Assembly (NCBI GenBank): GCA_017395555.1
Contig: JAFPUE010000074.1
Location: 10,005 to 74,004, forward strand
Source: Ruminiclostridium sp.
GTDB taxonomy: Bacteria > Bacillota > Clostridia > Oscillospirales > Ruminococcaceae
Direction of reading: 5' to 3'
Length of the DNA: 64,000 nt
Position numbers and translations under genes: made by a program. This document shows positions 1 through 64,000 of the stretch, piece after piece. Position 1 is the stretch's first letter, and every line of letters starts with the position of its first letter. The notes beneath the pieces were generated by a model. The model ran no database searches, was not told the DNA's origin, and saw nothing but the letters and a program-made list of their open reading frames with translations.

Positions 1-1
1 C

Positions 2-667
2 GCGGATGTTTCGGTCACTACCGATTACGGTGCGCGGCTTCTCGGCAGCGGGGAAAGGCTGAATGTTTTTACCGGAAAGCTCGACTGCGCCGAAATGAAA
101 GTGCTGATAAACGCGGGAGATTATGCGGCTGTCGTTGACGCGACGCACCCCTACGCGACAGAGGCGACAGCGAATATTTCGGAAGCCTGCGCGGAGACAC
201 AAACGCCGTATTACAGGCTTTTGCGTGGGGAATGTGAAGTGTCGGGAACGTGCGTGCAGAATCTTGATGAGCTCGTTAGTTTGCTTAATGCAACCAACAA
301 GGTCATACTTTCCACACTCGGGAGCAAGGAATTTGCAGTTATGTCAAAAGTGAACAACTGCAGACAACGTGTATGGTGCAGGGTCCTGCCCGTGGACGGG
401 ATCAATGAGATATGCGAGAGTAACGGTTTTGATGCAGCCCATATTATCGCAGAAAAACCGCCGTATTCGGTTGAGCGGAACATCGCCCACATCAGGAGCA
501 GCGGTGCGGAAATTCTTGTGACAAAGGAATGCGGGATAAAGGGCGGATATCCCGAAAAAATTGAGGCTGCAAAGCAGTGCGGCATAGAAACCATAACGGT
601 AATGCGCCCGAAAGAAAACGGATATTCGTTTGATGATATGACCGGAATTTTGACGGAGAAAATATGA
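2..667 (+). CDS. cbiJ: Precorrin-6x/cobalt-precorrin-6A reductase (5'-truncated by window edge)
   Basis: The frame is open from base 2 (ADVSVTTDYG...). Motifs VVDATHPYA, LVTKECG..GGYPEKIEAA and VMRP are typical of CbiJ/CobK; cob operon context. Confidence 0.9.
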   Translation, partial: ADVSVTTDYGARLLGSGERLNVFTGKLDCAEMKVLINAGDYAAVVDATHPYATEATANISEACAETQTPYYRLLRGECEVSGTCVQNLDELVSLLNATNKVILSTLGSKEFAVMSKVNNCRQRVWCRVLPVDGINEICESNGFDAAHIIAEKPPYSVERNIAHIRSSGAEILVTKECGIKGGYPEKIEAAKQCGIETITVMRPKENGYSFDDMTGILTEKI

Positions 668-1848
668 AAATATACATTGTCGGCATTGGTATGGACGGCG
701 ATAAAACGCTGACTGCCGAGGCAAAAACAGCGATAGAAAACGCAGATGTCCTGATCGGCGCAAAGCGTATGACAGAGCCGTTTGCGGCGCTTGGCAAACC
801 CATATTCGAGAGCTGGAAAACCGATGAGATCTGCGCGTATCTTGACGACTGCGGCAAGGAAAATGCCGCGGTGCTGATGTCGGGAGACTGCGGATTTTTC
901 AGCGGTGCGGAGAAGCTCACGGAACGTCTTGATAAGCACGAGACAGAGGTGATCGCGGGCATTTCCACACCCGTGTATTTATGCGCGAAGCTCGGTATTC
1001 CGTGGCAGGAAATGCACTTTGTGAGCCTTCACGGAGCAGACGGAAACATCGTCCGTAACGTGCGAAGAAATGTGAAATGCTTCTTTCTTCTCGGCGGAAA
1101 TGTGACGTCTGCCGACATCTGCAAAAAGCTGTGTGATTACGGCATGGGAGCCGTTAAAGTGCATATCGGAGCCCGTCTCGCGTACTCCGATGAGAGTATA
1201 AAAAGCGGGACTGCGTGTGAGTTTGCGGACGAAAGTTTTGACGGATTATGCGCGATGATCGTTGAAAATCCGAGCCCGGAAACCCGCGTTTTTTCCGGTA
1301 TTCCCGACAGTGAATTTGAGCGCGGAAATGTGCCGATGACGAAGGCCGAGATCCGCGCGGTTGTCGCTTCAAAACTGAATGTTGGCTGTAAGGAAACCGT
1401 CTGGGATATCGGCTGCGGAACAGGCTCGGTAAGCGTCGAATGTGCGCTCGCGGCATATGAAGGAAAGGTGATCGCCGTTGATAAAAACGATGATGCGATC
1501 ACGCTCACAGAGCGGAATGCGCACAGATTCGGCTGCGATAATATACGGGTGATCCGCGGCTCCGCACCGGAAATACTGAGCGGACTTCCGAGCCCGGACA
1601 AGGTTTTTATTGGCGGCGCAAGCGGGAATATTTCGGCGATCACAGATGCCGCATTTTTGAATGAAAACAAACCAAAAATCGTAATTACAGCGGTGTCGCT
1701 CGAAACGCTGAATGAAGCTGTCACAATGCTGAAAAATCACGGGCTTTCTGTCGGGGTAACACAGCTTGCGGCTGCAAGATACAAGGCTCTGGGAGCACAC
1801 ACGGTGCCGGATACACAAAACCCTGTTTTCATAATAGAAGGTGTGTAA
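664..1848 (+). CDS. cbiET: Bifunctional precorrin-6Y C5,15-methyltransferase (CbiE-CbiT fusion)
   Basis: N-terminal tetrapyrrole methylase domain (IVGIGM, SGDCGFFS, VSLHG) and C-terminal SAM domain (PMTKAEIRA, WDIGCGTGSVS, VFIGG). Confidence 0.92.
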   Translation: MKIYIVGIGMDGDKTLTAEAKTAIENADVLIGAKRMTEPFAALGKPIFESWKTDEICAYLDDCGKENAAVLMSGDCGFFSGAEKLTERLDKHETEVIAGISTPVYLCAKLGIPWQEMHFVSLHGADGNIVRNVRRNVKCFFLLGGNVTSADICKKLCDYGMGAVKVHIGARLAYSDESIKSGTACEFADESFDGLCAMIVENPSPETRVFSGIPDSEFERGNVPMTKAEIRAVVASKLNVGCKETVWDIGCGTGSVSVECALAAYEGKVIAVDKNDDAITLTERNAHRFGCDNIRVIRGSAPEILSGLPSPDKVFIGGASGNISAITDAAFLNENKPKIVITAVSLETLNEAVTMLKNHGLSVGVTQLAAARYKALGAHTVPDTQNPVFIIEGV

Positions 1849-3200
1849 TGAGACGGATAATTATTGCCGGAACGCACAGCGGGTGCGGAAAAACGACGGT
1901 CACATGTGCTGTACTTGCAGCTCTGAAAGCTCGTGGGATGAAGGTCTCGGCGTTCAAATGCGGTCCCGATTACATTGACCCGATGTTTCACCGCGAAATT
2001 ATCGGCGTACCGTCGCACAATCTCGACAGCTATTTCTGTGACGACAACACGCTGAAATATCTGCTTAACGAACACGGCTCGGACAGCGATATAGCGGTCA
2101 TTGAGGGCGTTATGGGATTTTACGACGGGGCGGACGGCAGAGGCTCTGCATATTCGCTTTCGCAGATAACCGACACGCCCGCAGTGATCGTGATCGACTG
2201 CCGTGGAATGAGCGATTCGATAGGTGCGGTAATGCGCGGATTTCTCGATTATAAACGTCCGAATAACATTGCGGGATTTATTTTCAACAGGCTTCCGGAA
2301 CGTCTGGAACCGCTTGCAAAGCGTCTTTGCGATGAGCTCGGAACACGGTATTTCGGTTCAATGCCGAAGTCGGAAATAACGATCGAAAGCAGACATCTTG
2401 GACTTGTCACTGCAGGCGAAATTGAGAACATAAAATCGAAATTGGCACAACTCGGAGAGCTCGCTGAAAAGCATATTTGTTTAGATGAAATTGCCGGAAT
2501 AAAAACGCCGGGATTTCCAGATTTCAAAGCTCCCGAATTGCCGGAAAACAGCGGCAGAAAGCCTGTTATCGCAGTTGCAAAAGACCGCGCGTTCTGCTTT
2601 ATTTATAATGACAATATCGAATTGCTGAAAAAGATCGGCTGCGAAATCAAGTATTTTTCTCCGCTCAACGACAGCAAAATTCCCGATGAGGCGGACGGAT
2701 TATATTTGTGCGGCGGGTATCCCGAATTGTACGCGGGGCAGCTTTCGGCAAACGCTGAAATGCTTGCGGATATACGTGAAAAGATCACGGGCGGACTGCC
2801 GACAATTGCCGAGTGCGGCGGATTCATGTACCTGCATGACACGTTTGAGGACGCTGACGGAAATGAGAATAAAGGTGCCGGAGTTATACACTCGAAATGC
2901 TTCAAAACTGCGAAATTACAGCGTTTCGGGTATGTTACACTGACATCGAAAAGCGATAATATTTTATGCACTTCCGGTGATAAATTCCGTGCGCATGAGT
3001 TTCATTATTTTGACAGCTGTGACTGCGGAAGTGATTTCACAGCCGAAAAAAGTGACGGCAGAAAGTGGGACTGCATACACGCAAACGACGCACTATACGC
3101 GGGATTCCCGCATTTGTATTTTTATTCCGATATAAATTTAGCAGTGAAATATTTGAACATCTGCCGAAAATACATGGAGACAGCCAAAAATGGAAATTAA
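1848..3200 (+). CDS. cbiA: Cobyrinate a,c-diamide synthase
   Basis: P-loop SGCGKTT, FKCGPDYIDP, EGVMGFYDG, SRHLGL; glutaminase domain GGYPEL, AECGGFMYL, HEFHY. Confidence 0.95.
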   Translation: MRRIIIAGTHSGCGKTTVTCAVLAALKARGMKVSAFKCGPDYIDPMFHREIIGVPSHNLDSYFCDDNTLKYLLNEHGSDSDIAVIEGVMGFYDGADGRGSAYSLSQITDTPAVIVIDCRGMSDSIGAVMRGFLDYKRPNNIAGFIFNRLPERLEPLAKRLCDELGTRYFGSMPKSEITIESRHLGLVTAGEIENIKSKLAQLGELAEKHICLDEIAGIKTPGFPDFKAPELPENSGRKPVIAVAKDRAFCFIYNDNIELLKKIGCEIKYFSPLNDSKIPDEADGLYLCGGYPELYAGQLSANAEMLADIREKITGGLPTIAECGGFMYLHDTFEDADGNENKGAGVIHSKCFKTAKLQRFGYVTLTSKSDNILCTSGDKFRAHEFHYFDSCDCGSDFTAEKSDGRKWDCIHANDALYAGFPHLYFYSDINLAVKYLNICRKYMETAKNGN

Positions 3201-4221
3201 GATATCTCCGCTCGATGAAGCAGCGGCGATCAGGGCAAATGAGCGCTGGGACAGCGTTGCAAAACCGCTCGGAAGTCTCGGGCTTTTTGAGGACACGATA
3301 ATAAAAATTGCCGGAATACAAGGCACAGAAAATGTACGGCTGAAAAAAAGATCGGTCATTGTAATGTGCGCCGACAACGGCGTTGTGCGCGAAGGCGTTT
3401 CCCAGTCCGACAGCAGTGTGACTGCACTCTGCACAAACGAAATATCAGCCGGACGCTCGAATGTGAATGTAATTGCAGAAACCGTGAACGCGGAAGTGAT
3501 CGCAGTTGATATCGGTGTCGCAGGAAAAACCAATGCCCGCAATTTTAAGGTTGCAGAAGGAACAAAAAATATCGCGGAAGGTGCCTCAATGACGCGAGAA
3601 GAAGCCGAACGCGCGGTAAATGTCGGGACAGATCTTATGCGCGAACAAAAGGAAAAAGGCGCAGATATCGTTGTTACAGGCGAAATGGGGATAGGAAACA
3701 CCACCACTTCCGCAGCAATAGCTTCCGTGCTGCTTGGGCTTTCTCCGCGTGAAGTCACCGGGCGCGGTGCAGGTCTCGACGATGCCGGACTTGAAAGAAA
3801 AATCGAAGTGATCGAACGCGCGATATCAATCAACAAGCCTGACCCGAATGACGCACTCGACGTTCTCGCAAAGGTTGGCGGATTGGATATTGCGGGAATG
3901 ACCGGACTGTTTCTCGGTGGTGCGGAATACGGAATACCCGTTGTCATCGACGGCGCGATCTCGGCAGTCGCAGCACTGCTTGCATGCAGAATTGAACCGC
4001 GCTGCAAAGATTACATTCTCGCAAGCCATGTTTCGGCAGAGCCTGTCGGGAAAATGCTGCTTGACGCGATAGGAGTAACGCCGCTGATAACTGCCGGAAT
4101 GCGGCTTGGAGAAGGCACCGGCGCGCTTATGCTGCTGCCGATGCTGGACTGTGCGCTGAGCGTTTATTACAACGCTCACACATTTGATGAGATTAATTTA
4201 GAGAGGTACAAACCGCTGTGA
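3190..4221 (+). CDS. cobT: Nicotinate-nucleotide--dimethylbenzimidazole phosphoribosyltransferase
   Basis: KPLGSLG, ADNGV, GEMGIGNTT, GRGAG, MRLGEGTGA. Confidence 0.95.
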   Translation: MEIKISPLDEAAAIRANERWDSVAKPLGSLGLFEDTIIKIAGIQGTENVRLKKRSVIVMCADNGVVREGVSQSDSSVTALCTNEISAGRSNVNVIAETVNAEVIAVDIGVAGKTNARNFKVAEGTKNIAEGASMTREEAERAVNVGTDLMREQKEKGADIVVTGEMGIGNTTTSAAIASVLLGLSPREVTGRGAGLDDAGLERKIEVIERAISINKPDPNDALDVLAKVGGLDIAGMTGLFLGGAEYGIPVVIDGAISAVAALLACRIEPRCKDYILASHVSAEPVGKMLLDAIGVTPLITAGMRLGEGTGALMLLPMLDCALSVYYNAHTFDEINLERYKPL

Positions 4222-4739
4222 CAACTTTGATAACGGGCGGAGCAAAATGCGGAAAATCACGGCTTGCGGAAAAGCTCCTCGATAATTGTCGGGGCAGAAA
4301 GTTATATATTGCAACTATGAAGCCGTTCGGAGAAGAGGCTTTTGCGGCGATAGAAAGACACAGAAAAATACGCGCCGGAAAAGGCTTTGAAACCATAGAA
4401 AAATACACCGGTCTTGACGAAATACAGATATCGGGGAAATCACATATCCTGCTCGAATGTATTGCGAATCTGTGCGCAAACGAGATGTTTGAAAACGAAA
4501 AAATCTGTGACCCGACAGAGCACATAATTCGCGGGATCGAGCACCTGCGTAAGCGTGCGGAAACCATTGTGATAGTTACGAATAATGTGGGCTCCGACGG
4601 TGTTGATTATGGCTCGGAAACGAATAAATATATTGAGGTTATGGGCAGAGTGAACGCGCTGATTACGGGCATTTCCGACAATGTTGCAGAGTGTGTTTAC
4701 GGCGTTCCCGTCGTGCTGAAAGGCAGGCTTGAAATATGA
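4218..4739 (+). CDS. cobU: Adenosylcobinamide kinase/adenosylcobinamide-phosphate guanylyltransferase
   Basis: ITGGAKCGKS P-loop, YIATM, IERHRKIR, LLECIANL, VTNNVG, GRVN; GTG start overlapping the cobT stop. Confidence 0.9.
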   Translation: MTTLITGGAKCGKSRLAEKLLDNCRGRKLYIATMKPFGEEAFAAIERHRKIRAGKGFETIEKYTGLDEIQISGKSHILLECIANLCANEMFENEKICDPTEHIIRGIEHLRKRAETIVIVTNNVGSDGVDYGSETNKYIEVMGRVNALITGISDNVAECVYGVPVVLKGRLEI

Positions 4740-5116
4740 TCATGATAACCGGCGGCGCGTATCAGGGTAAAACACAGTACGCAGAAAACCGCTTCGGATT
4801 AACGGACGATGACATTACTGACGGCAATACTTGCGACATTTCGGATGTCGCAAATGCGCGCTGCATACGGCATTATGAGCTTCTTGTCAAGCGGCTGATA
4901 ATGCAGGGGACCGATCCGCTTGAATTTACGAAAAATCTCGATATGCCGATTGTGATAATGAATGAGATTGGAAGCGGGATAATCCCGCTTGATAAAAGCG
5001 AGCGCGAATGGCGCGAGATATCAGGACGCGCAGGCTGTATTATTGCGGATAAAGCTATCGAAGTCGTTCGTGTCTGCTGCGGTATTGCAACCGTGATAAA
5101 GGGAGAAACGCTTTGA
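4736..5116 (+). CDS. Short CobU-like protein (second paralogue)
   Basis: ITGGAYQGKT, NEIGSGIIP, REWREISGR and VVRVCCGI are CobU-like, but the protein is only 126 aa. Confidence 0.8.
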   Translation: MIMITGGAYQGKTQYAENRFGLTDDDITDGNTCDISDVANARCIRHYELLVKRLIMQGTDPLEFTKNLDMPIVIMNEIGSGIIPLDKSEREWREISGRAGCIIADKAIEVVRVCCGIATVIKGETL

Positions 5117-5673
5117 TAATCAATTTTATTCGCCACGGAAAAACAGCGGGAAATCTTGAAAAACGGTACATCGGCTGCACAGATGAACCGCTTTGTGAAG
5201 CGGGTTTTGCCGAGCTGAAAAGCGTTGATTATCCCGAATGTGACATAGTGATCTCAAGCCCGATGAAGCGCTGTTTGCAGACCGCGGAAATTATTTATCC
5301 GAACATAAAAAGGACGGTTTACGACGATTTGCGTGAATGCGATTTCGGTAACTTTGAAGGAAGAAATTACATTGAAATGTCGGACGATCCGGAATACGCG
5401 GAGTGGATAAAAAAGGGCGGTGACGCACCGTTTCCGAACGGAGAAGACAGCCAGAAATTCCGCGAAAGATGTATTTCGGGATTTCTGAAAGCAATAGAAG
5501 AAAATCGGAATTACAAATCAATTTCATTTGTGGTTCACGGCGGAACGATCATGTCGATACTCGAAAAATATGCGGTTCCGCGAAAGAAATTTTACGATTT
5601 TATGACCGAAAACGGACACGGTTTTATCACCGGATTTGACGGAGAAAAAATAGAAATTATCGGAAAAATATGA
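5113..5673 (+). CDS. cobC: Histidine phosphatase, alpha-ribazole phosphatase-like
   Basis: RHG motif (FIRHGKT), SSPMKRCLQTA, LRECDFGNFEG, VVHGGTI; cob context. Confidence 0.85.
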   Translation: MIINFIRHGKTAGNLEKRYIGCTDEPLCEAGFAELKSVDYPECDIVISSPMKRCLQTAEIIYPNIKRTVYDDLRECDFGNFEGRNYIEMSDDPEYAEWIKKGGDAPFPNGEDSQKFRERCISGFLKAIEENRNYKSISFVVHGGTIMSILEKYAVPRKKFYDFMTENGHGFITGFDGEKIEIIGKI

Positions 5674-6677
5674 ATTTTGTAATACCAGTGATCCCGCTTA
5701 TAATCGGCTTTCTGCTCGATTCAATAATCGGCGATCCCTATAAACTGCCGCACCCGATAAGGCTGATCGGACGGCTCATATCGGCACTTGAAAAGTTCGT
5801 CCGTGCGCATTTCAAAAATCTTACCGCGGGCGGAGTTTTTCTTGCATTAGCTGTTATTTTGATTTCGGGAACAATATCATTCGGTGTCGTATCAGTTTGC
5901 TATTATCTGAACATCTGGCTCGGAATGGCTGTCGAAAGTATTTTGTGCTATTACATGATCGCGGCAAGATGTCTGCAGAAAGAAAGCATGAAAGTGTACC
6001 GCGCAGTCGCCGAAAATGACACGGAAAAAGCTCGCAAAGCAGTATCAATGATAGTCGGGCGAGACACGGCAGTGCTTGACAGAAACGGCATTATAAGGGC
6101 GGCAGTTGAGACTGTTGCGGAGAACACCTCCGACGGAGTTACCGCGCCGATAATATATATGGCTCTGTTCGGCGCAGTGGGTGGAGTTGTTTACAAATCC
6201 GTGAATACAATGGATTCGATGATAGGATACAGAAATGAAAAATATGAACATCTCGGAAAATTTGCCGCAAAACTCGATGATGTTCTGAATTATTTACCGT
6301 CCCGGATCACCGCTGTCGTGATGATAATATCATCGTTTCTGCTCGGATTCGACGGAAAAAGCGCGTGGAAAATATGGCGGCGTGACAGGAGAAAACACGC
6401 AAGCCCGAATTCCGCACAAACCGAATCGGTATGCGCGGGAGCATTGAAATTACGGCTTGCCGGTGACGCATATTACTTTGGAGAATTACACAAAAAGCCG
6501 TACATCGGCGACGATATCAGACCGATCGAAAACGAGGATATCCGCCGAGCGAACAGGCTGATGTATGCTGCTTCAATAATAATTCTGATAATTTTTTCTG
6601 CATTGCGGGTTTTGATCTATGGAGGTATTTTAACGTGGATAACAAACACGGCGGAGATATTTACGGGCGCGATATAA
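5670..6677 (+). CDS. cbiB: Adenosylcobinamide-phosphate synthase
   Basis: GDP..LPHP, SMIVGRDT, ETVAENTSDG, NTMDSMIGY, HASPN; hydrophobic segments. Confidence 0.95.
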   Translation: MNFVIPVIPLIIGFLLDSIIGDPYKLPHPIRLIGRLISALEKFVRAHFKNLTAGGVFLALAVILISGTISFGVVSVCYYLNIWLGMAVESILCYYMIAARCLQKESMKVYRAVAENDTEKARKAVSMIVGRDTAVLDRNGIIRAAVETVAENTSDGVTAPIIYMALFGAVGGVVYKSVNTMDSMIGYRNEKYEHLGKFAAKLDDVLNYLPSRITAVVMIISSFLLGFDGKSAWKIWRRDRRKHASPNSAQTESVCAGALKLRLAGDAYYFGELHKKPYIGDDIRPIENEDIRRANRLMYAASIIILIIFSALRVLIYGGILTWITNTAEIFTGAI

Positions 6678-7651
6678 AGCTGGATTTTTCCGCTAATCTG
6701 AATCCTCTCGGTATGCCGGAAAACGTAAAAAATGCTGCGATAAAAGCTGTCGGAAACAGCGATAAATACCCCGATCCGTTCTGCCGCGAGCTAACAAAAA
6801 AATTATCGTCGCATGAAGAAATACCGGCTGAAAAAATTGTCTGCGGGAGCGGCGCAGATGACCTGATATACCGCATTGTCCGTGCTCTCAGACCTCGCTC
6901 GGCGATAATTGCAAAGCCCACGTTTTCTGAATACGCAAAGGCACTGCGGGAGGCAGATTGTTCGGTTTGCGAATTTGATTTAAATGATATTTCAGATGCG
7001 CTGACGGAAAACGCAGATTTGCTGATATTATGCAATCCGAATAACCCCACAGGACAGCTCATTGACCGTGAATTACTGAAAAAAATCTCTGAAAAATGCG
7101 CCCAAAAAAACATTGTTTTTCTGTGCGATGAATGTTTTATTGACCTTTGCGAGAACGGCGAAATGAACTCGACAAAGCAGTTTATGAACGAAAATATCAT
7201 CGTTTTGAAAGCGTTCACAAAAACGTATGCAATGGCAGGTCTGCGGCTCGGATACGCGCTTTTCGGAAATACGGACACAGCTGAAAAAGTGCGTGAAAAC
7301 GGGCAATATTGGAGCGTTTCGACTGTCGCACAGGCAGCAGGAATTGCCGCACTCGACGAACATGAATATGTAGAAAAATCAAAAAAAATAATCTCCGAAG
7401 AGAGGAAATTTCTTGCTGATGCTCTGAAAAAATTCGGTTTTACAGTCTATCCGTCCGATGCGAATTTTATCCTGTTCAGATGTGAAATCCCGCTTGACGA
7501 AATGCTGATAAATGAAGGTATCCTGATACGGAACTGCGCGAATTACAGCGGGCTCGGAGAAGGCCGGTTCCGTATAGCAGTGCGGCTTCACGACGAAAAC
7601 GAAGCTCTCATAAATGCGATAGAAAAGGTGACAAAATGGCAAAAAAAATAA
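6635..7651 (+). CDS. cobD: L-threonine-O-3-phosphate decarboxylase (PLP, class I/II aminotransferase fold)
   Basis: HGGD, DFSANLNPLG, CNPNNPTG, DECF, AFTKTYAMAGLRLGY; GTG start preceded by GGAGG. Confidence 0.9.
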   Translation: MDNKHGGDIYGRDIKLDFSANLNPLGMPENVKNAAIKAVGNSDKYPDPFCRELTKKLSSHEEIPAEKIVCGSGADDLIYRIVRALRPRSAIIAKPTFSEYAKALREADCSVCEFDLNDISDALTENADLLILCNPNNPTGQLIDRELLKKISEKCAQKNIVFLCDECFIDLCENGEMNSTKQFMNENIIVLKAFTKTYAMAGLRLGYALFGNTDTAEKVRENGQYWSVSTVAQAAGIAALDEHEYVEKSKKIISEERKFLADALKKFGFTVYPSDANFILFRCEIPLDEMLINEGILIRNCANYSGLGEGRFRIAVRLHDENEALINAIEKVTKWQKK

Positions 7652-9099
7652 TGCTTCAGGGCACGATGTCGAATGTCGGAAAAAGCCTGCTGACAGCAGC
7701 TTTGTGCAGGATATTCAGACAGGACGGATATTCCGCCGCGCCGTTCAAATCACAGAATATGGCGCTTAATTCGTACATAACCCGCGACGGACTTGAGATA
7801 GGAAGAGCGCAGGCAATGCAGGCGGAATGTGCGGGGCTCGAACCCTCGGTGCTTATGAATCCGATATTGCTCAAACCCACAACCGACGTAGGCTCGCAGG
7901 TGATCGTGAACGGAAAAGTTCGCGGAAATATGCGTGCGGCAGAATATTTCCGGCACAAAAAAGAGCTGATCCCCGACATTCTTTCCGCATTCAACACGCT
8001 TTCGGAGCGGCACGATATCATAGTTATCGAGGGTGCAGGAAGCGCCGCGGAGCTAAATCTGAAAGCCGACGACATTGTGAATATGGGTCTTGCGAAGCTC
8101 GTTGACGCTCCCGTTCTGCTTGTAGGTGACATTGACCGCGGCGGCATTTTCGCACAGCTTCTCGGGACTTTAATGCTGATCGAAAACGACGAACGCGAAC
8201 GTATAAAAGGATTGATCGTCAACAAATTCCGCGGTGACAAAACGATATTCCAAAGCGGTGTTGACATTCTCGAACAGCGCGGCAATGTACCGGTTGCCGG
8301 AGTTGTGCCGTATATAAAGTGTGATATAGAGGATGAGGACAGCCTTTCCGATAAGCTCGGAAACCGTTCTGCAAGCGGGATCATAGATATCGCAGTGATA
8401 CGTCTTCCGCACATTTCAAACTACACCGACTTCGACGCGTTTTTGCAGTATGACGGAGTTTCGGTTCGTTTCGTAACGAAATACACGGAGCTCGGCGAGC
8501 CTGATCTGATCGTGATTCCGGGTACTAAAAGCACTATCGCGGATATGCGCTGGCTACGTGAGAGCGGGCTTGAAGCCGCGGTAAAAAAGGCAGTCGGAAA
8601 GGTGCCGGTATTCGGAATCTGCGGCGGGTATCAGATGCTCGGCAAAAAAATAGCCGACCCCGAAAAATCGGAGGGCGGCGGTGAAATAGAAGGTATGGGA
8701 CTGCTTGATACGGCGACTGTGTTTTCCGCGGAAAAACATCAGACGCAGACAAGCGGAAATTTCGCGCAGATCGGCGGTATGCTGTCGGCTTTATCGGGGC
8801 TGAAATTCTCCGGCTACGAGATACACATGGGCGAGACCGAGGAAAACCCGGAAAAGCTGCTCGACTGCGGAGGCGCTTATTCCGGCAGCGTTTACGGCTG
8901 CTATATCCACGGCATTTTCGACGAGCCAGAGGTCTCGTCCGCAGTCGTGAAAACTCTGTATGAGCGCCGGGGACTGCACTTTGACGGAACGGGGATAGAC
9001 CGCAGAGCGTACAAGGAAAAGCAGTTCGATATACTCGCGGACGAGGTTCGCAAAAATCTCGACATGGAGCTTATCTATACAATCCTCGGTCAGCGCTGA
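7636..9099 (+). CDS. cbiP: Cobyric acid synthase
   Basis: QGTMSNVGKS, PFKSQNMALNS, MNPILLKP, EGAGS, DIDRGG, GICGGYQMLG, GYEIHMG, YIHGIFD. Confidence 0.96.
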   Translation: MAKKIMLQGTMSNVGKSLLTAALCRIFRQDGYSAAPFKSQNMALNSYITRDGLEIGRAQAMQAECAGLEPSVLMNPILLKPTTDVGSQVIVNGKVRGNMRAAEYFRHKKELIPDILSAFNTLSERHDIIVIEGAGSAAELNLKADDIVNMGLAKLVDAPVLLVGDIDRGGIFAQLLGTLMLIENDERERIKGLIVNKFRGDKTIFQSGVDILEQRGNVPVAGVVPYIKCDIEDEDSLSDKLGNRSASGIIDIAVIRLPHISNYTDFDAFLQYDGVSVRFVTKYTELGEPDLIVIPGTKSTIADMRWLRESGLEAAVKKAVGKVPVFGICGGYQMLGKKIADPEKSEGGGEIEGMGLLDTATVFSAEKHQTQTSGNFAQIGGMLSALSGLKFSGYEIHMGETEENPEKLLDCGGAYSGSVYGCYIHGIFDEPEVSSAVVKTLYERRGLHFDGTGIDRRAYKEKQFDILADEVRKNLDMELIYTILGQR

Positions 9100-9728
9100 T
9101 AAAGCGTGTAGAGCATAGCATTCAGAATGGCGGCGGCAACAGTGCTTCCGCCTTTTCTTCCGTCTGCGACGATGTACGGAACGCCCGCTGTCATTATGAG
9201 TTTTTTCGCTTCGACGACATTAACAAATCCCACGGGAGCGCCGACTATCAGAGCGGGGCTTATTTTTTTCTCCGTTATAAGCTCGTGCAGTCTTATCAGT
9301 GCAGTCGGGGCATTTCCGACTGCGTATATCAGCGTTCTGTCCGCGAACGATTCGGCTGCTTTTTCAACGGAAACAACTGCGCGGGTAACACCGCGTTCCT
9401 TTGCTTTTTCGGCAACATCGGGATCTGACATAAAGCAGTGCAGCTCGCAGCCGAGCTTTTTGCAGGCGGGCTTGCTTATTCCGGAAAGAGCCATTTGTGT
9501 GTCGGTAACGATGACCGCACCGGCGTTCAGTGCAGCTATTCCGAGCTCTGCGGCATTTTCCGAAAAACGCAGATTATTCTTGTAATCAAAGTCGGCGGTT
9601 GTATGAACGCACCGCTTGACGATCAGCTTTTCATGCTCCGAAAACGCGGACATATCGCCGATCTCGTTCTCAATTATTTCCATGCTCCGGCGTTCGATGT
9701 CGGCGGGAAGAATGTTTTCGATCTTCAT
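9090..9728 (-). CDS. cbiC: Precorrin-8X/cobalt-precorrin-8 methylmutase
   Basis: IERRSMEII, RCVHTTADF, VGNAPTAL, PVGFVNVVEAK, GRKGGSTVAAA. Confidence 0.95.
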   Translation of the reverse strand: MKIENILPADIERRSMEIIENEIGDMSAFSEHEKLIVKRCVHTTADFDYKNNLRFSENAAELGIAALNAGAVIVTDTQMALSGISKPACKKLGCELHCFMSDPDVAEKAKERGVTRAVVSVEKAAESFADRTLIYAVGNAPTALIRLHELITEKKISPALIVGAPVGFVNVVEAKKLIMTAGVPYIVADGRKGGSTVAAAILNAMLYTLYQR

Positions 9729-9764
9729 TGAGGTTCTCCTTTATTGGATTAATTTATTGTATTC

Positions 9765-9793
9765 ATTATACCTCAAATTGTCAAAATAATCAA
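9765..9793 (-). promoter_or_regulatory. Sigma-A promoter of cbiC
   Basis: Minus strand TTGATT-17 nt-TATAAT, then a short leader with AAGGAG RBS. Confidence 0.6.
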
Positions 9794-9804
9794 GCCTGTA
9801 ATGC

Positions 9805-9838
9805 AAAAACTCCGGGCCGCGTAATACGGCTCGGAGTA
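9805..9838 (-). terminator. Intrinsic terminator after the DUF4353-like gene
   Basis: Stem ACTCCGGGCCG/CGGCTCGGAGT with a T-tract on the minus strand. Confidence 0.7.
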
Positions 9839-9876
9839 AATTATTATATCCTCATGGGGCAGGGAATTGCTGTATT

Positions 9877-11880
9877 TTATCTGAACATACCGCCGCCCAT
9901 ATCACCGGGCTGACCTCCGGGCATTCCACCCTGCATTCCGCCGGGCTGACCCTGACCCATATCACCGGGCATTCCCCCCTGCATACCTCCGGGCATCATG
10001 TCGGGACCCGCAACTCCGCTGTTGTTGTTGAGTACGAAATTGTCGGAAATATAGAAGTCTCCGTCGTAGTCGATACCCGCTTCGCCGCCGTTGCTTGCGG
10101 AATTGATCGTCGCTCTGCCGGCGATCAGATTGATATTACCGTTGGAATCGAGACCGTCGCCGCCTGCTTTTACCGTGATGTTTCCGCCGGTCACATTAAT
10201 TGAGAACTCCAGCTCGTCCGCGTAGGTGCCGTCGGAGTTTGCGGCATTGACCGCGTCGTCCGAAGAAGTCACGTTGATATTTCCGCCCGCGATATTTACG
10301 ACTGTGCCTTCAAGACCTTCTTCGCAGCTCGTTATCGTTATATCGGGACCCTCGCCGTCGCTGCCGACAGTAAGGATATGATCCGCGTGTATAGCGTCAT
10401 CGCCTGCACTGATGTCGATATCTCCGGAAAGAATTGTGAAGTCGTAATTGCTGTTTATACCGTCATTTACCGCCGTGATATTTATATTGATATCGCCGCC
10501 GATGATAACGCTCGAATTATCACCCGCCTTGATCCCGTTCTTGGCATTTCCGTTTATGTTGAGCGTTCCGTCACCGGTAAAGAATGCAACGGAATCCGCC
10601 TTTATCTTTATCGCGGCACCGTCGTACGCGTCCGCAACAGCCTCGTCAGCCGAGTTTTCGTCGTCGGGATTTTCATTGTCGGTCAGAGTAACTGTCCCGC
10701 TGATTATCACCTGTACTTCCGCGTTCTTGTTGATCGAAAGTGCGGCACCCGATGTGCTTGTAAGGTCAAGATCGTCGAGAATGAGCACAACGCCGGTTGT
10801 TCCCTTCTTGACGGTAATGCTGCCGTCGGAGGACTCACCCGTAACGATGTACGTTCCGGACGAAGTGATCTTTACCTCGCTGTTTTCGGAAACGTCATAA
10901 GTGACTGCGTTTTCGGTATCGGCAGTAAGTGTCATCGCGCTGTTCTCCGTTATCCCCTCGGCAATTTCGGTGGGATTCTCAACGGTGGATTCCGCATTTG
11001 TCTGATTCTGCGGCATTCCCGGCATACCCTGTCCGTCCGCGATATTGCCATTCTGCGGCAGCTCGGGCGGCTGCTGTCCGTCCGCGATATTGCCATTCTG
11101 CGGCAGCTCGGGTGGCTGCTGTCCGTCTGCGATATTGCCGTTCTGCGGCAGCTCGGGCGGCTGCTGTCCGTCCGCGATACTGCCATTCTGCGGTATCGCG
11201 GGAAGCTCCTGCACATCAATTACATTAACATTTCCGTCCTGCTGCACTGCGGGCTGCTTCTGCACACTCGCGGCTGCGCTGTTATCCGTGCTGCCGGAAT
11301 AAGCCGCGCCTGTGTCGGAAGCCGTCGCTGCCGCATCTGATGCCAATTCATTGAATACAAGATTGCCGTCCTTGTCGGTCACCTTAGTTTTTACGGTTGC
11401 AAGCTGCTTTGCGGTAACGGAAACCGATGCCGCACCGATAACGAGCTCCTTCGCGTCAAACGCGCTGCCGTTCGACATTACGGAAACTCTGCCGCCGCTG
11501 AACTTCACGGTTCCGCCGCTCTTTACCGCGGTGCCGCTGCTCTTTATCACGTTCTTTGTGCCGGACTTTCCGGATATTTCAAGATCGCCGCCGAGCTGCA
11601 CTATCGCGGGCTCTTCGCCGCCGTCGATCTCTGCGTTATTGAGTATCAGATTTACATCGCCCTTTTTCACGTTGATGTAAAGCGTGCCTTTCAGCTTGCC
11701 CTTGATGATATACGTTCCCGCTTCCCTGATCTCAAGTCTGCCGGAGCGGTCATTGATATTCTGCGCTGTTATCGCCTTTGCGGAGCCTGCCGATTCTGCG
11801 GATACCACCGGTGTGAGAGCCGCCGTGCTTCCGATTATCGAAAGTGCCGCGATCGCTGCGAGAGTCTTTTTGATTTTCAT
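9877..11880 (-). CDS. Secreted carbohydrate-binding beta-helix protein (Cthe_2159/DUF4353-like)
   Basis: Signal peptide (MKIKKTLAAIAAL...VSA); ITSSGTYIVTG..GSITV...VVLILDDLDL; repeated coil motifs NDGINS, DDAIHA, EEGLEG, DDAVNA, GDGLDSNG; Gly/Met/Pro-rich tail. Confidence 0.8.
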   Translation of the reverse strand: MKIKKTLAAIAALSIIGSTAALTPVVSAESAGSAKAITAQNINDRSGRLEIREAGTYIIKGKLKGTLYINVKKGDVNLILNNAEIDGGEEPAIVQLGGDLEISGKSGTKNVIKSSGTAVKSGGTVKFSGGRVSVMSNGSAFDAKELVIGAASVSVTAKQLATVKTKVTDKDGNLVFNELASDAAATASDTGAAYSGSTDNSAAASVQKQPAVQQDGNVNVIDVQELPAIPQNGSIADGQQPPELPQNGNIADGQQPPELPQNGNIADGQQPPELPQNGNIADGQGMPGMPQNQTNAESTVENPTEIAEGITENSAMTLTADTENAVTYDVSENSEVKITSSGTYIVTGESSDGSITVKKGTTGVVLILDDLDLTSTSGAALSINKNAEVQVIISGTVTLTDNENPDDENSADEAVADAYDGAAIKIKADSVAFFTGDGTLNINGNAKNGIKAGDNSSVIIGGDININITAVNDGINSNYDFTILSGDIDISAGDDAIHADHILTVGSDGEGPDITITSCEEGLEGTVVNIAGGNINVTSSDDAVNAANSDGTYADELEFSINVTGGNITVKAGGDGLDSNGNINLIAGRATINSASNGGEAGIDYDGDFYISDNFVLNNNSGVAGPDMMPGGMQGGMPGDMGQGQPGGMQGGMPGGQPGDMGGGMFR
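11029..11193. repeat. 45-bp in-frame tandem repeat (about 3.7 copies) encoding QNG[SN]IADGQQPPELP
   Basis: The unit ctgtccgtccgcgatattgccattctgcggcagctcgggcggctg recurs at 11029, 11074, 11119 and partially at 11164. Confidence 0.95.
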
Positions 11881-11914
11881 TGCTGTTTCCTCCTGTTTGT
11901 TATTTCTGTTTTAT

Positions 11915-12565
11915 TCAGGCGTTTTCGGTCTGTTCTGTCCCGGTTTTATTCGTTTTGCGTGTACTCTTTTCTTTTGTTCCGGTCTTTGTCTTTTCTGTGC
12001 CGGATTTTGCCTTGCCGGTATGCGCCTTTGCAGTCTTTATTCCGACAAGCTCGCCGCTCTCGTCATATTCGAGTGTGATGATATCGCCAACCTTGATATC
12101 CGCTGCGGAAACGGTCTTGCCATTTTTGCCGAGAGTGTTGTTTTCGGCAAGTGTTACGGTGAGTGTGCTGCCGTTTTCGGTAAATTCACCGCTGCGGGAG
12201 CCCTTGTTCTTCTGCTTACCGCCGCGTTTTCCGGCAGCTTTTTTTCCGGTGCTTCCGGAATTGCTTTCCGTGCTGTCGGCGGTCTTCTTCTCCGGCTTTA
12301 CCGCGGCTTTCTCCTTTGCCGTGTCGGTATCATCGGTTTTCTGCTTTTTCGCGTACTCTCCGAGTGCCAGTGTGATCTCGCTGCCGTTCACAGCGGTCAC
12401 TTTTCCGAGCTTGACATTCTTCGCTTTTGGCGCTTTGGTTTCCGCCTGTGCCGTCACAGCAGCGGTCCCGGTGGGGGTGTTATCCGCGGAAGCTGCAACG
12501 GAAATTGCGGAGAGGGACATGATGCCCGCGCAGATGCAGGCGGTTGCTTTTAAAGACTTTTTCAT
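11915..12565 (-). CDS. Secreted Lys/Thr-rich hypothetical protein (possible DUF5666/OB-fold-like segments)
   Basis: MKKSLK start after GAAAGG RBS; signal peptide; LGKVTAVNGSEITL and ADIKVGDIITLEY segments separated by a basic low-complexity linker. Confidence 0.65.
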   Translation of the reverse strand: MKKSLKATACICAGIMSLSAISVAASADNTPTGTAAVTAQAETKAPKAKNVKLGKVTAVNGSEITLALGEYAKKQKTDDTDTAKEKAAVKPEKKTADSTESNSGSTGKKAAGKRGGKQKNKGSRSGEFTENGSTLTVTLAENNTLGKNGKTVSAADIKVGDIITLEYDESGELVGIKTAKAHTGKAKSGTEKTKTGTKEKSTRKTNKTGTEQTENA

Positions 12566-12614
12566 AATTAACACGATCCTTTCGTTTGGGTGTTTGGTTT
12601 TCTTTTGTGAGTAC

Positions 12615-12647
12615 ATAATAACACACTTTTCTTAAAATAATCTTTAA
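12615..12647 (-). promoter_or_regulatory. CiaR-type box plus -10 element for the 12565/11880 operon
   Basis: Minus strand TTAAAG-ATTAT-TTTAAG, 10 nt, then TATTAT. Confidence 0.7.
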
Positions 12648-12683
12648 GAAACAAAAAAATCAAAATTTTTTTAAAAAACTCAA

Positions 12684-12730
12684 ACAGAAAACCGCACCTC
12701 TCACGCGGCAGCGGAAAGATGCGGTTCTGT
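12684..12730 (-). terminator. Putative terminator hairpin after the sensor kinase
   Basis: Imperfect stem ACAGAAAACCGCA...TGCGGTTCTGT followed by a T-rich tract on the minus strand. Confidence 0.5.
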
Positions 12731-12734
12731 ATTA

Positions 12735-14039
12735 TCATATATTGTGCCATGAGAAAGTGAACGTCGTCGTTCCGTCCGGTGACGATTCCGCAGTCAGAGA
12801 CCCCTTGTGCTTGTCCGCGATCGCTTTTGCTATCGAAAGCCCGAGCCCGAAGCCGCCCGTTGACGCTGTGCGGGATTTGTCGGTGCGGTAGAAGCGGTCA
12901 AAGAGCCGTGAAAGCTCCTCGGGCGGGATATATTCGCCCTTGTTCGTTACCGTGAGGGTGTGCCTGCCGCGCTTGCTGCGGAAATTCACCGTCACATCAC
13001 CGCCGGCTGCGGAGTGCGAAATGGCATTGTCGATGAGGATATTCGCGAGCCTCACTATCATCTCCTTGTCGCCCTTTACACCGATACCCGGCTCGATATC
13101 CGTCACCAGCGCGTGACCCTTCTCGAACGCCAGTGCTTCGATAGAAAGGCACACGCCCTCGATCGCGCCGGAAGCGTCAAACTCCGTCACGAGCATTTCC
13201 GTTTCCTCTCTGTCGTCCTTTGAGAGGTAGAGCATCTGGTTTATCAGCTTTGACATTTTGACAGTCTCGGACTGTATGTACTCAAACCATTTACTCTGTT
13301 CCGCCACTGTCCTGTCCGGCTCGGACGTTATAACGTCGATATTCGCGGAGATGACGGTGAGCGGCGTTTTCAGCTCATGCGAGGCGTTCGCGAAAAACTC
13401 CTTCTGATCGCTCCACGCCTTTGAGATAGGACGCGCTATCCAGCCCGAGATTATCACGCTTATCGGGAACAGCACGATCAGCGCTCCGAGACCCACCGCG
13501 ATAAGTATCATCAGCAGGCGCTGCAATGTCTCGATCTGGTTTGTGCGGTCTATGAAGATCACTCTTGTCCGCCCGCCGCTCTTTTTTACAAAGTACCTGT
13601 ACGATACGTCCGACAGCCGGATATATCCGTCGGAGCTGTTCTGCGCGAAAATGCTCTCTGCGGCGGCGCTTATCTCGTCATCGCTGTCCGGCTTGCTGTA
13701 CGGGCTGCTGTATGTGACCTCCTTCGCCGTGCCGTCGGAGGACATCAGCACGGATATCCAGCTTCGTGAGGACTGGCTTTTCCTGTTGTCACGCTTTGCG
13801 CCCGGATCGCTTTTCTTTGACGGCTCTGACGCTGCGGGAGGCTGCGGTTTGGTATCCTTCTCCTGCTTTGCGGGCTCCTCGGGCGAAACGGCGCTGAGTG
13901 CGGAATTTACCGCCTTGTCGGTCTCCTCCGCCTCGGAGTTCTGCATAAATATATAGATACCCGAAACGATAGTCGTTATCAGTATCGTAAGTCCTATCAT
14001 AATGACAGCCGTAATTCTTATGCGAAGTTTTTTTATCAT
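12735..14039 (-). CDS. Sensor histidine kinase (HisKA + HATPase_c, two TM helices)
   Basis: H-box FFANASHELKTPL, N-box ILIDNAI, LFDRFYRTDKSR, GFGLGLSIA; MIKKLR start after GAGGTG. Confidence 0.93.
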   Translation of the reverse strand: MIKKLRIRITAVIMIGLTILITTIVSGIYIFMQNSEAEETDKAVNSALSAVSPEEPAKQEKDTKPQPPAASEPSKKSDPGAKRDNRKSQSSRSWISVLMSSDGTAKEVTYSSPYSKPDSDDEISAAAESIFAQNSSDGYIRLSDVSYRYFVKKSGGRTRVIFIDRTNQIETLQRLLMILIAVGLGALIVLFPISVIISGWIARPISKAWSDQKEFFANASHELKTPLTVISANIDVITSEPDRTVAEQSKWFEYIQSETVKMSKLINQMLYLSKDDREETEMLVTEFDASGAIEGVCLSIEALAFEKGHALVTDIEPGIGVKGDKEMIVRLANILIDNAISHSAAGGDVTVNFRSKRGRHTLTVTNKGEYIPPEELSRLFDRFYRTDKSRTASTGGFGLGLSIAKAIADKHKGSLTAESSPDGTTTFTFSWHNI

Positions 14040-14049
14040 ACACGGCACC

Positions 14050-14727
14050 TCACTTTGTTTCAAGACTGTAACCGACACCGCGCAGGGTCTTTATCTGCAC
14101 GCCGGACTTTATATACCCGAGCTTCTTGCGCAGGAAGGAAATGTACACCTCGACGTTGTTGTACTCCGCGTCGGATTCATAGCCCCATATCTTCACGAGC
14201 AGGTTTTCCTTTGTCAGCACCCTGCTGCCGCCGCGAAGAAGTATCTCCATTATCGAAAACTCCTTCAGTCCGAGCTTGACGGAATTGCTGCCGCATGAGA
14301 GGGTATATGTCGAAAGATCGAGTGACAGATCGCTGAACGAAAGCGTGTCGTCGCAGATCAGCTCCGATGCGCTGCGTCTGCCGAGAGCGCGTACTCTCGC
14401 AAGCAGCTCCTCCGTGGCGAACGGCTTTGTGAGGTAGTCGTCCGCGCCGCTGTCGAGCCCCTTTACCTTGTCGGCGATCTCGTCCTTTGCGGTTAGCAGT
14501 ATTACCGGGGTCTTTATGCCTTCCTTCCGCAGTTCCCCGAGCACCTCGATACCGTTCATTCCCGGGAGCATTATATCCAGCACGATAACGTCGTAGATAC
14601 CGGAAAGCGCGTTGTCAAGACCGTCGCTGCCGTTATATGATGCCTCTGCTATCATTCTGTTCTTGGTGAAGATCTGGACGAGCGCGTCTGCAAGCCGTTT
14701 CTCGTCCTCGACAATAAGTATTTTCAT
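14050..14727 (-). CDS. OmpR/PhoB-family response regulator (CiaR/ArlR-like)
   Basis: MKILIVEDE, LDIMLP, LLTAK, GADDYLTKPF, NNVEVYISFLRKKL, TLRGVGY. Confidence 0.94.
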   Translation of the reverse strand: MKILIVEDEKRLADALVQIFTKNRMIAEASYNGSDGLDNALSGIYDVIVLDIMLPGMNGIEVLGELRKEGIKTPVILLTAKDEIADKVKGLDSGADDYLTKPFATEELLARVRALGRRSASELICDDTLSFSDLSLDLSTYTLSCGSNSVKLGLKEFSIMEILLRGGSRVLTKENLLVKIWGYESDAEYNNVEVYISFLRKKLGYIKSGVQIKTLRGVGYSLETK

Positions 14728-14763
14728 CTGTTCTCCGCCTCCCGCATTTTTATCCTGACTATT

Positions 14764-14796
14764 ATAATAATACATCTACCTTAAATTTACCTTAAA
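14764..14796 (-). promoter_or_regulatory. CiaR-type box plus -10 element upstream of the response regulator
   Basis: Minus strand TTTAAG-GTAAA-TTTAAG, 10 nt, then TATTAT. Confidence 0.75.
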
Positions 14797-14815
14797 TAAT
14801 ACGAGACGGAATTAT

Positions 14816-15017
14816 TTCAATTCACAATTCACTATTGTGAAGTCTGCCTGCGGCAGACGTATCTGAATCGTGACGAAGTACGAAAGTATTACCGTAAAAA
14901 GATGTATTTGTAGCACGAACAAGTCTTTTAGCTTTGTCAATTTTTAAATCCGTCCCAATACGCCGCATGGAATCGGCGATAAAAATGGCGGACGAGACTT
15001 CTTAATTGTGAATTGAA
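14816..15017. mobile_element. MITE/REP-like non-coding element with 14-bp terminal inverted repeats
   Basis: TTCAATTCACAATT (14816-14829) and AATTGTGAATTGAA (15004-15017) are exact reverse complements; internal GAAGTCT/AGACTTC pair and GTCTGCC-TGC-GGCAGAC hairpin; no ORF. Confidence 0.5.
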
Positions 15018-15211
15018 TTGTTGTTGCAGAGAATATTGTTTTTAAATGGATACAACAGACACATAATAAAGAGGGATTTCGGATAATGTCACTGCCGGGA
15101 CTGAAAGCTATATTCACAAATCGGATATTCTTCCTGCTTAATATTGTTTTTTATGCGATAGTGTGTTAAAATAAAATGGGTTATAAGACTAATCAACAGG
15201 GAGGTCTGAAT

Positions 15212-17152
15212 ATGTTTAAAAAATTAGGCTCGCAGATAGTTTTTATCACAAGCGCTTGTATAATCCTTGTGGTTGCGGTGATGCTTACTGTCTCTATCAT
15301 TCAGTTCAGGAACTACAACGACAGCATAATGCTCGAACGCGCGGTTGTCGGTATGCAGGTGCTTGAAAATACCGTTGATAACGAGATAAACAACCTTGCC
15401 GAGCTTCACAGCAGCTTCTCGAAGGATATCAGGTTTACGGCTGCCTTACCGTCTGTCAACACGGAGGCTTTCGAGACCTTCAAAAGTGAGGAGCTTACGG
15501 GCAAGAACGACGTTTATCTTGTCATAACGGACACAAAAGGCTCGATAGTTTACAATACGCCCAACTACCCGCTGAAATCGTTCGATTACAGTCAGGTTGT
15601 AGGCGGCAAAACGATACACGGAATAGCGAGATGCGACGGAGAGCTTGTTGCCATGCACGCCGGGCCGATCTCGGTTTACGGTGACAGCTACGCGGTCTGC
15701 CTCGGATTTACAATGGAGGCTACCGACTGGCTCGACGAGGTAATGAAGATATCCAACTGCGACGCTACGGTGTGGAACCGGAACATAAGATATGCCACAA
15801 CTCTGAAAAGGGATAACGGCGAGCGCGCGGTAGGCACTGATCTTAATGAGGACGTTGCCGAGGCTGTGCTTGACAAGGACGGAAAATACGAAGGTCAGCA
15901 CGATGTTGTTGAGCGGCACTATTACGTTTCCTACCAGACCATGAAGGACTACGAGGGTAATATAGTCGGTGCGTACTGGGCGGGTGCCGACGCGAGAGAC
16001 GCGGACGGCAAGTTCGGTGCGGTCACGGCGGCAGCGATCATTATCGGAGTTATCGGCGCTCTCGGAATTGCAGTGGTAATATTTATTTTCTGTATGAAAC
16101 GAGTTACCGCGCCGCTTGAGCAGGCGGAGAATTACGCGGGCGAGATGCTTGTCGGCAAGCTCGACTCCACGAGCGTGAATTACAAGTTCGCCGACGACGA
16201 GATAGGCAAGTTCGTGGAAGTCCTCCGCAGCGCGAAGCACGGAATGAACGATGTTGTCGGGGACTCGTCGAGGATATTGCAGGCTATGGCGGAAGGCGAC
16301 TTCACCGAGACACCGAAAGTCGATTATCCCGGTGTATTTGAGGATATCGAGAGGAGCATTCTTAAAATAGAGAACGATCTCGGCGCGGCGCTCGGCAATA
16401 TGAACACATCCTCGGACGAGGTGCTTTCCAGCTCGAACCAGATGGCGGAGGGCTCTCAGTCACTTGCCGACGGAACGACGCGGCAGGCTTCGGCGATACA
16501 GGAGATATCCGCGACTATCGCGGAGGTCTCGGCGCAGATCTCCAATACGGCGCAGAACGCGGCGCAGGCAGGCGAGCTGTCGAGGCAGACACAGGACAAG
16601 GTGAACCGTCAGGATGCCGAGATACAGAGCATGGTAAGCGCGATGAACGAGATCAGCGATACGTCGAAGGAGATCGGAAAGATCATCAAGACTATCGACG
16701 ATATCGCGTTCCAGACGAACATACTCGCGCTGAACGCGGCTGTTGAGGCGGCGCGTGCGGGAGACGCGGGCAAGGGCTTCGCTGTCGTGGCGGACGAGGT
16801 GCGCAACCTCGCGAGCAAGTCCGCGGAAGCCGCGCAGAGCACGTCGTCTCTCATAACGGCTTCAATCGACGCGGTGGACAAGGGTTCAAAGATCGCGCTC
16901 GCCACGGCGGAGTCGATGAAGGAAGTCAAGGATATGTCCTCGCAGACGACATCGCTTATCACCGAGATCGCGACGGCAAGTGCGGAGGAGACCCACTCTA
17001 TCCGTCAGATAACGACCGGTATCGAGCAGATATCGCAGGTAATACAGACCAACTCGGCGACTGCCGAGGAGACCGCCGCTTCCTGCGAGGAGCTTTCCGG
17101 ACAGTCCAGACTGCTCAAGGATCAGGTATCCCGGTTCAGAATAAATCAATGA
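15212..17152 (+). CDS. Methyl-accepting chemotaxis protein with extracellular Cache-type sensor
   Basis: Two TM helices flanking an extracellular domain, then HAMP and the signalling hairpin [37 protein letters not shown]; ATG after GGAGG. Confidence 0.94.
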
Positions 17153-17168
17153 TAATATCGGCATCATG

Positions 17169-17205
17169 TCCGTGCTTCCTTTTGACGGGAAGCACGGATT
17201 TTTTG
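17169..17205 (+). terminator. Intrinsic terminator after the MCP
   Basis: TCCGTGCTTCC/GGAAGCACGGA stem followed by TTTTTT. Confidence 0.85.
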
Positions 17206-17252
17206 TTGTTAAAATGACTAATTCGGATATCCCGGTTTTGTGTGCATGAAAC

Positions 17253-17321
17253 AAAATATCCGAAAAATCCATAAAAAGTATGGATTTTGTATTGCAAAAG
17301 CGTGTGTAGATGAGTTAAAAT
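17253..17321 (+). promoter_or_regulatory. Promoter of the CE8-araC-oxidoreductase unit with shared 21-bp motif
   Basis: AAAATATCCGAAAAATCCATA (17253-17273), 42 nt, then TAAAAT (17316-17321); TTGCAA at -35. Confidence 0.65.
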
Positions 17322-17488
17322 GAATAAAAGAAACCGCAAATACGCAAAAGTTATTGTGTAATATTTGACATTTTTTTATCAATCCCGGCTTCGGAATTGA
17401 GTGAACAAGGCGAAGCCGCGGTTCGCGGATAATCGTTTACAGAACCGCAAACCCGCATTGCTGCGTCGTTCGTGCCGGGAAGGAGCAC

Positions 17489-18397
17489 ATGATGGATACT
17501 ATATATATTACTCCCTCGGACAGCCTTTCCGGGGCTCTCGGCTCCGCAAAGCCCGGTACCCGGATTGTCCTTGCTCCGGGAACGTACAACGAAAAAACGG
17601 AGATACACATTCCGGACATAGAGCTCGTCGGCGAGGACGCGGAAAACACCGTGATAATATGGGACGATTACGCGCAGAAGCTCGACGAAAAGGGCGTAGA
17701 GTACAACACGTTCCGCACTTACACCGTTGCCGTGCTCGCACCGGGCGTTACGTTCAGAGATCTGACCGTTGTAAACGGCGCACGCTTCCCGGAGGTAAAA
17801 GGGCAGGAGGTAGCGCTTACCGTCTGCGCCGACGGTTTTCTCGCGGAGAACTGCCGCTTTGTTTCCACGCAGGACACGGTGTTCTGCGGACCGCTCCCGC
17901 CCGATCTCATAGAAAGGTACGACGGGTTCCTGAAGGACGAGCTGCGCAGGGGCGGCGCAATGAAGCAGATATTCAGGAACTGCCTCATCGCCGGGAACGT
18001 GGACTTCATTTTCGGCTGCGCGGACGCTCTGTTTGAGGGCTGCGAGATACGCTCGGTATATGATGTCCGCGGTCACGGCTACGTCGCGGCACCCGCGCAC
18101 GAGCTCTCACAGAACATCGGCTTTGTGTTCTCCGACTGCACGCTCACCTGCGAGGACGCTGTCGCGGACGGCTCGATATATCTCGCAAGACCGTGGCGCG
18201 ATTACGGGAAATGCTCGTTTATAAACTGCCGCTGCGGCAGGCATATAGCCCGCGAGGGCTTTGACAAATGGAACGATACCGGGCGGGACAAGACCGCGCG
18301 GTTTGCCGAATACGGCGACATACCCGACGGAAGGGTCCCGTGGAGCCGCGTCCTCACCGTAGCGGAGAAGGACGAACTGCTGAAATACTTCGGCTGA
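17489..18397 (+). CDS. Pectin methylesterase (CE8), no signal peptide
   Basis: All five PME motifs present: GTYNE, QEVAL, QDTVF, DFIFG, LARPW. Confidence 0.92.
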   Translation: MMDTIYITPSDSLSGALGSAKPGTRIVLAPGTYNEKTEIHIPDIELVGEDAENTVIIWDDYAQKLDEKGVEYNTFRTYTVAVLAPGVTFRDLTVVNGARFPEVKGQEVALTVCADGFLAENCRFVSTQDTVFCGPLPPDLIERYDGFLKDELRRGGAMKQIFRNCLIAGNVDFIFGCADALFEGCEIRSVYDVRGHGYVAAPAHELSQNIGFVFSDCTLTCEDAVADGSIYLARPWRDYGKCSFINCRCGRHIAREGFDKWNDTGRDKTARFAEYGDIPDGRVPWSRVLTVAEKDELLKYFG

Positions 18398-18438
18398 GCG
18401 CCTGTCCGGACCGCTCTGCACTTATGAAGGGAGACATT

Positions 18439-19188
18439 ATGAACAGCATCGTATATGTAGGCAGACACCTTATCACTTTTGCCACCAAACAGCATTTCCA
18501 CGACGAATGGGAGCTGATATACTGCACCGGCGGTCAGGGACAGTTTGAATTCCGGGATATGGCGCTGACCTACGGCTCGGGCGACATAGTGATAATACCG
18601 CCGAAGACCCCTCATACCAACAACAGCGAGGAGGGCTTCACGAATATCCACATCAATATCGCCGACGCGACATTCCCGTTCCGCGAGCCCATGCTTATTG
18701 CAGACGATACCGACTGCCACATACTGAGCGCTTTCAGGGACGCGTTTTACTTCTTCAACAGTGATATCGAGAGCAAGCAGCTCGTCTCCGACGCTCTCGG
18801 CAACCTGATCGTCAACTATGTGACGGCGTTCCGTGAAGCGAAGCCTATCCGCGGCATCGTCGATGAGATCAAGAGCAACATCACCCAGAACTTCACCGAC
18901 TGCGACTATGAGCTCGACAAGTATCTGCGCACCATACCGTTCAGCTACGATTACCTGCGCAAGCTGTTCAAGAGCGAAATGGGCATGACCCCGCACAGCT
19001 ACCTGACCACGCTTCGCGTACAGATGGCGGAAAAGCTGCTGTGCTCGTACAAGACGGGCGAGCTGAACATATCCGAGATAGCCTACGTCTGCGGGTATTC
19101 CGATTCGCTGTACTTTTCGAGGGTGTTCAAGAAAAGCTACGGCTGTTCCCCGAAAAAATACGCCGAGATACACAGCCGGGAGCAGTGA
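18439..19188 (+). CDS. AraC-family transcriptional regulator (cupin + HTH)
   Basis: HFHDEWELIY cupin; C-terminal YLRKLFK..GMTP, ISEIAYVCGYSDSLYFSRVFKKSYGCSP; ATG after AAGGGAG. Confidence 0.92.
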   Translation: MNSIVYVGRHLITFATKQHFHDEWELIYCTGGQGQFEFRDMALTYGSGDIVIIPPKTPHTNNSEEGFTNIHINIADATFPFREPMLIADDTDCHILSAFRDAFYFFNSDIESKQLVSDALGNLIVNYVTAFREAKPIRGIVDEIKSNITQNFTDCDYELDKYLRTIPFSYDYLRKLFKSEMGMTPHSYLTTLRVQMAEKLLCSYKTGELNISEIAYVCGYSDSLYFSRVFKKSYGCSPKKYAEIHSREQ

Positions 19189-19224
19189 GATTGGCAGACA
19201 ATAAGTTCGTAAGGAGTACATAAA

Positions 19225-20448
19225 ATGTCATTCAATATAATCAACGAAGCGCGCCGCTGTCTTAACTGCAAGAACCCGTCCTGTCAGAAGGGCTGTCCGA
19301 TAAGCACGGCTATCCCCGATGTCATAAAGACGTTTCTTGACGGGGATATCGACAAGGCGGGCAATATGCTGTTCGAGAACAACCCGCTCAGCGTTATCTG
19401 CTCGCTTATCTGCAACCACGAAAACCAGTGCGAGGGGCATTGCGTCCTCGGCAAAAAGGGTGCTCCGGTGCATTTCAGCAACATCGAGCATTACATAAGT
19501 GACAATTATTTCGAGAAGCTCGATTTCAGCGACATCAAAAAGAACGGCATACGCGTCGGCGTTATCGGCGGCGGCCCCGCCGGCATCACGATAGCGATAC
19601 TTCTCGCGCGCAAGGGCTACGATATCACCATATTCGAGTCCCGCGAGAAGATAGGCGGAGTTCTCCGCTACGGCATACCCGAGTTCCGGCTCCCGAAGCG
19701 GCACATAGAGAGATACAAGAAGCTGCTCCTGTCGCTCGGCATAAAGATACGCCCGAACACCTCGATAGGCATTACGATCACCGTTGACGATATGTTCCGC
19801 GACGGTTATAAGGCGATATTTATAGGCACGGGCGTATGGAGACCGAACACCCTGCACATCAAGGGCGAGAGCCTCGGAAACGTGCATTTCGCGATAAACT
19901 ACCTGACAAATCCTGATGTGTTCACGCTCGGAGAAAGCCTGAACATCATCGGTGCCGGCAACTCCGCAATGGACGTAGCGCGTACCGCTCTGCGCCACGG
20001 CTGCAAGAAGGTCACCGTTTTCGCGCGCTCCGATCATCTGGCGGCGAGCATAACCGAGGTGGAATACGCCAAGTACGACGGCGTCGAGTTCGTAACGGGC
20101 GTTGAGCCGGTGGAGATCACCGACGAGGGAACGATATTCGTGAATGTCGAAAAGGACAGCGAGGGCAACAAACACCGCATAGAGGGCTCCGAAAAGCTCT
20201 ATCCCGCGTCCTCGACTATCATCGCCGTGTCTCAGGGTCCGCGCAACAGGATAGTTTCGTCCACAACGGGACTTGACATTACCGACAGGGGACTGCTGGT
20301 AACGAACACCTACGGAGCAACCACCCGTGACGGCATCTTCGCCGCCGGTGACGTTGTCCTCGGTGCAAGAACCGTCGTTGAGGCAGTCAACTACTCCAAG
20401 CAGGTAGCCGACGCCATGGATGACTACCTGCAGGGATTTAAGGAATAA
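19225..20448 (+). CDS. GltD/NfnB-like NAD(P)-dependent Fe-S flavoprotein oxidoreductase
   Basis: RCLNCKNPSCQKGCP, CSLIC..ENQCEGHC, GGGPAG, GGVLRYGIPEFRLP, GAGNSAMD, FAAGD. Confidence 0.85.
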   Translation: MSFNIINEARRCLNCKNPSCQKGCPISTAIPDVIKTFLDGDIDKAGNMLFENNPLSVICSLICNHENQCEGHCVLGKKGAPVHFSNIEHYISDNYFEKLDFSDIKKNGIRVGVIGGGPAGITIAILLARKGYDITIFESREKIGGVLRYGIPEFRLPKRHIERYKKLLLSLGIKIRPNTSIGITITVDDMFRDGYKAIFIGTGVWRPNTLHIKGESLGNVHFAINYLTNPDVFTLGESLNIIGAGNSAMDVARTALRHGCKKVTVFARSDHLAASITEVEYAKYDGVEFVTGVEPVEITDEGTIFVNVEKDSEGNKHRIEGSEKLYPASSTIIAVSQGPRNRIVSSTTGLDITDRGLLVTNTYGATTRDGIFAAGDVVLGARTVVEAVNYSKQVADAMDDYLQGFKE

Positions 20449-20826
20449 ATAGTGAAGAGTGAGATAATTTGCTTGACCGTCTTATCGCGGCATCGTGCCG
20501 CGTTTTGCGGTCAGGCTCAAAGCATCATGCTTTGACAGAAACGGCGCGCACACGCGCAGGATCATAATTGTCACTGAATGAGATAGTTTGTGCGTTTTTC
20601 GTTTTTTGTCATATTGACCGGATATGTACGCTCCGGCAGCCGATGTCATTATTGTGAATATCGGCACAGCGGCGCAAAGAAACGCGGAAATGCCGTAAAC
20701 AAGAGCTTTGCGGGCTGTATGGGCTGAAAATGCTGTTAATTTTTTGTCAATTAAAATCGGAGAAAAACCGTAAAATACATACAAAAATGTACCCGAAAAT
20801 TTGTGAAATATTTTTTGAAAAACTAA

Positions 20827-20895
20827 AAAATGTCCGGATTGTACATAAAAAAACTGAAATTTGACTTGCAAATCGTGCCGGAAATGGGGTAAAAT
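20827..20895 (+). promoter_or_regulatory. Promoter of the ABC/glycoside hydrolase operon with shared 21-bp motif
   Basis: AAAATGTCCGGATTGTACATA (20827-20847), 42 nt, then TAAAAT (20890-20895); TTGCAA at -35. Confidence 0.65.
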
Positions 20896-20963
20896 AAATA
20901 AAAGAATTGGGTGCGGTTAAAAGATTTTAGGTAAAAATCACTCCGGATAAAGGACTGATAACA

Positions 20964-21569
20964 ATGAATCTGTCTTTGAAGCAATACAGAAATATAGACC
21001 TTCTCATCATGCTTGTCATGCTTGCCGCCGCGGAGTTCCTGATAACCAAAGCCGCGACAGTGTGGTTTCCTTCCGAGCTTTACGTTCTTTCCCCCACAGT
21101 CGCCGTAATGTGCATCGTGATGATGCGGTGGGGACCGTTCGCCGCAGTCCACGCTGCGGGCGGAGGTCTGGCGCTTTGCATAGCGTCCGGCGCGAGCCCG
21201 GAACAATACGCGGTATATTGCGTCGGCAACTGTCTCGGACTTGCGGCGCTGCTGCTGTTCAAGACATGGGGCAAGGAAAAGATCAGAAACAGCATAGTTT
21301 ACACGATCCTGTTCACAGTCGCCGCCTTCTGCGCGGTGCAGACGGGACGCTGGACGGTGAGCCTGTTCTTCGGAGCGGAGCCGGGCAGCATCGTAAGACT
21401 GTTCGCGTCGGACTCCCTCTCGCTCGCATTCGACGTCATCACCGTGCTGATCGCGCGCAGGATCGACGGACTGTTCGAGGATCAGGTCTCGTACCTTGTG
21501 CGCACACAGTCCGAACGCAATAAGGAAAGCATCCCCGACGAGGGTGACACCGAATATAACGATATCTGA
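20964..21569 (+). CDS. Uncharacterised integral membrane protein (about 5-6 TM)
   Basis: AAGGA RBS; hydrophobic helices; first gene of the ABC operon. Confidence 0.75.
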   Translation: MNLSLKQYRNIDLLIMLVMLAAAEFLITKAATVWFPSELYVLSPTVAVMCIVMMRWGPFAAVHAAGGGLALCIASGASPEQYAVYCVGNCLGLAALLLFKTWGKEKIRNSIVYTILFTVAAFCAVQTGRWTVSLFFGAEPGSIVRLFASDSLSLAFDVITVLIARRIDGLFEDQVSYLVRTQSERNKESIPDEGDTEYNDI

Positions 21570-21607
21570 TATTGAAGGATATAACGGAATTTAAGGAGGT
21601 TTCAAAT

Positions 21608-22672
21608 ATGGCACTTAAAGCTGCCGACTACCTGATATTCGACGAGGAAAGCGGTACATATATCGAAAACCCCGAACAGGTCGTCAGAGATGATGTCGAA
21701 AAGCATCACTGGCTCAACGTTCTGCGAACGGTGCTCAAGGACTGGCGCCTGTATCTTATGCTCGTGCCGATGATACTCGTGTTCCTGTTCTGGCGATACT
21801 TCCCGATGTACGAGCTGCTGGGAAGCTTTAAGCTGACCGAGGACGCAAAGACAGTCGCGGAGCAGTATTACTCGGGCTTCTCGTATTTCAGAACGCTCAT
21901 CACCGGTCTCGGCAACACCGAGCTTTCGATGCAGTTCTGGCGCGCGTTCAGAAACACGTTCCTGCTGAGCTTCTACGGGCTTGTGTTCGGCTTCCCGGTA
22001 CCGATAGTTATCGCGCTGTTCTTCAATGAAGTGCGTTCCAACATCGCGCGCAGCATCTACCAGGTGCTCACATACCTCCCGAAGTTCATGTCAACGGTTG
22101 TTATGACATCGCTCGTAATAATGCTTGTAAAGCAGGGCTCCGACACCTCCGGTATGCAGCCGGGCGTTATCTCGCAGATGCTCGCGAATATGGGTATGAT
22201 ATCGAGCGAAACGGCGTACTCCGGTATGCTCAACGATCCGCAGTTCTTCCGGGCGATATACCAGATAAGCGGTATCTGGGAGAGCGCCGGATATGACAGT
22301 ATAGTATTCTTCGCCGCGATAATCGCTATCTCGCCCACGAGCTACGAGGCCGCGCAGATAGACGGTGCCGGCAAGATGTCGCAGATGAGATATGTAGTCC
22401 TCCCGTTCATTCTTTCCACAATAGTTATCATGCTCATAACGCGAATAGGTTCGCTGCTCAATATCGGCTATGAAAAAGTCCTGCTGCTCTACAACCCCAA
22501 CACCTATGTGACCGCCGACGTTGTATCGACGTTCGCGCAGAGAAACGGTATAGCCGGATCGCTGAAGGGTCTTGTGTCGGCGGCGGAAATGATGAACAAT
22601 GTTATCGGAATGCTGCTTGTGATCGGTGCAAACACAATTGCCAAAAAAGCGTCCGACACGTCACTTTATTAA
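21608..22672 (+). CDS. Carbohydrate ABC transporter permease (LplB-like)
   Basis: WRLYLMLVP, FRNT, YLPKFMS, EAA motif SYEAAQIDGAGK, GYEKVLLL; ATG after AAGGAGG. Confidence 0.92.
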   Translation: MALKAADYLIFDEESGTYIENPEQVVRDDVEKHHWLNVLRTVLKDWRLYLMLVPMILVFLFWRYFPMYELLGSFKLTEDAKTVAEQYYSGFSYFRTLITGLGNTELSMQFWRAFRNTFLLSFYGLVFGFPVPIVIALFFNEVRSNIARSIYQVLTYLPKFMSTVVMTSLVIMLVKQGSDTSGMQPGVISQMLANMGMISSETAYSGMLNDPQFFRAIYQISGIWESAGYDSIVFFAAIIAISPTSYEAAQIDGAGKMSQMRYVVLPFILSTIVIMLITRIGSLLNIGYEKVLLLYNPNTYVTADVVSTFAQRNGIAGSLKGLVSAAEMMNNVIGMLLVIGANTIAKKASDTSLY

Positions 22673-22684
22673 AGAGGTGGCTGT

Positions 22685-23581
22685 ATGAAAAGAAAACTTG
22701 AAATTTCGGAGCTTATTTTCAAGATAATAAGCTATATGCTGCTGACTATGTTCGCAGTCGGCTGCCTCTACCCGTTTATCTACACGATATCCTCCGCGAT
22801 AAGCGGATATGCCGAGGTAAGAGACTCGACGATCGTGCTGTTCCCGAAGAACGTCCAGTTCGACGCGTTCAAGGACGTATTCAACGACAACGTGTTCTGG
22901 AACGCATACACCAATACGCTGTTCCTTACATTCTACGGCACGATATTTGAGATGCTGCTCTCCATTCTCGGTGCCTACGCGCTTTCCAAGAAGCGCCTGC
23001 TCTTCCGCAAGGGCTTCAACTTCTTCTTAGTATTCACAATGTGGTTCAGCGCCGGCCTTGTACCGCAGTATTTGAACTACCTCGCCACAAAGCGTGTGTT
23101 CCAGGGCGTCGGCATCATGGACGACAAGTGGCTCGTAGTTATCGCAATGGGTATGCAGGCTATGAACATTATCCTGCTGCGCAACGCCTTCGAGGGTGTT
23201 CCGTCGGAGATCGAGGAAGCCGCGAGAGTTGACGGCGCAACGGAAATGCAGATACTCCGCAAGGTATATATGCCGATGAGCAAATCCATAATCGCGACAG
23301 TCGCGCTGTTCTTCGGAATATCGCGCTGGAACGGATACTTCTGGGCGAGACAGATGATCTCGAGCACCAACGAGCAGCCGCTTCAGGTTTACCTGAGACT
23401 GCGACTTGAGGAGTATTCCGATCCCGAGCTCACGACGAACTGGCAGCTCAGCCACAACTACGCACCGGATTCGGTCATCTACGCGCTTATCGTCTGCTCG
23501 ATAATCCCGCTCCTTGTGATCTATCCCTTCATTCAGAAGTACTTCGCCAAGGGCGTGAATGTCGGCGGCGTCAAGGAGTAA
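22685..23581 (+). CDS. Carbohydrate ABC transporter permease (LplC-like)
   Basis: CLYPF, AYALSK, EAA motif IEEAARVDGA, YPFIQKYFAKGVNVGGVKE. Confidence 0.93.
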   Translation: MKRKLEISELIFKIISYMLLTMFAVGCLYPFIYTISSAISGYAEVRDSTIVLFPKNVQFDAFKDVFNDNVFWNAYTNTLFLTFYGTIFEMLLSILGAYALSKKRLLFRKGFNFFLVFTMWFSAGLVPQYLNYLATKRVFQGVGIMDDKWLVVIAMGMQAMNIILLRNAFEGVPSEIEEAARVDGATEMQILRKVYMPMSKSIIATVALFFGISRWNGYFWARQMISSTNEQPLQVYLRLRLEEYSDPELTTNWQLSHNYAPDSVIYALIVCSIIPLLVIYPFIQKYFAKGVNVGGVKE

Positions 23582-23669
23582 ACAAACCGTTCAAGTTATC
23601 ACCCGCTTTAAGCGGACGATATATAACGAGTCTTTAATTCTGAGACTATATCCTAAAAGGAGGAAGAAA

Positions 23670-25895
23670 ATGAAGAAATCCAAACTTACGACATTGTTCA
23701 TTGCAGCGGCAATGGCGGCAACGTCAATTCTTTCCGGCTGCGGCGGAACACCCGCAACCACTACCGCAGGCACAACGGCAGCTCCCGGAACCGATGCTCC
23801 CGGCACAACGGCGGCCCCCGCGGAGACAACCACCGGAACTATTCCCGAAAAAGTTATTGAGGCAGAAGCTCTCACATACGCTGACGGCACAACGCTCCGT
23901 ATGGCGTGCGGCTACAACAACGACAAGACCGGTATGAGCTTTACCGCAGACCTCGCAGGTGAGGGAATCACTCTCGCGGACGGCAAGACATACCACACCG
24001 GCGACCTGAAGCCCACATGGCAGGCTGTTGAGAGCATTCTCAGCATCAAGATCGAGGACAAGTATCAGGGAAACAACGCTACCAACGAATATCAGTACTG
24101 GGATGCTCAGCTTGACCAGATAGATATGCTCAGCGGTACCGCAACCCTCCTTTCCGAGAACGGTCAGCAGGGCAAGCTCGTTAACCTCGCCGAACATCTG
24201 AATGAAATGCCTAACTTCAAGGCTTATCTCGAAGCTAACCCGATCGTCCGCCTCTCCATCACAGGTGCGGCGGCAGGCCCGAACGCAGGCGCTATCTACT
24301 TCTCGCCTTACTTCGACGGTGTTAACGATATCGAGCGTATGCCGCTTATGAGAACCGACTGGGTAGAGAAGCTGCTCAACGGCTCCGGCGAATTTACGGC
24401 AGACAAGTGCAACAACACAGCTACTCCCGCTTACACACCTTATATGCCCACTTCCGGCAAGGTTGAGATCGACGTTGTCAAGAAGGACGGCTCCGCAACA
24501 GAGACGATCACCAAGGATTACGACGCATACGGCAACATCGTTGATAAAATGAACGCTGCCGGCTCCATAGACGGCGTTACGGCAGTCAATATGCTCCGTG
24601 AGTACATCGACAAGACATACGACGGATACTACGGCGAAAACAGAGCAGACCTCTTCATCGGTCAGAACGCGGCATGGGACGCTGACGAGCTCGTAGCTCT
24701 TCTCCGCTGCGTAGTTGCCAACCCGCAGACACTCAACGGCACAGACAATGTTGAAGGCCTCCACACCCGTGAAGACAGCAACAACCAGAGACGTGTCGAT
24801 ATGTTCCGTTTCGCAGGCACACTCTTCGGTATCCGCGGCCTCGAGTCCAGACTTGACTTCCTCTATGTAGGCACAGACGGCGAGCTCCATGACGCTCGTA
24901 ACGAGGTTGAGACCTACAACGCTCTCGCAAAGATGAACGACATGGTAAAAGAGGGCATCATCTCCGCAGCTTTCGTTAACAACGAAGATGTAAAGACAGA
25001 AAAGTACCTCACAGATGACCTCGGCTTCATGCACTACGACTACAACCAGACACAGACAGCTTACAACGCAACAGCTCTTGACAACGCTGCAGGCGAAAAG
25101 TACATGGCAGTTATGGTTCCTGTTGCACGCTGGAACGACGGCACAGAAAGGTTCATGAGATTCACAGAGTCATGGCGTTCCGTTAAGACAGACGGTTGGG
25201 GAATCTCCGTTGCAGGTATCAACGGCAACACAGATAAGCTCAACGCTTGCCTCAAGCTCATCGACTACGCATACAGCAAGGACGGCATGATCCTCATGTC
25301 CTATGGTCCCGACGACTTCATCAAGGGTTCCGCAGGCAACTACGAGACATTCGATTTCAACGGCGAACAGTGGCCTCAGATCGCCGATGCTACATACCAG
25401 GAACTCTGGGATAAGTCCAACGGTAACTACACCAACTACGCTCGTAACTACATCGGTTCCACTCTGAGCTTCGTAAAGAGCCAGGCATTCGAGTATCAGT
25501 GCACACACGAAGTAGGTAAGGAAGGCGCAGGCTACATCTCCAAGGCTATCGCTCTCGGCACTATCAAGCACCCCGAGCTCGCACTTGCTTCCAACAGCTG
25601 GTACACCTCCGTTCCTACGGTCCTTCCTCAGGAAGTTGCTGAAACAAACGCTATCAACGAACTCACCAACCTGAGCGCTTCCGGTATGTTCGGCGGCGCC
25701 AAGGATCAGGTAAACCTGTTCGTTGACATCATCGCAAAGGGCTTCACAGGCGAAACGGGCGCAGACGCTGCAGCAACAGCGGATACAGTATCCAAGGCAG
25801 TTGCGGACGGCGGCTGGGGCGGCACAACATACCTCGCACGCAGAAACGAAGCATGGCACAGACTCCAGACATTCTATAAGACTATAAACGGCTAA
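23670..25895 (+). CDS. Very large (741 aa) ABC substrate-binding lipoprotein
   Basis: Lipobox LSGC after MKKSK signal; Thr/Ala/Pro linker; SBP-like GKLVNLAEHLNEMPNFKAYLEANP, MRTDWVEKL, GWGIS, LKLIDYAYS..G; follows the permeases. Confidence 0.85.
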   Translation: MKKSKLTTLFIAAAMAATSILSGCGGTPATTTAGTTAAPGTDAPGTTAAPAETTTGTIPEKVIEAEALTYADGTTLRMACGYNNDKTGMSFTADLAGEGITLADGKTYHTGDLKPTWQAVESILSIKIEDKYQGNNATNEYQYWDAQLDQIDMLSGTATLLSENGQQGKLVNLAEHLNEMPNFKAYLEANPIVRLSITGAAAGPNAGAIYFSPYFDGVNDIERMPLMRTDWVEKLLNGSGEFTADKCNNTATPAYTPYMPTSGKVEIDVVKKDGSATETITKDYDAYGNIVDKMNAAGSIDGVTAVNMLREYIDKTYDGYYGENRADLFIGQNAAWDADELVALLRCVVANPQTLNGTDNVEGLHTREDSNNQRRVDMFRFAGTLFGIRGLESRLDFLYVGTDGELHDARNEVETYNALAKMNDMVKEGIISAAFVNNEDVKTEKYLTDDLGFMHYDYNQTQTAYNATALDNAAGEKYMAVMVPVARWNDGTERFMRFTESWRSVKTDGWGISVAGINGNTDKLNACLKLIDYAYSKDGMILMSYGPDDFIKGSAGNYETFDFNGEQWPQIADATYQELWDKSNGNYTNYARNYIGSTLSFVKSQAFEYQCTHEVGKEGAGYISKAIALGTIKHPELALASNSWYTSVPTVLPQEVAETNAINELTNLSASGMFGGAKDQVNLFVDIIAKGFTGETGADAAATADTVSKAVADGGWGGTTYLARRNEAWHRLQTFYKTING

Positions 25896-25906
25896 AATTA
25901 TTTTCC

Positions 25907-26093
25907 CGATCCTTACGGTATCTGCCCGGCGGACCCGAATACGGGTCCGTGGCGGCAGTGCCGCGGACGGATCGTTGCTTCACCGATCTATTCTTAAATT
26001 CATAGTTCCTCTGACGATACCGGCTGTGCAAAGCCCCGGAAAACCCCGGCTTTGCGCCGGCGAGTATCGCGTAAGAGCAGATCGGTGAGGCAA
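25907..26093 (+). other. Two long intergenic stem-loops after the SBP gene
   Basis: Hairpin 1: CGATCC...CGGACCCG-AATA-CGGGTCCG...GGATCG (25907-25974). Hairpin 2: TTGCTTCACCGATCT...GCAAAGCC/GGCTTTGC...AGATCGGTGAGGCAA (25975-26093). No U-tract. Confidence 0.75.
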
Positions 26094-26139
26094 TGAAAGC
26101 AAACTTACCGTCCAATTTCTGTAATAAAGGAAGGTTGTT

Positions 26140-26736
26140 ATGTACAAGAAACAAATGATATTTCAGAAGATCGTATGTATGGCGGCTTTGATAATGGCTG
26201 TTCTTGTATTCGTCAGCTCTCTGGGATTTGCGACAGACCTGTACGATGTAATGAGCAAGGCTGTCGATTATCCGGGTACCGAATGGCAGTACGAGAAAGT
26301 ACCGGGCGCAACGGTGTACTACGACACCTTCGAGTTCAATTCGGCATACACAGGCGTATCCATAGTCCTTCTGATAATCACACTGCTCCTGTTCATTACA
26401 AATACACATTCGCGCCGCAAGTACTACATCGGCAACTACATAGCGACGGGTCTCGTGGCAGCGGCGCAGATCGCTTCGGCGGTATGGTGCGTACCGCAGA
26501 TACTGAGCTACAAATCGCAGTACCAGAACGAAGTCGATTTTGAAGCGCTCAAAGCGTTCTCAAAGGACTGGGGAACCTTATACAAGGGTCCCGACGAAAC
26601 ATTCTGGTTCGATCTGTGCTGTGTGATCTTCATACTGCTTATAATTACGTCTTTGCTGCTCGCCGCGAATGTATTCTTCAAGATCACGGTCATGAAAGCC
26701 GAACGCGAAGCGATAGGCAGAGGAAAGGGTGAGTGA
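26140..26736 (+). CDS. Uncharacterised membrane protein (about 4 TM)
   Basis: AAGGAAGG RBS; four hydrophobic segments; within the ABC operon. Confidence 0.78.
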   Translation: MYKKQMIFQKIVCMAALIMAVLVFVSSLGFATDLYDVMSKAVDYPGTEWQYEKVPGATVYYDTFEFNSAYTGVSIVLLIITLLLFITNTHSRRKYYIGNYIATGLVAAAQIASAVWCVPQILSYKSQYQNEVDFEALKAFSKDWGTLYKGPDETFWFDLCCVIFILLIITSLLLAANVFFKITVMKAEREAIGRGKGE

Positions 26737-27247
26737 TATGGCGAGTAAAGTTAAGACCTTGATAAAAAAGGATCGTCTGCGCTTTACAAAGAACAAGCTG
26801 TCAGCGGGCCTTATCCTCGCGGCGATCGCGATAAACGCGCTGTACTTTGTGAGCATATACAGATCCGATGTCGGAAGCTACTATTACAATCTGACGATAG
26901 GCGTTTCGATACTGTACAACCTCATTTTCATGCTGATCGCGTTCCTTTCCTCCGAGGGAGTCAAGAACTATAAAATAGGGTATGCCTATGCGGCGATAGT
27001 GCTCGGCATAGTGCAGATAGGACGTATCTTCGTACTTCCGTCGCAGGCGCACGCGGCACAGAACACGGTAGTCGGCAAGGAAGCGGAGACTGTGATGCTT
27101 GACGATCAGTTCGGATATGTGGCGATATGCCTGTGCTTATCCGCGGCGCTGCTCATCTGTGCCGGTGTTATCGGTATCATAAAAACAACAACTCTCAGAA
27201 ATTATCAGGCTGAGCTCGACAAGAAAAATGAGGGGAACAATCAATGA
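26729..27247 (+). CDS. Uncharacterised membrane protein (about 4 TM)
   Basis: Four hydrophobic segments; overlaps both neighbours; alternative ATG at 26738. Confidence 0.78.
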   Translation: MSDMASKVKTLIKKDRLRFTKNKLSAGLILAAIAINALYFVSIYRSDVGSYYYNLTIGVSILYNLIFMLIAFLSSEGVKNYKIGYAYAAIVLGIVQIGRIFVLPSQAHAAQNTVVGKEAETVMLDDQFGYVAICLCLSAALLICAGVIGIIKTTTLRNYQAELDKKNEGNNQ

Positions 27248-28302
27248 GTGGTCTTCAATTACAGCATCTCGAAAAGATCTATGATAATAATGTACAGGCT
27301 GTCTTTAACTTCAACCTCGATGTAAAGGACGGAGAGCTTATAGTTCTTGTCGGTCCGTCGGGCTGCGGGAAATCCACCACGCTGCGTATGGTAGCGGGAC
27401 TTGAGGATATAACAAAGGGCAAGCTCATCATCGACGGCAATGACGTTACGCAGACACCGCCGAAGGACCGCGATATCGCGATGGTTTTCCAGAACTACGC
27501 GCTTTACGGCCATATGACGGTGTATGAGAATATGGCATTCTCGCTTATGCTCCGCAAGGAGAGCAAGAACACGATACATCAGAAGGTAATGGCGGCGGCG
27601 GAGATACTCGATCTCACAAGCCAGCTCAACAAGAAGCCCGCGCAGCTTTCCGGCGGTCAGCGTCAGAGAGTCGCAATGGGACGCGCGATCGTGCGCACAC
27701 CGAAGGTTTTCCTGTTCGACGAACCGCTCTCGAACCTCGATGCCAAGCTGAGAAGCTCGACACGCCGCGAGATACTGCTGCTGCATCAGCGCCTGAACGC
27801 GACGATACTTTATGTAACGCACGATCAGACCGAGGCACTTACGCTGGCGGACAGAATAGTATGTATGTCAATGGGTCACGTTCAGCAGATCGGCACGCCG
27901 CTTGAGCTGTACGACGATCCCTCGAACCTGTTTGTTGCGGGATTTATCGGACTTCCTCCGATGAACTTCTTCGATGTTGAGCTACGCGCGGGTCAGGCGA
28001 TATGCAAGGATTTCACCGTCGATCTTACGCCGGAGGAGCAGAAGCTGCTCGGCTGGCACGAGGGCAAGACCGTCACAATGGGTGTACGTCCCGAGCATAT
28101 TGTTCCGGGCGGAACGATACCGGTGGATGTCATCTCGAACGAGAACCTGGGACAGAACACGCTGGTGAACGGCATGGTAGGAAAGCACAAGATAACGTGC
28201 AAATTCCGCGAATGGTGTACATACAAGTACGGCGATATAGTAAAGGTTTCCTTCACAAAGAAGCATTTCTTTGACCGGGAAACCACAAACTCTATAAGAT
28301 AA
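27244..28302 (+). CDS. Carbohydrate ABC transporter ATPase (MalK/MsmK family)
   Basis: Walker A GPSGCGKST, MVFQNYALY, LSGGQRQR, DEPLSNLD, YVTHDQ. Confidence 0.95.
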   Translation: MSGLQLQHLEKIYDNNVQAVFNFNLDVKDGELIVLVGPSGCGKSTTLRMVAGLEDITKGKLIIDGNDVTQTPPKDRDIAMVFQNYALYGHMTVYENMAFSLMLRKESKNTIHQKVMAAAEILDLTSQLNKKPAQLSGGQRQRVAMGRAIVRTPKVFLFDEPLSNLDAKLRSSTRREILLLHQRLNATILYVTHDQTEALTLADRIVCMSMGHVQQIGTPLELYDDPSNLFVAGFIGLPPMNFFDVELRAGQAICKDFTVDLTPEEQKLLGWHEGKTVTMGVRPEHIVPGGTIPVDVISNENLGQNTLVNGMVGKHKITCKFREWCTYKYGDIVKVSFTKKHFFDRETTNSIR

Positions 28303-28315
28303 GGGGGAAACGGCA

Positions 28316-28897
28316 ATGGCAGATCAGAAGACCGCGAACGGACAGAAGCGCGGTATCAAAGAGATCATACGAAAGTCTATGGTCTCGCTGAAGCGGACAC
28401 CTCACGTTATCCCTCTGGTATTCCTTGTTCTCGCGTTCCTAATCTATTCTCTCAACCTCTCGTCTATCGCGAATACAACAGCGAGGATCAACGGCGCGAA
28501 TATGGGTCAGTGCGAATTTGTCGCGATGCTTTTCTCCATACTCGCTTTCGTGGTATTTATCCGCACATTCCCGAGGCGCAAGCCCGCCAACAAGATAATG
28601 CTGGGACTGCTGTTCTTTATGCTGGCGCTGCTGGTGTTCGTGGACATCGTTTATCTGGTGCGCATCGTCACCGCCGTTACGCGCGCCGAGAACCCTATCG
28701 TAATAGATGAACAATCGGTATATATCAAGGTTTCGCAGGCTGTTGTGACAATGCACATCATCTTTGTCGGTGTGACCGCGGTGCTGCTCGGACTGCTTCC
28801 TTTCTATTCCAAGATCATCAGAAAGATCAATACATCTATCGAAGTCGAGGGCAACGAGGATATCGAAGCTATCGACATCTCCTACGACGAAGACTGA
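28316..28897 (+). CDS. Uncharacterised membrane protein (about 4 TM, acidic C-tail)
   Basis: AAGGGGG RBS; four hydrophobic segments. Confidence 0.75.
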   Translation: MADQKTANGQKRGIKEIIRKSMVSLKRTPHVIPLVFLVLAFLIYSLNLSSIANTTARINGANMGQCEFVAMLFSILAFVVFIRTFPRRKPANKIMLGLLFFMLALLVFVDIVYLVRIVTAVTRAENPIVIDEQSVYIKVSQAVVTMHIIFVGVTAVLLGLLPFYSKIIRKINTSIEVEGNEDIEAIDISYDED

Positions 28898-28959
28898 TAC
28901 CGAGGCTGTACGGCGTAAAAACCGTACAGCCCGTCTTACAGGACAGGGTTGGTTGAAAT

Positions 28960-29610
28960 ATGGCTGAAAAAAAGCAAAAAAAAGAAGACAGATCGGCTGC
29001 AGGCTATTACAATCTTAAAACAGACGCCGTTGATCGTCTGGTGGACACAAAGAACGCACCGGAGGTCAGCGACGAGGAGATCGGAAAGTACACATCGAAA
29101 AAGAAATTCCATATCCCGATGTGGCTGAAGATCCTGTTTGTAAAGTTCTGGTTTGCGGGGGCGGTCTGTTATTTTTTCCTCTGGGGACTCGGAATGTATC
29201 TGCGCGGGATAGATCTTATGGTAGTTCTCGCGGTGGGTCTCGGAGTAGTGACCGATCTTATGGTGAACCGAGCTCTGCGGCATTTTGAAAGAGAGCAGGG
29301 CGAGAACGACAAATGGATCATGGTGACCGTCAGAAAGTTCTGGTCCATATTCCTGAACGTGCTCTATGCGGGAGTTCTGCTGTACTGCGTTTTCCGCACA
29401 TACTATTCGATAAATATGATGCTCGGCGTGAATGCCGGTGCGGACGCGTCGGAGGAGGTAGCGATGCTCGGCGTTGAGCCGATACTGTTCGGGCTGTTCT
29501 ATCTCGGATTCGATATGCTGTTCATATTAGCCAAAAGAACGATCGTAAGCGTCTTCCGCGACGCGGCGGCAAAGACCTCCGGGGGCGGGAAACAAAAGGA
29601 GAACCAATGA
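28960..29610 (+). CDS. Uncharacterised membrane protein (about 4 TM)
   Basis: Charged N-terminus then hydrophobic helices (KFWFAGAVCYFFLWGLG, GVEPILFGLFY); ATGA overlap with GH28. Confidence 0.75.
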   Translation: MAEKKQKKEDRSAAGYYNLKTDAVDRLVDTKNAPEVSDEEIGKYTSKKKFHIPMWLKILFVKFWFAGAVCYFFLWGLGMYLRGIDLMVVLAVGLGVVTDLMVNRALRHFEREQGENDKWIMVTVRKFWSIFLNVLYAGVLLYCVFRTYYSINMMLGVNAGADASEEVAMLGVEPILFGLFYLGFDMLFILAKRTIVSVFRDAAAKTSGGGKQKENQ

Positions 29611-31148
29611 TAAGAACACTGTTTGCGGGTCCCACGAGCGCCTGCTTTGAGACAGATAACAAAACCGCGTATTTCAGCAGGTGCGAATATACCGTGACGC
29701 TTGACGGAAAAGAGCAGTTCACCGCGGATACGAATGTATTCTCGCTGTTCGGGCTTCTGCCGGACCGTGAATATGAGCTTGCGGTAACGGGGCATGAGCC
29801 GCTGAAATTCAGGACTGCCGCCGAGACCTGCGCGGTGAATGTCAGGGATTTCGGTGCAGCCGGAGACGGTGCTGCCGACGATACGCAAAGCATACAGACC
29901 GCCGTAAACTGCCTGCCCGCGGGAGGAAGACTGTATTTCCCCGATGGCGTGTATTACACGGCTCCGATATGCCTGAAAAGCCACATTACGATCGAGCTTT
30001 CGGAGAAGGCGGTGCTGCTCGGACACACCGATCAGTCGCGCTATCCGGTCATTCCCGGCGAGCTTAATGACCTCGTAACGGGCGAGTCGGTGCATTTCGG
30101 CGCTTGGGAAGGCAACGCGGTGCCGATGCATCAGGCGCTGCTGTTTGCGGAGTACGCCGAGGATATCCGTATAGTCGGAAGAGGTACGGTTGACGGCAAC
30201 GCGCGCAGCGGCGGCTGGTGGGAAAATGTCAAGGACAGGAAGATACCGCGTCCGAGACTTATCTTCTTCAACCGCTGCAAGGATATCACGATACACGGGA
30301 TCACGGCGCAGAACGCCGCTTCGTGGCAGCTCCACCCGTATTTTTCGGAGCATATCGACTTCCTCGATCTTGCGGTGAACGCGCCGAAGGACAGCCCGAA
30401 CACCGACGCTATGGACCCGGAAGCCTGCGACAACGTGAACATCATAGGCTGCCGTTTCAGCGTGGGCGACGACTGCATAGCGATAAAGTCGGGCAAGATA
30501 GAGCTCGGCAGGAAATATAAGCGTCCCGCGAGCCGCCATACGATACGCAACTGCGTGATGCGGTTCGGACACGGCGCGATAACGCTCGGAAGCGAAATGG
30601 CGGGCGGAGTGAAGGATCTCACAGTCGAGCGCTGCTTATTCGAGCTTACCGATCGCGGCATACGCATAAAGACCCGCCGCGGAAGAGGAAAGGATGCCGT
30701 CATCGACGGGGTTCTGTTCGAGAATGTGAAAATGGACGGGGTGCTCACGCCGATAGTCATAAATATGTGGTACAACTGCTGTGACCCGGACAGATACTCG
30801 GAGTACAACACGACACGCGAGAAGCTGCCGGTGGACGACAGAACGCCGTACCTCGGCAAGTTCGGGTTCAGAGATATGCAGTGCCTCAACTGCCATGTCG
30901 CGGCGTGCTACTGCGACGGGCTGCCGGAAATGCCTATCGATGAGATAACGCTCGAAAACATAGATTTCACCTATGACCCCTCCGCACAGCCCGGATATCC
31001 TTCAATGAAGAACAACAACGAGCTGCTGTGCAGGGCGGGAATGTATTTTGACAACGTAAGAAAGCTTACGGTCAGAAATGTCCGTGTCGAGGGCTGCGAG
31101 GGCGACGAGCTCATCGCACATAACGTGGGGGAGCTGATCAGGGAGTAA
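29607..31148 (+). CDS. Glycoside hydrolase family 28 (exo-polygalacturonase-like), no signal peptide
   Basis: NVRDFGAAGDG, NTD, GDD, GHG and RIK motifs; short N-terminal FnIII-like extension. Confidence 0.93.
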   Translation: MIRTLFAGPTSACFETDNKTAYFSRCEYTVTLDGKEQFTADTNVFSLFGLLPDREYELAVTGHEPLKFRTAAETCAVNVRDFGAAGDGAADDTQSIQTAVNCLPAGGRLYFPDGVYYTAPICLKSHITIELSEKAVLLGHTDQSRYPVIPGELNDLVTGESVHFGAWEGNAVPMHQALLFAEYAEDIRIVGRGTVDGNARSGGWWENVKDRKIPRPRLIFFNRCKDITIHGITAQNAASWQLHPYFSEHIDFLDLAVNAPKDSPNTDAMDPEACDNVNIIGCRFSVGDDCIAIKSGKIELGRKYKRPASRHTIRNCVMRFGHGAITLGSEMAGGVKDLTVERCLFELTDRGIRIKTRRGRGKDAVIDGVLFENVKMDGVLTPIVINMWYNCCDPDRYSEYNTTREKLPVDDRTPYLGKFGFRDMQCLNCHVAACYCDGLPEMPIDEITLENIDFTYDPSAQPGYPSMKNNNELLCRAGMYFDNVRKLTVRNVRVEGCEGDELIAHNVGELIRE

Positions 31149-32287
31149 TGATGTACAAGGATATTGAAAACTATATCGACAGGCTTATAGAGGGCTCTAC
31201 GCCGGACAAGCCGCTCTGGAATATCGAATCCATACTTGAGGGCAAGCCCCTGAAGTGGAACTACATAGACGGGTGCATGATAACCGCGCTGCTGTCCGCG
31301 GCGGAGATAACCGGAGAACGGAAATACTCGGACTTCGCGGAGCGCTTCATAGACTTTTATGTGCGCGATGACGGCTCGCTGCTCGGCTATTCCATGGAAA
31401 ACTACAACCTTGACGATGTGAACGAGGGCAGAGTGCTGTTCGATCTTTACAGATCCACCGGCAAGGAAAAGTACAGAAAGGCGATCGGACTTCTGCGTGA
31501 GCAGCTCGAAAAGCAGCCGCGCACGAATACCGGCAATTTCTGGCACAAGAAGGTATATACCGATCAGATCTGGCTGGACGGGCTTTATATGGCGCAGGTG
31601 TTCTACGTCAGATATCAGAAGGAATTCGGCGGCGGGGACTACTCCGACACGATGTCGCAGATACGCAATGTCCGCAGATATATGTTCGACGAGAACAAGA
31701 AGCTGCTGTATCACGGGCTCGACTGCTCGAAAAAAATATTCTGGGCGGATAAGGAGACCGGACTTTCCAAAAACTTCTGGCTCCGTGCCATCGGCTGGTT
31801 CACCGTGGCGCTGGCGGATATCATTGATTATATCGACAACGAAGAAAACAGGGAAGAGCTCTGCGGCATTTTCCGCGAGGTCATCGATGGCATAGCGCAG
31901 TACGCAGACCCGGATATCGGTATGTTCTGGCAGGTAGTCGATCAGGGCGGACGCGAGGGCAACTACCTCGAAGCGAGCGGCAGCAGCATGATAGCATACG
32001 CGATGATGAAAGGGGCGCGGCTCGGCGTTCTCGATGAGAAATACGCGGCGCAGGGCAAGAAGACCTTCGACGGCATCTGCAAAAAATATCTGAAAATAAA
32101 CGAAGCCGGAGAGCTGAACCTCGGCGGAATCTGCCTTATGGCGGGGCTCGGACCCGACGACAACAGGACCCGCGACGGCAGCTTTGAGTATTACATTTCC
32201 GAGCCGGTGGTAGAGAACGACGCGAAGGGCGTTGCACCGTTCGTGCTCTGCTACACCGAGGTAAAACGCCAGCTCGCGGATAAATGA
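31148..32287 (+). CDS. Unsaturated (rhamno)galacturonyl hydrolase, GH105 (YteR-like)
   Basis: WNYIDG, YNLDD, FWHK, WLDGLYM, LLYHG, FWLRAIGW, NYLEASGS. Confidence 0.92.
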   Translation: MMYKDIENYIDRLIEGSTPDKPLWNIESILEGKPLKWNYIDGCMITALLSAAEITGERKYSDFAERFIDFYVRDDGSLLGYSMENYNLDDVNEGRVLFDLYRSTGKEKYRKAIGLLREQLEKQPRTNTGNFWHKKVYTDQIWLDGLYMAQVFYVRYQKEFGGGDYSDTMSQIRNVRRYMFDENKKLLYHGLDCSKKIFWADKETGLSKNFWLRAIGWFTVALADIIDYIDNEENREELCGIFREVIDGIAQYADPDIGMFWQVVDQGGREGNYLEASGSSMIAYAMMKGARLGVLDEKYAAQGKKTFDGICKKYLKINEAGELNLGGICLMAGLGPDDNRTRDGSFEYYISEPVVENDAKGVAPFVLCYTEVKRQLADK

Positions 32288-32347
32288 ACGTTCCGGGGAT
32301 TTGCAGTCCCGGCAACGCAGGACGATCTGCAAAAAGGTAAGACTGAA

Positions 32348-33751
32348 ATGAAAAGAATAAAGATCGCGTATATAGGCGGCGGCTCGAAGATGTGGGCGAG
32401 AGTTTTCATGAACGATCTCGCGCTCGCGGACGGGCTCTGCGGTGAGATAGCGCTGTACGATATAGACATTCCCGCCGCTCGGACAAACAAGCGTATCGGC
32501 GAGCGCATAAACGCCGCGCCGGAGACTGTCTCGAAGTGGGATTATACGGTATGCCCGGAGATAGGGGACGCGCTTGACGGTGCGGATTTCGTTATCTGCT
32601 CCATTCTGCCGGGTACGTTCGACGAAATGGAAGCCGACGTGCATCTCCCCGAAAAGTACGGGATATATCAGTCCGTCGGCGATACGGTAGGCCCCGGCGG
32701 AGTGCTCCGCGCAATGCGCACGGTGCCGATATACGAGGGCTTCGCGCGTGAGATCAAGGAGCACTGCCCCGATGCGTGGGTGCTCAACCTCACCAACCCG
32801 ATGACCGCCTGCACAAAGACGCTTTACGATGTATTCCCGGAGATAAAGGCTTTCGGCTGCTGTCACGAGGTATTCCATGCGCAGGAATTTCTGTGCTGCG
32901 CTGCGCACGAGATACTCGGCGTACCCAGACCGAAGCGGCAGGAAATTGTAAGCGATGCCTGCGGTATAAACCATTTCACATGGATAACCGAGGCGCAGTA
33001 CAACGGCGTTGACCTGCTGAAAATACTTCCGGAATTTATAGACAGGTTCTATGAGAAAGGCTACTGCGAGCGCGAGGGTATCGCGCCGGACGGCTTCCGG
33101 GACGATCCGTTCCTGTACGGGAACAAGGTAAAAATGGATCTGTTCGGGCGGTTCGGAGTTCTCGCGGCTGCGGGGGACAGGCACCTTGTCGAGTTTATGA
33201 ACAACTCGTGGTACATAAAGGACAAGGCGGACGCGGAAAGGTGGCTCTACCACCTGACTGCCGTGGATTTCCGCAGGAAGGACGGGGCGCAGAAGATTGA
33301 GCTTTCCCGCCGCATAGCCGACGGCACCGAAAAGCCGGCGGTCACAAAAAGCGACGAGGAAGTCGTGGAGCTGATGAAGGCTCTGCTCGGGCTGATACCG
33401 CCGAAGGTGTCCAACGCGAATGTGCCGAATGTAGGACAGATGAGCGGGCTGCCGCCGGGTTCGGTGGTAGAGACGAACTGCGTATTCTCGCAGAACAGCC
33501 TGAAACCGATAGTCTCAAAGCCGCTCCCGGACGAGGTGAACGCGCTTGTTTCAAGAAACGCGTTCAACATCGAGAACACATATTACGGCATTAAGAACCG
33601 TGACCTTCGCATGATATTCGAGGCGTTCGTAAACCAGCCGCTGTGCAGCTGCCTGACGCTCTCCGACGCGCGTGAGCTGTTCGGCGCTATGACCGCCGCG
33701 ACGGAGAAATATCTGAAGGACTATTACCCGACATTGAGGCTGACAAAGTGA
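32348..33751 (+). CDS. Glycoside hydrolase family 4, alpha-galacturonidase-type (LplD-like)
   Basis: IAYIGGGS, PEKYGIYQSVGDTVGPGG, NLTNPM, GCCHEV (CHEV signature of GH4 galacturonidases), GINHFTW. Confidence 0.88.
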   Translation: MKRIKIAYIGGGSKMWARVFMNDLALADGLCGEIALYDIDIPAARTNKRIGERINAAPETVSKWDYTVCPEIGDALDGADFVICSILPGTFDEMEADVHLPEKYGIYQSVGDTVGPGGVLRAMRTVPIYEGFAREIKEHCPDAWVLNLTNPMTACTKTLYDVFPEIKAFGCCHEVFHAQEFLCCAAHEILGVPRPKRQEIVSDACGINHFTWITEAQYNGVDLLKILPEFIDRFYEKGYCEREGIAPDGFRDDPFLYGNKVKMDLFGRFGVLAAAGDRHLVEFMNNSWYIKDKADAERWLYHLTAVDFRRKDGAQKIELSRRIADGTEKPAVTKSDEEVVELMKALLGLIPPKVSNANVPNVGQMSGLPPGSVVETNCVFSQNSLKPIVSKPLPDEVNALVSRNAFNIENTYYGIKNRDLRMIFEAFVNQPLCSCLTLSDARELFGAMTAATEKYLKDYYPTLRLTK

Positions 33752-34746
33752 TCGACGCGTTTATTTTTGCGGCAAATTCCGTACTTCCGATAGTATTTCT
33801 GATAGTCACGGGCTATGTGCTCAAAAGGATAGGGCTGCTGACGAAGGAATTTCTCGATGTCGGCAACAAGCTCACCTTCCGGGTGCTGCTGCCGGTAATG
33901 CTGTTCTGCAACGTGTACGGCATAGAGCGTATCGGGGATATAAATCTCGGGTTTGTGCTGTACGGTATCATCGGAATTGTCGCGGTATTCCTACTGGCAG
34001 TTTTCGTCTGCTGTATGTTCACAAAGGACACTGCGAAGCGCGGTGTGCTGATACAGGGCGTGTTCCGCTCGAACTACGCGATAATAGGTATCCCGCTCGC
34101 GATATCGCTGTTCGGTGAAAAGGCAGCCGCGTCCGCGGGAGTTATGTCGGCATTCTGTGTGCCGCTGTTCAATATCCTCGCCGTGGTGACGCTCACGATA
34201 TTCAACGGGAATGTCGAAAAGCACAGGGTGGATGTAAAGAAGATACTGCTCGGTATCGTGAAAAACCCGCTCATAATCGGAACTGTCGCGGGACTTGCGG
34301 CACTGTGCATACGCGAGATATTTATGATGTGCGACATAGGCTTCCGGCTGAGCGGCATCACGATAATCTATAAACCGCTCGAAAGCATAAAGTCGATTTG
34401 CACGCCGTTTGCGCTTATCGTGCTCGGCGGAAGATTCGAGTTTTCGGGTGTTCCGAAGCTGTGGAAGGAGATCGTTTTCGGCACCGTAACAAGAACGGTG
34501 GCGGTCCCTCTGCTCGGACTTGTCGGAGCGTATATGCTCCGGAATATCCTTAATTTGACGGGTGAGCATTTTGCCTCCTATGTGGGTGTTTTCGCAACCC
34601 CCGTAGCGGTCTCCTCCGCGATCATGGCAAAGGAGATGGGAGCCGATGACGAGCTTGCCGGACAGCTTGTGGTATGGACAAGTCTTGTCAGCACTTTCAC
34701 AATATTTATCTGTGTGACGATACTTGTCATGCTTGGAGTTTTCTGA
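33748..34746 (+). CDS. AEC (auxin efflux carrier-like) family transporter
   Basis: NKLTFRVLLP, FRSNYAIIGIP, KNPLIIG, PFALIVLG, TPVAVSS..MA..MG.D..LA; about 10 TM. Confidence 0.88.
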   Translation: MIDAFIFAANSVLPIVFLIVTGYVLKRIGLLTKEFLDVGNKLTFRVLLPVMLFCNVYGIERIGDINLGFVLYGIIGIVAVFLLAVFVCCMFTKDTAKRGVLIQGVFRSNYAIIGIPLAISLFGEKAAASAGVMSAFCVPLFNILAVVTLTIFNGNVEKHRVDVKKILLGIVKNPLIIGTVAGLAALCIREIFMMCDIGFRLSGITIIYKPLESIKSICTPFALIVLGGRFEFSGVPKLWKEIVFGTVTRTVAVPLLGLVGAYMLRNILNLTGEHFASYVGVFATPVAVSSAIMAKEMGADDELAGQLVVWTSLVSTFTIFICVTILVMLGVF

Positions 34747-34749
34747 CGG

Positions 34750-34818
34750 AATATATCCGTTTTGTCCATAAAGCGAAACGGTTTTGTTATCGCTTTTACA
34801 GAGGTTTGGATTTAAAAT
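34750..34818 (+). promoter_or_regulatory. Promoter of the kduD operon with shared 21-bp motif
   Basis: AATATATCCGTTTTGTCCATA (34750-34770), 42 nt, then TAAAAT (34813-34818). Confidence 0.65.
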
Positions 34819-34868
34819 AGAATACAGGAAGATCCGGAAAGGATCAGAAAAAAACGGAGGTAAAAAAT

Positions 34869-35624
34869 ATGATACTTGATATGTTCAGTTTAAGCGGAAA
34901 AGTCGCTGTCGTGACCGGAAGCAACACAGGTCTCGGACAGGGCATCTCGAAGGCGTTCGTTGAAGCGGGAGCAAAGGTGCTCGGCGTTTTAAGATCTCCG
35001 AGTGACGATACACAGAAAATGCTCGGCGAGGAGAACTTCTCCTACATAACAGCCGATCTCTCGTCCCTTGACCCCGTTGATACGATCATAAACACGGCTG
35101 TCGAAAAGTACGGCAGACTCGATATTCTCGTGAACAACGCCGGTATCATAAAGCGTGAGGACAGCATAGATTTCTCGGTTGAGAACTGGGACGTCGTAAT
35201 GAACACCAACTGCCGCACCCTCTTCTTCCTTTCACAGGCAGCCGCGAGACAGTTCATAAAGCAGAACAGCGGCGGCAAGATAATCTCCGTTGCAAGTATG
35301 CTCTCCTATCAGGGCGGCATACGCGTTCCGAGCTACACCGCGAGCAAATCCGCGGTCAAGGGCATCACAATGACTATGGCGAATGAATGGGCGAAGCACG
35401 GCATAAACGTAAATGCTATCGCTCCCGGATATATGGCAACAAACAACACCGAGGCTCTGCGCAACGACGCGGACAGAAGCGCGGCTATACTTGAAAGAAT
35501 ACCCGCCGGCAGATGGGGAACTCCCGACGATCTCATGGGCGCTGCGGTATTCCTCGCGTCCTCCGCGAGCGACTATGTGAACGGCTTCACGCTCGCAGTT
35601 GACGGCGGCTGGCTTGCGCGGTAA
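34869..35624 (+). CDS. kduD: 2-dehydro-3-deoxy-D-gluconate 5-dehydrogenase
   Basis: SDR motifs TGSNTGLG and NNAG, plus SMLSYQGGIRVPSYTASKS, NEWA, IPAGRWG, VDGGWLAR. Confidence 0.94.
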   Translation: MILDMFSLSGKVAVVTGSNTGLGQGISKAFVEAGAKVLGVLRSPSDDTQKMLGEENFSYITADLSSLDPVDTIINTAVEKYGRLDILVNNAGIIKREDSIDFSVENWDVVMNTNCRTLFFLSQAAARQFIKQNSGGKIISVASMLSYQGGIRVPSYTASKSAVKGITMTMANEWAKHGINVNAIAPGYMATNNTEALRNDADRSAAILERIPAGRWGTPDDLMGAAVFLASSASDYVNGFTLAVDGGWLAR

Positions 35625-35800
35625 GCGCCTTCGCGCGAGAGAGCGCCTTCGCGCGTCTTATGCTGCACGAAGCAGCAACGTGTTCGCCCAAAGCGCGCAC
35701 GATGCGCGCTTATAAAACGAACACGAGCAGACAAGTTCTGGGGCTCTGCCCCCGTCCCCGCAAGCCCTTTGCAAAGGGCTTGATCCTAAACCGTTTTGAC
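35624..35800. repeat. REP-like intergenic element
   Basis: AGCGCCTTCGCGCG twice (35624, 35642), then hairpins GGGC-TCT-GCCC and CAAGCCCTTTG-CAAAGGGCTTG. Confidence 0.55.
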
Positions 35801-35860
35801 CTTTTAACAGGATTAGTGGAAATGTAGAAAAACGAACAAAATTTGGAGGATGATATAGAA

Positions 35861-36832
35861 ATGGACAACACAAAATTTCTCGAACAGCTTGAATGTACGG
35901 GTATCGTGCCTGTCATCAAGCTGGAAAATACCGCAGACGCGGTAAATCTCGCAAAAGCTCTCTACGACGGCGGCATACGCTGCGCAGAGGTAACATTCCG
36001 TGCCGAGGGTGCGGACAAGGTAATTTCGGATATGGTCAAGGCGTACCCCGATATGCTCGTCGGTGCCGGAACCGTGCTCACAACGGACCAGTGCGACAGA
36101 GCGATAGAAGCGGGCGCAAAGTTCTGCGTTGCTCCGGGACTTAATCCGAAGGTAGTCGAGCATTGCCTTAACAAGGGAGTTCCGTTCACACCCGGCGTTG
36201 CGAACGGCTCGCAGATAGAGCAGGCAATGGAGCTCGGACTTGATTTCGTGAAATTCTTCCCGGCTGAGCAGGCAGGCGGACTTCCGTACATCAAGGCGAT
36301 ATCGGCTCCCTATTCGTCAATGAAATTCATGCCCACGGGCGGCGTGAACGAGAACAATCTCAACACCTACCTCGCGTTCAGGAAGATAGTATGCTGCGGC
36401 GGAAGCTGGATAGTTCCCGACAAGCTCGTAAAGGCGGGCAAGTGGGACGAGATAACCGCGCTCTGCCGTTCGGCAGTGAACAAGATGCTCGGCTTCTCGG
36501 TTGCGCACATAGGCATAAACTGCGAAAACGAGGACGAGGCTGCGAAAGTTTCCGGCTGCTTTGAGAAGATGTTCGGCTGGGAGCAGAAGCCCGGCAACAG
36601 CAGCATTTTCTCCGACTCGCTCATCGAGTGCATGAAGTCCCCGTTCAAGGGCGCGAAGGGTCATATCGCGGTAAGCTGCAACAGCGTTCGCAGAGCGGTA
36701 TATCAGCTCGGCAATCAGGGCGTTGAATTTGATCTGTCCACCGCGAAGTATGACGCGGACGGCAGAATGACAGTCGTTTATCTGAAGGAAGAATTCGGCG
36801 GATTTGCGATACATCTTGTAGAGAAAAAGTAA
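35861..36832 (+). CDS. eda: KDPG/KHG aldolase with C-terminal VOC/glyoxalase-like extension
   Basis: EVTFR, VGAGTV, KFFPAE..GG, FMPTGGV, GGSW; about 110 extra residues (AHIGIN...GHIAV...GGFAIHL). Confidence 0.9.
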   Translation: MDNTKFLEQLECTGIVPVIKLENTADAVNLAKALYDGGIRCAEVTFRAEGADKVISDMVKAYPDMLVGAGTVLTTDQCDRAIEAGAKFCVAPGLNPKVVEHCLNKGVPFTPGVANGSQIEQAMELGLDFVKFFPAEQAGGLPYIKAISAPYSSMKFMPTGGVNENNLNTYLAFRKIVCCGGSWIVPDKLVKAGKWDEITALCRSAVNKMLGFSVAHIGINCENEDEAAKVSGCFEKMFGWEQKPGNSSIFSDSLIECMKSPFKGAKGHIAVSCNSVRRAVYQLGNQGVEFDLSTAKYDADGRMTVVYLKEEFGGFAIHLVEKK

Positions 36833-36873
36833 CCGGAAATACGATAAAATTATAATCAAGGAGAATGTTCAAA

Positions 36874-37905
36874 ATGTCAAAGATAGTAACAATGGGCGAG
36901 ATCATGCTCAGACTTTCCACACCCAACAACGAAAAGTTCATACAGGCAGATGAATTTGATATCAACTACGGCGGCGGCGAGGCGAATGTCGCTGTGTCGC
37001 TCGCAAATTACGGTCACGACGCTGAATTTATCACCGCCGTTCCGGACAACCCGATCGGTATGTGCGCGATAGCGGCGCTCCGCAAGTACGGCGTTGAGAC
37101 AAAGCACATCGCGAAGTGCGGCGAGAGACTCGGAATTTACTTCCTTGAGACCGGCGCTTCGATGAGAGCGTCGAATGTCGTTTACGACAGAGCACATTCC
37201 TCGATAGCGACAGCCGACGCGTCGAAGTTCAACTTTGACGAGATATTCGAGGGCGCGGACTGGTTCCACTTCACCGGCATCACTCCCGCTATCTCCGATC
37301 TTGCCGCGGAAGTCACCGAGGAAGCTCTGAAAGCCGCAAAGAAGCACGGCGTAACCGTTTCCTGCGATCTCAATTTCCGCAAGAAGCTGTGGTCCTCCGA
37401 GAAGGCGCAGAAGGTAATGACAAACCTCATGAAGTATGTTGATGTCTGCATCGGCAACGAGGAGGACGCGGAGAAGGTGCTTGGCTTCAAGCCCGGCAAC
37501 ACCGATGTAACAAAGGGTGACCTTGAGCTGGCGGGATATGTTGATATCTTCGGCAGAATGATAGATCAGTTCGGATTTAAGTATGTGATCTCCTCTCTGC
37601 GTGAGAGCCATTCCGCGTCGAACAACGACTGGTCCGCGTGCATAATGGAAGGCAAGACCAAGGAGTTCTACCACTCCAGAAAGTACAACATCAATCCCAT
37701 CGTTGACCGTGTGGGCGGCGGAGATTCCTTCGCGGGCGGACTTATCTGCGGACTGTGCGACGGCAAGGATTTCAGGGCTGCGCTGGAATTTGCGGTAGCC
37801 GCTTCCGCGCTCAAGCACACTATCCCCGGCGACTTCAACCTCGTTACCCGTGCGGATGTTGAGACACTTGCGGGCGGCGACGCTTCGGGAAGAGTTCAGA
37901 GATGA
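36874..37905 (+). CDS. kdgK: 2-dehydro-3-deoxygluconokinase (PfkB family)
   Basis: GEIMLRL, GGGEANVA, RLGIYFLE, VYDR, DLNFRKKLW, VDRVGGGDSF. Confidence 0.92.
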   Translation: MSKIVTMGEIMLRLSTPNNEKFIQADEFDINYGGGEANVAVSLANYGHDAEFITAVPDNPIGMCAIAALRKYGVETKHIAKCGERLGIYFLETGASMRASNVVYDRAHSSIATADASKFNFDEIFEGADWFHFTGITPAISDLAAEVTEEALKAAKKHGVTVSCDLNFRKKLWSSEKAQKVMTNLMKYVDVCIGNEEDAEKVLGFKPGNTDVTKGDLELAGYVDIFGRMIDQFGFKYVISSLRESHSASNNDWSACIMEGKTKEFYHSRKYNINPIVDRVGGGDSFAGGLICGLCDGKDFRAALEFAVAASALKHTIPGDFNLVTRADVETLAGGDASGRVQR

Positions 37906-38738
37906 TGAAGCTGTTTATCCGCGCGCATGATCTCGGTGTGAAGGGCGAGGAGAATATCGCAGCGAGGCTCGATGAGCTCGGACTTGACGGCGTGCAGCTC
38001 GTGGCGTACAAATGCCTTGACGGCATTTCTTACGCGCCGGGAGCCGTGACACCCGAACGTGCCGACAGCTTCCGCGAGACCTTTGAGCGTGCAGGCAAGA
38101 CGGTACCGCTGATAGGCGCGTACTTCAACCCCGTACACCCGGATGAAAACAAAATAAAGAACGGCATCGCGGTATTCAAGGATTACCTTTCGCTCGCAAA
38201 GCGATTCGGCGGTAACATCGTCGGCTCGGAAACGGGCTCCTATAACGGCGACAAGTGGACATATCACCCGCAGAACCGCACGGAGGAAGCCGTTGACCGC
38301 GTGGTGCGCACATTCTCGGAGCTCTGCGGATATGCGCAGGACTGCGGCGTGAATGTCGGCATGGAGGGCGCGTTCGGACACGTCTGCTACAACGTGAAAA
38401 CGCTGTATCGTGCCGTGAAGACCATAGGCGCGGACAATATCAGATTTATATTTGACCTGTACAATTATCTTGACGGGTCAAACATAGATAAAATGTACGA
38501 TATCCTCGAAGAGGGATTGCAGACTTTCGGAGACAGGATATGCGTATTCCACATCAAGGACTGCACCGTGAACGGGGACGGCTCCCTGAAACAGTGCGGA
38601 GTAGGCAAGGGAATATTCGACTATTACCGGATACTTTCGGAGATAAAGAAGGTCTGCCCCGACGCTGACCTTGTGTTTGAGGGAACGACGGGCGAGGATA
38701 TCGCACCCGCTGTCGCCCACATAAAAGAAAGAATGTAA
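37902..38738 (+). CDS. Sugar-phosphate isomerase/epimerase family (xylose-isomerase-like TIM barrel)
   Basis: RAHD, GAYFNPVHPD, VGSETG, FIFDLYN, FHIKD, VFEG metal-ligand pattern. Confidence 0.8.
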   Translation: MMKLFIRAHDLGVKGEENIAARLDELGLDGVQLVAYKCLDGISYAPGAVTPERADSFRETFERAGKTVPLIGAYFNPVHPDENKIKNGIAVFKDYLSLAKRFGGNIVGSETGSYNGDKWTYHPQNRTEEAVDRVVRTFSELCGYAQDCGVNVGMEGAFGHVCYNVKTLYRAVKTIGADNIRFIFDLYNYLDGSNIDKMYDILEEGLQTFGDRICVFHIKDCTVNGDGSLKQCGVGKGIFDYYRILSEIKKVCPDADLVFEGTTGEDIAPAVAHIKERM

Positions 38739-38752
38739 TTAAGGAGTTTACC

Positions 38753-39589
38753 ATGAAATTAGACATCAGATACAGCAATCACCCCGACGATTCCAGATAC
38801 TACGACACCGAAAGGCTCCGTAAGAATTACCTTATCGAGAAGGTATTCGAGGCGGACGAGATATCGCTCACATACTCGCATCAGGACAGAATGATAGCGG
38901 GCGGAGCGATGCCGGTGAACGGGGAGCTCAAGCTGGGCAGCACAAAGGAGCTCGGCACGGATTATTTCCTCGAAAGACGCGAAATGGGTATCATAAACGT
39001 CGGCGGCAAGGGTACGGTAGTGCTTGACGGCACGGAGTACGCGCTCGGCTACAAGGACGGACTTTACATCGGAATGGGAACAAAAGAGATCATCTTCCGC
39101 TCGGACGACGCGGCAGCTCCCGCAAAGTTCTACATCAACTCCAGCCCCGCGCACAAGACCTATCCCACCGTGTACATCACGAAGGAGAAGGCTAACCACC
39201 GTCCTCTCGGCAGCGGCGAGAACATGAACAAGCGCGTTGTAAACCAGTACATTCACCCTGCGGTATGCGAGTCCTGCTCGCTGCAGATGGGAATGACCGA
39301 GCTCGATCCGTGCAATTCCTGGAACACGATGCCGTCGCACACACACGAGAGAAGAATGGAAGTGTACTTCTACTTCGAGCTTGAAGGTGACAATGTGGTG
39401 TTCCATTTCATGGGTCAGCCGCAGGAGACACGCCATATCATCATGCACAACGAACAGGCTGTCATCAGCCCGAGCTGGTCTATCCACAGCGGCACGGCTA
39501 CCAGCAACTACACATTTATCTGGGGAATGTGCGGCGAAAATCAGACCTACGACGATATGGACAACATCGGCAACCTTGACCTCAGATGA
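38753..39589 (+). CDS. kduI: 5-dehydro-4-deoxy-D-glucuronate isomerase
   Basis: FLERREMGIINVGG, WNTMPSHTHERRMEVYFYF, ETRH, SPSWSIHSG, FIWGMCGEN. Confidence 0.97.
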   Translation: MKLDIRYSNHPDDSRYYDTERLRKNYLIEKVFEADEISLTYSHQDRMIAGGAMPVNGELKLGSTKELGTDYFLERREMGIINVGGKGTVVLDGTEYALGYKDGLYIGMGTKEIIFRSDDAAAPAKFYINSSPAHKTYPTVYITKEKANHRPLGSGENMNKRVVNQYIHPAVCESCSLQMGMTELDPCNSWNTMPSHTHERRMEVYFYFELEGDNVVFHFMGQPQETRHIIMHNEQAVISPSWSIHSGTATSNYTFIWGMCGENQTYDDMDNIGNLDLR

Positions 39590-39653
39590 ACCCGGCGACA
39601 CGACGGAAGTAATACTAAATTGTGAATAATCATTGAAAGGTGTGGGCAGCGCT

Positions 39654-40760
39654 ATGGCTTACTTGACTTTACGAGGAATCAACAAGATCTACCCGAACGG
39701 CTTTCATGCCGTGCATGACTTCAACCTTGAGATCGAGAAGGGCGAATTCATCGTCTTTGTCGGCTCTTCGGGCTGCGGTAAATCAACAACTCTGCGAATG
39801 ATCGCGGGTCTTGAAAACATCAGCAAGGGAGACTTCCTGATAAACGGCGAAAGAGCCAACGAAAAGGGTCCCCGTGAACGCGGAGTGGCAATGGTATTCC
39901 AGAGCTACGCGCTTTATCCGCACATGACGGTGTATGATAACATGGCGTTCGGACTTACGCTGCAGGGCGTTGACGATGACGTTATCGAGAAGAAGGTAAA
40001 CGCGACGGCGAAGATACTCGGTCTTACCGACTATCTCGAAAGACTGCCGAGAGAGCTTTCCGGCGGTCAGCGTCAGAGAGTTGCGGTAGGACGCGCGATA
40101 ATCCGCAAAGTCGATATCTTCCTCATGGACGAGCCGCTTTCCAACCTCGACGCGAAGCAGAGAGTTACCATGCGCTCCGAGATCACGCAGATCCACCGCG
40201 AGACGGGAGCCACGACTATCTACGTTACGCACGATCAGATCGAGGCTATGACAATGGCGGACAGGATCGTCGTTATGAAGGACGGCTATATCCAGCAGGT
40301 GGGAACGCCGCATGACCTGTACTTCAACCCCGTGAATATGTTCGTTGCGGGATTTATCGGAGAACCGCCGATGAACTTTGTCGTAGGCAATGTCAGATCC
40401 GGAATGCTTGAGCTTGAAGACAACCCGCTTGATCTGCGTGCAGTCGCGGACGAGGAGACGCTTGCAAAGTACGAGGGCAAGGAGATAGTCTTCGGCTTCC
40501 GTCCCGAGGCGATACAGCCGATAAGAGGCGAAGAGGAGATCGGCGACGCGTATAAGCTCAGGTGCTATGTAAACCTTGTTGAGCTTCTCGGTGACAACAC
40601 CAACGTGTATGTCAGCCACGACGCCCATAACACAATACTGAAAGTCGATCCGCATCAGGCACCGGGCGTTACCGAGAATTTCGATTTCGCGATACCTTAC
40701 GGAAGCGTATATCTCTTCGACAAGACTACCGAAAGACGTATAAAGATAAATAACAAATAA
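39654..40760 (+). CDS. Second carbohydrate ABC ATPase (MalK/MsmK family)
   Basis: GSSGCGKST, MVFQSYALYPHM, LSGGQRQR, MDEPLSNLDAK, YVTHDQ. Confidence 0.95.
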   Translation: MAYLTLRGINKIYPNGFHAVHDFNLEIEKGEFIVFVGSSGCGKSTTLRMIAGLENISKGDFLINGERANEKGPRERGVAMVFQSYALYPHMTVYDNMAFGLTLQGVDDDVIEKKVNATAKILGLTDYLERLPRELSGGQRQRVAVGRAIIRKVDIFLMDEPLSNLDAKQRVTMRSEITQIHRETGATTIYVTHDQIEAMTMADRIVVMKDGYIQQVGTPHDLYFNPVNMFVAGFIGEPPMNFVVGNVRSGMLELEDNPLDLRAVADEETLAKYEGKEIVFGFRPEAIQPIRGEEEIGDAYKLRCYVNLVELLGDNTNVYVSHDAHNTILKVDPHQAPGVTENFDFAIPYGSVYLFDKTTERRIKINNK

Positions 40761-40837
40761 TTGCAACAATATTTCTGCCCCGCCCACAGCGGGGTAAAAA
40801 TACATATGACACAAAATCAGATTTGGAGTATATTAAA

Positions 40838-42274
40838 ATGCAGAAGCTGAACAGAACCGTTTACTCCGCGCCGGAAAGACCGATAAAGGTGCTCCAGTTC
40901 GGAGAGGGCAATTTTTTGAGAGCTTTCGTTGACTGGATCATAGAGGATCTCAACGAAAAAGGCATAATAAACGCGAATGTTGTTGTGGTGCAGCCCACAC
41001 CCACCGGCAGAGTACAGGCTCTTTCGGAGCAGGACGGACTTTACACGCTCTGCCTCGAAGGCATAGAGAACGGCGAAAAGGTGCAGAGCCGCAGAGTTAT
41101 CGACGTGCTCGGCGACTTTGTTGACCCCTACACGCAGTATGAGAAGTATCTCGGCTACGCGTCGAGCGAAGACCTCGAAGTCATCGTGTCGAACACGACG
41201 GAAGCGGGAATTGCGCTCGATACATCGGACACGGACTTTTCCGCCTGCCCGAAGAGCTTCCCGGGAAAGCTGCTCGCGTTCCTGAAAGCGCGTTACGATC
41301 ATTTTGCGGGTGCTGCCGACAAGGGTCTCGCGATAGTTCCCTGCGAGCTTATAGACCACAACGGTGACGAGCTGAAACGCGTGCTCAACGAGCTTGCGAA
41401 GATAAACGGCATGGACGGCGCATTCATTGACTGGCTCAACACCGCCAACCACTTCACGAGCACGCTCGTTGACCGCATAGTTCCCGGTTATCCGCGCGAC
41501 AACGCCGCGGCTATCTGCGAGGAAACGGGCTTCGAGGACAACAGCATAGTCAAGGGCGAGATCTTCCACCTCTGGGTGCTGCAGAAGGAGCCGTTCGTGC
41601 AGGAGAGACTGCCTGCCGACAAGTCCGGTCTGAACGTAATTTTCGCGGACGATATCACGCCGTACAAGCAGCGCAAGGTCAAGATACTCAACGGCTCGCA
41701 TACATCAATGGTGCCGATAGCGTACCTCTGCGGCATCGACACGGTGCGCGAGGCTGTCACGGACGAGGATGTGGGACGGTTTATCAGAGATCTCGTGAAC
41801 GAGGAGATAAAGCCGACTATTGAGCTTCCCGCGGACGAAATGGACGCGTTCGCTTCGGCGGTAATGGAGCGCTTCATGAACCCGTATATCCGCCACGAGC
41901 TTATGTCTATCGCGCTCAACTCGACTACCAAATTCAGAACACGCCTGCTCCCGTCGTACAACGATTACCGCGCGAAGTTCGGCAAATCCCCGAAGCATAT
42001 CCTGTTCGCGCTGGCATCGCTTATCGTGTTCTTCCGCGGAAAGCGCGGAGACGCGGATATCGCACTGAAGGACGACGCAGCGTATCTTGACTTCTGGAAG
42101 AGCGTCTGGGAGCTCGGCGAGCCCGACAAGATCGCGGCGAAGGTGCTTTCCGCAGACGATATCTGGCAGCAGTCAATTGCCGATGACGACAACGTGAACG
42201 TCGTTGCGGGATATATAAGAAGCATAGTTGACAAGGGCGAGAGAGCGGCACTAAAGGAATTTCTCGGTGAATAA
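40838..42274 (+). CDS. uxaB: Tagaturonate reductase (altronate oxidoreductase)
   Basis: LQFGEGNFLRAFVD, SNTTEAGI, SFPGKL, PCELI, TLVDRIVPGYP, KVKILNGSHT, RFMNP. Confidence 0.95.
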   Translation: MQKLNRTVYSAPERPIKVLQFGEGNFLRAFVDWIIEDLNEKGIINANVVVVQPTPTGRVQALSEQDGLYTLCLEGIENGEKVQSRRVIDVLGDFVDPYTQYEKYLGYASSEDLEVIVSNTTEAGIALDTSDTDFSACPKSFPGKLLAFLKARYDHFAGAADKGLAIVPCELIDHNGDELKRVLNELAKINGMDGAFIDWLNTANHFTSTLVDRIVPGYPRDNAAAICEETGFEDNSIVKGEIFHLWVLQKEPFVQERLPADKSGLNVIFADDITPYKQRKVKILNGSHTSMVPIAYLCGIDTVREAVTDEDVGRFIRDLVNEEIKPTIELPADEMDAFASAVMERFMNPYIRHELMSIALNSTTKFRTRLLPSYNDYRAKFGKSPKHILFALASLIVFFRGKRGDADIALKDDAAYLDFWKSVWELGEPDKIAAKVLSADDIWQQSIADDDNVNVVAGYIRSIVDKGERAALKEFLGE

Positions 42275-43754
42275 AATGAAAAAAACTATCGTTATTTCTC
42301 CGGACGACTCCGTAGGCGTAGCACTTACGGCGCTGAAAAAGGGCGAGACCGCCGAGGGCGTTACGCTCGCGGAGGATATTGAAAAAGGACATAAATTCGC
42401 TTTGAAGCCCATAAAAACGGGCGAAAAGGTAATAAAATACGGCGAGGTCATAGGCAGAGCCACCGCGGATATCTCCGCGGGCGAGCATATCCACAGCCAC
42501 AATATGGCTACCTGCCTTGACGGCACGCTCGAATATTCGTACAACCGCAAGGATATCGCTCCGGCTCCCGCCGTGGCACCGCGCACCGTAAACGTCTATG
42601 AGCGCAGGAACGGCGAAGTCGGCATACGCAACGAGCTTTGGGTGATACCGACTGTCGGCTGCGTGAACGCGCAGGCAAGGGCGATAGTTGACGCGTTTGT
42701 ACGCAAGCACGGCGCTCTGCCGGGGATAGACGGCTGCTTCACCTTCACGCACCCCTACGGCTGTTCGCAGATCGGCGAGGATCATGAGCGCACGAAGCGG
42801 CTTCTCCAGAGAATGGTGAAGCATCCGAACTGCGGCGGCGTGCTTGTTCTCGGGCTCGGCTGCGAAAACAACCGAATGGACGTGTTCCGCGATACCCTCG
42901 GAGATTATGACGAGACGCGCACGCAGTTTCTTGTTGCGCAGGAAGTCGGCGACGAGATCGCGGAGGGAGTGAAGCTCCTCGAAAAGCTGTATGAAGCCGC
43001 GAAGGACGACAAGCGTGTTCCTCGCGATATCTCCTGCCTTAAAGTCGGACTCAAATGCGGCGGCTCGGACGGGCTTTCCGGCATTACCGCAAATCCGCTT
43101 GTGGGGCGCTTCTCCGACTATATGGCGGCGGCTGGCGGCACGACGGTGCTTACCGAGGTCCCCGAAATGTTCGGCGCGGAGCAGCTTCTCATGGACCGCG
43201 CAAAGGACGAGCAGACATTCGGCAAGATAGTTTCGCTGATTAACGGCTTCAAGGAATACTATCAGAAGCACGATCAGCCGGTATATGAAAATCCCAGCCC
43301 GGGCAACAAGGCGGGCGGTATTACGACGCTGGAGGACAAATCCCTCGGCTGCACGCAGAAGTCGGGCTCTTATGCGGTCTGCGACGTGCTGTTCGACGGC
43401 GACAACCTGACGAAGCACGGTCTTAATCTTCTTAACGGTCCCGGCAACGACATGGTTGCGGTAACAAATCTCGCGTGTGCGGGCTGTCATCTGGTGCTGT
43501 TCACAACGGGGCGCGGTACGCCCTTCGGCGGCTTCGTGCCGACGGTAAAGATATCGACGAACTCCGATATTGCGGCAAGAAAGCCGAACTGGATAGACTT
43601 CGACGCGGGCAGCATAGCCGCGGGAGATACATTTGAGAGCAGGCTCGAAGCGCTCACCGATCTTGTGGTTGCCGTTGCGAACGGACAGCAGACGGTAAAC
43701 GAGCGCTACAACTCGCGCGATATCGCGCTTTTCAAAACGGGCGTGACACTTTGA
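42267..43754 (+). CDS. uxaA: Altronate dehydratase (SAF + UxaA domains)
   Basis: GHKFAL, IKYG, HSHN, GIRN, PTVGCVN, HPYGCSQ, GLGCEN, KCGGSD, NPSPGNKAGG, TTGRGTP. Confidence 0.95.
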   Translation: MNKMKKTIVISPDDSVGVALTALKKGETAEGVTLAEDIEKGHKFALKPIKTGEKVIKYGEVIGRATADISAGEHIHSHNMATCLDGTLEYSYNRKDIAPAPAVAPRTVNVYERRNGEVGIRNELWVIPTVGCVNAQARAIVDAFVRKHGALPGIDGCFTFTHPYGCSQIGEDHERTKRLLQRMVKHPNCGGVLVLGLGCENNRMDVFRDTLGDYDETRTQFLVAQEVGDEIAEGVKLLEKLYEAAKDDKRVPRDISCLKVGLKCGGSDGLSGITANPLVGRFSDYMAAAGGTTVLTEVPEMFGAEQLLMDRAKDEQTFGKIVSLINGFKEYYQKHDQPVYENPSPGNKAGGITTLEDKSLGCTQKSGSYAVCDVLFDGDNLTKHGLNLLNGPGNDMVAVTNLACAGCHLVLFTTGRGTPFGGFVPTVKISTNSDIAARKPNWIDFDAGSIAAGDTFESRLEALTDLVVAVANGQQTVNERYNSRDIALFKTGVTL

Positions 43755-43773
43755 TAACAGGAGATACAACAAA

Positions 43774-45168
43774 ATGAAGAAATTTATGGATAAGGACTTT
43801 GTCCTCACAAACGAAACGGCTGTAAAGCTGTATGAAGGCTACGCAAAGGATATGCCGATCTTCGACTTTCACTGTCATCTTCCGATACAGGAAATATACA
43901 ACGACAGGAAATTCGCATCAATAACGGAGTGCTGGCTCGGCGGCGATCACTACAAGTGGCGTCTTATGCGCGAAATGGGCGTTGACGAGAGCTACATCAC
44001 CGGCGACAAGGGCGATTTCGAGAAGTTCATGAAATACGCGGAGGCTATGCCCTACGCTATCGGCAACCCGATCTTCCACTGGACACACCTTGAGCTGCAG
44101 AGATATTTCGGCATTGACACGATACTTTCTCCCGAGACGGCGAAGGAGATTTTCGACAAGTGCAACGAAAAGCTCGAAACCCTCACCGCGCGTAAGCTCA
44201 TCACAATGAGCAACGTAAAGAAGCTCTTCACCACCGACGATCCTATCGACGATCTGCATTTCCACAAGCTGCTCAAGGAGGACAAGACCTTCGATGTTGA
44301 AGTTGCTCCGGCTTTCCGCCCGGACAAGGCGATAAACATCGAGCTCCCGACTTACGTTCCGTATATCGCGAAGCTCGCGGATGCCGCAGATGTGCGCATT
44401 GACGGCATCGACAGCCTTTGCGAAGCGCTTACGAAGCGTATCGAGTATTTCGACAGCGTAGGCTGCGTATGCTCCGATCACGCGCTGGACGTTGTTATGT
44501 TCAGGCCTGCCGACAAGGAGAAGGTGGACAAGATCGTCAAAAAGGCGCTTGCCGGCGATGACATCACCCTCGACGAGATAAAGCAGTACAAGGGCTATGT
44601 GCTGGTTCACCTCGGCAAGCAGTACGCCCGTCTGCACTGGGTACAGCAGTACCACATCGGCGCGCTTCGCAACAACTCCTGCAGATATATGAGCCTGCTC
44701 GGACCCGATACCGGCTACGACGCGATCGAGGATCAGAGCTTTGCGGAACCGCTGGCGCAGCTGCTTGACACGCTCGACAGCACCGACGAGCTGCCCAAGA
44801 CGATACTCTACTGCCTCAACCCGCGTGACAACGAGGTCATAGCCACGATAATGAACTGCTTCCAGCAGGGCGGCATCGTCGGCAAGATGCAGTTCGGCTC
44901 GGCGTGGTGGTTCAACGATCAGAAGGACGGTATGCAGAAGCAGCTCACCGCGCTCTCGCAGCTCGGACTTGTATCGAAGTTCGTCGGTATGCTCACCGAC
45001 AGCCGCAGCTTCCTTTCCTACACCCGTCACGAGTATTTCAGAAGAATACTCTGCGATATGTTCGGCTCTCTCGTCGAGAACGGCGAATATCCCGACAACA
45101 TAGAGTTCATAGGACAGGTGGTAAAGGATATCTGCTACAACAACGCGGTTAATTACTTCTCAAAATAA
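43774..45168 (+). CDS. uxaC: Uronate isomerase
   Basis: PIFDFHCHL, WLGGDHYKWR, TTDDP, FRPDK, GSAWWFND, GMLTDSRSFLSY.RHEYFRR. Confidence 0.97.
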   Translation: MKKFMDKDFVLTNETAVKLYEGYAKDMPIFDFHCHLPIQEIYNDRKFASITECWLGGDHYKWRLMREMGVDESYITGDKGDFEKFMKYAEAMPYAIGNPIFHWTHLELQRYFGIDTILSPETAKEIFDKCNEKLETLTARKLITMSNVKKLFTTDDPIDDLHFHKLLKEDKTFDVEVAPAFRPDKAINIELPTYVPYIAKLADAADVRIDGIDSLCEALTKRIEYFDSVGCVCSDHALDVVMFRPADKEKVDKIVKKALAGDDITLDEIKQYKGYVLVHLGKQYARLHWVQQYHIGALRNNSCRYMSLLGPDTGYDAIEDQSFAEPLAQLLDTLDSTDELPKTILYCLNPRDNEVIATIMNCFQQGGIVGKMQFGSAWWFNDQKDGMQKQLTALSQLGLVSKFVGMLTDSRSFLSYTRHEYFRRILCDMFGSLVENGEYPDNIEFIGQVVKDICYNNAVNYFSK

Positions 45169-45204
45169 AGACATCTGCGCAGAACTATCACGCAGTTTGC
45201 TCCG

Positions 45205-45240
45205 AAAGGCTGTGCGCAGATGTACAGCCTTTTGTTTTGT
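45205..45240 (+). terminator. Intrinsic terminator after uxaC
   Basis: AAAGGCTGT...ACAGCCTTT followed by TGTTTTGT. Confidence 0.75.
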
Positions 45241-45303
45241 CTTATCCCCCAAAAAGTCGTATAAAAATTTTACACTTGACAGCAATGTTTTCCGAAAAAA
45301 GAC

Positions 45304-45332
45304 TTGATATTTTGTACTCAATGTTGTATAAT
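45304..45332 (+). promoter_or_regulatory. Sigma-A promoter of the GGDEF gene
   Basis: TTGATA-17 nt-TATAAT. Confidence 0.7.
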
Positions 45333-45499
45333 AAATATATATACTCATAAAATGCGATACCTGTTCTCCGTCAAAGAAACGCTGAACAGCGATTTCAGCC
45401 ATATTTAAAGATAACCGCCGCAGGCGGCTCCGTAATTATTCACTATTCACTATTCATTACTCCTGTGTTCCTATGTAGGGTATGGAAAGGTATGCGACG

Positions 45500-46561
45500 A
45501 TGTACAAGATAGAACAGCTCATAAAATATCATTATTTTGCCGAGCAGCTTGAAAAGGCAGGCCTCGATCACATCACCGATTCGCTTACGGGTCTTATTTC
45601 GAGACCGTACATTCTCGGTTTCGCGAAGTCTCTTATTGCCGAGAAGGTGCCGTTCAGCTTTGTTATGCTCGATCTCGACAATTTCAAGTTCGTAAATGAC
45701 ACATACGGTCACAGCACGGGCGACGATGTTCTCAGAGGCGTTTCCGCGGCTCTTTCGGAATACATCGACGGCTTCGGCATTGCCGGACGCTTCGGCGGAG
45801 ACGAGATACTTTTTGTCAATCTGCGCGATATCACATACGACGCAAACAAGGAATTTTTCCGCGAAATGTACAACGATAGCAAGGTACTGCGCAGAAATTA
45901 CGATTTCGAGACCTGCAGCCCGTTCGTTACGGGAACGGTAGGCTGTGCGACATTCCCGAAGGACGCCGGGGATTTCGACGGGCTTTTCGCGATGATAGAC
46001 AAGACGCTGTACCGCGGAAAGAGCAAGGGAAGAAACTGCTACATAATCTACGTTGAGGAAAAGCACAGGAATATCGAGATCAGAAAGCTCTCCGGACACG
46101 GGATATGCGCCGTTATGCAGTCCATAATACGTCAGGTTGAGCTGGTTCCCGGTGCGCTGAACAAGTTCCACTCCGCGCTTCCTCTGCTCATGGACGAGAT
46201 CGGTATCACAGACCTATACTATACCGACAGGAACAACGTAATGCACGCCATTCTCGATAAGAGCTTCCGGGAAGACGTGAGCGATATCGAGAAGCTGATG
46301 AAGGACGAGATCTATCGCACAAACGAGGTTGAGACGCTCGAAGACAAAGCGCCGATATTCTGCGAGGTGCTGAAAAAGCACAGCATGGAGACCGTGCTTG
46401 TTTCCAAGATCGGTATGAAGCAGGACACCGACGGTTATGTCATCTGCGCCGAGCCGAGAAGCCACCGTATCTGGCAGGAGGACGAATGTGCAATGGTATA
46501 TTTCCTCGCCAAGCTCATCGCGGTAGGTATCCGCGTTGACGGCGACGTACTGCCGGAATAA
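45500..46561 (+). CDS. Cytoplasmic diguanylate cyclase-like protein (N-terminal GGDEF, C-terminal GAF-like domain)
   Basis: DSLTGL, LDLDNFKFVNDTYGH..GD, RFGGDEI, LYRGKSKGRN; C-terminal RIWQEDE; ATG after GAAAGG. Confidence 0.85.
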   Translation: MYKIEQLIKYHYFAEQLEKAGLDHITDSLTGLISRPYILGFAKSLIAEKVPFSFVMLDLDNFKFVNDTYGHSTGDDVLRGVSAALSEYIDGFGIAGRFGGDEILFVNLRDITYDANKEFFREMYNDSKVLRRNYDFETCSPFVTGTVGCATFPKDAGDFDGLFAMIDKTLYRGKSKGRNCYIIYVEEKHRNIEIRKLSGHGICAVMQSIIRQVELVPGALNKFHSALPLLMDEIGITDLYYTDRNNVMHAILDKSFREDVSDIEKLMKDEIYRTNEVETLEDKAPIFCEVLKKHSMETVLVSKIGMKQDTDGYVICAEPRSHRIWQEDECAMVYFLAKLIAVGIRVDGDVLPE

Positions 46562-46585
46562 CCGACATTTAATGAAGTAAAGCAA

Positions 46586-46620
46586 ACGGACCGGCAATGA
46601 TTACTGCCGGTCTTGTTTTG
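46586..46620 (+). terminator. Putative terminator after the GGDEF gene
   Basis: GACCGGCA/TGCCGGTC stem followed by TTGTTTTG. Confidence 0.6.
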
Positions 46621-46770
46621 TATCTGTAACGCAAGTCAAGTGCAAAGTCGCCGGCCGTGCTTTGTGCGGTATTGCCTATAATGTTCAAACGAAAAAAGAG
46701 AGCACAAAATGTCAGGTTTACACCCGCGAGATGTGATATACTGATATCACAGCGGAAAGAGGTGAACATA

Positions 46771-47604
46771 ATGCAGGGTTGGATAGACGGATTTCAGGAG
46801 TCGATAGAGTACATCGAGCGGAGCCTTTCCGATGAGCTCGATATCGAGAATATCGCCGCGAAAGCAGCGCTTTCTCCGTTTTACTATCAGCGTATCTTCG
46901 GCGCTCTTTGCGGAATGACCGTCGGTGAGTACATTCGCGCGCGCAGAATGACGCTTGCCGCACAGGAGCTTTCGCGCACCGACGGAAAGGTCATCGACAT
47001 TGCGGTAAAGTACGGCTATGACTCACCGGACAGCTTTGCAAAAGCGTTTCAGCGGTTCCACGGTATCACACCGTCACAGGCGAGGGAGCCCGGTATGCCG
47101 CTTCGTTCCTTCGCTCCGCTGCATATTAAAATTACAATGGAGGGCGGTAATATGTTGGATTATCGGATAGTTGAAAGGGCATCATTCACAATTGTCGGAT
47201 TAAGGAAAAAGTTCAACACGGACACGAGCTATCAGGAAATACCGAAGTTCTGGCAGGAGTGGATGAAGGACAAAAAAGGGCTTACGGGAATGTTCGGGTT
47301 CTGTGTCGATTCCGGCGGAAAGGAATTTGACTACTGGATAGCGGATGTTTATGCTCCGTGGAAGGATATCCCCGAGGGCTGCGGAACATTTCAGGTCCCC
47401 GCAAGCCTGTGGGCTGAGTTTACATGCCGGGGTCCGCTTCCGGACGCGTTGCAGAAGGTGAACACGCAGGTATGGTCTGAGTGGCTGCCGTCGCTTAAAG
47501 GCTACGAGCTCGCGGGCAATTATTCGGCGGAGATCTATATGCCACCCGCGGAGGATCCCGCAGACTCGGTGAACTATATATGCGTGCCGCTGAAAAAGGT
47601 GTGA
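46771..47604 (+). CDS. AraC-family regulator with C-terminal GyrI-like effector domain
   Basis: N-terminal HTH (SPFYYQRIF, EYIRARRMTLAA, KYGYDSPDSFAKAF.RFHGITPS) and GyrI-like IPKFW...WSEWLP; ATG after GAGGTG. Confidence 0.9.
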   Translation: MQGWIDGFQESIEYIERSLSDELDIENIAAKAALSPFYYQRIFGALCGMTVGEYIRARRMTLAAQELSRTDGKVIDIAVKYGYDSPDSFAKAFQRFHGITPSQAREPGMPLRSFAPLHIKITMEGGNMLDYRIVERASFTIVGLRKKFNTDTSYQEIPKFWQEWMKDKKGLTGMFGFCVDSGGKEFDYWIADVYAPWKDIPEGCGTFQVPASLWAEFTCRGPLPDALQKVNTQVWSEWLPSLKGYELAGNYSAEIYMPPAEDPADSVNYICVPLKKV

Positions 47605-47669
47605 TCAAATGAATAACGCTGTGTCATAAAACTGTAAATTCCAAGTGTTGCGGCAGAGCAAAAAATAAT

Positions 47670-47712
47670 AAGCCTTGCTTTCCTGTAACGGGAAAACAAG
47701 GCTTGTTTTATT
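47670..47712. terminator. Probable bidirectional terminator between the AraC gene and the radical SAM operon
   Basis: AAGCCTTG..TTCC/GGAA..CAAGGCTT stem with an A-tract before and a T-tract after. Confidence 0.7.
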
Positions 47713-47719
47713 TCTGATC

Positions 47720-48772
47720 TCACAGCAGCGCCGCTTCCATTCCCACAACACCGCCGCCGATATGCGCGTCGCTCTCTCCGTTCCACAGCACCTCATAAAG
47801 CCTGCTGCCGTACCGCACACAGCGCATTTTCCCCACCGCATCACACAGCGGATCGTTCTCGAACCCGCCCCACAGCAGCATAGGGAACCCGCTCCGATAC
47901 GCCGCCGAGCGCAGGAATTTACCGCAAAGGGCGGGGTCATTGCCGCGCACATAAAGATACGAGACAATGCCGTTTTTTATCATGCCGCCGGCTTTCGGGA
48001 ATGCCGGATAGCCGAAAAGCGCGGTAGGGAAGTGCGAAGCGAGCCTGTATATCCCGCCGTATGAGCACAGCCTGTAATGCTTTGTCGCGCTCTGGTCTCC
48101 GATAAAGCAGCACGCGGCGATCTTCCCGGAGCCGTCGCGCACACAGTAAAACCGCTTGTTCCCGAAGCCCGCGTAAGCCGTGTCGCACGGCGCGAGGGAT
48201 TTTTTGGAAAAGTGCAGCTCCGTTATCTCGTCAAAGCCGGTCATGTCGTCCGTTTCCACCCGGATCACCGGCTTTCCGCGCCCGAGACAGAATGTTGTGT
48301 AATGCCCGATATAGCGGTATTCCGGCATATTTTTCCGCCGCTTTTCGAGCATTTTTATCACGCCCGTGTTGCCGTCGAGTATCGTGGTGTATGTCACCGC
48401 GCAGTCCGACACGAGCTGCCCGGTTATCCCGTAAGCGCGCGGTATGAACGCAAGCCTGCCGCGGTAGTCGTGCCGCACCTTCAGCCCCGTCAGATATGCG
48501 CAGCGAGCCGGTGCTCCGTCAAGATACAAGGTCTGTATGACCGCGCCGCCCACCGCGATGACCCTGCCGGTTTCGGTGTCCTCCGCGGCGAGGATATGTG
48601 CGCAGTCACCGTCGGCTTCAAAGGAAGACAGCGGGGAAGCGCCGCGCAGGAACTGCACATTCAGTCCGCCGGAAAAGCTGCCGCTCTCGAAGATATCGCG
48701 TATATCGCCGTTGTCGGACGGCAGGGCGGGACGCAGGATATATTTCCCGCAGCGCTCACTTCGGAAGCTCAT
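47720..48772 (-). CDS. GNAT-fold acyltransferase-like protein (possibly two GNAT domains)
   Basis: N-terminal LRPALPSD, AYLTGLKVRHDYRG (motif A-like), TTILDGN; last gene of the operon, overlapping the upstream rSAM stop. Confidence 0.65.
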   Translation of the reverse strand: MSFRSERCGKYILRPALPSDNGDIRDIFESGSFSGGLNVQFLRGASPLSSFEADGDCAHILAAEDTETGRVIAVGGAVIQTLYLDGAPARCAYLTGLKVRHDYRGRLAFIPRAYGITGQLVSDCAVTYTTILDGNTGVIKMLEKRRKNMPEYRYIGHYTTFCLGRGKPVIRVETDDMTGFDEITELHFSKKSLAPCDTAYAGFGNKRFYCVRDGSGKIAACCFIGDQSATKHYRLCSYGGIYRLASHFPTALFGYPAFPKAGGMIKNGIVSYLYVRGNDPALCGKFLRSAAYRSGFPMLLWGGFENDPLCDAVGKMRCVRYGSRLYEVLWNGESDAHIGGGVVGMEAALL

Positions 48773-50087
48773 CTAAATTCTCTCCTATCGGAACATTCAT
48801 CTTCTGATCCACCTCGCCGCCGATACGCAGGTTCATTCCCCAGAACAGCCCCCACATCAGCGGGCTTGTGCGTCCGAGGGAGGCGAATCCGCGGCGCATG
48901 ACGGTCCCCGCGGACGAGTACTCCTTGCGGGCATTCCTGCAAACGCTGCTCAGGCGTTCGGGGGAAATACGCTTCGGCACGAACGCGAGCTCGCCGTAAT
49001 TGTAGCCGTCCGCGAGCCACCATTTGTCATACAGCAGCCTGTTTTCGGCTTTGAGCCTGTCGTACAGCCGTGTATTCGGGAACGGCAGCAGGTGATTGAA
49101 CGCGGCGGTGTAGAAGTTATGCTTTTTGGAAAATTCAAGCGCACTCTCTACGGTCCCCTCATCGTCGTTGTCGTAGCCGAAAACGAAAGTCGCGTAAATG
49201 CCGATACCCGCGTCGTGAACGCGCTTCACAAGCTCGTCACGCTCGCCGAGCGCGTAGTTGAACGACTTGTTCATTTGCCTGAGATTGTCCTTGTCAAGGC
49301 TCTCGAAGCCGATCAGTATCAACTCGCACCCGCTCTGTTTCATAGCTTTGAGCAGCGCCTCGTCCTTCGCCATGGACAGCGTTCCCTGACCCGCCCATTT
49401 GATGCCGAGCGGGGTTATCTTCTCGAATAAGCTCATCGCGTTTTTCCTGTCCGCGACGAGGTTGTCGTCAACAAGGAAGAAATACTTGTGCGGCGAAGCC
49501 TTGATATCGTCGATGATAAATTCGTGCGAACGCGCGTGGTAATGCGCATCGTAGAACCGGGAAATCGAGCAGAACTCGCAGGAGTGGCAGCACCCGCGTC
49601 CGGTCTCCACCAGCGACACCGGCAGGTATTTCTTGCCCGTGAAAATGCTCTTGTCCGGGTGTGTGCCGTACGCGCCGACACCGCCGATGTAGCGCTTTTG
49701 CAGTCTGCCTTCCTTCGCGTCGGCTATCATCTGCTGCCACACCGTCTCCGCGTTCCCGACGATAACGCTGTCGCAGTGCAGCTCGGCTTCCTCGGGGCAG
49801 ATAGTCGCGTGGTACCCGCCCATTATCACGGGTATCCCGCGCTCTCTGAAACGCTCTGCAATGCGGTAGCTTCGCTTTGCGGTATATGTCTCCACCGTGA
49901 TGCACACGAGATCGGTGACGGTATCGTAGTTCGGCAGCTCGATGCGGTCATCGTAAAGCTCGGTCTCTATATCCGGCGGCGTGAGCGCTTTCAGCACCGC
50001 GACGGTAAGCGGCTCCATTTTCCATGTGCCGATATATTTCTTTCCCGGCTTCTTCCCGATAGCAGGGAGGATAAAGGTGATCTTCAT
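48756..50087 (-). CDS. Cobalamin-binding domain radical SAM enzyme (RS5, type B)
   Basis: B12-binding region (DLVCITVET, MGGYHAT), RGCCHSCEFC, VDDN, SGC..ILIGFES, PFPNTRLY; MKITFI start in an ATGA overlap. Confidence 0.92.
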   Translation of the reverse strand: MKITFILPAIGKKPGKKYIGTWKMEPLTVAVLKALTPPDIETELYDDRIELPNYDTVTDLVCITVETYTAKRSYRIAERFRERGIPVIMGGYHATICPEEAELHCDSVIVGNAETVWQQMIADAKEGRLQKRYIGGVGAYGTHPDKSIFTGKKYLPVSLVETGRGCCHSCEFCSISRFYDAHYHARSHEFIIDDIKASPHKYFFLVDDNLVADRKNAMSLFEKITPLGIKWAGQGTLSMAKDEALLKAMKQSGCELILIGFESLDKDNLRQMNKSFNYALGERDELVKRVHDAGIGIYATFVFGYDNDDEGTVESALEFSKKHNFYTAAFNHLLPFPNTRLYDRLKAENRLLYDKWWLADGYNYGELAFVPKRISPERLSSVCRNARKEYSSAGTVMRRGFASLGRTSPLMWGLFWGMNLRIGGEVDQKMNVPIGENLDELPK

Positions 50088-51433
50088 AGTGATTCTCTTT
50101 CTTGATCGGAAGGAATGTCCGAGTTGTCGCACATGACGGAGCGCGTGAATTTGTGCCATTTGTCCGCGTAGCCCTTGTAGCCGAGATTGAGCGGTATCGA
50201 GAGCCACGGGCTGTGGCGCATGGGCGCAAGGCGTTTGAGAATGCTGCCCGTGGTGTAGGTCATTCTCCACGCGCGGTCTGTGCCTTCTTCGAGCTGCTCC
50301 TTCGTCATGTTCTTCGGCTTGAAGACGCAGTGCTGCACATCGTACATCGCCCAGTTGCGCTCGGTAATGCGTCCCTCGCGGTCAAGCTGCGCGTACAGCT
50401 CCGTGCGCGGGAACGGCGTAAGTATGGAGTAGCGTGGCAGGTCAATTTTCGCCTTTATGACGGTCTCGACGGTGCGCTCGAAAACGCTCTCGTCCTCCTC
50501 GTCGCCGCCGAACGCGAAGCAGCCCTGCACAAGTATGCCGTTGTCGTGCAGGCGCTTCATAAGGTCAATGTAGCCCTCAACCTTGTTCACGCCCTTGTGG
50601 ATGTATTTCTGCGACTCCTGCGTTACCGACTCGAAGCCGATCAGCAGCCCCTTGCAGCCGCTTTTTCTGAATACGGTGATGATCTCGTCGTCAATGCCGA
50701 CGGAGGACGTGACCAGCCCCACCCACATCATTTTCAGCGGTATCATCGCCCCGAAAAGCTCCAGCGCGTAGGCTCTGTCGGTGATGAGGTTCACGTCCGG
50801 GAACAGCACGGTCTTTGAGTGCAGCGCTTCTATCTCGGCGATGACTTCCTTTACCGGGCGCTTATAGACCGGCTTTCCGAACGCCGCCGGGTATGCGCAG
50901 AATGTGCAGGTGTGGCAGCACCCGCGTATCGCCTCGACGGTGTTTATGGTTATGTAGCGCTTTTTGTTCAGCAGCTCACGCCGCGGGAACGGTCTGCCCT
51001 CTATGGAAAAATCGCAGTTCTGCGCGTACAGCTTCTTGTGCTCGCCTTTCATAAAGTCGCGTATGAACTGCGGGAAGGTCTGTTCGGAAAAGCCCGTGAA
51101 AACAACGTCCGCGTGCTGTGCCGCCTCCTGCGGCAGCATAGACGGGTGAACGCCGCCGATAAATACGGTTATCCCTCTGCGCCGGTAGTAGTCGGCATAG
51201 GCATAGCAGCGCGGCGCGGTGCCGGTTATGCAGGTTATGCCGATAAGATCGGCTTCGATATCCAGCGGTATCTTTCCCGCCGTCTCGTCGTATATCACGA
51301 CTTCGGCGTTTGCTTCCTCTGGTACGAGCGCGGCAAGCGTCGTGAGCGTCAGCGGCGCGTAATGCAGCGATTTGCCGAAGCTGCCCGAATATCTGTGCAT
51401 AGCGCCCGCCGGTGCGAGCAGCGCTATCTTCAT
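50084..51433 (-). CDS. Cobalamin-binding domain radical SAM enzyme (RS4, type A)
   Basis: DLIGIT, IGGVHPS, RGCCHTCTFC, SGCKGLLIGFES, LTPFPRTELY; MKIALL start after AGGAAG. Confidence 0.92.
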   Translation of the reverse strand: MKIALLAPAGAMHRYSGSFGKSLHYAPLTLTTLAALVPEEANAEVVIYDETAGKIPLDIEADLIGITCITGTAPRCYAYADYYRRRGITVFIGGVHPSMLPQEAAQHADVVFTGFSEQTFPQFIRDFMKGEHKKLYAQNCDFSIEGRPFPRRELLNKKRYITINTVEAIRGCCHTCTFCAYPAAFGKPVYKRPVKEVIAEIEALHSKTVLFPDVNLITDRAYALELFGAMIPLKMMWVGLVTSSVGIDDEIITVFRKSGCKGLLIGFESVTQESQKYIHKGVNKVEGYIDLMKRLHDNGILVQGCFAFGGDEEDESVFERTVETVIKAKIDLPRYSILTPFPRTELYAQLDREGRITERNWAMYDVQHCVFKPKNMTKEQLEEGTDRAWRMTYTTGSILKRLAPMRHSPWLSIPLNLGYKGYADKWHKFTRSVMCDNSDIPSDQERESL

Positions 51434-51437
51434 AGCT

Positions 51438-52943
51438 TCACTTCCTGTCAAAATATATGTCCCACCCGCTTTTCCTGCTGAGAAAGGCGGGTTTGATGTC
51501 GCCGAGCCGCATACCGTCGTCGGTCAGCCGGCGCAGATATGCTTCCTTTGCGTTACCGGTCACTTTAACCGCTCGCGCGTGTGTGAGCTGTCCGAGCTCG
51601 CGGCAGTAGTTATAGTGGTAGCTTTCGCGGAGCGCCCTGTCGAGCACGTCGTCCGGAATGTCCGCTTCGGTGTAGAGCACATAGCCCTTGTTCTCCGGCG
51701 CGAGCAGGCAGAATTTGTCTGCGATGCCGAGCTTTACGCACACGCCGCGCACAAACTCGTCGGTGAGCTTTTCGCCGCACAGATCGCTCGTGATCCCGCT
51801 CCTGCGCAGAAATCTTATCCGCGGCGCTGCGTCCGGATATGTTTCGATAACTTCGATAACGTCGCCCGTCATATAGCGGTACAGCCCGCCGCCCGTGGTC
51901 ACGATAAGCTCGTATTCGCCCGTGCGCAGCCCGTCCGCGGTGCAGATCCCGCCGTCCCGCATAAACTCGAAGAAGTGCGATGTGACGCAGAGCCGCCCGC
52001 CTTCCTCTCCGACAAGCGGGAATGACGCGAAATATTCCGTCGCGAGCAGACCCTTCGGCTGCATATATACCGACGGGAACAGCTTTCGCAGCGCCTGTGC
52101 GTCCTCCGCGGCGCTCCCGTCCGCCCAGCAGCTTATTATCCGCAGATCGGGGAAGACCCTGTCGAACCTGTCCTCGCACAGCGCCTTGTATATTCCGTCT
52201 GCGCGCTTTTCCGGCAGGCTTTTGCGAATGTTGTCAAATCCGCGTTTTATATGCTCACACAGTATGGTCAGGAACGTCGGGTTCCATACCGATATCAGCG
52301 TCAGACTGCCGCAGTTAAGGAGCTGCCTTGCCGTTTCGAGCCAGAACGCCTCTGTGCTTTCGGAGAATTTCACGCTGCCGTCAACGGCGAATATCCTGTC
52401 CATGAGCGCTTGCGTGAACCGTCCGAAGTACGCCGCGTCCTCCTCGAAGCCGACGGGTATCCCGGCTTTCGTGTAGGTCTTTCCCGCAGTCACCGGCGTT
52501 ATTGACCAATAGCTTTTGCCGGACATCACCCCGGGAACGTTCGTGTATATGTCGTACAGCCACGGCTTTATGCCGCGCTGAAACTCCGCTTTCAGGGACG
52601 CGGTGTAGGGTATCAGCTTTTTCCCGCCGGACGAGCCGCTTGTCGGCTCGAACAGCAGAACCTTTTCCGCCGTCAGCACATTTTCCGCACCCTCCGCGAT
52701 ATCGTTTATGTACGGCTCGTAATCCTCATATTTCGTCAGCGGCACCTTCGCGGCAAAGCGCTCATAGCAGCCGATATCCGCAAAGCCGTATTTCCTGCCG
52801 TACCGTGTTCCGGCATTTTTCCGGAGCAGGGAAAGCAGGTATTCGCGCTGTGCCTTTCCGATATCGTGTACCGCCCGGAACCGTCTGTGCTCGCCGCCGT
52901 ACATGAGCCTGCACGCGCCGTTTACAAGTCCGCAGATGTTCAT
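51438..52943 (-). CDS. GH3 (auxin-responsive-like) family acyl-acid amido synthetase / adenylating enzyme
   Basis: QREYLLSLLRKNAGTRYG, VPLTKYEDYEPYI, PTSGSSGGKKLIP, LATE, HFFEF, YELIVTTGGGLYRYMTGD, GEKL. Confidence 0.87.
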   Translation of the reverse strand: MNICGLVNGACRLMYGGEHRRFRAVHDIGKAQREYLLSLLRKNAGTRYGRKYGFADIGCYERFAAKVPLTKYEDYEPYINDIAEGAENVLTAEKVLLFEPTSGSSGGKKLIPYTASLKAEFQRGIKPWLYDIYTNVPGVMSGKSYWSITPVTAGKTYTKAGIPVGFEEDAAYFGRFTQALMDRIFAVDGSVKFSESTEAFWLETARQLLNCGSLTLISVWNPTFLTILCEHIKRGFDNIRKSLPEKRADGIYKALCEDRFDRVFPDLRIISCWADGSAAEDAQALRKLFPSVYMQPKGLLATEYFASFPLVGEEGGRLCVTSHFFEFMRDGGICTADGLRTGEYELIVTTGGGLYRYMTGDVIEVIETYPDAAPRIRFLRRSGITSDLCGEKLTDEFVRGVCVKLGIADKFCLLAPENKGYVLYTEADIPDDVLDRALRESYHYNYCRELGQLTHARAVKVTGNAKEAYLRRLTDDGMRLGDIKPAFLSRKSGWDIYFDRK

Positions 52944-53635
52944 TTGAACAGCAGCTCCGGTGCGTGCTTGCGAAGCAGGGTGCGGTCTATTTTGGCGAGA
53001 CAGGCGAGATCGTTGCCCTGTGCGTGACCGGGATTGGCGGAGCTGAAAAACGCAACGTCCTTATTTTTCAGCCGGTGCTCGTCGATATCCGCAACACCGG
53101 GCTTCAGCCTGTCCTTTGTGTGCCTGTATTCTATCACGCCGCTCTGCGGGTCATACTCGCCGGGATAGAGCGCCGAGGCGTAAGCGTCGATGATCTTCTT
53201 CTCGTATTCCGGCACAGCCCCCTTGTACGACGGGTAAAATTCCCGCCAGAACAGCGGCAGTATGCGGTATGTCTTATATCCCTTGCAGATAAGGAACCAG
53301 TAAAATTCATCATACTTTTCGGCGAACGGAAACCAGAACTGCGCCCAGACGCGGAAAAGCTCGGTGTCGCCCCAGTAGTCCTTATGTATGATCGTATCGC
53401 CGGAGAACATACCGTGAACTTCTTTCCCGTCCACGTTCACGGACATGACCTTCTGCGTCGTGAAGCCGACGATACGCCCGCCGTCATCGTGCAGTATTAT
53501 GCAGTAGTCCTTCGCGAAGAAGTCGCGCTCGAACACCGCTCTGTCCATATTTTCGTAGAACTCGTCCATAAGCGCGAACATTGCGTCTATATCCTGCGCG
53601 GAGACCTCGCTTATTTGTTTTACAGTTCCTTTCAT
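52940..53635 (-). CDS. Conserved hypothetical protein, probable GNAT/acyl-synthase fold
   Basis: IVGFTT, FSGDTIIHKDYWG (motif A-like), YWFLICKGYKTYR, NPGH..G.DLAC; ATGA-coupled to GH3; GAGG RBS. Confidence 0.65.
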   Translation of the reverse strand: MKGTVKQISEVSAQDIDAMFALMDEFYENMDRAVFERDFFAKDYCIILHDDGGRIVGFTTQKVMSVNVDGKEVHGMFSGDTIIHKDYWGDTELFRVWAQFWFPFAEKYDEFYWFLICKGYKTYRILPLFWREFYPSYKGAVPEYEKKIIDAYASALYPGEYDPQSGVIEYRHTKDRLKPGVADIDEHRLKNKDVAFFSSANPGHAQGNDLACLAKIDRTLLRKHAPELLFK

Positions 53636-53656
53636 GCTTCCTCATTCCTTATTGCC

Positions 53657-54112
53657 TTAACTTTCCAGAACGAATCTGGCAACTCTGACATTTCCGTCCG
53701 TTTCATATGACCGGATACCGAATCCGCATTTTTTCGTGTAGAATAATACATTTTCGGTTTTATCAGCCGGAGTAACCAATGTAAAGCTGCTCCAACCGGT
53801 GTAATATGACTTGACAAAATCAATTGCGGACGATCCGATGCCTTTTCTCTGAAACTCCGGGATAACACATAAGCAGCCGATCTCATATACTCCCTGCCGC
53901 AGTTCTTTGCATGAGATACACCCAACCGGTCTTTCATCGCACAGAATTATGAATTTTGGGTAATCAACGATCGACTGCCTCATCATTTCCGTGGTCTTTC
54001 CGTAAGCGGGGCATCCGCCGTATCTTATATGATCGTCATAGAACGAAGAATTGTAAATATCTATCAGCAATTCCGAATCTGTTGATTCGGCTTTTCTGAA
54101 TTCTGTCTTCAT
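53657..54112 (-). CDS. GNAT family N-acetyltransferase (lower GC than neighbours)
   Basis: LCVIPEFQRKGIGS, N..FYTKKCGF; GGGAG RBS. Confidence 0.85.
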   Translation of the reverse strand: MKTEFRKAESTDSELLIDIYNSSFYDDHIRYGGCPAYGKTTEMMRQSIVDYPKFIILCDERPVGCISCKELRQGVYEIGCLCVIPEFQRKGIGSSAIDFVKSYYTGWSSFTLVTPADKTENVLFYTKKCGFGIRSYETDGNVRVARFVLES

Positions 54113-54125
54113 AGATAATAACTCC

Positions 54126-55463
54126 CTAATTCTCCAGTCCGAACCGCAGTCCCTGCTTTTTGAAGACTTCCTTGCGGAACAGCGGGTTGTAGATGAGATA
54201 TGTCATAAATCTGTACGGCGTGCGCATATTCGTGTGCGGCTCAAATGCCCGCGTGAAGATCGAGCCCGCGCTGTTGAAGCGGCGTCGGCAGTCGAAAGAG
54301 ATCTCGGTGAGCTCGTCCGGTGTCATATTCTTCGGGACGATGCTCGCGTAGTTGAAGCGGTACTGCTCGTGCAGCCACCACTTCCCGCCGTACAGCAGCC
54401 TGCCCTCGCGCTCCAGCCGCTCGTAAAGCGGGGTATTGGGGTAGGGCATAAGTATGTTGAACGCCGCGAAGGTGAACTTGCTCCGTATCGCGAAATCGCA
54501 GGTAGCGCGTATAGATTCGATAGTATCGCCGTCGTGTCCCACCGTGAATGCCGCCCATGTCTGGAGCCCCCACCTGCGCAGCTCCGCGATCTCGTGCGCG
54601 TACATATCCCCGGACGCTTTTCTGTTCGTGTATTTGTGCATCTCGTTTATGCACTGCGGGGAGATGCTCTCGAAGCCGATGACCAGCCCGAGACAGCCGC
54701 TTTTCACCATGAGCCGCATAAGCTCCTCGTCCGCGAGCATATCCATGCTCCCCTGACTGACCCAGCGCACTTTGAGCGGTATCAGCGCCCGGAAAAGCTC
54801 CTTCGCCTTCTCGTGCTCGCAGACGATGTTGTCGTCCACAAAGAACAGCAGCTTTCGCTTCTGCGACTTTATCTCGTTCACGACGTCCTGTACCGGGCGG
54901 CAGAAATGCTTCGCCCCGAAATACACAGACGACGCGCAGAAGCTGCACCTGTGGCTGCACCCGCGGGAGAACTGCAGCAGCGTTATCGGCAGATAGCCCT
55001 TGCCCTCGAAAATGTCACGCCGCGCTATTATGCCGGTCTGCGGACATTCGGGCTGAACCGCGTTGTAGCGTTTTTGCAGCCTGCCCGCGCGGAAATCCTC
55101 ACACATCTGCGCCCACACCGGCTCCGCGTCGCCGACGATCACGCTGTCGCAGTGCTCCGCCACCTCGTCCGGTATCAGCATGGCGTGCATTCCGCCCATA
55201 ACCACGGTCACGCCGCGCTTTCTGTACTCCGCGCTTATCTCGTAGGCGCGCCTTGCCGTGAACGTCTCAACCGTTATCCCGACGATGTCCGTCGGCTCTT
55301 CATACGGTATCGGCTCCATGCGGTCATCGTACAGAGTGACGGCGATATCCGGCGGTGTCAGCGCTGCAAGAATACCGAGCGGCAGCGGCTCCATACGCCC
55401 CTCGTCAACGTAAAGGCTGTGCTCTCTGCGTCCGATATTAGGTTTTATCAGTGTCAGCTTCAC
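54126..55463 (-). CDS. Cobalamin-binding domain radical SAM enzyme (RS3, type B)
   Basis: GTG start after GGAGGGG; DIVGITVET, MGGMHAM, RGCSHRCSFC, FFVDDN, SGCLGLVIGFES, PYPNTPLY. Confidence 0.92.
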   Translation of the reverse strand: MKLTLIKPNIGRREHSLYVDEGRMEPLPLGILAALTPPDIAVTLYDDRMEPIPYEEPTDIVGITVETFTARRAYEISAEYRKRGVTVVMGGMHAMLIPDEVAEHCDSVIVGDAEPVWAQMCEDFRAGRLQKRYNAVQPECPQTGIIARRDIFEGKGYLPITLLQFSRGCSHRCSFCASSVYFGAKHFCRPVQDVVNEIKSQKRKLLFFVDDNIVCEHEKAKELFRALIPLKVRWVSQGSMDMLADEELMRLMVKSGCLGLVIGFESISPQCINEMHKYTNRKASGDMYAHEIAELRRWGLQTWAAFTVGHDGDTIESIRATCDFAIRSKFTFAAFNILMPYPNTPLYERLEREGRLLYGGKWWLHEQYRFNYASIVPKNMTPDELTEISFDCRRRFNSAGSIFTRAFEPHTNMRTPYRFMTYLIYNPLFRKEVFKKQGLRFGLEN

Positions 55464-56760
55464 CGAGCACCCCTCCAAGAATCTGTCCCTGCTTGCTTTT
55501 TATCTCTCTGCGGGAAATAATGTTCGCCGCCACGAACACGAAAAAATTTACCGGCAGGAAGTTGTACGCGTTCCCGAAAAGCCGCTTTATAACGCAGCCG
55601 CGGGAATAAAACCTCGTGCGTATGTCAAGGCAGCCGTCCCGCAGCTCCTCCGGTGTCATATTCTTCGGCACGAACGCCGTTTCGCCGTACCGGTAGTTGT
55701 CCGACAGCCACCATTTTTTGTATCGCAGTCTGCCCTCCCGCTCCATTTTCTCATACACCTTCGTGCCGGGCATCGGTATGAGCGGGTTGAAGTTCGTGAC
55801 CGCGATGCCGTTTCTTACCGCGAAATCAAGCGTTTTTTCAAACACGTCCGGCTTGTCGCCGTCGCAGCCGAGCACGAATGTCCCGTATATCATCAGCCCG
55901 TGCCGGCGGATATTTCGTATCACGGTCTCGTAATCCGCCGCCGCGTTTGCCGCCTTGTGCATTTCCGAAAGGCTTTCCGCGTTCAGGCTCTCAAAGCCCA
56001 TGAGCACAAGAATACACCCGGACTTTTTCATAAGCGTGAGCAGCTCGTCGTCCCTCGCCGCGTCCATGCTTATCTGACACGCCCACTTTTTGCGCAGCGG
56101 TATCAGCGCCGTGAAGAGCTCGACGGCGGAAGCGCGGTCATAGAAGATGTTGTCGTCCGCGAAGAAAATTATCCTCTCCCTCGCGGCTTTAAGTTCGCGG
56201 ACAGTCATATCGACGGGTTTTCTGCGCACGCACCGGTACATCGTCTTTATCGAGCAGAACGCGCAGTCGAATTTGCAGCCCCGCGAGAGCTGGTACACGC
56301 CTATGCCGTGGTAGCGGTGACTGTACGTTTTCCCGTCGTCATGCAGCTCCGTGAGCGGTGCGGTCTCGCCGGATATGTATGTGCGCTCCGGGCAGCCCTT
56401 TTCGCAGTCCGCGAGGAACCGCTCCCACACGCCCTCAGCGTCGCCTATCAGCACTGTATCTGCGTATTTCAGCATTTCGTCCGCCATAACGCTCGCGTGG
56501 AATCCGCCCATAACTATCGTGTTTTTCCCGGTCCTGTATTTTTTCGCGAGGATATACGCGCGCTTGGCGGTGAACGTCTCGACGGAAAAAGCGATGATGT
56601 CCGCGTCGATCCGCTCGGGCAGCCTGTCGGTGCGCTCGTCGAAAAACTCAATGCCGAACCGTTCCGGCGTAAGGCTTTTTATTATGCCGAAAAATATCGG
56701 CTTCATAGCGTCCGAGCTTATATGCTCGAACATATTCAGTCTTATTACAGCGATCTTCAT
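55438..56760 (-). CDS. Cobalamin-binding domain radical SAM enzyme (RS2, type B)
   Basis: DIIAFSVET, MGGFHAS, RGCKFDCAFC, FFADDN, SGCILVLMGFES, PMPGTKVY. Confidence 0.92.
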   Translation of the reverse strand: MKIAVIRLNMFEHISSDAMKPIFFGIIKSLTPERFGIEFFDERTDRLPERIDADIIAFSVETFTAKRAYILAKKYRTGKNTIVMGGFHASVMADEMLKYADTVLIGDAEGVWERFLADCEKGCPERTYISGETAPLTELHDDGKTYSHRYHGIGVYQLSRGCKFDCAFCSIKTMYRCVRRKPVDMTVRELKAARERIIFFADDNIFYDRASAVELFTALIPLRKKWACQISMDAARDDELLTLMKKSGCILVLMGFESLNAESLSEMHKAANAAADYETVIRNIRRHGLMIYGTFVLGCDGDKPDVFEKTLDFAVRNGIAVTNFNPLIPMPGTKVYEKMEREGRLRYKKWWLSDNYRYGETAFVPKNMTPEELRDGCLDIRTRFYSRGCVIKRLFGNAYNFLPVNFFVFVAANIISRREIKSKQGQILGGVLGEADTDKT

Positions 56761-56763
56761 TGA

Positions 56764-58062
56764 TTATTTTGCCTTTTTCCCGTTTCCGAGAAATTTGAAG
56801 CCTATGTTCGCGCCGAGCAGAATGAACACATACCACCTGTGCCGCCACGGGGAAACCCGCATTCTGCGGAATATCCGCCGCCATGTGAACGCCCGCCGCC
56901 ATACGTCGCGGTGGATCTCGTCAAGCCGTTCGGCGGTCATATTCGCCGGCGCGAACACCGCGGTCTTCTGGTTGTAGCGGTCCCACTGCCGCGAGATTAT
57001 CCTTCCCGCGCTGTCAAGCTCGCGGTAGAGCCTTGTGCCGGGGTAGGGGGTCAGCACCGCGAAACGGCAGCAGTCGAGCCCGAGCGCGTCCACACGTTCC
57101 GGGAGCGCAAGAAGCTCCTCCTCGGTGTCGCTGTCGAAGCCGAGCACGAAGCAGCCGTTCACCGCCATTCCGTGCGAGTGGATATTGTCGATGATCTCCT
57201 TGTATTTGTCCGACTGCCGGAAGCGCTTGTCCGCGTCGTTCAGCGACGATGTGTTCATGGATTCGAGCCCGATCAGCACGCCCCTGCACCCGCTCTCATA
57301 CGCCGCCGCCATAAGCTCGTGATCGTAGCCGAAATCCGCGGTAGCGTTGCACGCCCACAGCTTTTTCAGCGGCTTCATCGCCTCCATCAGCTTCATCGCG
57401 TACTCGCGCTTCCCGAAGAAGTTCGGGTCATAGAATATCACATTCCGGCTCTTTATCCCGCGCAGCTCCTCGATCACGCCCTCGACGGGTCTCGGGTCAC
57501 TCCGCCACATCGTGCGCATGGAGCAGTATTTGCAGTTGTTGAAGCAGCCGCGGTCTGCTATCACGGCAGGAATGCCGAGGGTGTGCTTTTTGGTGGTGAT
57601 CTCGCGGGCGGGTATCGGGTGATCCGCCATGCAGACGTTATAGTCGCGGTAAAACTGCTTCGGGCAGCCGTTCGCGAAATCGCGCAAAAATGCCGGGACG
57701 GAGTTCTCCGCGGGACCGGCGATAACGGTGTCCGCGTGTGTCAGCGCTTCCTCGCGCATAGCTGTCGGGTGATATCCGCCCACCGCGACGTAAGAGCCGC
57801 GCTTCCTGAATTCGTCGCAGTGCTTGTAGCCGGTGAGCGCGGACGACGTCTCGAACGAGATCATCACCAGGTCATAGTGTACGCTGTCGTAATTGACGCG
57901 CTGTGAGTTCTCGTCCACGGTATCAATCCGCTCGTACAGTCCCTCCGGCACGAGCGAATACAGCACCGCGAGTGTCATGGACGGGTAAGAAAGCATACCT
58001 GAAAAATGTCCCCGGTATGCCTTTTCCTTTTCGTTCCATGCGTGTATCATAAGAATTTTCAT
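56764..58062 (-). CDS. Cobalamin-binding domain radical SAM enzyme (RS1, type A)
   Basis: MKILMI start after AGGGG; DLVMISFET, VGGYHPT, RGCFNNCKYC, SGCRGVLIGLES, LTPYPGTRLY. Confidence 0.92.
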   Translation of the reverse strand: MKILMIHAWNEKEKAYRGHFSGMLSYPSMTLAVLYSLVPEGLYERIDTVDENSQRVNYDSVHYDLVMISFETSSALTGYKHCDEFRKRGSYVAVGGYHPTAMREEALTHADTVIAGPAENSVPAFLRDFANGCPKQFYRDYNVCMADHPIPAREITTKKHTLGIPAVIADRGCFNNCKYCSMRTMWRSDPRPVEGVIEELRGIKSRNVIFYDPNFFGKREYAMKLMEAMKPLKKLWACNATADFGYDHELMAAAYESGCRGVLIGLESMNTSSLNDADKRFRQSDKYKEIIDNIHSHGMAVNGCFVLGFDSDTEEELLALPERVDALGLDCCRFAVLTPYPGTRLYRELDSAGRIISRQWDRYNQKTAVFAPANMTAERLDEIHRDVWRRAFTWRRIFRRMRVSPWRHRWYVFILLGANIGFKFLGNGKKAK

Positions 58063-58093
58063 AGTAATATCCCCTGACAGTTCTGTACTTTCT

Positions 58094-58122
58094 ATCATAA
58101 CACATTTCCTGCTTTTTTGCAA
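58094..58122 (-). promoter_or_regulatory. Sigma-A promoter of the radical SAM/GH3 operon
   Basis: Minus strand TTGCAA-17 nt-TATGAT with TG at the extended -10 position, about 30 nt before the RS1 ATG. Confidence 0.7.
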
Positions 58123-58158
58123 TATGTACGCGGAAAACAAAAGCGCCGCCGTAAACTG

Positions 58159-58187
58159 AAAAAGCCTGTACCATGCGGTACAGGCCT
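58159..58187 (-). terminator. Intrinsic terminator after the membrane GGDEF gene
   Basis: GCCTGTACC/GGTACAGGC stem with a T5 tract on the minus strand. Confidence 0.75.
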
Positions 58188-58201
58188 TCCGGTATTTCGT
58201 A

Positions 58202-59929
58202 TTATTCGTCTTTCTTTTCGCCGTCATTGTTTGCCGGTGTTTCGATAATAAGCTCGTCGAGGGATATTGCGTCTTCCGCGGGCTTGCTGTCAGCAGCTTC
58301 CTCTGCCGCCGCTTCATTGGCTGCGGGAGTTTCGATGATAAACTCGTCGAGGGATATGGCATCTTCCGCGGGCTTGCTGTCTGCTGCCGGAGCATCTGCG
58401 GGCTTGTCGGAATCCGGGATGACCTCAACAAAATCGCTCTCCGAGAATCCGCGGCTGTTGCCTGCACGCAGCGAATAACCGTGTCCGCCGCTGTCCTTGA
58501 TCTTATTGAGCTCTTCCTCTGCGATGACCGCGAGATCTTCATAATCTCTGCCGTTGTCCGGAACGGTGACACCGCCGACGGAAACGCCCACGGAAACGCT
58601 TACCGAAGCGCCGAACTGCTTTTTGAGAGCATCGTTGATCTGCTCTTCAAGTCTCATGGTGAGGTGCGCGATAACGCCCTCGCTGGTGCAGTCCTTGAGG
58701 AATACCGCGAACAGCTCGCCGCCGAGCTTTCCTCTTACGTCGTCGGTATTGGTATTGTTCCTGAGCAGCGTACCGAAGCTCGCTATGAGCTTGTTTGCTT
58801 CCTCGTGACCGTAGAGGTTGTTTATGCTCTTGAAGCCGTCGAAGCTGATGTTGAGCAGAGTACCGCTCTGCGAGGAGCAGGTCTCGGTGAGTATGTCAAT
58901 GAGCTTTGTGCGGTTGTAAAGACCTGTGATGCTGTCGATAGCGGCTTCCTCGTTAAGTCTGCTGTTGCGAAGCTCCTGCTCGGTAACGTCGTGGATCATA
59001 ACGATAAGGCAGTCGCAGTCGCCGCGGTAGTCGGTGTAGCTGGTCTTTTTGAGTGCGAACACGCGATCGCCGCGCTTTATCGACTCGGACTCGGTAACGG
59101 TGGAAACGAAGGTGCTGAGCTTTTCGGGATCGGATTCGGAGAGTTCAAGGAACACGCTCTTTGCCGTTCTGTTCGCGAAGAGGAAGTGCTTTTCCTTGTC
59201 GAGGATGATAACGCCGTCATTGGTGCTGTCGATACTGCAGCTCTTACCAAATTCGAGGATATCCGCGATATCCAGCTTTCTTACCATAACGAGCAGCAGG
59301 ATATCAGCGATAAGGACTGCGATAAGTGTTATGAGACCGGAGGACATGATGAATCCGCCGGCAGCCGCGCAGATAACGAGCACGATCGAGAAGAACGCGA
59401 GTGCGTTCATAGCGGGGGAGACCTTAACGAGCTTGCGTCCCATAGCGGAGAGGGCGAACCCGGACACCGCAGCCGCGAGCAGTGCCATGATGCCGTTTAC
59501 GATGTAGAGTACCACATTGTAGTTGCCGGAGACAGCGCCGTCTTTGATCGCAACGCTTGTTATACCCATACCGTGAATGTGCATTGTTATCATAAACAGT
59601 ATGTAAATTCCCGTTATTACAGCCGCAGTGAGTTTGAACTGCTTGGGTACGAGCACACCGCTGACCTCGGTTATCGCGAATGCGAAGGATACGCCGGTCA
59701 CAGCGAGGGCGATGAATGTGATCGCGGTGGTGAGTACAGCCGCGTTCAGGTTAAGGTTACCCGACTCGGAGTACATGGACAGGAGATAGCTTGCGGCGGC
59801 GAAAACGAACGAGCCGGAGCAGGCTGCCGCGGTCCATGTCTTTGTACCGGTTGATCTTGAAAAGACCGCTAATGCGCCGGTGATCACGGATATCAGCATA
59901 ATTGCAGCCATTAAAATTTGTTCTAACAT
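58202..59929 (-). CDS. Membrane (7TM-like) sensor + PAS + degenerate GGDEF protein with acidic repeat tail
   Basis: About 7 TM N-terminus; DGVIILD..FAN..A (PAS); DSITGLYNR, FKSINNLYGH, KLGGELF. Confidence 0.82.
   Translation of the reverse strand: MLEQILMAAIMLISVITGALAVFSRSTGTKTWTAAACSGSFVFAAASYLLSMYSESGNLNLNAAVLTTAITFIALAVTGVSFAFAITEVSGVLVPKQFKLTAAVITGIYILFMITMHIHGMGITSVAIKDGAVSGNYNVVLYIVNGIMALLAAAVSGFALSAMGRKLVKVSPAMNALAFFSIVLVICAAAGGFIMSSGLITLIAVLIADILLLVMVRKLDIADILEFGKSCSIDSTNDGVIILDKEKHFLFANRTAKSVFLELSESDPEKLSTFVSTVTESESIKRGDRVFALKKTSYTDYRGDCDCLIVMIHDVTEQELRNSRLNEEAAIDSITGLYNRTKLIDILTETCSSQSGTLLNISFDGFKSINNLYGHEEANKLIASFGTLLRNNTNTDDVRGKLGGELFAVFLKDCTSEGVIAHLTMRLEEQINDALKKQFGASVSVSVGVSVGGVTVPDNGRDYEDLAVIAEEELNKIKDSGGHGYSLRAGNSRGFSESDFVEVIPDSDKPADAPAADSKPAEDAISLDEFIIETPAANEAAAEEAADSKPAEDAISLDELIIETPANNDGEKKDE
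58225..58386. repeat. 90-bp-period duplication encoding AADSKPAEDAISLDE[FL]IIETPA
   Basis: Two near-identical copies in the C-terminal tail of the GGDEF protein. Confidence 0.85.
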
Positions 59930-60059
59930 ATTGACACCTTCCGAAAAAGTATGATACCGTCGTGTAAATTCGACTTATCTATTATAATATCAAAAAGCTG
60001 ATTTGTCAATATATATTTATAATGTACAGGCAATTTTAGTTCTTTTCTTCACGGTTAAC

Positions 60060-60095
60060 GAAAAAAACAGCCGCTCTTACCACAGAACGGCTGTC
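60060..60095 (-). terminator. Intrinsic terminator after the TetR-CAT-GNAT operon
   Basis: ACAGCCG/CGGCTGT stem with a long T-tract on the minus strand. Confidence 0.7.
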
Positions 60096-60209
60096 AATTG
60101 AATTTCCGTGTTACGGGTTCCGGTGCAGCGCGTCGCTGCCGCGGTCAAGGGCGCGCAGCCCTTGTCCCGTCCGGAAGGACAGCGCGAAGGCGCTTTAGAA
60201 GAGACCCTC

Positions 60210-60833
60210 TCAGAATATCTGTCCCGGGAGTTTCAGCTTTTCCTTTGGCGGGAACGCCTTGTCAAATTCCTCTACATCCTCGTCCTTGACATAGTACCCC
60301 TGCGGAGTCTGATAAACGCCCGTAACGCCGTCGAGATAGCCCGGTATCAGCTCTTTGCCCAGGAAGAACGAAGCGTCCGCGTCTTCCGGCAGATCGTGGT
60401 ATCTTATGCCGAATTTGCTTGAATAATCGAAGCCGCTCTTGCCGTAGAAGCCGATGTTGCCCTCAAACAGCACCGCACCGAAGCCGAGCTCCGCCGCCTT
60501 TTCCAGCGAGTAGTCGAGCAGTATCTTACCGTAGCCCCTGCGTTTGAGCTCCGGGGTTATGCAGACAGGACCCATTGTCAGCACGTCGATGATTCTGCCG
60601 TCGTCGGCATTTATGATCGTCTTCATGAACATATTCTGCCCTATGAGCCTGTCGTCCTGCTCCATAACAAAATCGAGCTCCTTTACAAAAGCCGGATCGT
60701 CACGCAGAACGTGGATAACGTAATGCTCCGAGCAGCCGGGGCGATAGACGTTCCAGAACGCTTCTCTGATAAGATATTCGACATCTCTGTGGTCTTCGGG
60801 TCTTTCGGCGCGAATTATATAGTTATTGTTCAT
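60210..60833 (-). CDS. GNAT family N-acetyltransferase (YhbS-like)
   Basis: IRAERPED, REAFWNVYRPGC.EH, MGPVCITPELKRRGYG, FYGKSGF. Confidence 0.88.
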   Translation of the reverse strand: MNNNYIIRAERPEDHRDVEYLIREAFWNVYRPGCSEHYVIHVLRDDPAFVKELDFVMEQDDRLIGQNMFMKTIINADDGRIIDVLTMGPVCITPELKRRGYGKILLDYSLEKAAELGFGAVLFEGNIGFYGKSGFDYSSKFGIRYHDLPEDADASFFLGKELIPGYLDGVTGVYQTPQGYYVKDEDVEEFDKAFPPKEKLKLPGQIF

Positions 60834-60843
60834 TTGTTTTACC

Positions 60844-61500
60844 TCACTTATTATTTTCTGTAAAATCCTTTATTTCCTTTTCGAGCATACGGTACACGTT
60901 CGCAAGCAGGAACCCGTCCGCCGTGGCGTGGTTGAGACGCACCGTGAGCGGCATCATCAGCCTGCCGTTTTCCTCGCGGTATCTGCCCCAGTTCACGATC
61001 GGCAGGAAGTACAGATAGCCGTCCGGGAGCTCGACATTCACGCTGTCATAGGACAGCCACGATATGTATGACGCGTCGAACCAGTTCGGGTGATTTGCCG
61101 CGTCAAGCAAGTATTCCCGCGTCTGCTTCGCTTTTTCCAGATCCTCGGAAGCACAGCGGCAGAATGTCCCGTAGTCCTCGTAATACCGCGAGTAAACGGG
61201 TGTGCAGGTCTGCGTGTCATCGTGGAAAACGTACTGCGTCGGGTTAATGACATCGTAGCAGATAAGCTCGTCAGACTGCCACAGGTACCCCATTTTATAG
61301 TCATCGCGGGAATTGAGCACCTTTGTCAGCAGGTAGAGGAAGTCTATGTAGAATTTCGTTCCTCTGCGTTTTGCCGAGCTCACAAGCTCCGTTACATCCA
61401 CCCTTGCCGTCATCGACACCGAGCACTTGCAGTCCTCGGTGAAGTGGCGGTACACACCTTTTCTGTAATAGGTCTCCTTGTCAATTACTTTATATTCCAT
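60844..61500 (-). CDS. Type A chloramphenicol O-acetyltransferase family protein
   Basis: Length 218 aa; YRK..YRHF, SMTARVDVT, ISWLSY, PIVNWGRY, MPLTVRLNHATADGF (catalytic H...DG). Confidence 0.8.
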   Translation of the reverse strand: MEYKVIDKETYYRKGVYRHFTEDCKCSVSMTARVDVTELVSSAKRRGTKFYIDFLYLLTKVLNSRDDYKMGYLWQSDELICYDVINPTQYVFHDDTQTCTPVYSRYYEDYGTFCRCASEDLEKAKQTREYLLDAANHPNWFDASYISWLSYDSVNVELPDGYLYFLPIVNWGRYREENGRLMMPLTVRLNHATADGFLLANVYRMLEKEIKDFTENNK

Positions 61501-61595
61501 TTCCTTTTCCTCCGTTTATTATTATTATGTCGTTTTTGTATCTCTACCCGCCGTATGCAGGTAGAGATACGCTGTGGCTTTTATAAATGCCTGTT

Positions 61596-62255
61596 TTATT
61601 CAGTTTGTTTTTTGCTGTCGGTCAATATCACGCACCCGTGATAGATAAGATACAGCCCGGCGCTGAGCAGCACAGAGCCGATGATATCCGTAAGCCAGTG
61701 TACGCCGGAAACGGTCCTCCCCGACACCATAAACAGCGAGAACAGCAGCGCGAACACATCAACTGCATATTTCACGGCAGCTTTTTTCAGCCTGCGGTGC
61801 GACTGAAAGCACAGCGTCGGCATTACGCTCAGCACAAGAAGCGTGGTTGACGACGGGTAGGACGCTTCCATAAATCCGTCTATCGGTATCGGTCTGTAAT
61901 TTATCGGTATCATCTCGAATATCAGATATGCCGCGATCACGAGAATATAGTACAGCCCGAGCAGCAGGATATCCGCATCTACTCTGAACAGGCTCCTTCT
62001 GCCGAAAAGCTGTACCGCGCCCAGCACGGCGAATATCATACATACGCCTATCGGCACAAGTCCGAGCCAGTCCGTGACCGTGTAAAGTGTCATATTCACG
62101 CCTGTTGCCCGGTGGAACGCCGTATTTAAGGACGCAAATCCTATGTTTGTTCCGTTCTGTCCAACGGGCTGAACGTCAACGGTCTGTATGAGAAATGTCC
62201 AGATAACGAACAGGAGCAATGCCGATATGCCCGCGATCAATGTTTTGTTTTTCAA
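61596..62255 (-). CDS. PAP2-family membrane phosphatase
   Basis: NYRP, SYPSSTT, GRTVSGVHWLTDIIG; TM helices; TTG start. Confidence 0.85.
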   Translation of the reverse strand: MKNKTLIAGISALLLFVIWTFLIQTVDVQPVGQNGTNIGFASLNTAFHRATGVNMTLYTVTDWLGLVPIGVCMIFAVLGAVQLFGRRSLFRVDADILLLGLYYILVIAAYLIFEMIPINYRPIPIDGFMEASYPSSTTLLVLSVMPTLCFQSHRRLKKAAVKYAVDVFALLFSLFMVSGRTVSGVHWLTDIIGSVLLSAGLYLIYHGCVILTDSKKQTE

Positions 62256-62272
62256 ATCCCGTACCCTTCCGT

Positions 62273-63025
62273 TCAGTCTTTCAGTTCAACTTTTTTCGGC
62301 GTGAATTTCAGCACATACAGCAGATACAGTCCCGCAACGGCAATGCGTATGCTGACATTGAGGAGCTGTCCGCCCTGCTCGCTGCCCGCAATGTCGTTAA
62401 GAAGCTGCGCCGAGCCGAAGCCCGCGAGAACATTGTTGAGCGAGTGGAAAACTATGCAGGGAACGAGGCTGCCGGTCCTGATGAAGATGAACACGAGCAG
62501 GAAGCCCACGGTTATTGCATAGGCTATCTGTAACAGGTTGCTGACGATGTCGTAGCCGTTGAACAGGTTCACGATATGCCCGATACCGAATGTCACGGCG
62601 GAAACAATTATCGCGGAGGTCATGTTCTTCTTCGCCATGCCCCTGAACAGAAATCCGCGGAAGATCATTTCCTCAAGGTAGCCCGTAAACAGCATATACA
62701 CCGAGTGTATCACGATAGCGGGTGAGTCGTACTGCGGAGCGAAGCCGAATATGATTCCGACGGACGCGGTCAGCAGCAGGGGAATATACAGCAGCATTTT
62801 TCCCGCCGGAACCTCCGGCTTGCAGAGACCGAGGTGATAGCCCAGCCTGTTTTTGGAAATGAACACGGAAAGCACCGCAAACAGCACGATGCCGAATACC
62901 GCTTCCGCGAGAAATTCGATGCCGATCATCTCCGAAAACTGATTCATTACAGTCGAGCCCACAACGTATATCACTATGATTATTATTGCAAAAGTCACTT
63001 CGTTTTTATCAAACAGCTTTTTCAT
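62273..63025 (-). CDS. CPBP (CAAX/Abi) family intramembrane metalloprotease
   Basis: EEMIFRG, FGIGH, TGSLVPCIVFHSLNN. Confidence 0.9.
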   Translation of the reverse strand: MKKLFDKNEVTFAIIIIVIYVVGSTVMNQFSEMIGIEFLAEAVFGIVLFAVLSVFISKNRLGYHLGLCKPEVPAGKMLLYIPLLLTASVGIIFGFAPQYDSPAIVIHSVYMLFTGYLEEMIFRGFLFRGMAKKNMTSAIIVSAVTFGIGHIVNLFNGYDIVSNLLQIAYAITVGFLLVFIFIRTGSLVPCIVFHSLNNVLAGFGSAQLLNDIAGSEQGGQLLNVSIRIAVAGLYLLYVLKFTPKKVELKD

Positions 63026-63596
63026 ATCGGTTACCTCTCTTTACGGCTCCGACAGCACCGGTGAATGTGTTGTCGAGCAGCTTTGTGAAATATTCCTCGT
63101 CGTAGTCGAGCGAATTGTTTGCAAGCAGGCTCGCGGCTCCGTGTACGCAGATAAAAAGCATCGCGAAAACCTCTTTTGCCTGCTGCATTGTAAGCTCCGC
63201 GGCTTCGCAGAGCGGCTGAAACATAAAATCCATTCCGTCCGATTCAAGCAGCTCCTTGAAGCTCTCGCTGCGGAAATTGCCCGATTGGAACAGGAACACG
63301 AACAGGTGCTTTTCCTCGTTCGCAAAGCGTATATATTTCAGCCCGACAGAAAGCAGCGGGTTGGGTATGCTCTCGTCCGGCGTCATTATATACTCCGTGT
63401 GCAGCCCGTCCGCCGCTGCGTAAACATCGGCTCTGAGCTCATCGACGGTCTTGTAGTGGTACATCACCGGCTGTGTCGAGCAGCCGAGCTGTGCGGCAAC
63501 TCTGCGGACGTTGAGGCTGTCCGCGCCCTCGCTCCTGACTGCCTTCAGCCCCGCTTCGATTATCATTTCCTTTGTTATCTTTGCTTTCGGCGGCAT
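63009..63596 (-). CDS. TetR/AcrR family transcriptional regulator
   Basis: MPPKAKITKEMII, LNVRRVAAQLGCSTQPVMYHY HTH, C-terminal VHG; ATG after GAAAGGAAG. Confidence 0.92.
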   Translation of the reverse strand: MPPKAKITKEMIIEAGLKAVRSEGADSLNVRRVAAQLGCSTQPVMYHYKTVDELRADVYAAADGLHTEYIMTPDESIPNPLLSVGLKYIRFANEEKHLFVFLFQSGNFRSESFKELLESDGMDFMFQPLCEAAELTMQQAKEVFAMLFICVHGAASLLANNSLDYDEEYFTKLLDNTFTGAVGAVKRGNRYEKAV

Positions 63597-63620
63597 AACG
63601 AACTTCCTTTCGGGTTTGGA

Positions 63621-63648
63621 ATAACATTTGTTATATAACACTTGTTAT
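63621..63648. promoter_or_regulatory. Tandem palindromic operator (probable TetR site)
   Basis: ATAACA-TT-TGTTAT directly followed by ATAACA-CT-TGTTAT, overlapping the -10/+1 of the tetR promoter. Confidence 0.75.
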
Positions 63649-63674
63649 TATACCACTTTTTTCGGATTTGTCAA
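63647..63674 (-). promoter_or_regulatory. Sigma-A promoter of the tetR operon
   Basis: Minus strand TTGACA-16 nt-TATAAT with TGn extended -10. Confidence 0.8.
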
Positions 63675-63731
63675 TAGGTTTTTGCAAAATTTTTTAAATT
63701 TCCGAAGCGGCTGAAAATTCTTCCGGGCGAG

Positions 63732-63759
63732 TTGACAATCCCGAAAATAGTGGTATAAT
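63732..63759 (+). promoter_or_regulatory. Sigma-A promoter of the terminal ORF
   Basis: TTGACA-16 nt-TATAAT with TGn extended -10. Confidence 0.8.
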
Positions 63760-63781
63760 TAAAGAAATTCAATAAGAAACG

Positions 63782-64000
63782 GTGGACAATGGTGTGCATA
63801 AGATTTGTGATATAGATCTGTCGAAATACGGAATGGTTACAAATAAAGCGATATTAACTACAGAAGTTGTTTTAACCGATAAACAAGTAATCCATATAAC
63901 AGACGAGCGAGGAAAAGAATTCTTTGATAAGTATTCTCCTCGTTTTGCTGAGATATTGGTTGATCCTGACTATATTTTTAAGAGCAAAAATACAGAGAAA
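63782..64000 (+). CDS. 3'-truncated hypothetical protein, reminiscent of PBECR2 nuclease-fold proteins
   Basis: Open frame from GTG 63782 (or 63794) to the window end: HKICDIDLSKY...EVVLTDKQVIHITDER...EILVDPDYIF; low GC; strong promoter upstream. Confidence 0.5.
   Translation, partial: MDNGVHKICDIDLSKYGMVTNKAILTTEVVLTDKQVIHITDERGKEFFDKYSPRFAEILVDPDYIFKSKNTEK

Follow-up and report, generated by a model that had tools for sequence, protein, structure and literature searches.

The window, a 64,000-nucleotide stretch of DNA from Ruminiclostridium sp., contains nine minus-strand open reading frames (ORFs) between positions 58062 and 47720. According to the ORF calls, their order is RS1-RS2-RS3-G1-G2-GH3-RS4-RS5-G3 (Table 1). 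With the likely starts, the intergenic distances are +3, −26, +13, +21, −4, +4, −4, and −17 nt. The order and the overlapping or close spacing are as described in a first-pass annotation of this DNA. The nine genes form a real, tightly packed operon, and their co-transcription is predicted from the sequence. The annotation had also placed a promoter and a terminator at the ends, and candidate sites are present at both. The terminator candidate has the longest stem within the 13.7 kb scanned. Promoter-like sites are no commoner across the region than expected by chance (10 observed vs 8.2 ± 3.1 in shuffled sequence), so it is the position that supports the promoter candidate. In agreement with the earlier description, none of the nine operon genes matched a PKS/NRPS, peptidase, or exporter in a Pfam domain search, and a simple scan for carrier-protein motifs gave no small ACP-like ORF.

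Table 1. Genes and candidate regulatory sites of the operon, in order of transcription (positions in the window).
Feature	Coordinates	Strand	Remarks
Candidate sigma70-like promoter	58094..58122	-	TTGCAA-17-TATGAT, extended -10, 9/12 consensus
RS1, B12-type radical SAM enzyme, 432 aa	56764..58062	-	Long-branch offshoot, RS4 side
RS2, B12-type radical SAM enzyme, 440 aa, clade C	55438..56760	-	Optional, usually accompanies RS3
RS3, B12-type radical SAM enzyme, 445 aa, clade D	54126..55463	-	Final few codons displaced by G1 insertion
G1, ordinary GNAT acetyltransferase, 151 aa	53657..54112	-	Passenger
G2, single GNAT fold with ~100-aa C-terminal extension, 231 aa	52940..53635	-	Core gene, GH3 partner
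GH3, GH3-family ATP-dependent acyl-amide synthetase, 501 aa	51438..52943	-	Core gene; PF03321 127 bits
RS4, B12-binding radical SAM enzyme, 449 aa, clade A	50084..51433	-	Core gene
RS5, B12-type radical SAM enzyme, 443 aa, clade B	48756..50087	-	Core gene
G3, tandem GNAT, N-myristoyltransferase (NMT) fold, 350 aa	47720..48772	-	Core gene; invariant C-terminus
Candidate intrinsic terminator	47670..47704	-	14-pair stem with T-rich tail

G1 has a GC content of 0.43 and a GC3 of 0.47, whereas the GC3 of the other eight genes is 0.72–0.79. It is inserted in the last codons of RS3 and is missing from nine of ten related RS3-G2 junctions. DNA homologues of G1 (68–73%) occur at four unrelated sites within the genus. 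G1 is an inserted passenger outside the pathway, which is thus one of eight genes. Of the three GNATs that had been assigned to the pathway, G2 and G3 belong to it.

The operon was compared with 36 fully flanked GTDB loci and with a wider set of 79 loci. A five-gene core of RS4, RS5, G3, G2, and GH3 recurs across many bacterial phyla. G2 is present in all 36 flanked loci and G3 in 32 (31 plus L029, whose G3 shares an ORF with RS5). The RS4 and RS5 types are found together in 28 of the 36, and the RS4 type never occurs there without the RS5 type. Three loci (L075, L129, and L130) have the five-gene minimal form G2-GH3-RS4-RS5-G3. A full-length radical SAM (rSAM) gene is absent from six flanked loci, two of which have frameshifted pieces; the Burkholderia and Acinetobacter loci carry G2, G3, and GH3 and no rSAMs. 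Synteny of GH3 with these rSAMs, the absence of which would have counted against the first-pass annotation, is conserved in related loci. The annotation's view of the five rSAMs as the defining unit is unsupported: RS4 and RS5 belong to the core, RS2 and RS3 are an optional pair, and RS1 is a local extra with close orthologues only in near relatives. Recent tandem duplication of the five (30–42% identity) was rejected, because each groups in its own clade with orthologues of other phyla. Pairwise identities of the core genes correlate at 0.59–0.84, a range that includes kin and one row (L088) with the wrong GH3, and we did not count it as evidence.

The cassette occurs in four of 108 genomes of the genus and in three of 399 others in the class. 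Such patchy occurrence resembles an accessory trait more than a housekeeping lipid. GTDB contains at least 586 relatives of GH3, and relatives are also present among plasmid records. No relatives of G2 were found in viral contigs, and phage carriage is unsupported.

The CxxxCxxC motif and the GGxH of the N-terminal B12-binding region are intact in all five rSAMs, as first annotated, and all five pass the Radical_SAM Pfam cut-off. Each also matches the B12-binding Pfam model. Only RS4 exceeds its curated cut-off (36.4 vs 32.1 bits), and the other four score below it (26–31.8 bits, E values 1e-5 to 1e-7). The C-terminus gives a weak DUF4070-type match. The host genome encodes CobS, and no cobalamin riboswitch was found in it (87% complete). 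Models for HpnJ, HpnR, BchE, PhpK, ladderane TIGR04072, TsrM, ApyD, and KedN5 reached at best 97 bits, against cut-offs of 250–775. The operon enzymes resemble HpnP/HpnR/HpnJ, GrsA/B, and the ladderane-cluster rSAM in joining a predicted B12-binding domain to an rSAM domain and a weak DUF4070-type C-terminus, with unactivated lipid carbons as the likely targets. They differ from these in occurring as paralogue pairs beside a GH3 and in falling far below the curated cut-offs.

The weak B12-binding scores favor a reading in which cobalamin does not serve as a methyl carrier. The rSAMs would then be AprD4-, BchE-, or HpnJ-like enzymes that dehydrate or oxidize the same amide scaffold or form rings on it. 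HpnJ and BchE are the best NCBIfam models for four of the five, though each at less than one fifth of its cut-off, and a PDB sequence search ranked 9CCB and AprD4 above TsrM, TokK, and CysS. AprD4, one of the top solved relatives, is a dehydratase that is not known to use B12. However, every rSAM clade retains the N-terminal domain together with the GGxH loop, and the relatives of RS4, like RS4 itself, exceed the B12-binding cut-off. According to a 2026 review, most of the cobalamin-dependent rSAMs carry a methylase annotation (PMC13459092). We consider this reading, in which cobalamin is not the methyl carrier, unlikely.

Neither G2 nor G3 matches a curated Pfam family, but both are predicted to fold as GNATs. 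For G3 (AF2 model, pLDDT 94.1), the top Foldseek matches are NMTs (E 1e-12, TM ~0.6). Against yeast NMT (VIA Z 19.9), residue 350 of G3 aligns to residue 455, where the alignment range ends; the last residue of G3 is also aligned with that of M. tuberculosis Eis (402). G3 therefore has in common with NMT and Eis-type tandem GNATs both the fold and the placement of the last residue, at a structural identity of 8–12%. Neither Pfam nor a PDB profile search gave a sequence match to NMT. The terminus reads [ED]xxx[LIV]-stop in 68 of 68 complete stand-alone G3 homologues at the loci. It is likewise fixed in 120 of 120 database homologues among the matches listed, unlike the termini of G2 and GH3, which are variable. 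The G3 of locus L029, from a MAG with other frameshifts, has a terminus without the motif. In NMT, the C-terminal carboxylate is the catalytic base (PMC7048800). Since G3 is modeled with the NMT fold and its fixed terminus aligns on this carboxylate, it is likely an amine N-acyltransferase. Other tandem GNATs have comparable Z values: MAB_4324 (19.2, tied with NMT), glucosamine acetyltransferases (16–18), and Eis (14.5). As these use small substrates, long-chain acyl use by G3 is a prediction from fold. The modeled NMT fold and the invariant C-terminus of G3 are new here.

NMT and Eis act on proteins, and many B12-rSAMs methylate peptides. With the shared fold and terminal carboxylate, this would be consistent with G3 lipidating an N-terminus or a lysine and the rSAMs methylating a peptide, as in RiPPs. 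We regard such protein or peptide modification as quite improbable. G3 differs from NMT in being bacterial, in lying in a biosynthetic operon, and in having no evident protein target. Clustering of 773 neighboring ORFs of at least 90 aa gave no conserved precursor or target gene. RiPP rSAM models stay far below cut-off, the operon has no peptidase, and small acids are the substrates of GH3 ligases.

The GH3 protein exceeds the cut-offs of both PF03321 and PF23571. Its motifs TSGSSGGKK, LLATE, and GLYRYMTGD correspond to the three GH3 nucleotide motifs given in PMC12493201. G2 lies immediately upstream of GH3 in 55 of 72 loci with both genes. Among 150 representatives listed, there are natural G2-GH3 (P0316) and GH3-G3 (P0273) fusions, which tie the ligase to both G2 and G3. 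The G2 model (pLDDT 96.7) has AAC(2')-Ia as its best Foldseek match (TM 0.43/0.56). Its profile gave no significant match to PDB sequences, and Acetyltransf_9 weakly matched 13 of 81 family members. A second GH3 of the genome (contig C91) was rejected as a member of the system; it shares 25% identity, falls in a separate clade, and is without rSAM, G2, or G3 neighbors.

The closest known system is the OlsH ornithine-lipid pathway. The first-pass annotation called bacterial GH3s largely uncharacterised; this must be qualified by OlsH, which needs neither ACP nor CoA to make N-acyl-ornithine from ATP and a free fatty acid (PMC12493201). Such chemistry fits the missing carrier protein of the operon. 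OlsH/OlsI of Singulisphaera acidiphila (PMC12493201) resembles the operon in its bacterial GH3, three nucleotide motifs, lack of a carrier protein, added acyltransferase activity, and amide-lipid logic. However, the operon GH3 scores 41.2 bits against the OlsH equivalog model NF052613, far below the cut-off of 620, and the operon is not a member of the ornithine-lipid pathway. It has two GNAT-fold partners where that system has the alpha/beta-hydrolase OlsI; no OlsI-type hydrolase is among the nine genes, and hydrolase-like neighbors occur in 3 + 3 of the 79 loci. The cassette also carries two to five B12-type rSAMs, whereas neither radical SAM nor cobalamin appears in the OlsH paper (PMC12493201).

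Lipid-acting neighbors occur in 26 of the 79 loci (desaturase 22, PAP2 14, PlsY 3, fatty-acid hydroxylase 1). There are none in the other 53, nor beside the operon in the window or its close relatives. The bacterial ceramide pathway (Spt, bCerS, CerR) resembles the predicted route in that a GNAT-type enzyme N-acylates the amine of a lipid, and some cassette loci have relatives of desaturase and PAP2 nearby; an SPT-like alpha-oxoamine synthase was found neither in the host genome (BioF model as proxy, best 25 bits; genome 87% complete) nor among recurrent neighbors. Substitution of RS2 and RS3 by O2-dependent enzymes is unsupported (Fisher p 0.55 in the 79 loci and 1.0 in the 36 flanked ones, with kin not independent).

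The product could instead be a soluble small molecule, such as a signal, an antibiotic, or a siderophore-like acyl amide, which is multiply methylated and released. The patchy, mobile nature of the cassette and the plasmid records are consistent with this, and the Acinetobacter locus adjoins HlyD, MFS, and outer-membrane efflux genes. Plant GH3s take small acids, and natural-product tailoring is the role of most characterised B12-rSAMs (TokK, GenK, CysS). However, an exporter is absent from the operon and from the five-gene minimal forms, the recurring neighbors are membrane-lipid enzymes, and the nearest fold to G3 is a long-chain acyltransferase. We hold a released product to be rather unlikely.

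We lean towards the reading that the eight genes build an amide-linked lipid by two acylations, followed by radical methylation or ring closure. An acyl amide or aminolipid, as originally proposed, is still the best reading of the product. The analysis establishes which genes are present, how they fold, that their motifs are intact, and that they co-occur and fuse, and the enzymatic steps that follow are inferred. G3 would move a long acyl chain from acyl-CoA onto a free primary amine, with its own C-terminal carboxylate as the base. GH3 would convert a free carboxylic acid to acyl-AMP and then join it to an amine. In one possible order, G3 acts first, and GH3 then adds a second amine to the N-acyl amino acid. 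In the other, GH3 begins with a diamino acceptor, for example ornithine, lysine, or a polyamine, and G3 then acylates the second amine. G2, beside GH3, may be a further acyltransferase or a substrate-handling partner. The obligate pair RS4 and RS5 would make the defining C–H modification, most likely methylcobalamin-dependent C-methylation and possibly C–C ring closure. RS2 with RS3, and RS1, may introduce further changes particular to the lineage, a role that desaturases, hydroxylases, and Rieske oxygenases would have in other hosts. The product would probably be retained in the cell envelope, and G1 would play no part.

A bolder proposal, which we offer tentatively, is that this is an undescribed, widespread class of bacterial membrane lipids. 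They would be made carrier-free by a GH3 and an NMT-like enzyme, with fatty chains methylated or ring-closed by obligate paralogous pairs of B12 rSAMs, perhaps heterodimers. The breadth of the GH3 relatives, with members in studied genera, raises the question of whether the cluster is already characterised under a different name. This is very improbable. No curated NCBIfam family was reached, and a literature search, with most subscription journals outside it, found no pairing of GH3 with radical SAM or gene clusters, in line with the view that no characterised pathway matches. GH3, amide, and aminolipid are likewise absent from the main text of the 2026 review of lipid-modifying rSAMs (PMC13459092).

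According to this review, the known lipid-modifying rSAMs act almost entirely on isoprenoid lipids, with the ladderanes and the product of Jaw5 as the sole proposed ketoacyl cases (PMC13459092). If the bolder proposal is true, radical SAM lipid chemistry would reach beyond isoprenoids to fatty-acyl amide lipids, and NMT-fold enzymes would have a lipid-biosynthetic role in bacteria. The cassette is present in at least hundreds of species, and if it applies B12-type radical enzymes to an amide lipid, it would open a new branch of this chemistry. The amide-lipid reading is directly testable, given the five-gene minimal forms and given that the soluble enzymes GH3 and G3 can be assayed simply. Such a cassette might account for methyl-branched or cyclic orphan lipids of anaerobes and soils, and it gives an entry to the function of a large uncharacterised clade of bacterial GH3s.

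ORF calling on the minus strand recovered all nine operon genes in the order of the first-pass annotation (see the table). From RS1 to G3 the successive gaps are +3, −26, +13, +21, −4, +4, −4 and −17 nt, in line with the overlaps and spacers of about 20 nt or less described there. The downstream terminator held as well, its 14-pair stem being the longest in the region scanned. The single promoter is plausible in position, but promoter-like sites occur in the operon region at chance frequency.

Operon genes in window coordinates, each ORF taken from its likely start
Gene	Position	Strand
RS1	58062-56764	-
RS2	56760-55438	-
RS3	55463-54126	-
G1	54112-53657	-
G2	53635-52940	-
GH3	52943-51438	-
RS4	51433-50084	-
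RS5	50087-48756	-
G3	48772-47720	-

The C-terminal tail of a GGDEF protein (58202-59929) carries the acidic segment DSKPAEDAISLDE twice (window 58173-58572), and this repeat gives the RS1 ORF a spurious upstream extension of 170 codons. Upstream of the operon lie a chloramphenicol acetyltransferase-family gene (60844-61500; PF00302, 138 bits) and other small accessory genes: GNAT (60210-60833), PAP2 (61596-62255) and Rce1-like (62273-63025). The 87%-complete, 2.6-Mb host genome contains the window and encodes CobS; its named close homologues come from Oscillospiraceae, Ruminococcus and similar Clostridia.

Three GNAT-fold proteins had been assigned to the pathway, but one of them, G1, is a passenger: GC3 is 0.47 in this gene, compared with 0.72–0.79 in the remaining eight genes, and its insertion point falls within the final codons of RS3, whose former stop still overlaps the G2 start. 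Among ten other loci with an RS3-G2 junction (L016, L024-L026, L111-L113, L117, L124 and L128), nine lack G1, including the same operon in a genome of the same genus (L016). Only L111 has it, at 99% identity; the flanking proteins are 78–93% identical. A search of the 107 other genomes of the genus found DNA homologues (68–73%) at four unrelated sites, one within a histidine operon (his genes recognized by eye). In its behavior G1 resembles a mobile cassette carrying a single gene. In four further genomes of the genus the homologues (L133, L134, L135 and L136) have unrelated genes on either side; in genome G014 the homologue adjoins another small GNAT-like gene inside the apparent his operon. 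Two copies have short flanking sequences that resemble each other (AATCGGAATTTGA / AATAGGAATTTAA on the upstream side).

In a tree of 168 radical SAM enzymes (rSAMs), RS4, RS5, RS2 and RS3 belong to clades A, B, C and D, respectively; of the further clades E and F, the small E group holds RS1 on a long branch. The synteny of GH3 with these rSAMs is conserved elsewhere: among 36 GTDB loci flanked by 8 kb or more on each side, clades A and B occur together in 28, and A never without B. G2 is present in all 36, G3 in 31 (32 counting L029, where G3 and RS5 form one ORF) and C plus D in six. Six have no full-length rSAM, two of which carry frameshifted pieces. Of the 88 loci screened, 14 have both C and D, five have C without D, and one, cut by the contig end, has D without C. 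G2 stands immediately before GH3 in 55 of 72 loci, and clade A immediately before B in 32 of 48 (L104, a duplicate contig of L106, left out). Clostridial forms have five (L075, L129, L130), seven (L025, L026) or eight genes (L016, L128). Six long GH3 representatives checked include a G2-GH3 fusion (P0316) and a GH3-G3 fusion (P0273). Burkholderia and Acinetobacter loci retain G2, G3 and GH3 and lack any rSAM within 12 kb.

The single 841-aa ORF at L029:4675-7200, with RS5-type and G3-type domains and an aberrant C-terminus, is either a genuine fusion or an artifact of assembly. In the Acinetobacter baumannii record L108 (9129-16808), EmrAB-TolC-like HlyD, MFS and outer-membrane efflux genes are interspersed among G2, GH3 and G3, and there is no rSAM. 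In a variant (L051, L058), genes for an M28 peptidase and two further rSAMs are inserted between G2 and GH3, together with ones for a FemAB-like GNAT and a small membrane protein.

Neighboring families in 79 loci were named by Pfam scan of one representative per cluster: desaturase (22), Rieske (16), PAP2 (14), SnoaL (10), SPASM rSAM (10), small membrane protein (9), AurF-like (5) and PlsY (3). At least one of desaturase, PAP2, PlsY and fatty-acid hydroxylase occurs in 26. None of the tallied families is in the window operon, and a simple motif scan found no ACP-motif ORF. O2-dependent neighbors and the C/D pair are not mutually exclusive. One block of accessory genes recurs with the cassette (L042, L065, L067, L069, L081, L082): those for an AurF-like diiron protein, a desaturase, a membrane hexapeptide-repeat protein and PAP2, often joined by Rieske oxygenase and SnoaL.

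Intact CxxxCxxC and GGxH motifs are present in all five operon rSAMs, as first described. All five pass the Radical_SAM Pfam cut-off, but only RS4 passes that for B12 binding; four have a weak DUF4070-type tail. Curated NCBIfam models reached no family cut-off with the operon proteins. The accessible part of PMC13331322 gives no residue-level criterion for B12 binding. That the rSAMs are non-methylating or B12-independent enzymes acting on the same scaffold, a reading that partly overlaps others, is unlikely.

The predicted G2 fold (pLDDT 96.7) is one GNAT with an extension; among solved structures, AAC(2')-Ia matches best (TM 0.43/0.56). D38, K42, SGDT 78-81, W113, G119, T122 and N201 are invariant. 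Because the motif-A loop is YWGxxEL in place of the usual R/QxxGxG, the donor may not be plain acyl-CoA.

G3 (pLDDT 94.1) has N-myristoyltransferases (NMTs) as its top Foldseek matches (E 1e-12, TM about 0.6). VIA-align places yeast NMT first (Z 19.9, rmsd 4.1, 300 aligned), tied with MAB_4324 (Z 19.2). The alignment of the tandem folds extends to the final residue of each protein, 350 in G3 and 455 in NMT, and likewise 402 in Eis. Every one of the 68 complete G3 homologues that stand alone in the loci ends in [ED]xxx[LIV]-stop, and ExxxL ends 120 of 120 database homologues among the matches listed; the GH3-G3 fusion ends the same way. The sole exception is the L029 ORF, outside the 68. In contrast, G2 and GH3 C-termini are variable. 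Human NMT1 uses its C-terminal carboxylate as catalytic base, according to the part of PMC7048800 available. By analogy, given the NMT-like fold, aligned termini and fixed C-terminus, G3 is likely a primary-amine acyltransferase. It is very unlikely that the cassette modifies a protein or peptide.

GH3 retains all three nucleotide motifs described for OlsH and plant GH3s. The two amide-forming enzymes, together with G2, suggest a scaffold that carries two amide or acyl linkages. This would be either a diamino acceptor acylated twice or an N-acyl amino acid lengthened by a second amine. RS4 and RS5 would act afterwards to make the defining modification, by methylation, the commonest outcome for this enzyme class, or alternatively by ring closure or oxidation. 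We slightly favor this inferred pathway; a secreted small molecule is a somewhat unlikely product. A search of the 87%-complete host genome with the BioF model as a proxy found no SPT-like gene, which makes a bacterial ceramide route less likely.

The cassette would work like the OlsH amino-lipid route; in the accessible text, OlsH joins free fatty acid and ornithine with ATP, without ACP or CoA (PMC12493201). However, the window GH3 scores 41 bits against the OlsH model (cut-off 620), outside that family, and the operon lacks OlsI, the partner in that route. A second, unrelated GH3 clade in the genus (L017, on contig C91 of the host genome, L018 and L019) adjoins multi-pass membrane and signaling genes, without an rSAM; 5 of 36 other genus genomes sampled have a GH3 match.

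We found no publication linking GH3 with radical SAM, cobalamin or a gene cluster, in a search whose coverage excludes most subscription journals. The nearest literature, as far as its accessible text goes, is the OlsH paper, which mentions neither radical SAM nor cobalamin, and one review. GH3, amide and aminolipid are absent from the available part of a 2026 rSAM-lipid review (PMC13459092). It is highly improbable that the cluster is already described.

The cassette is rare in kin and broad overall. It occurs in 4 of 108 genomes of the genus (window genome included), 3 of 399 others of the class and 4 of 143 of another family. A GH3 profile search of GTDB gave at least 586 relatives; the 80 kept, those closest to the central sequence P0248 and so biased toward it, come from Chloroflexota, Acidobacteriota, Planctomycetota, Verrucomicrobiota, Bacillota, Gemmatimonadota, Spirochaetota, Omnitrophota, Proteobacteria and others. 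G2 relatives occur in 12 plasmid-collection records (Burkholderia, Acinetobacter, Citrobacter, Azospirillum). The cassette is real, conserved and uncharacterized, and is predicted to add a variant of amide-lipid biosynthesis with radical tailoring.
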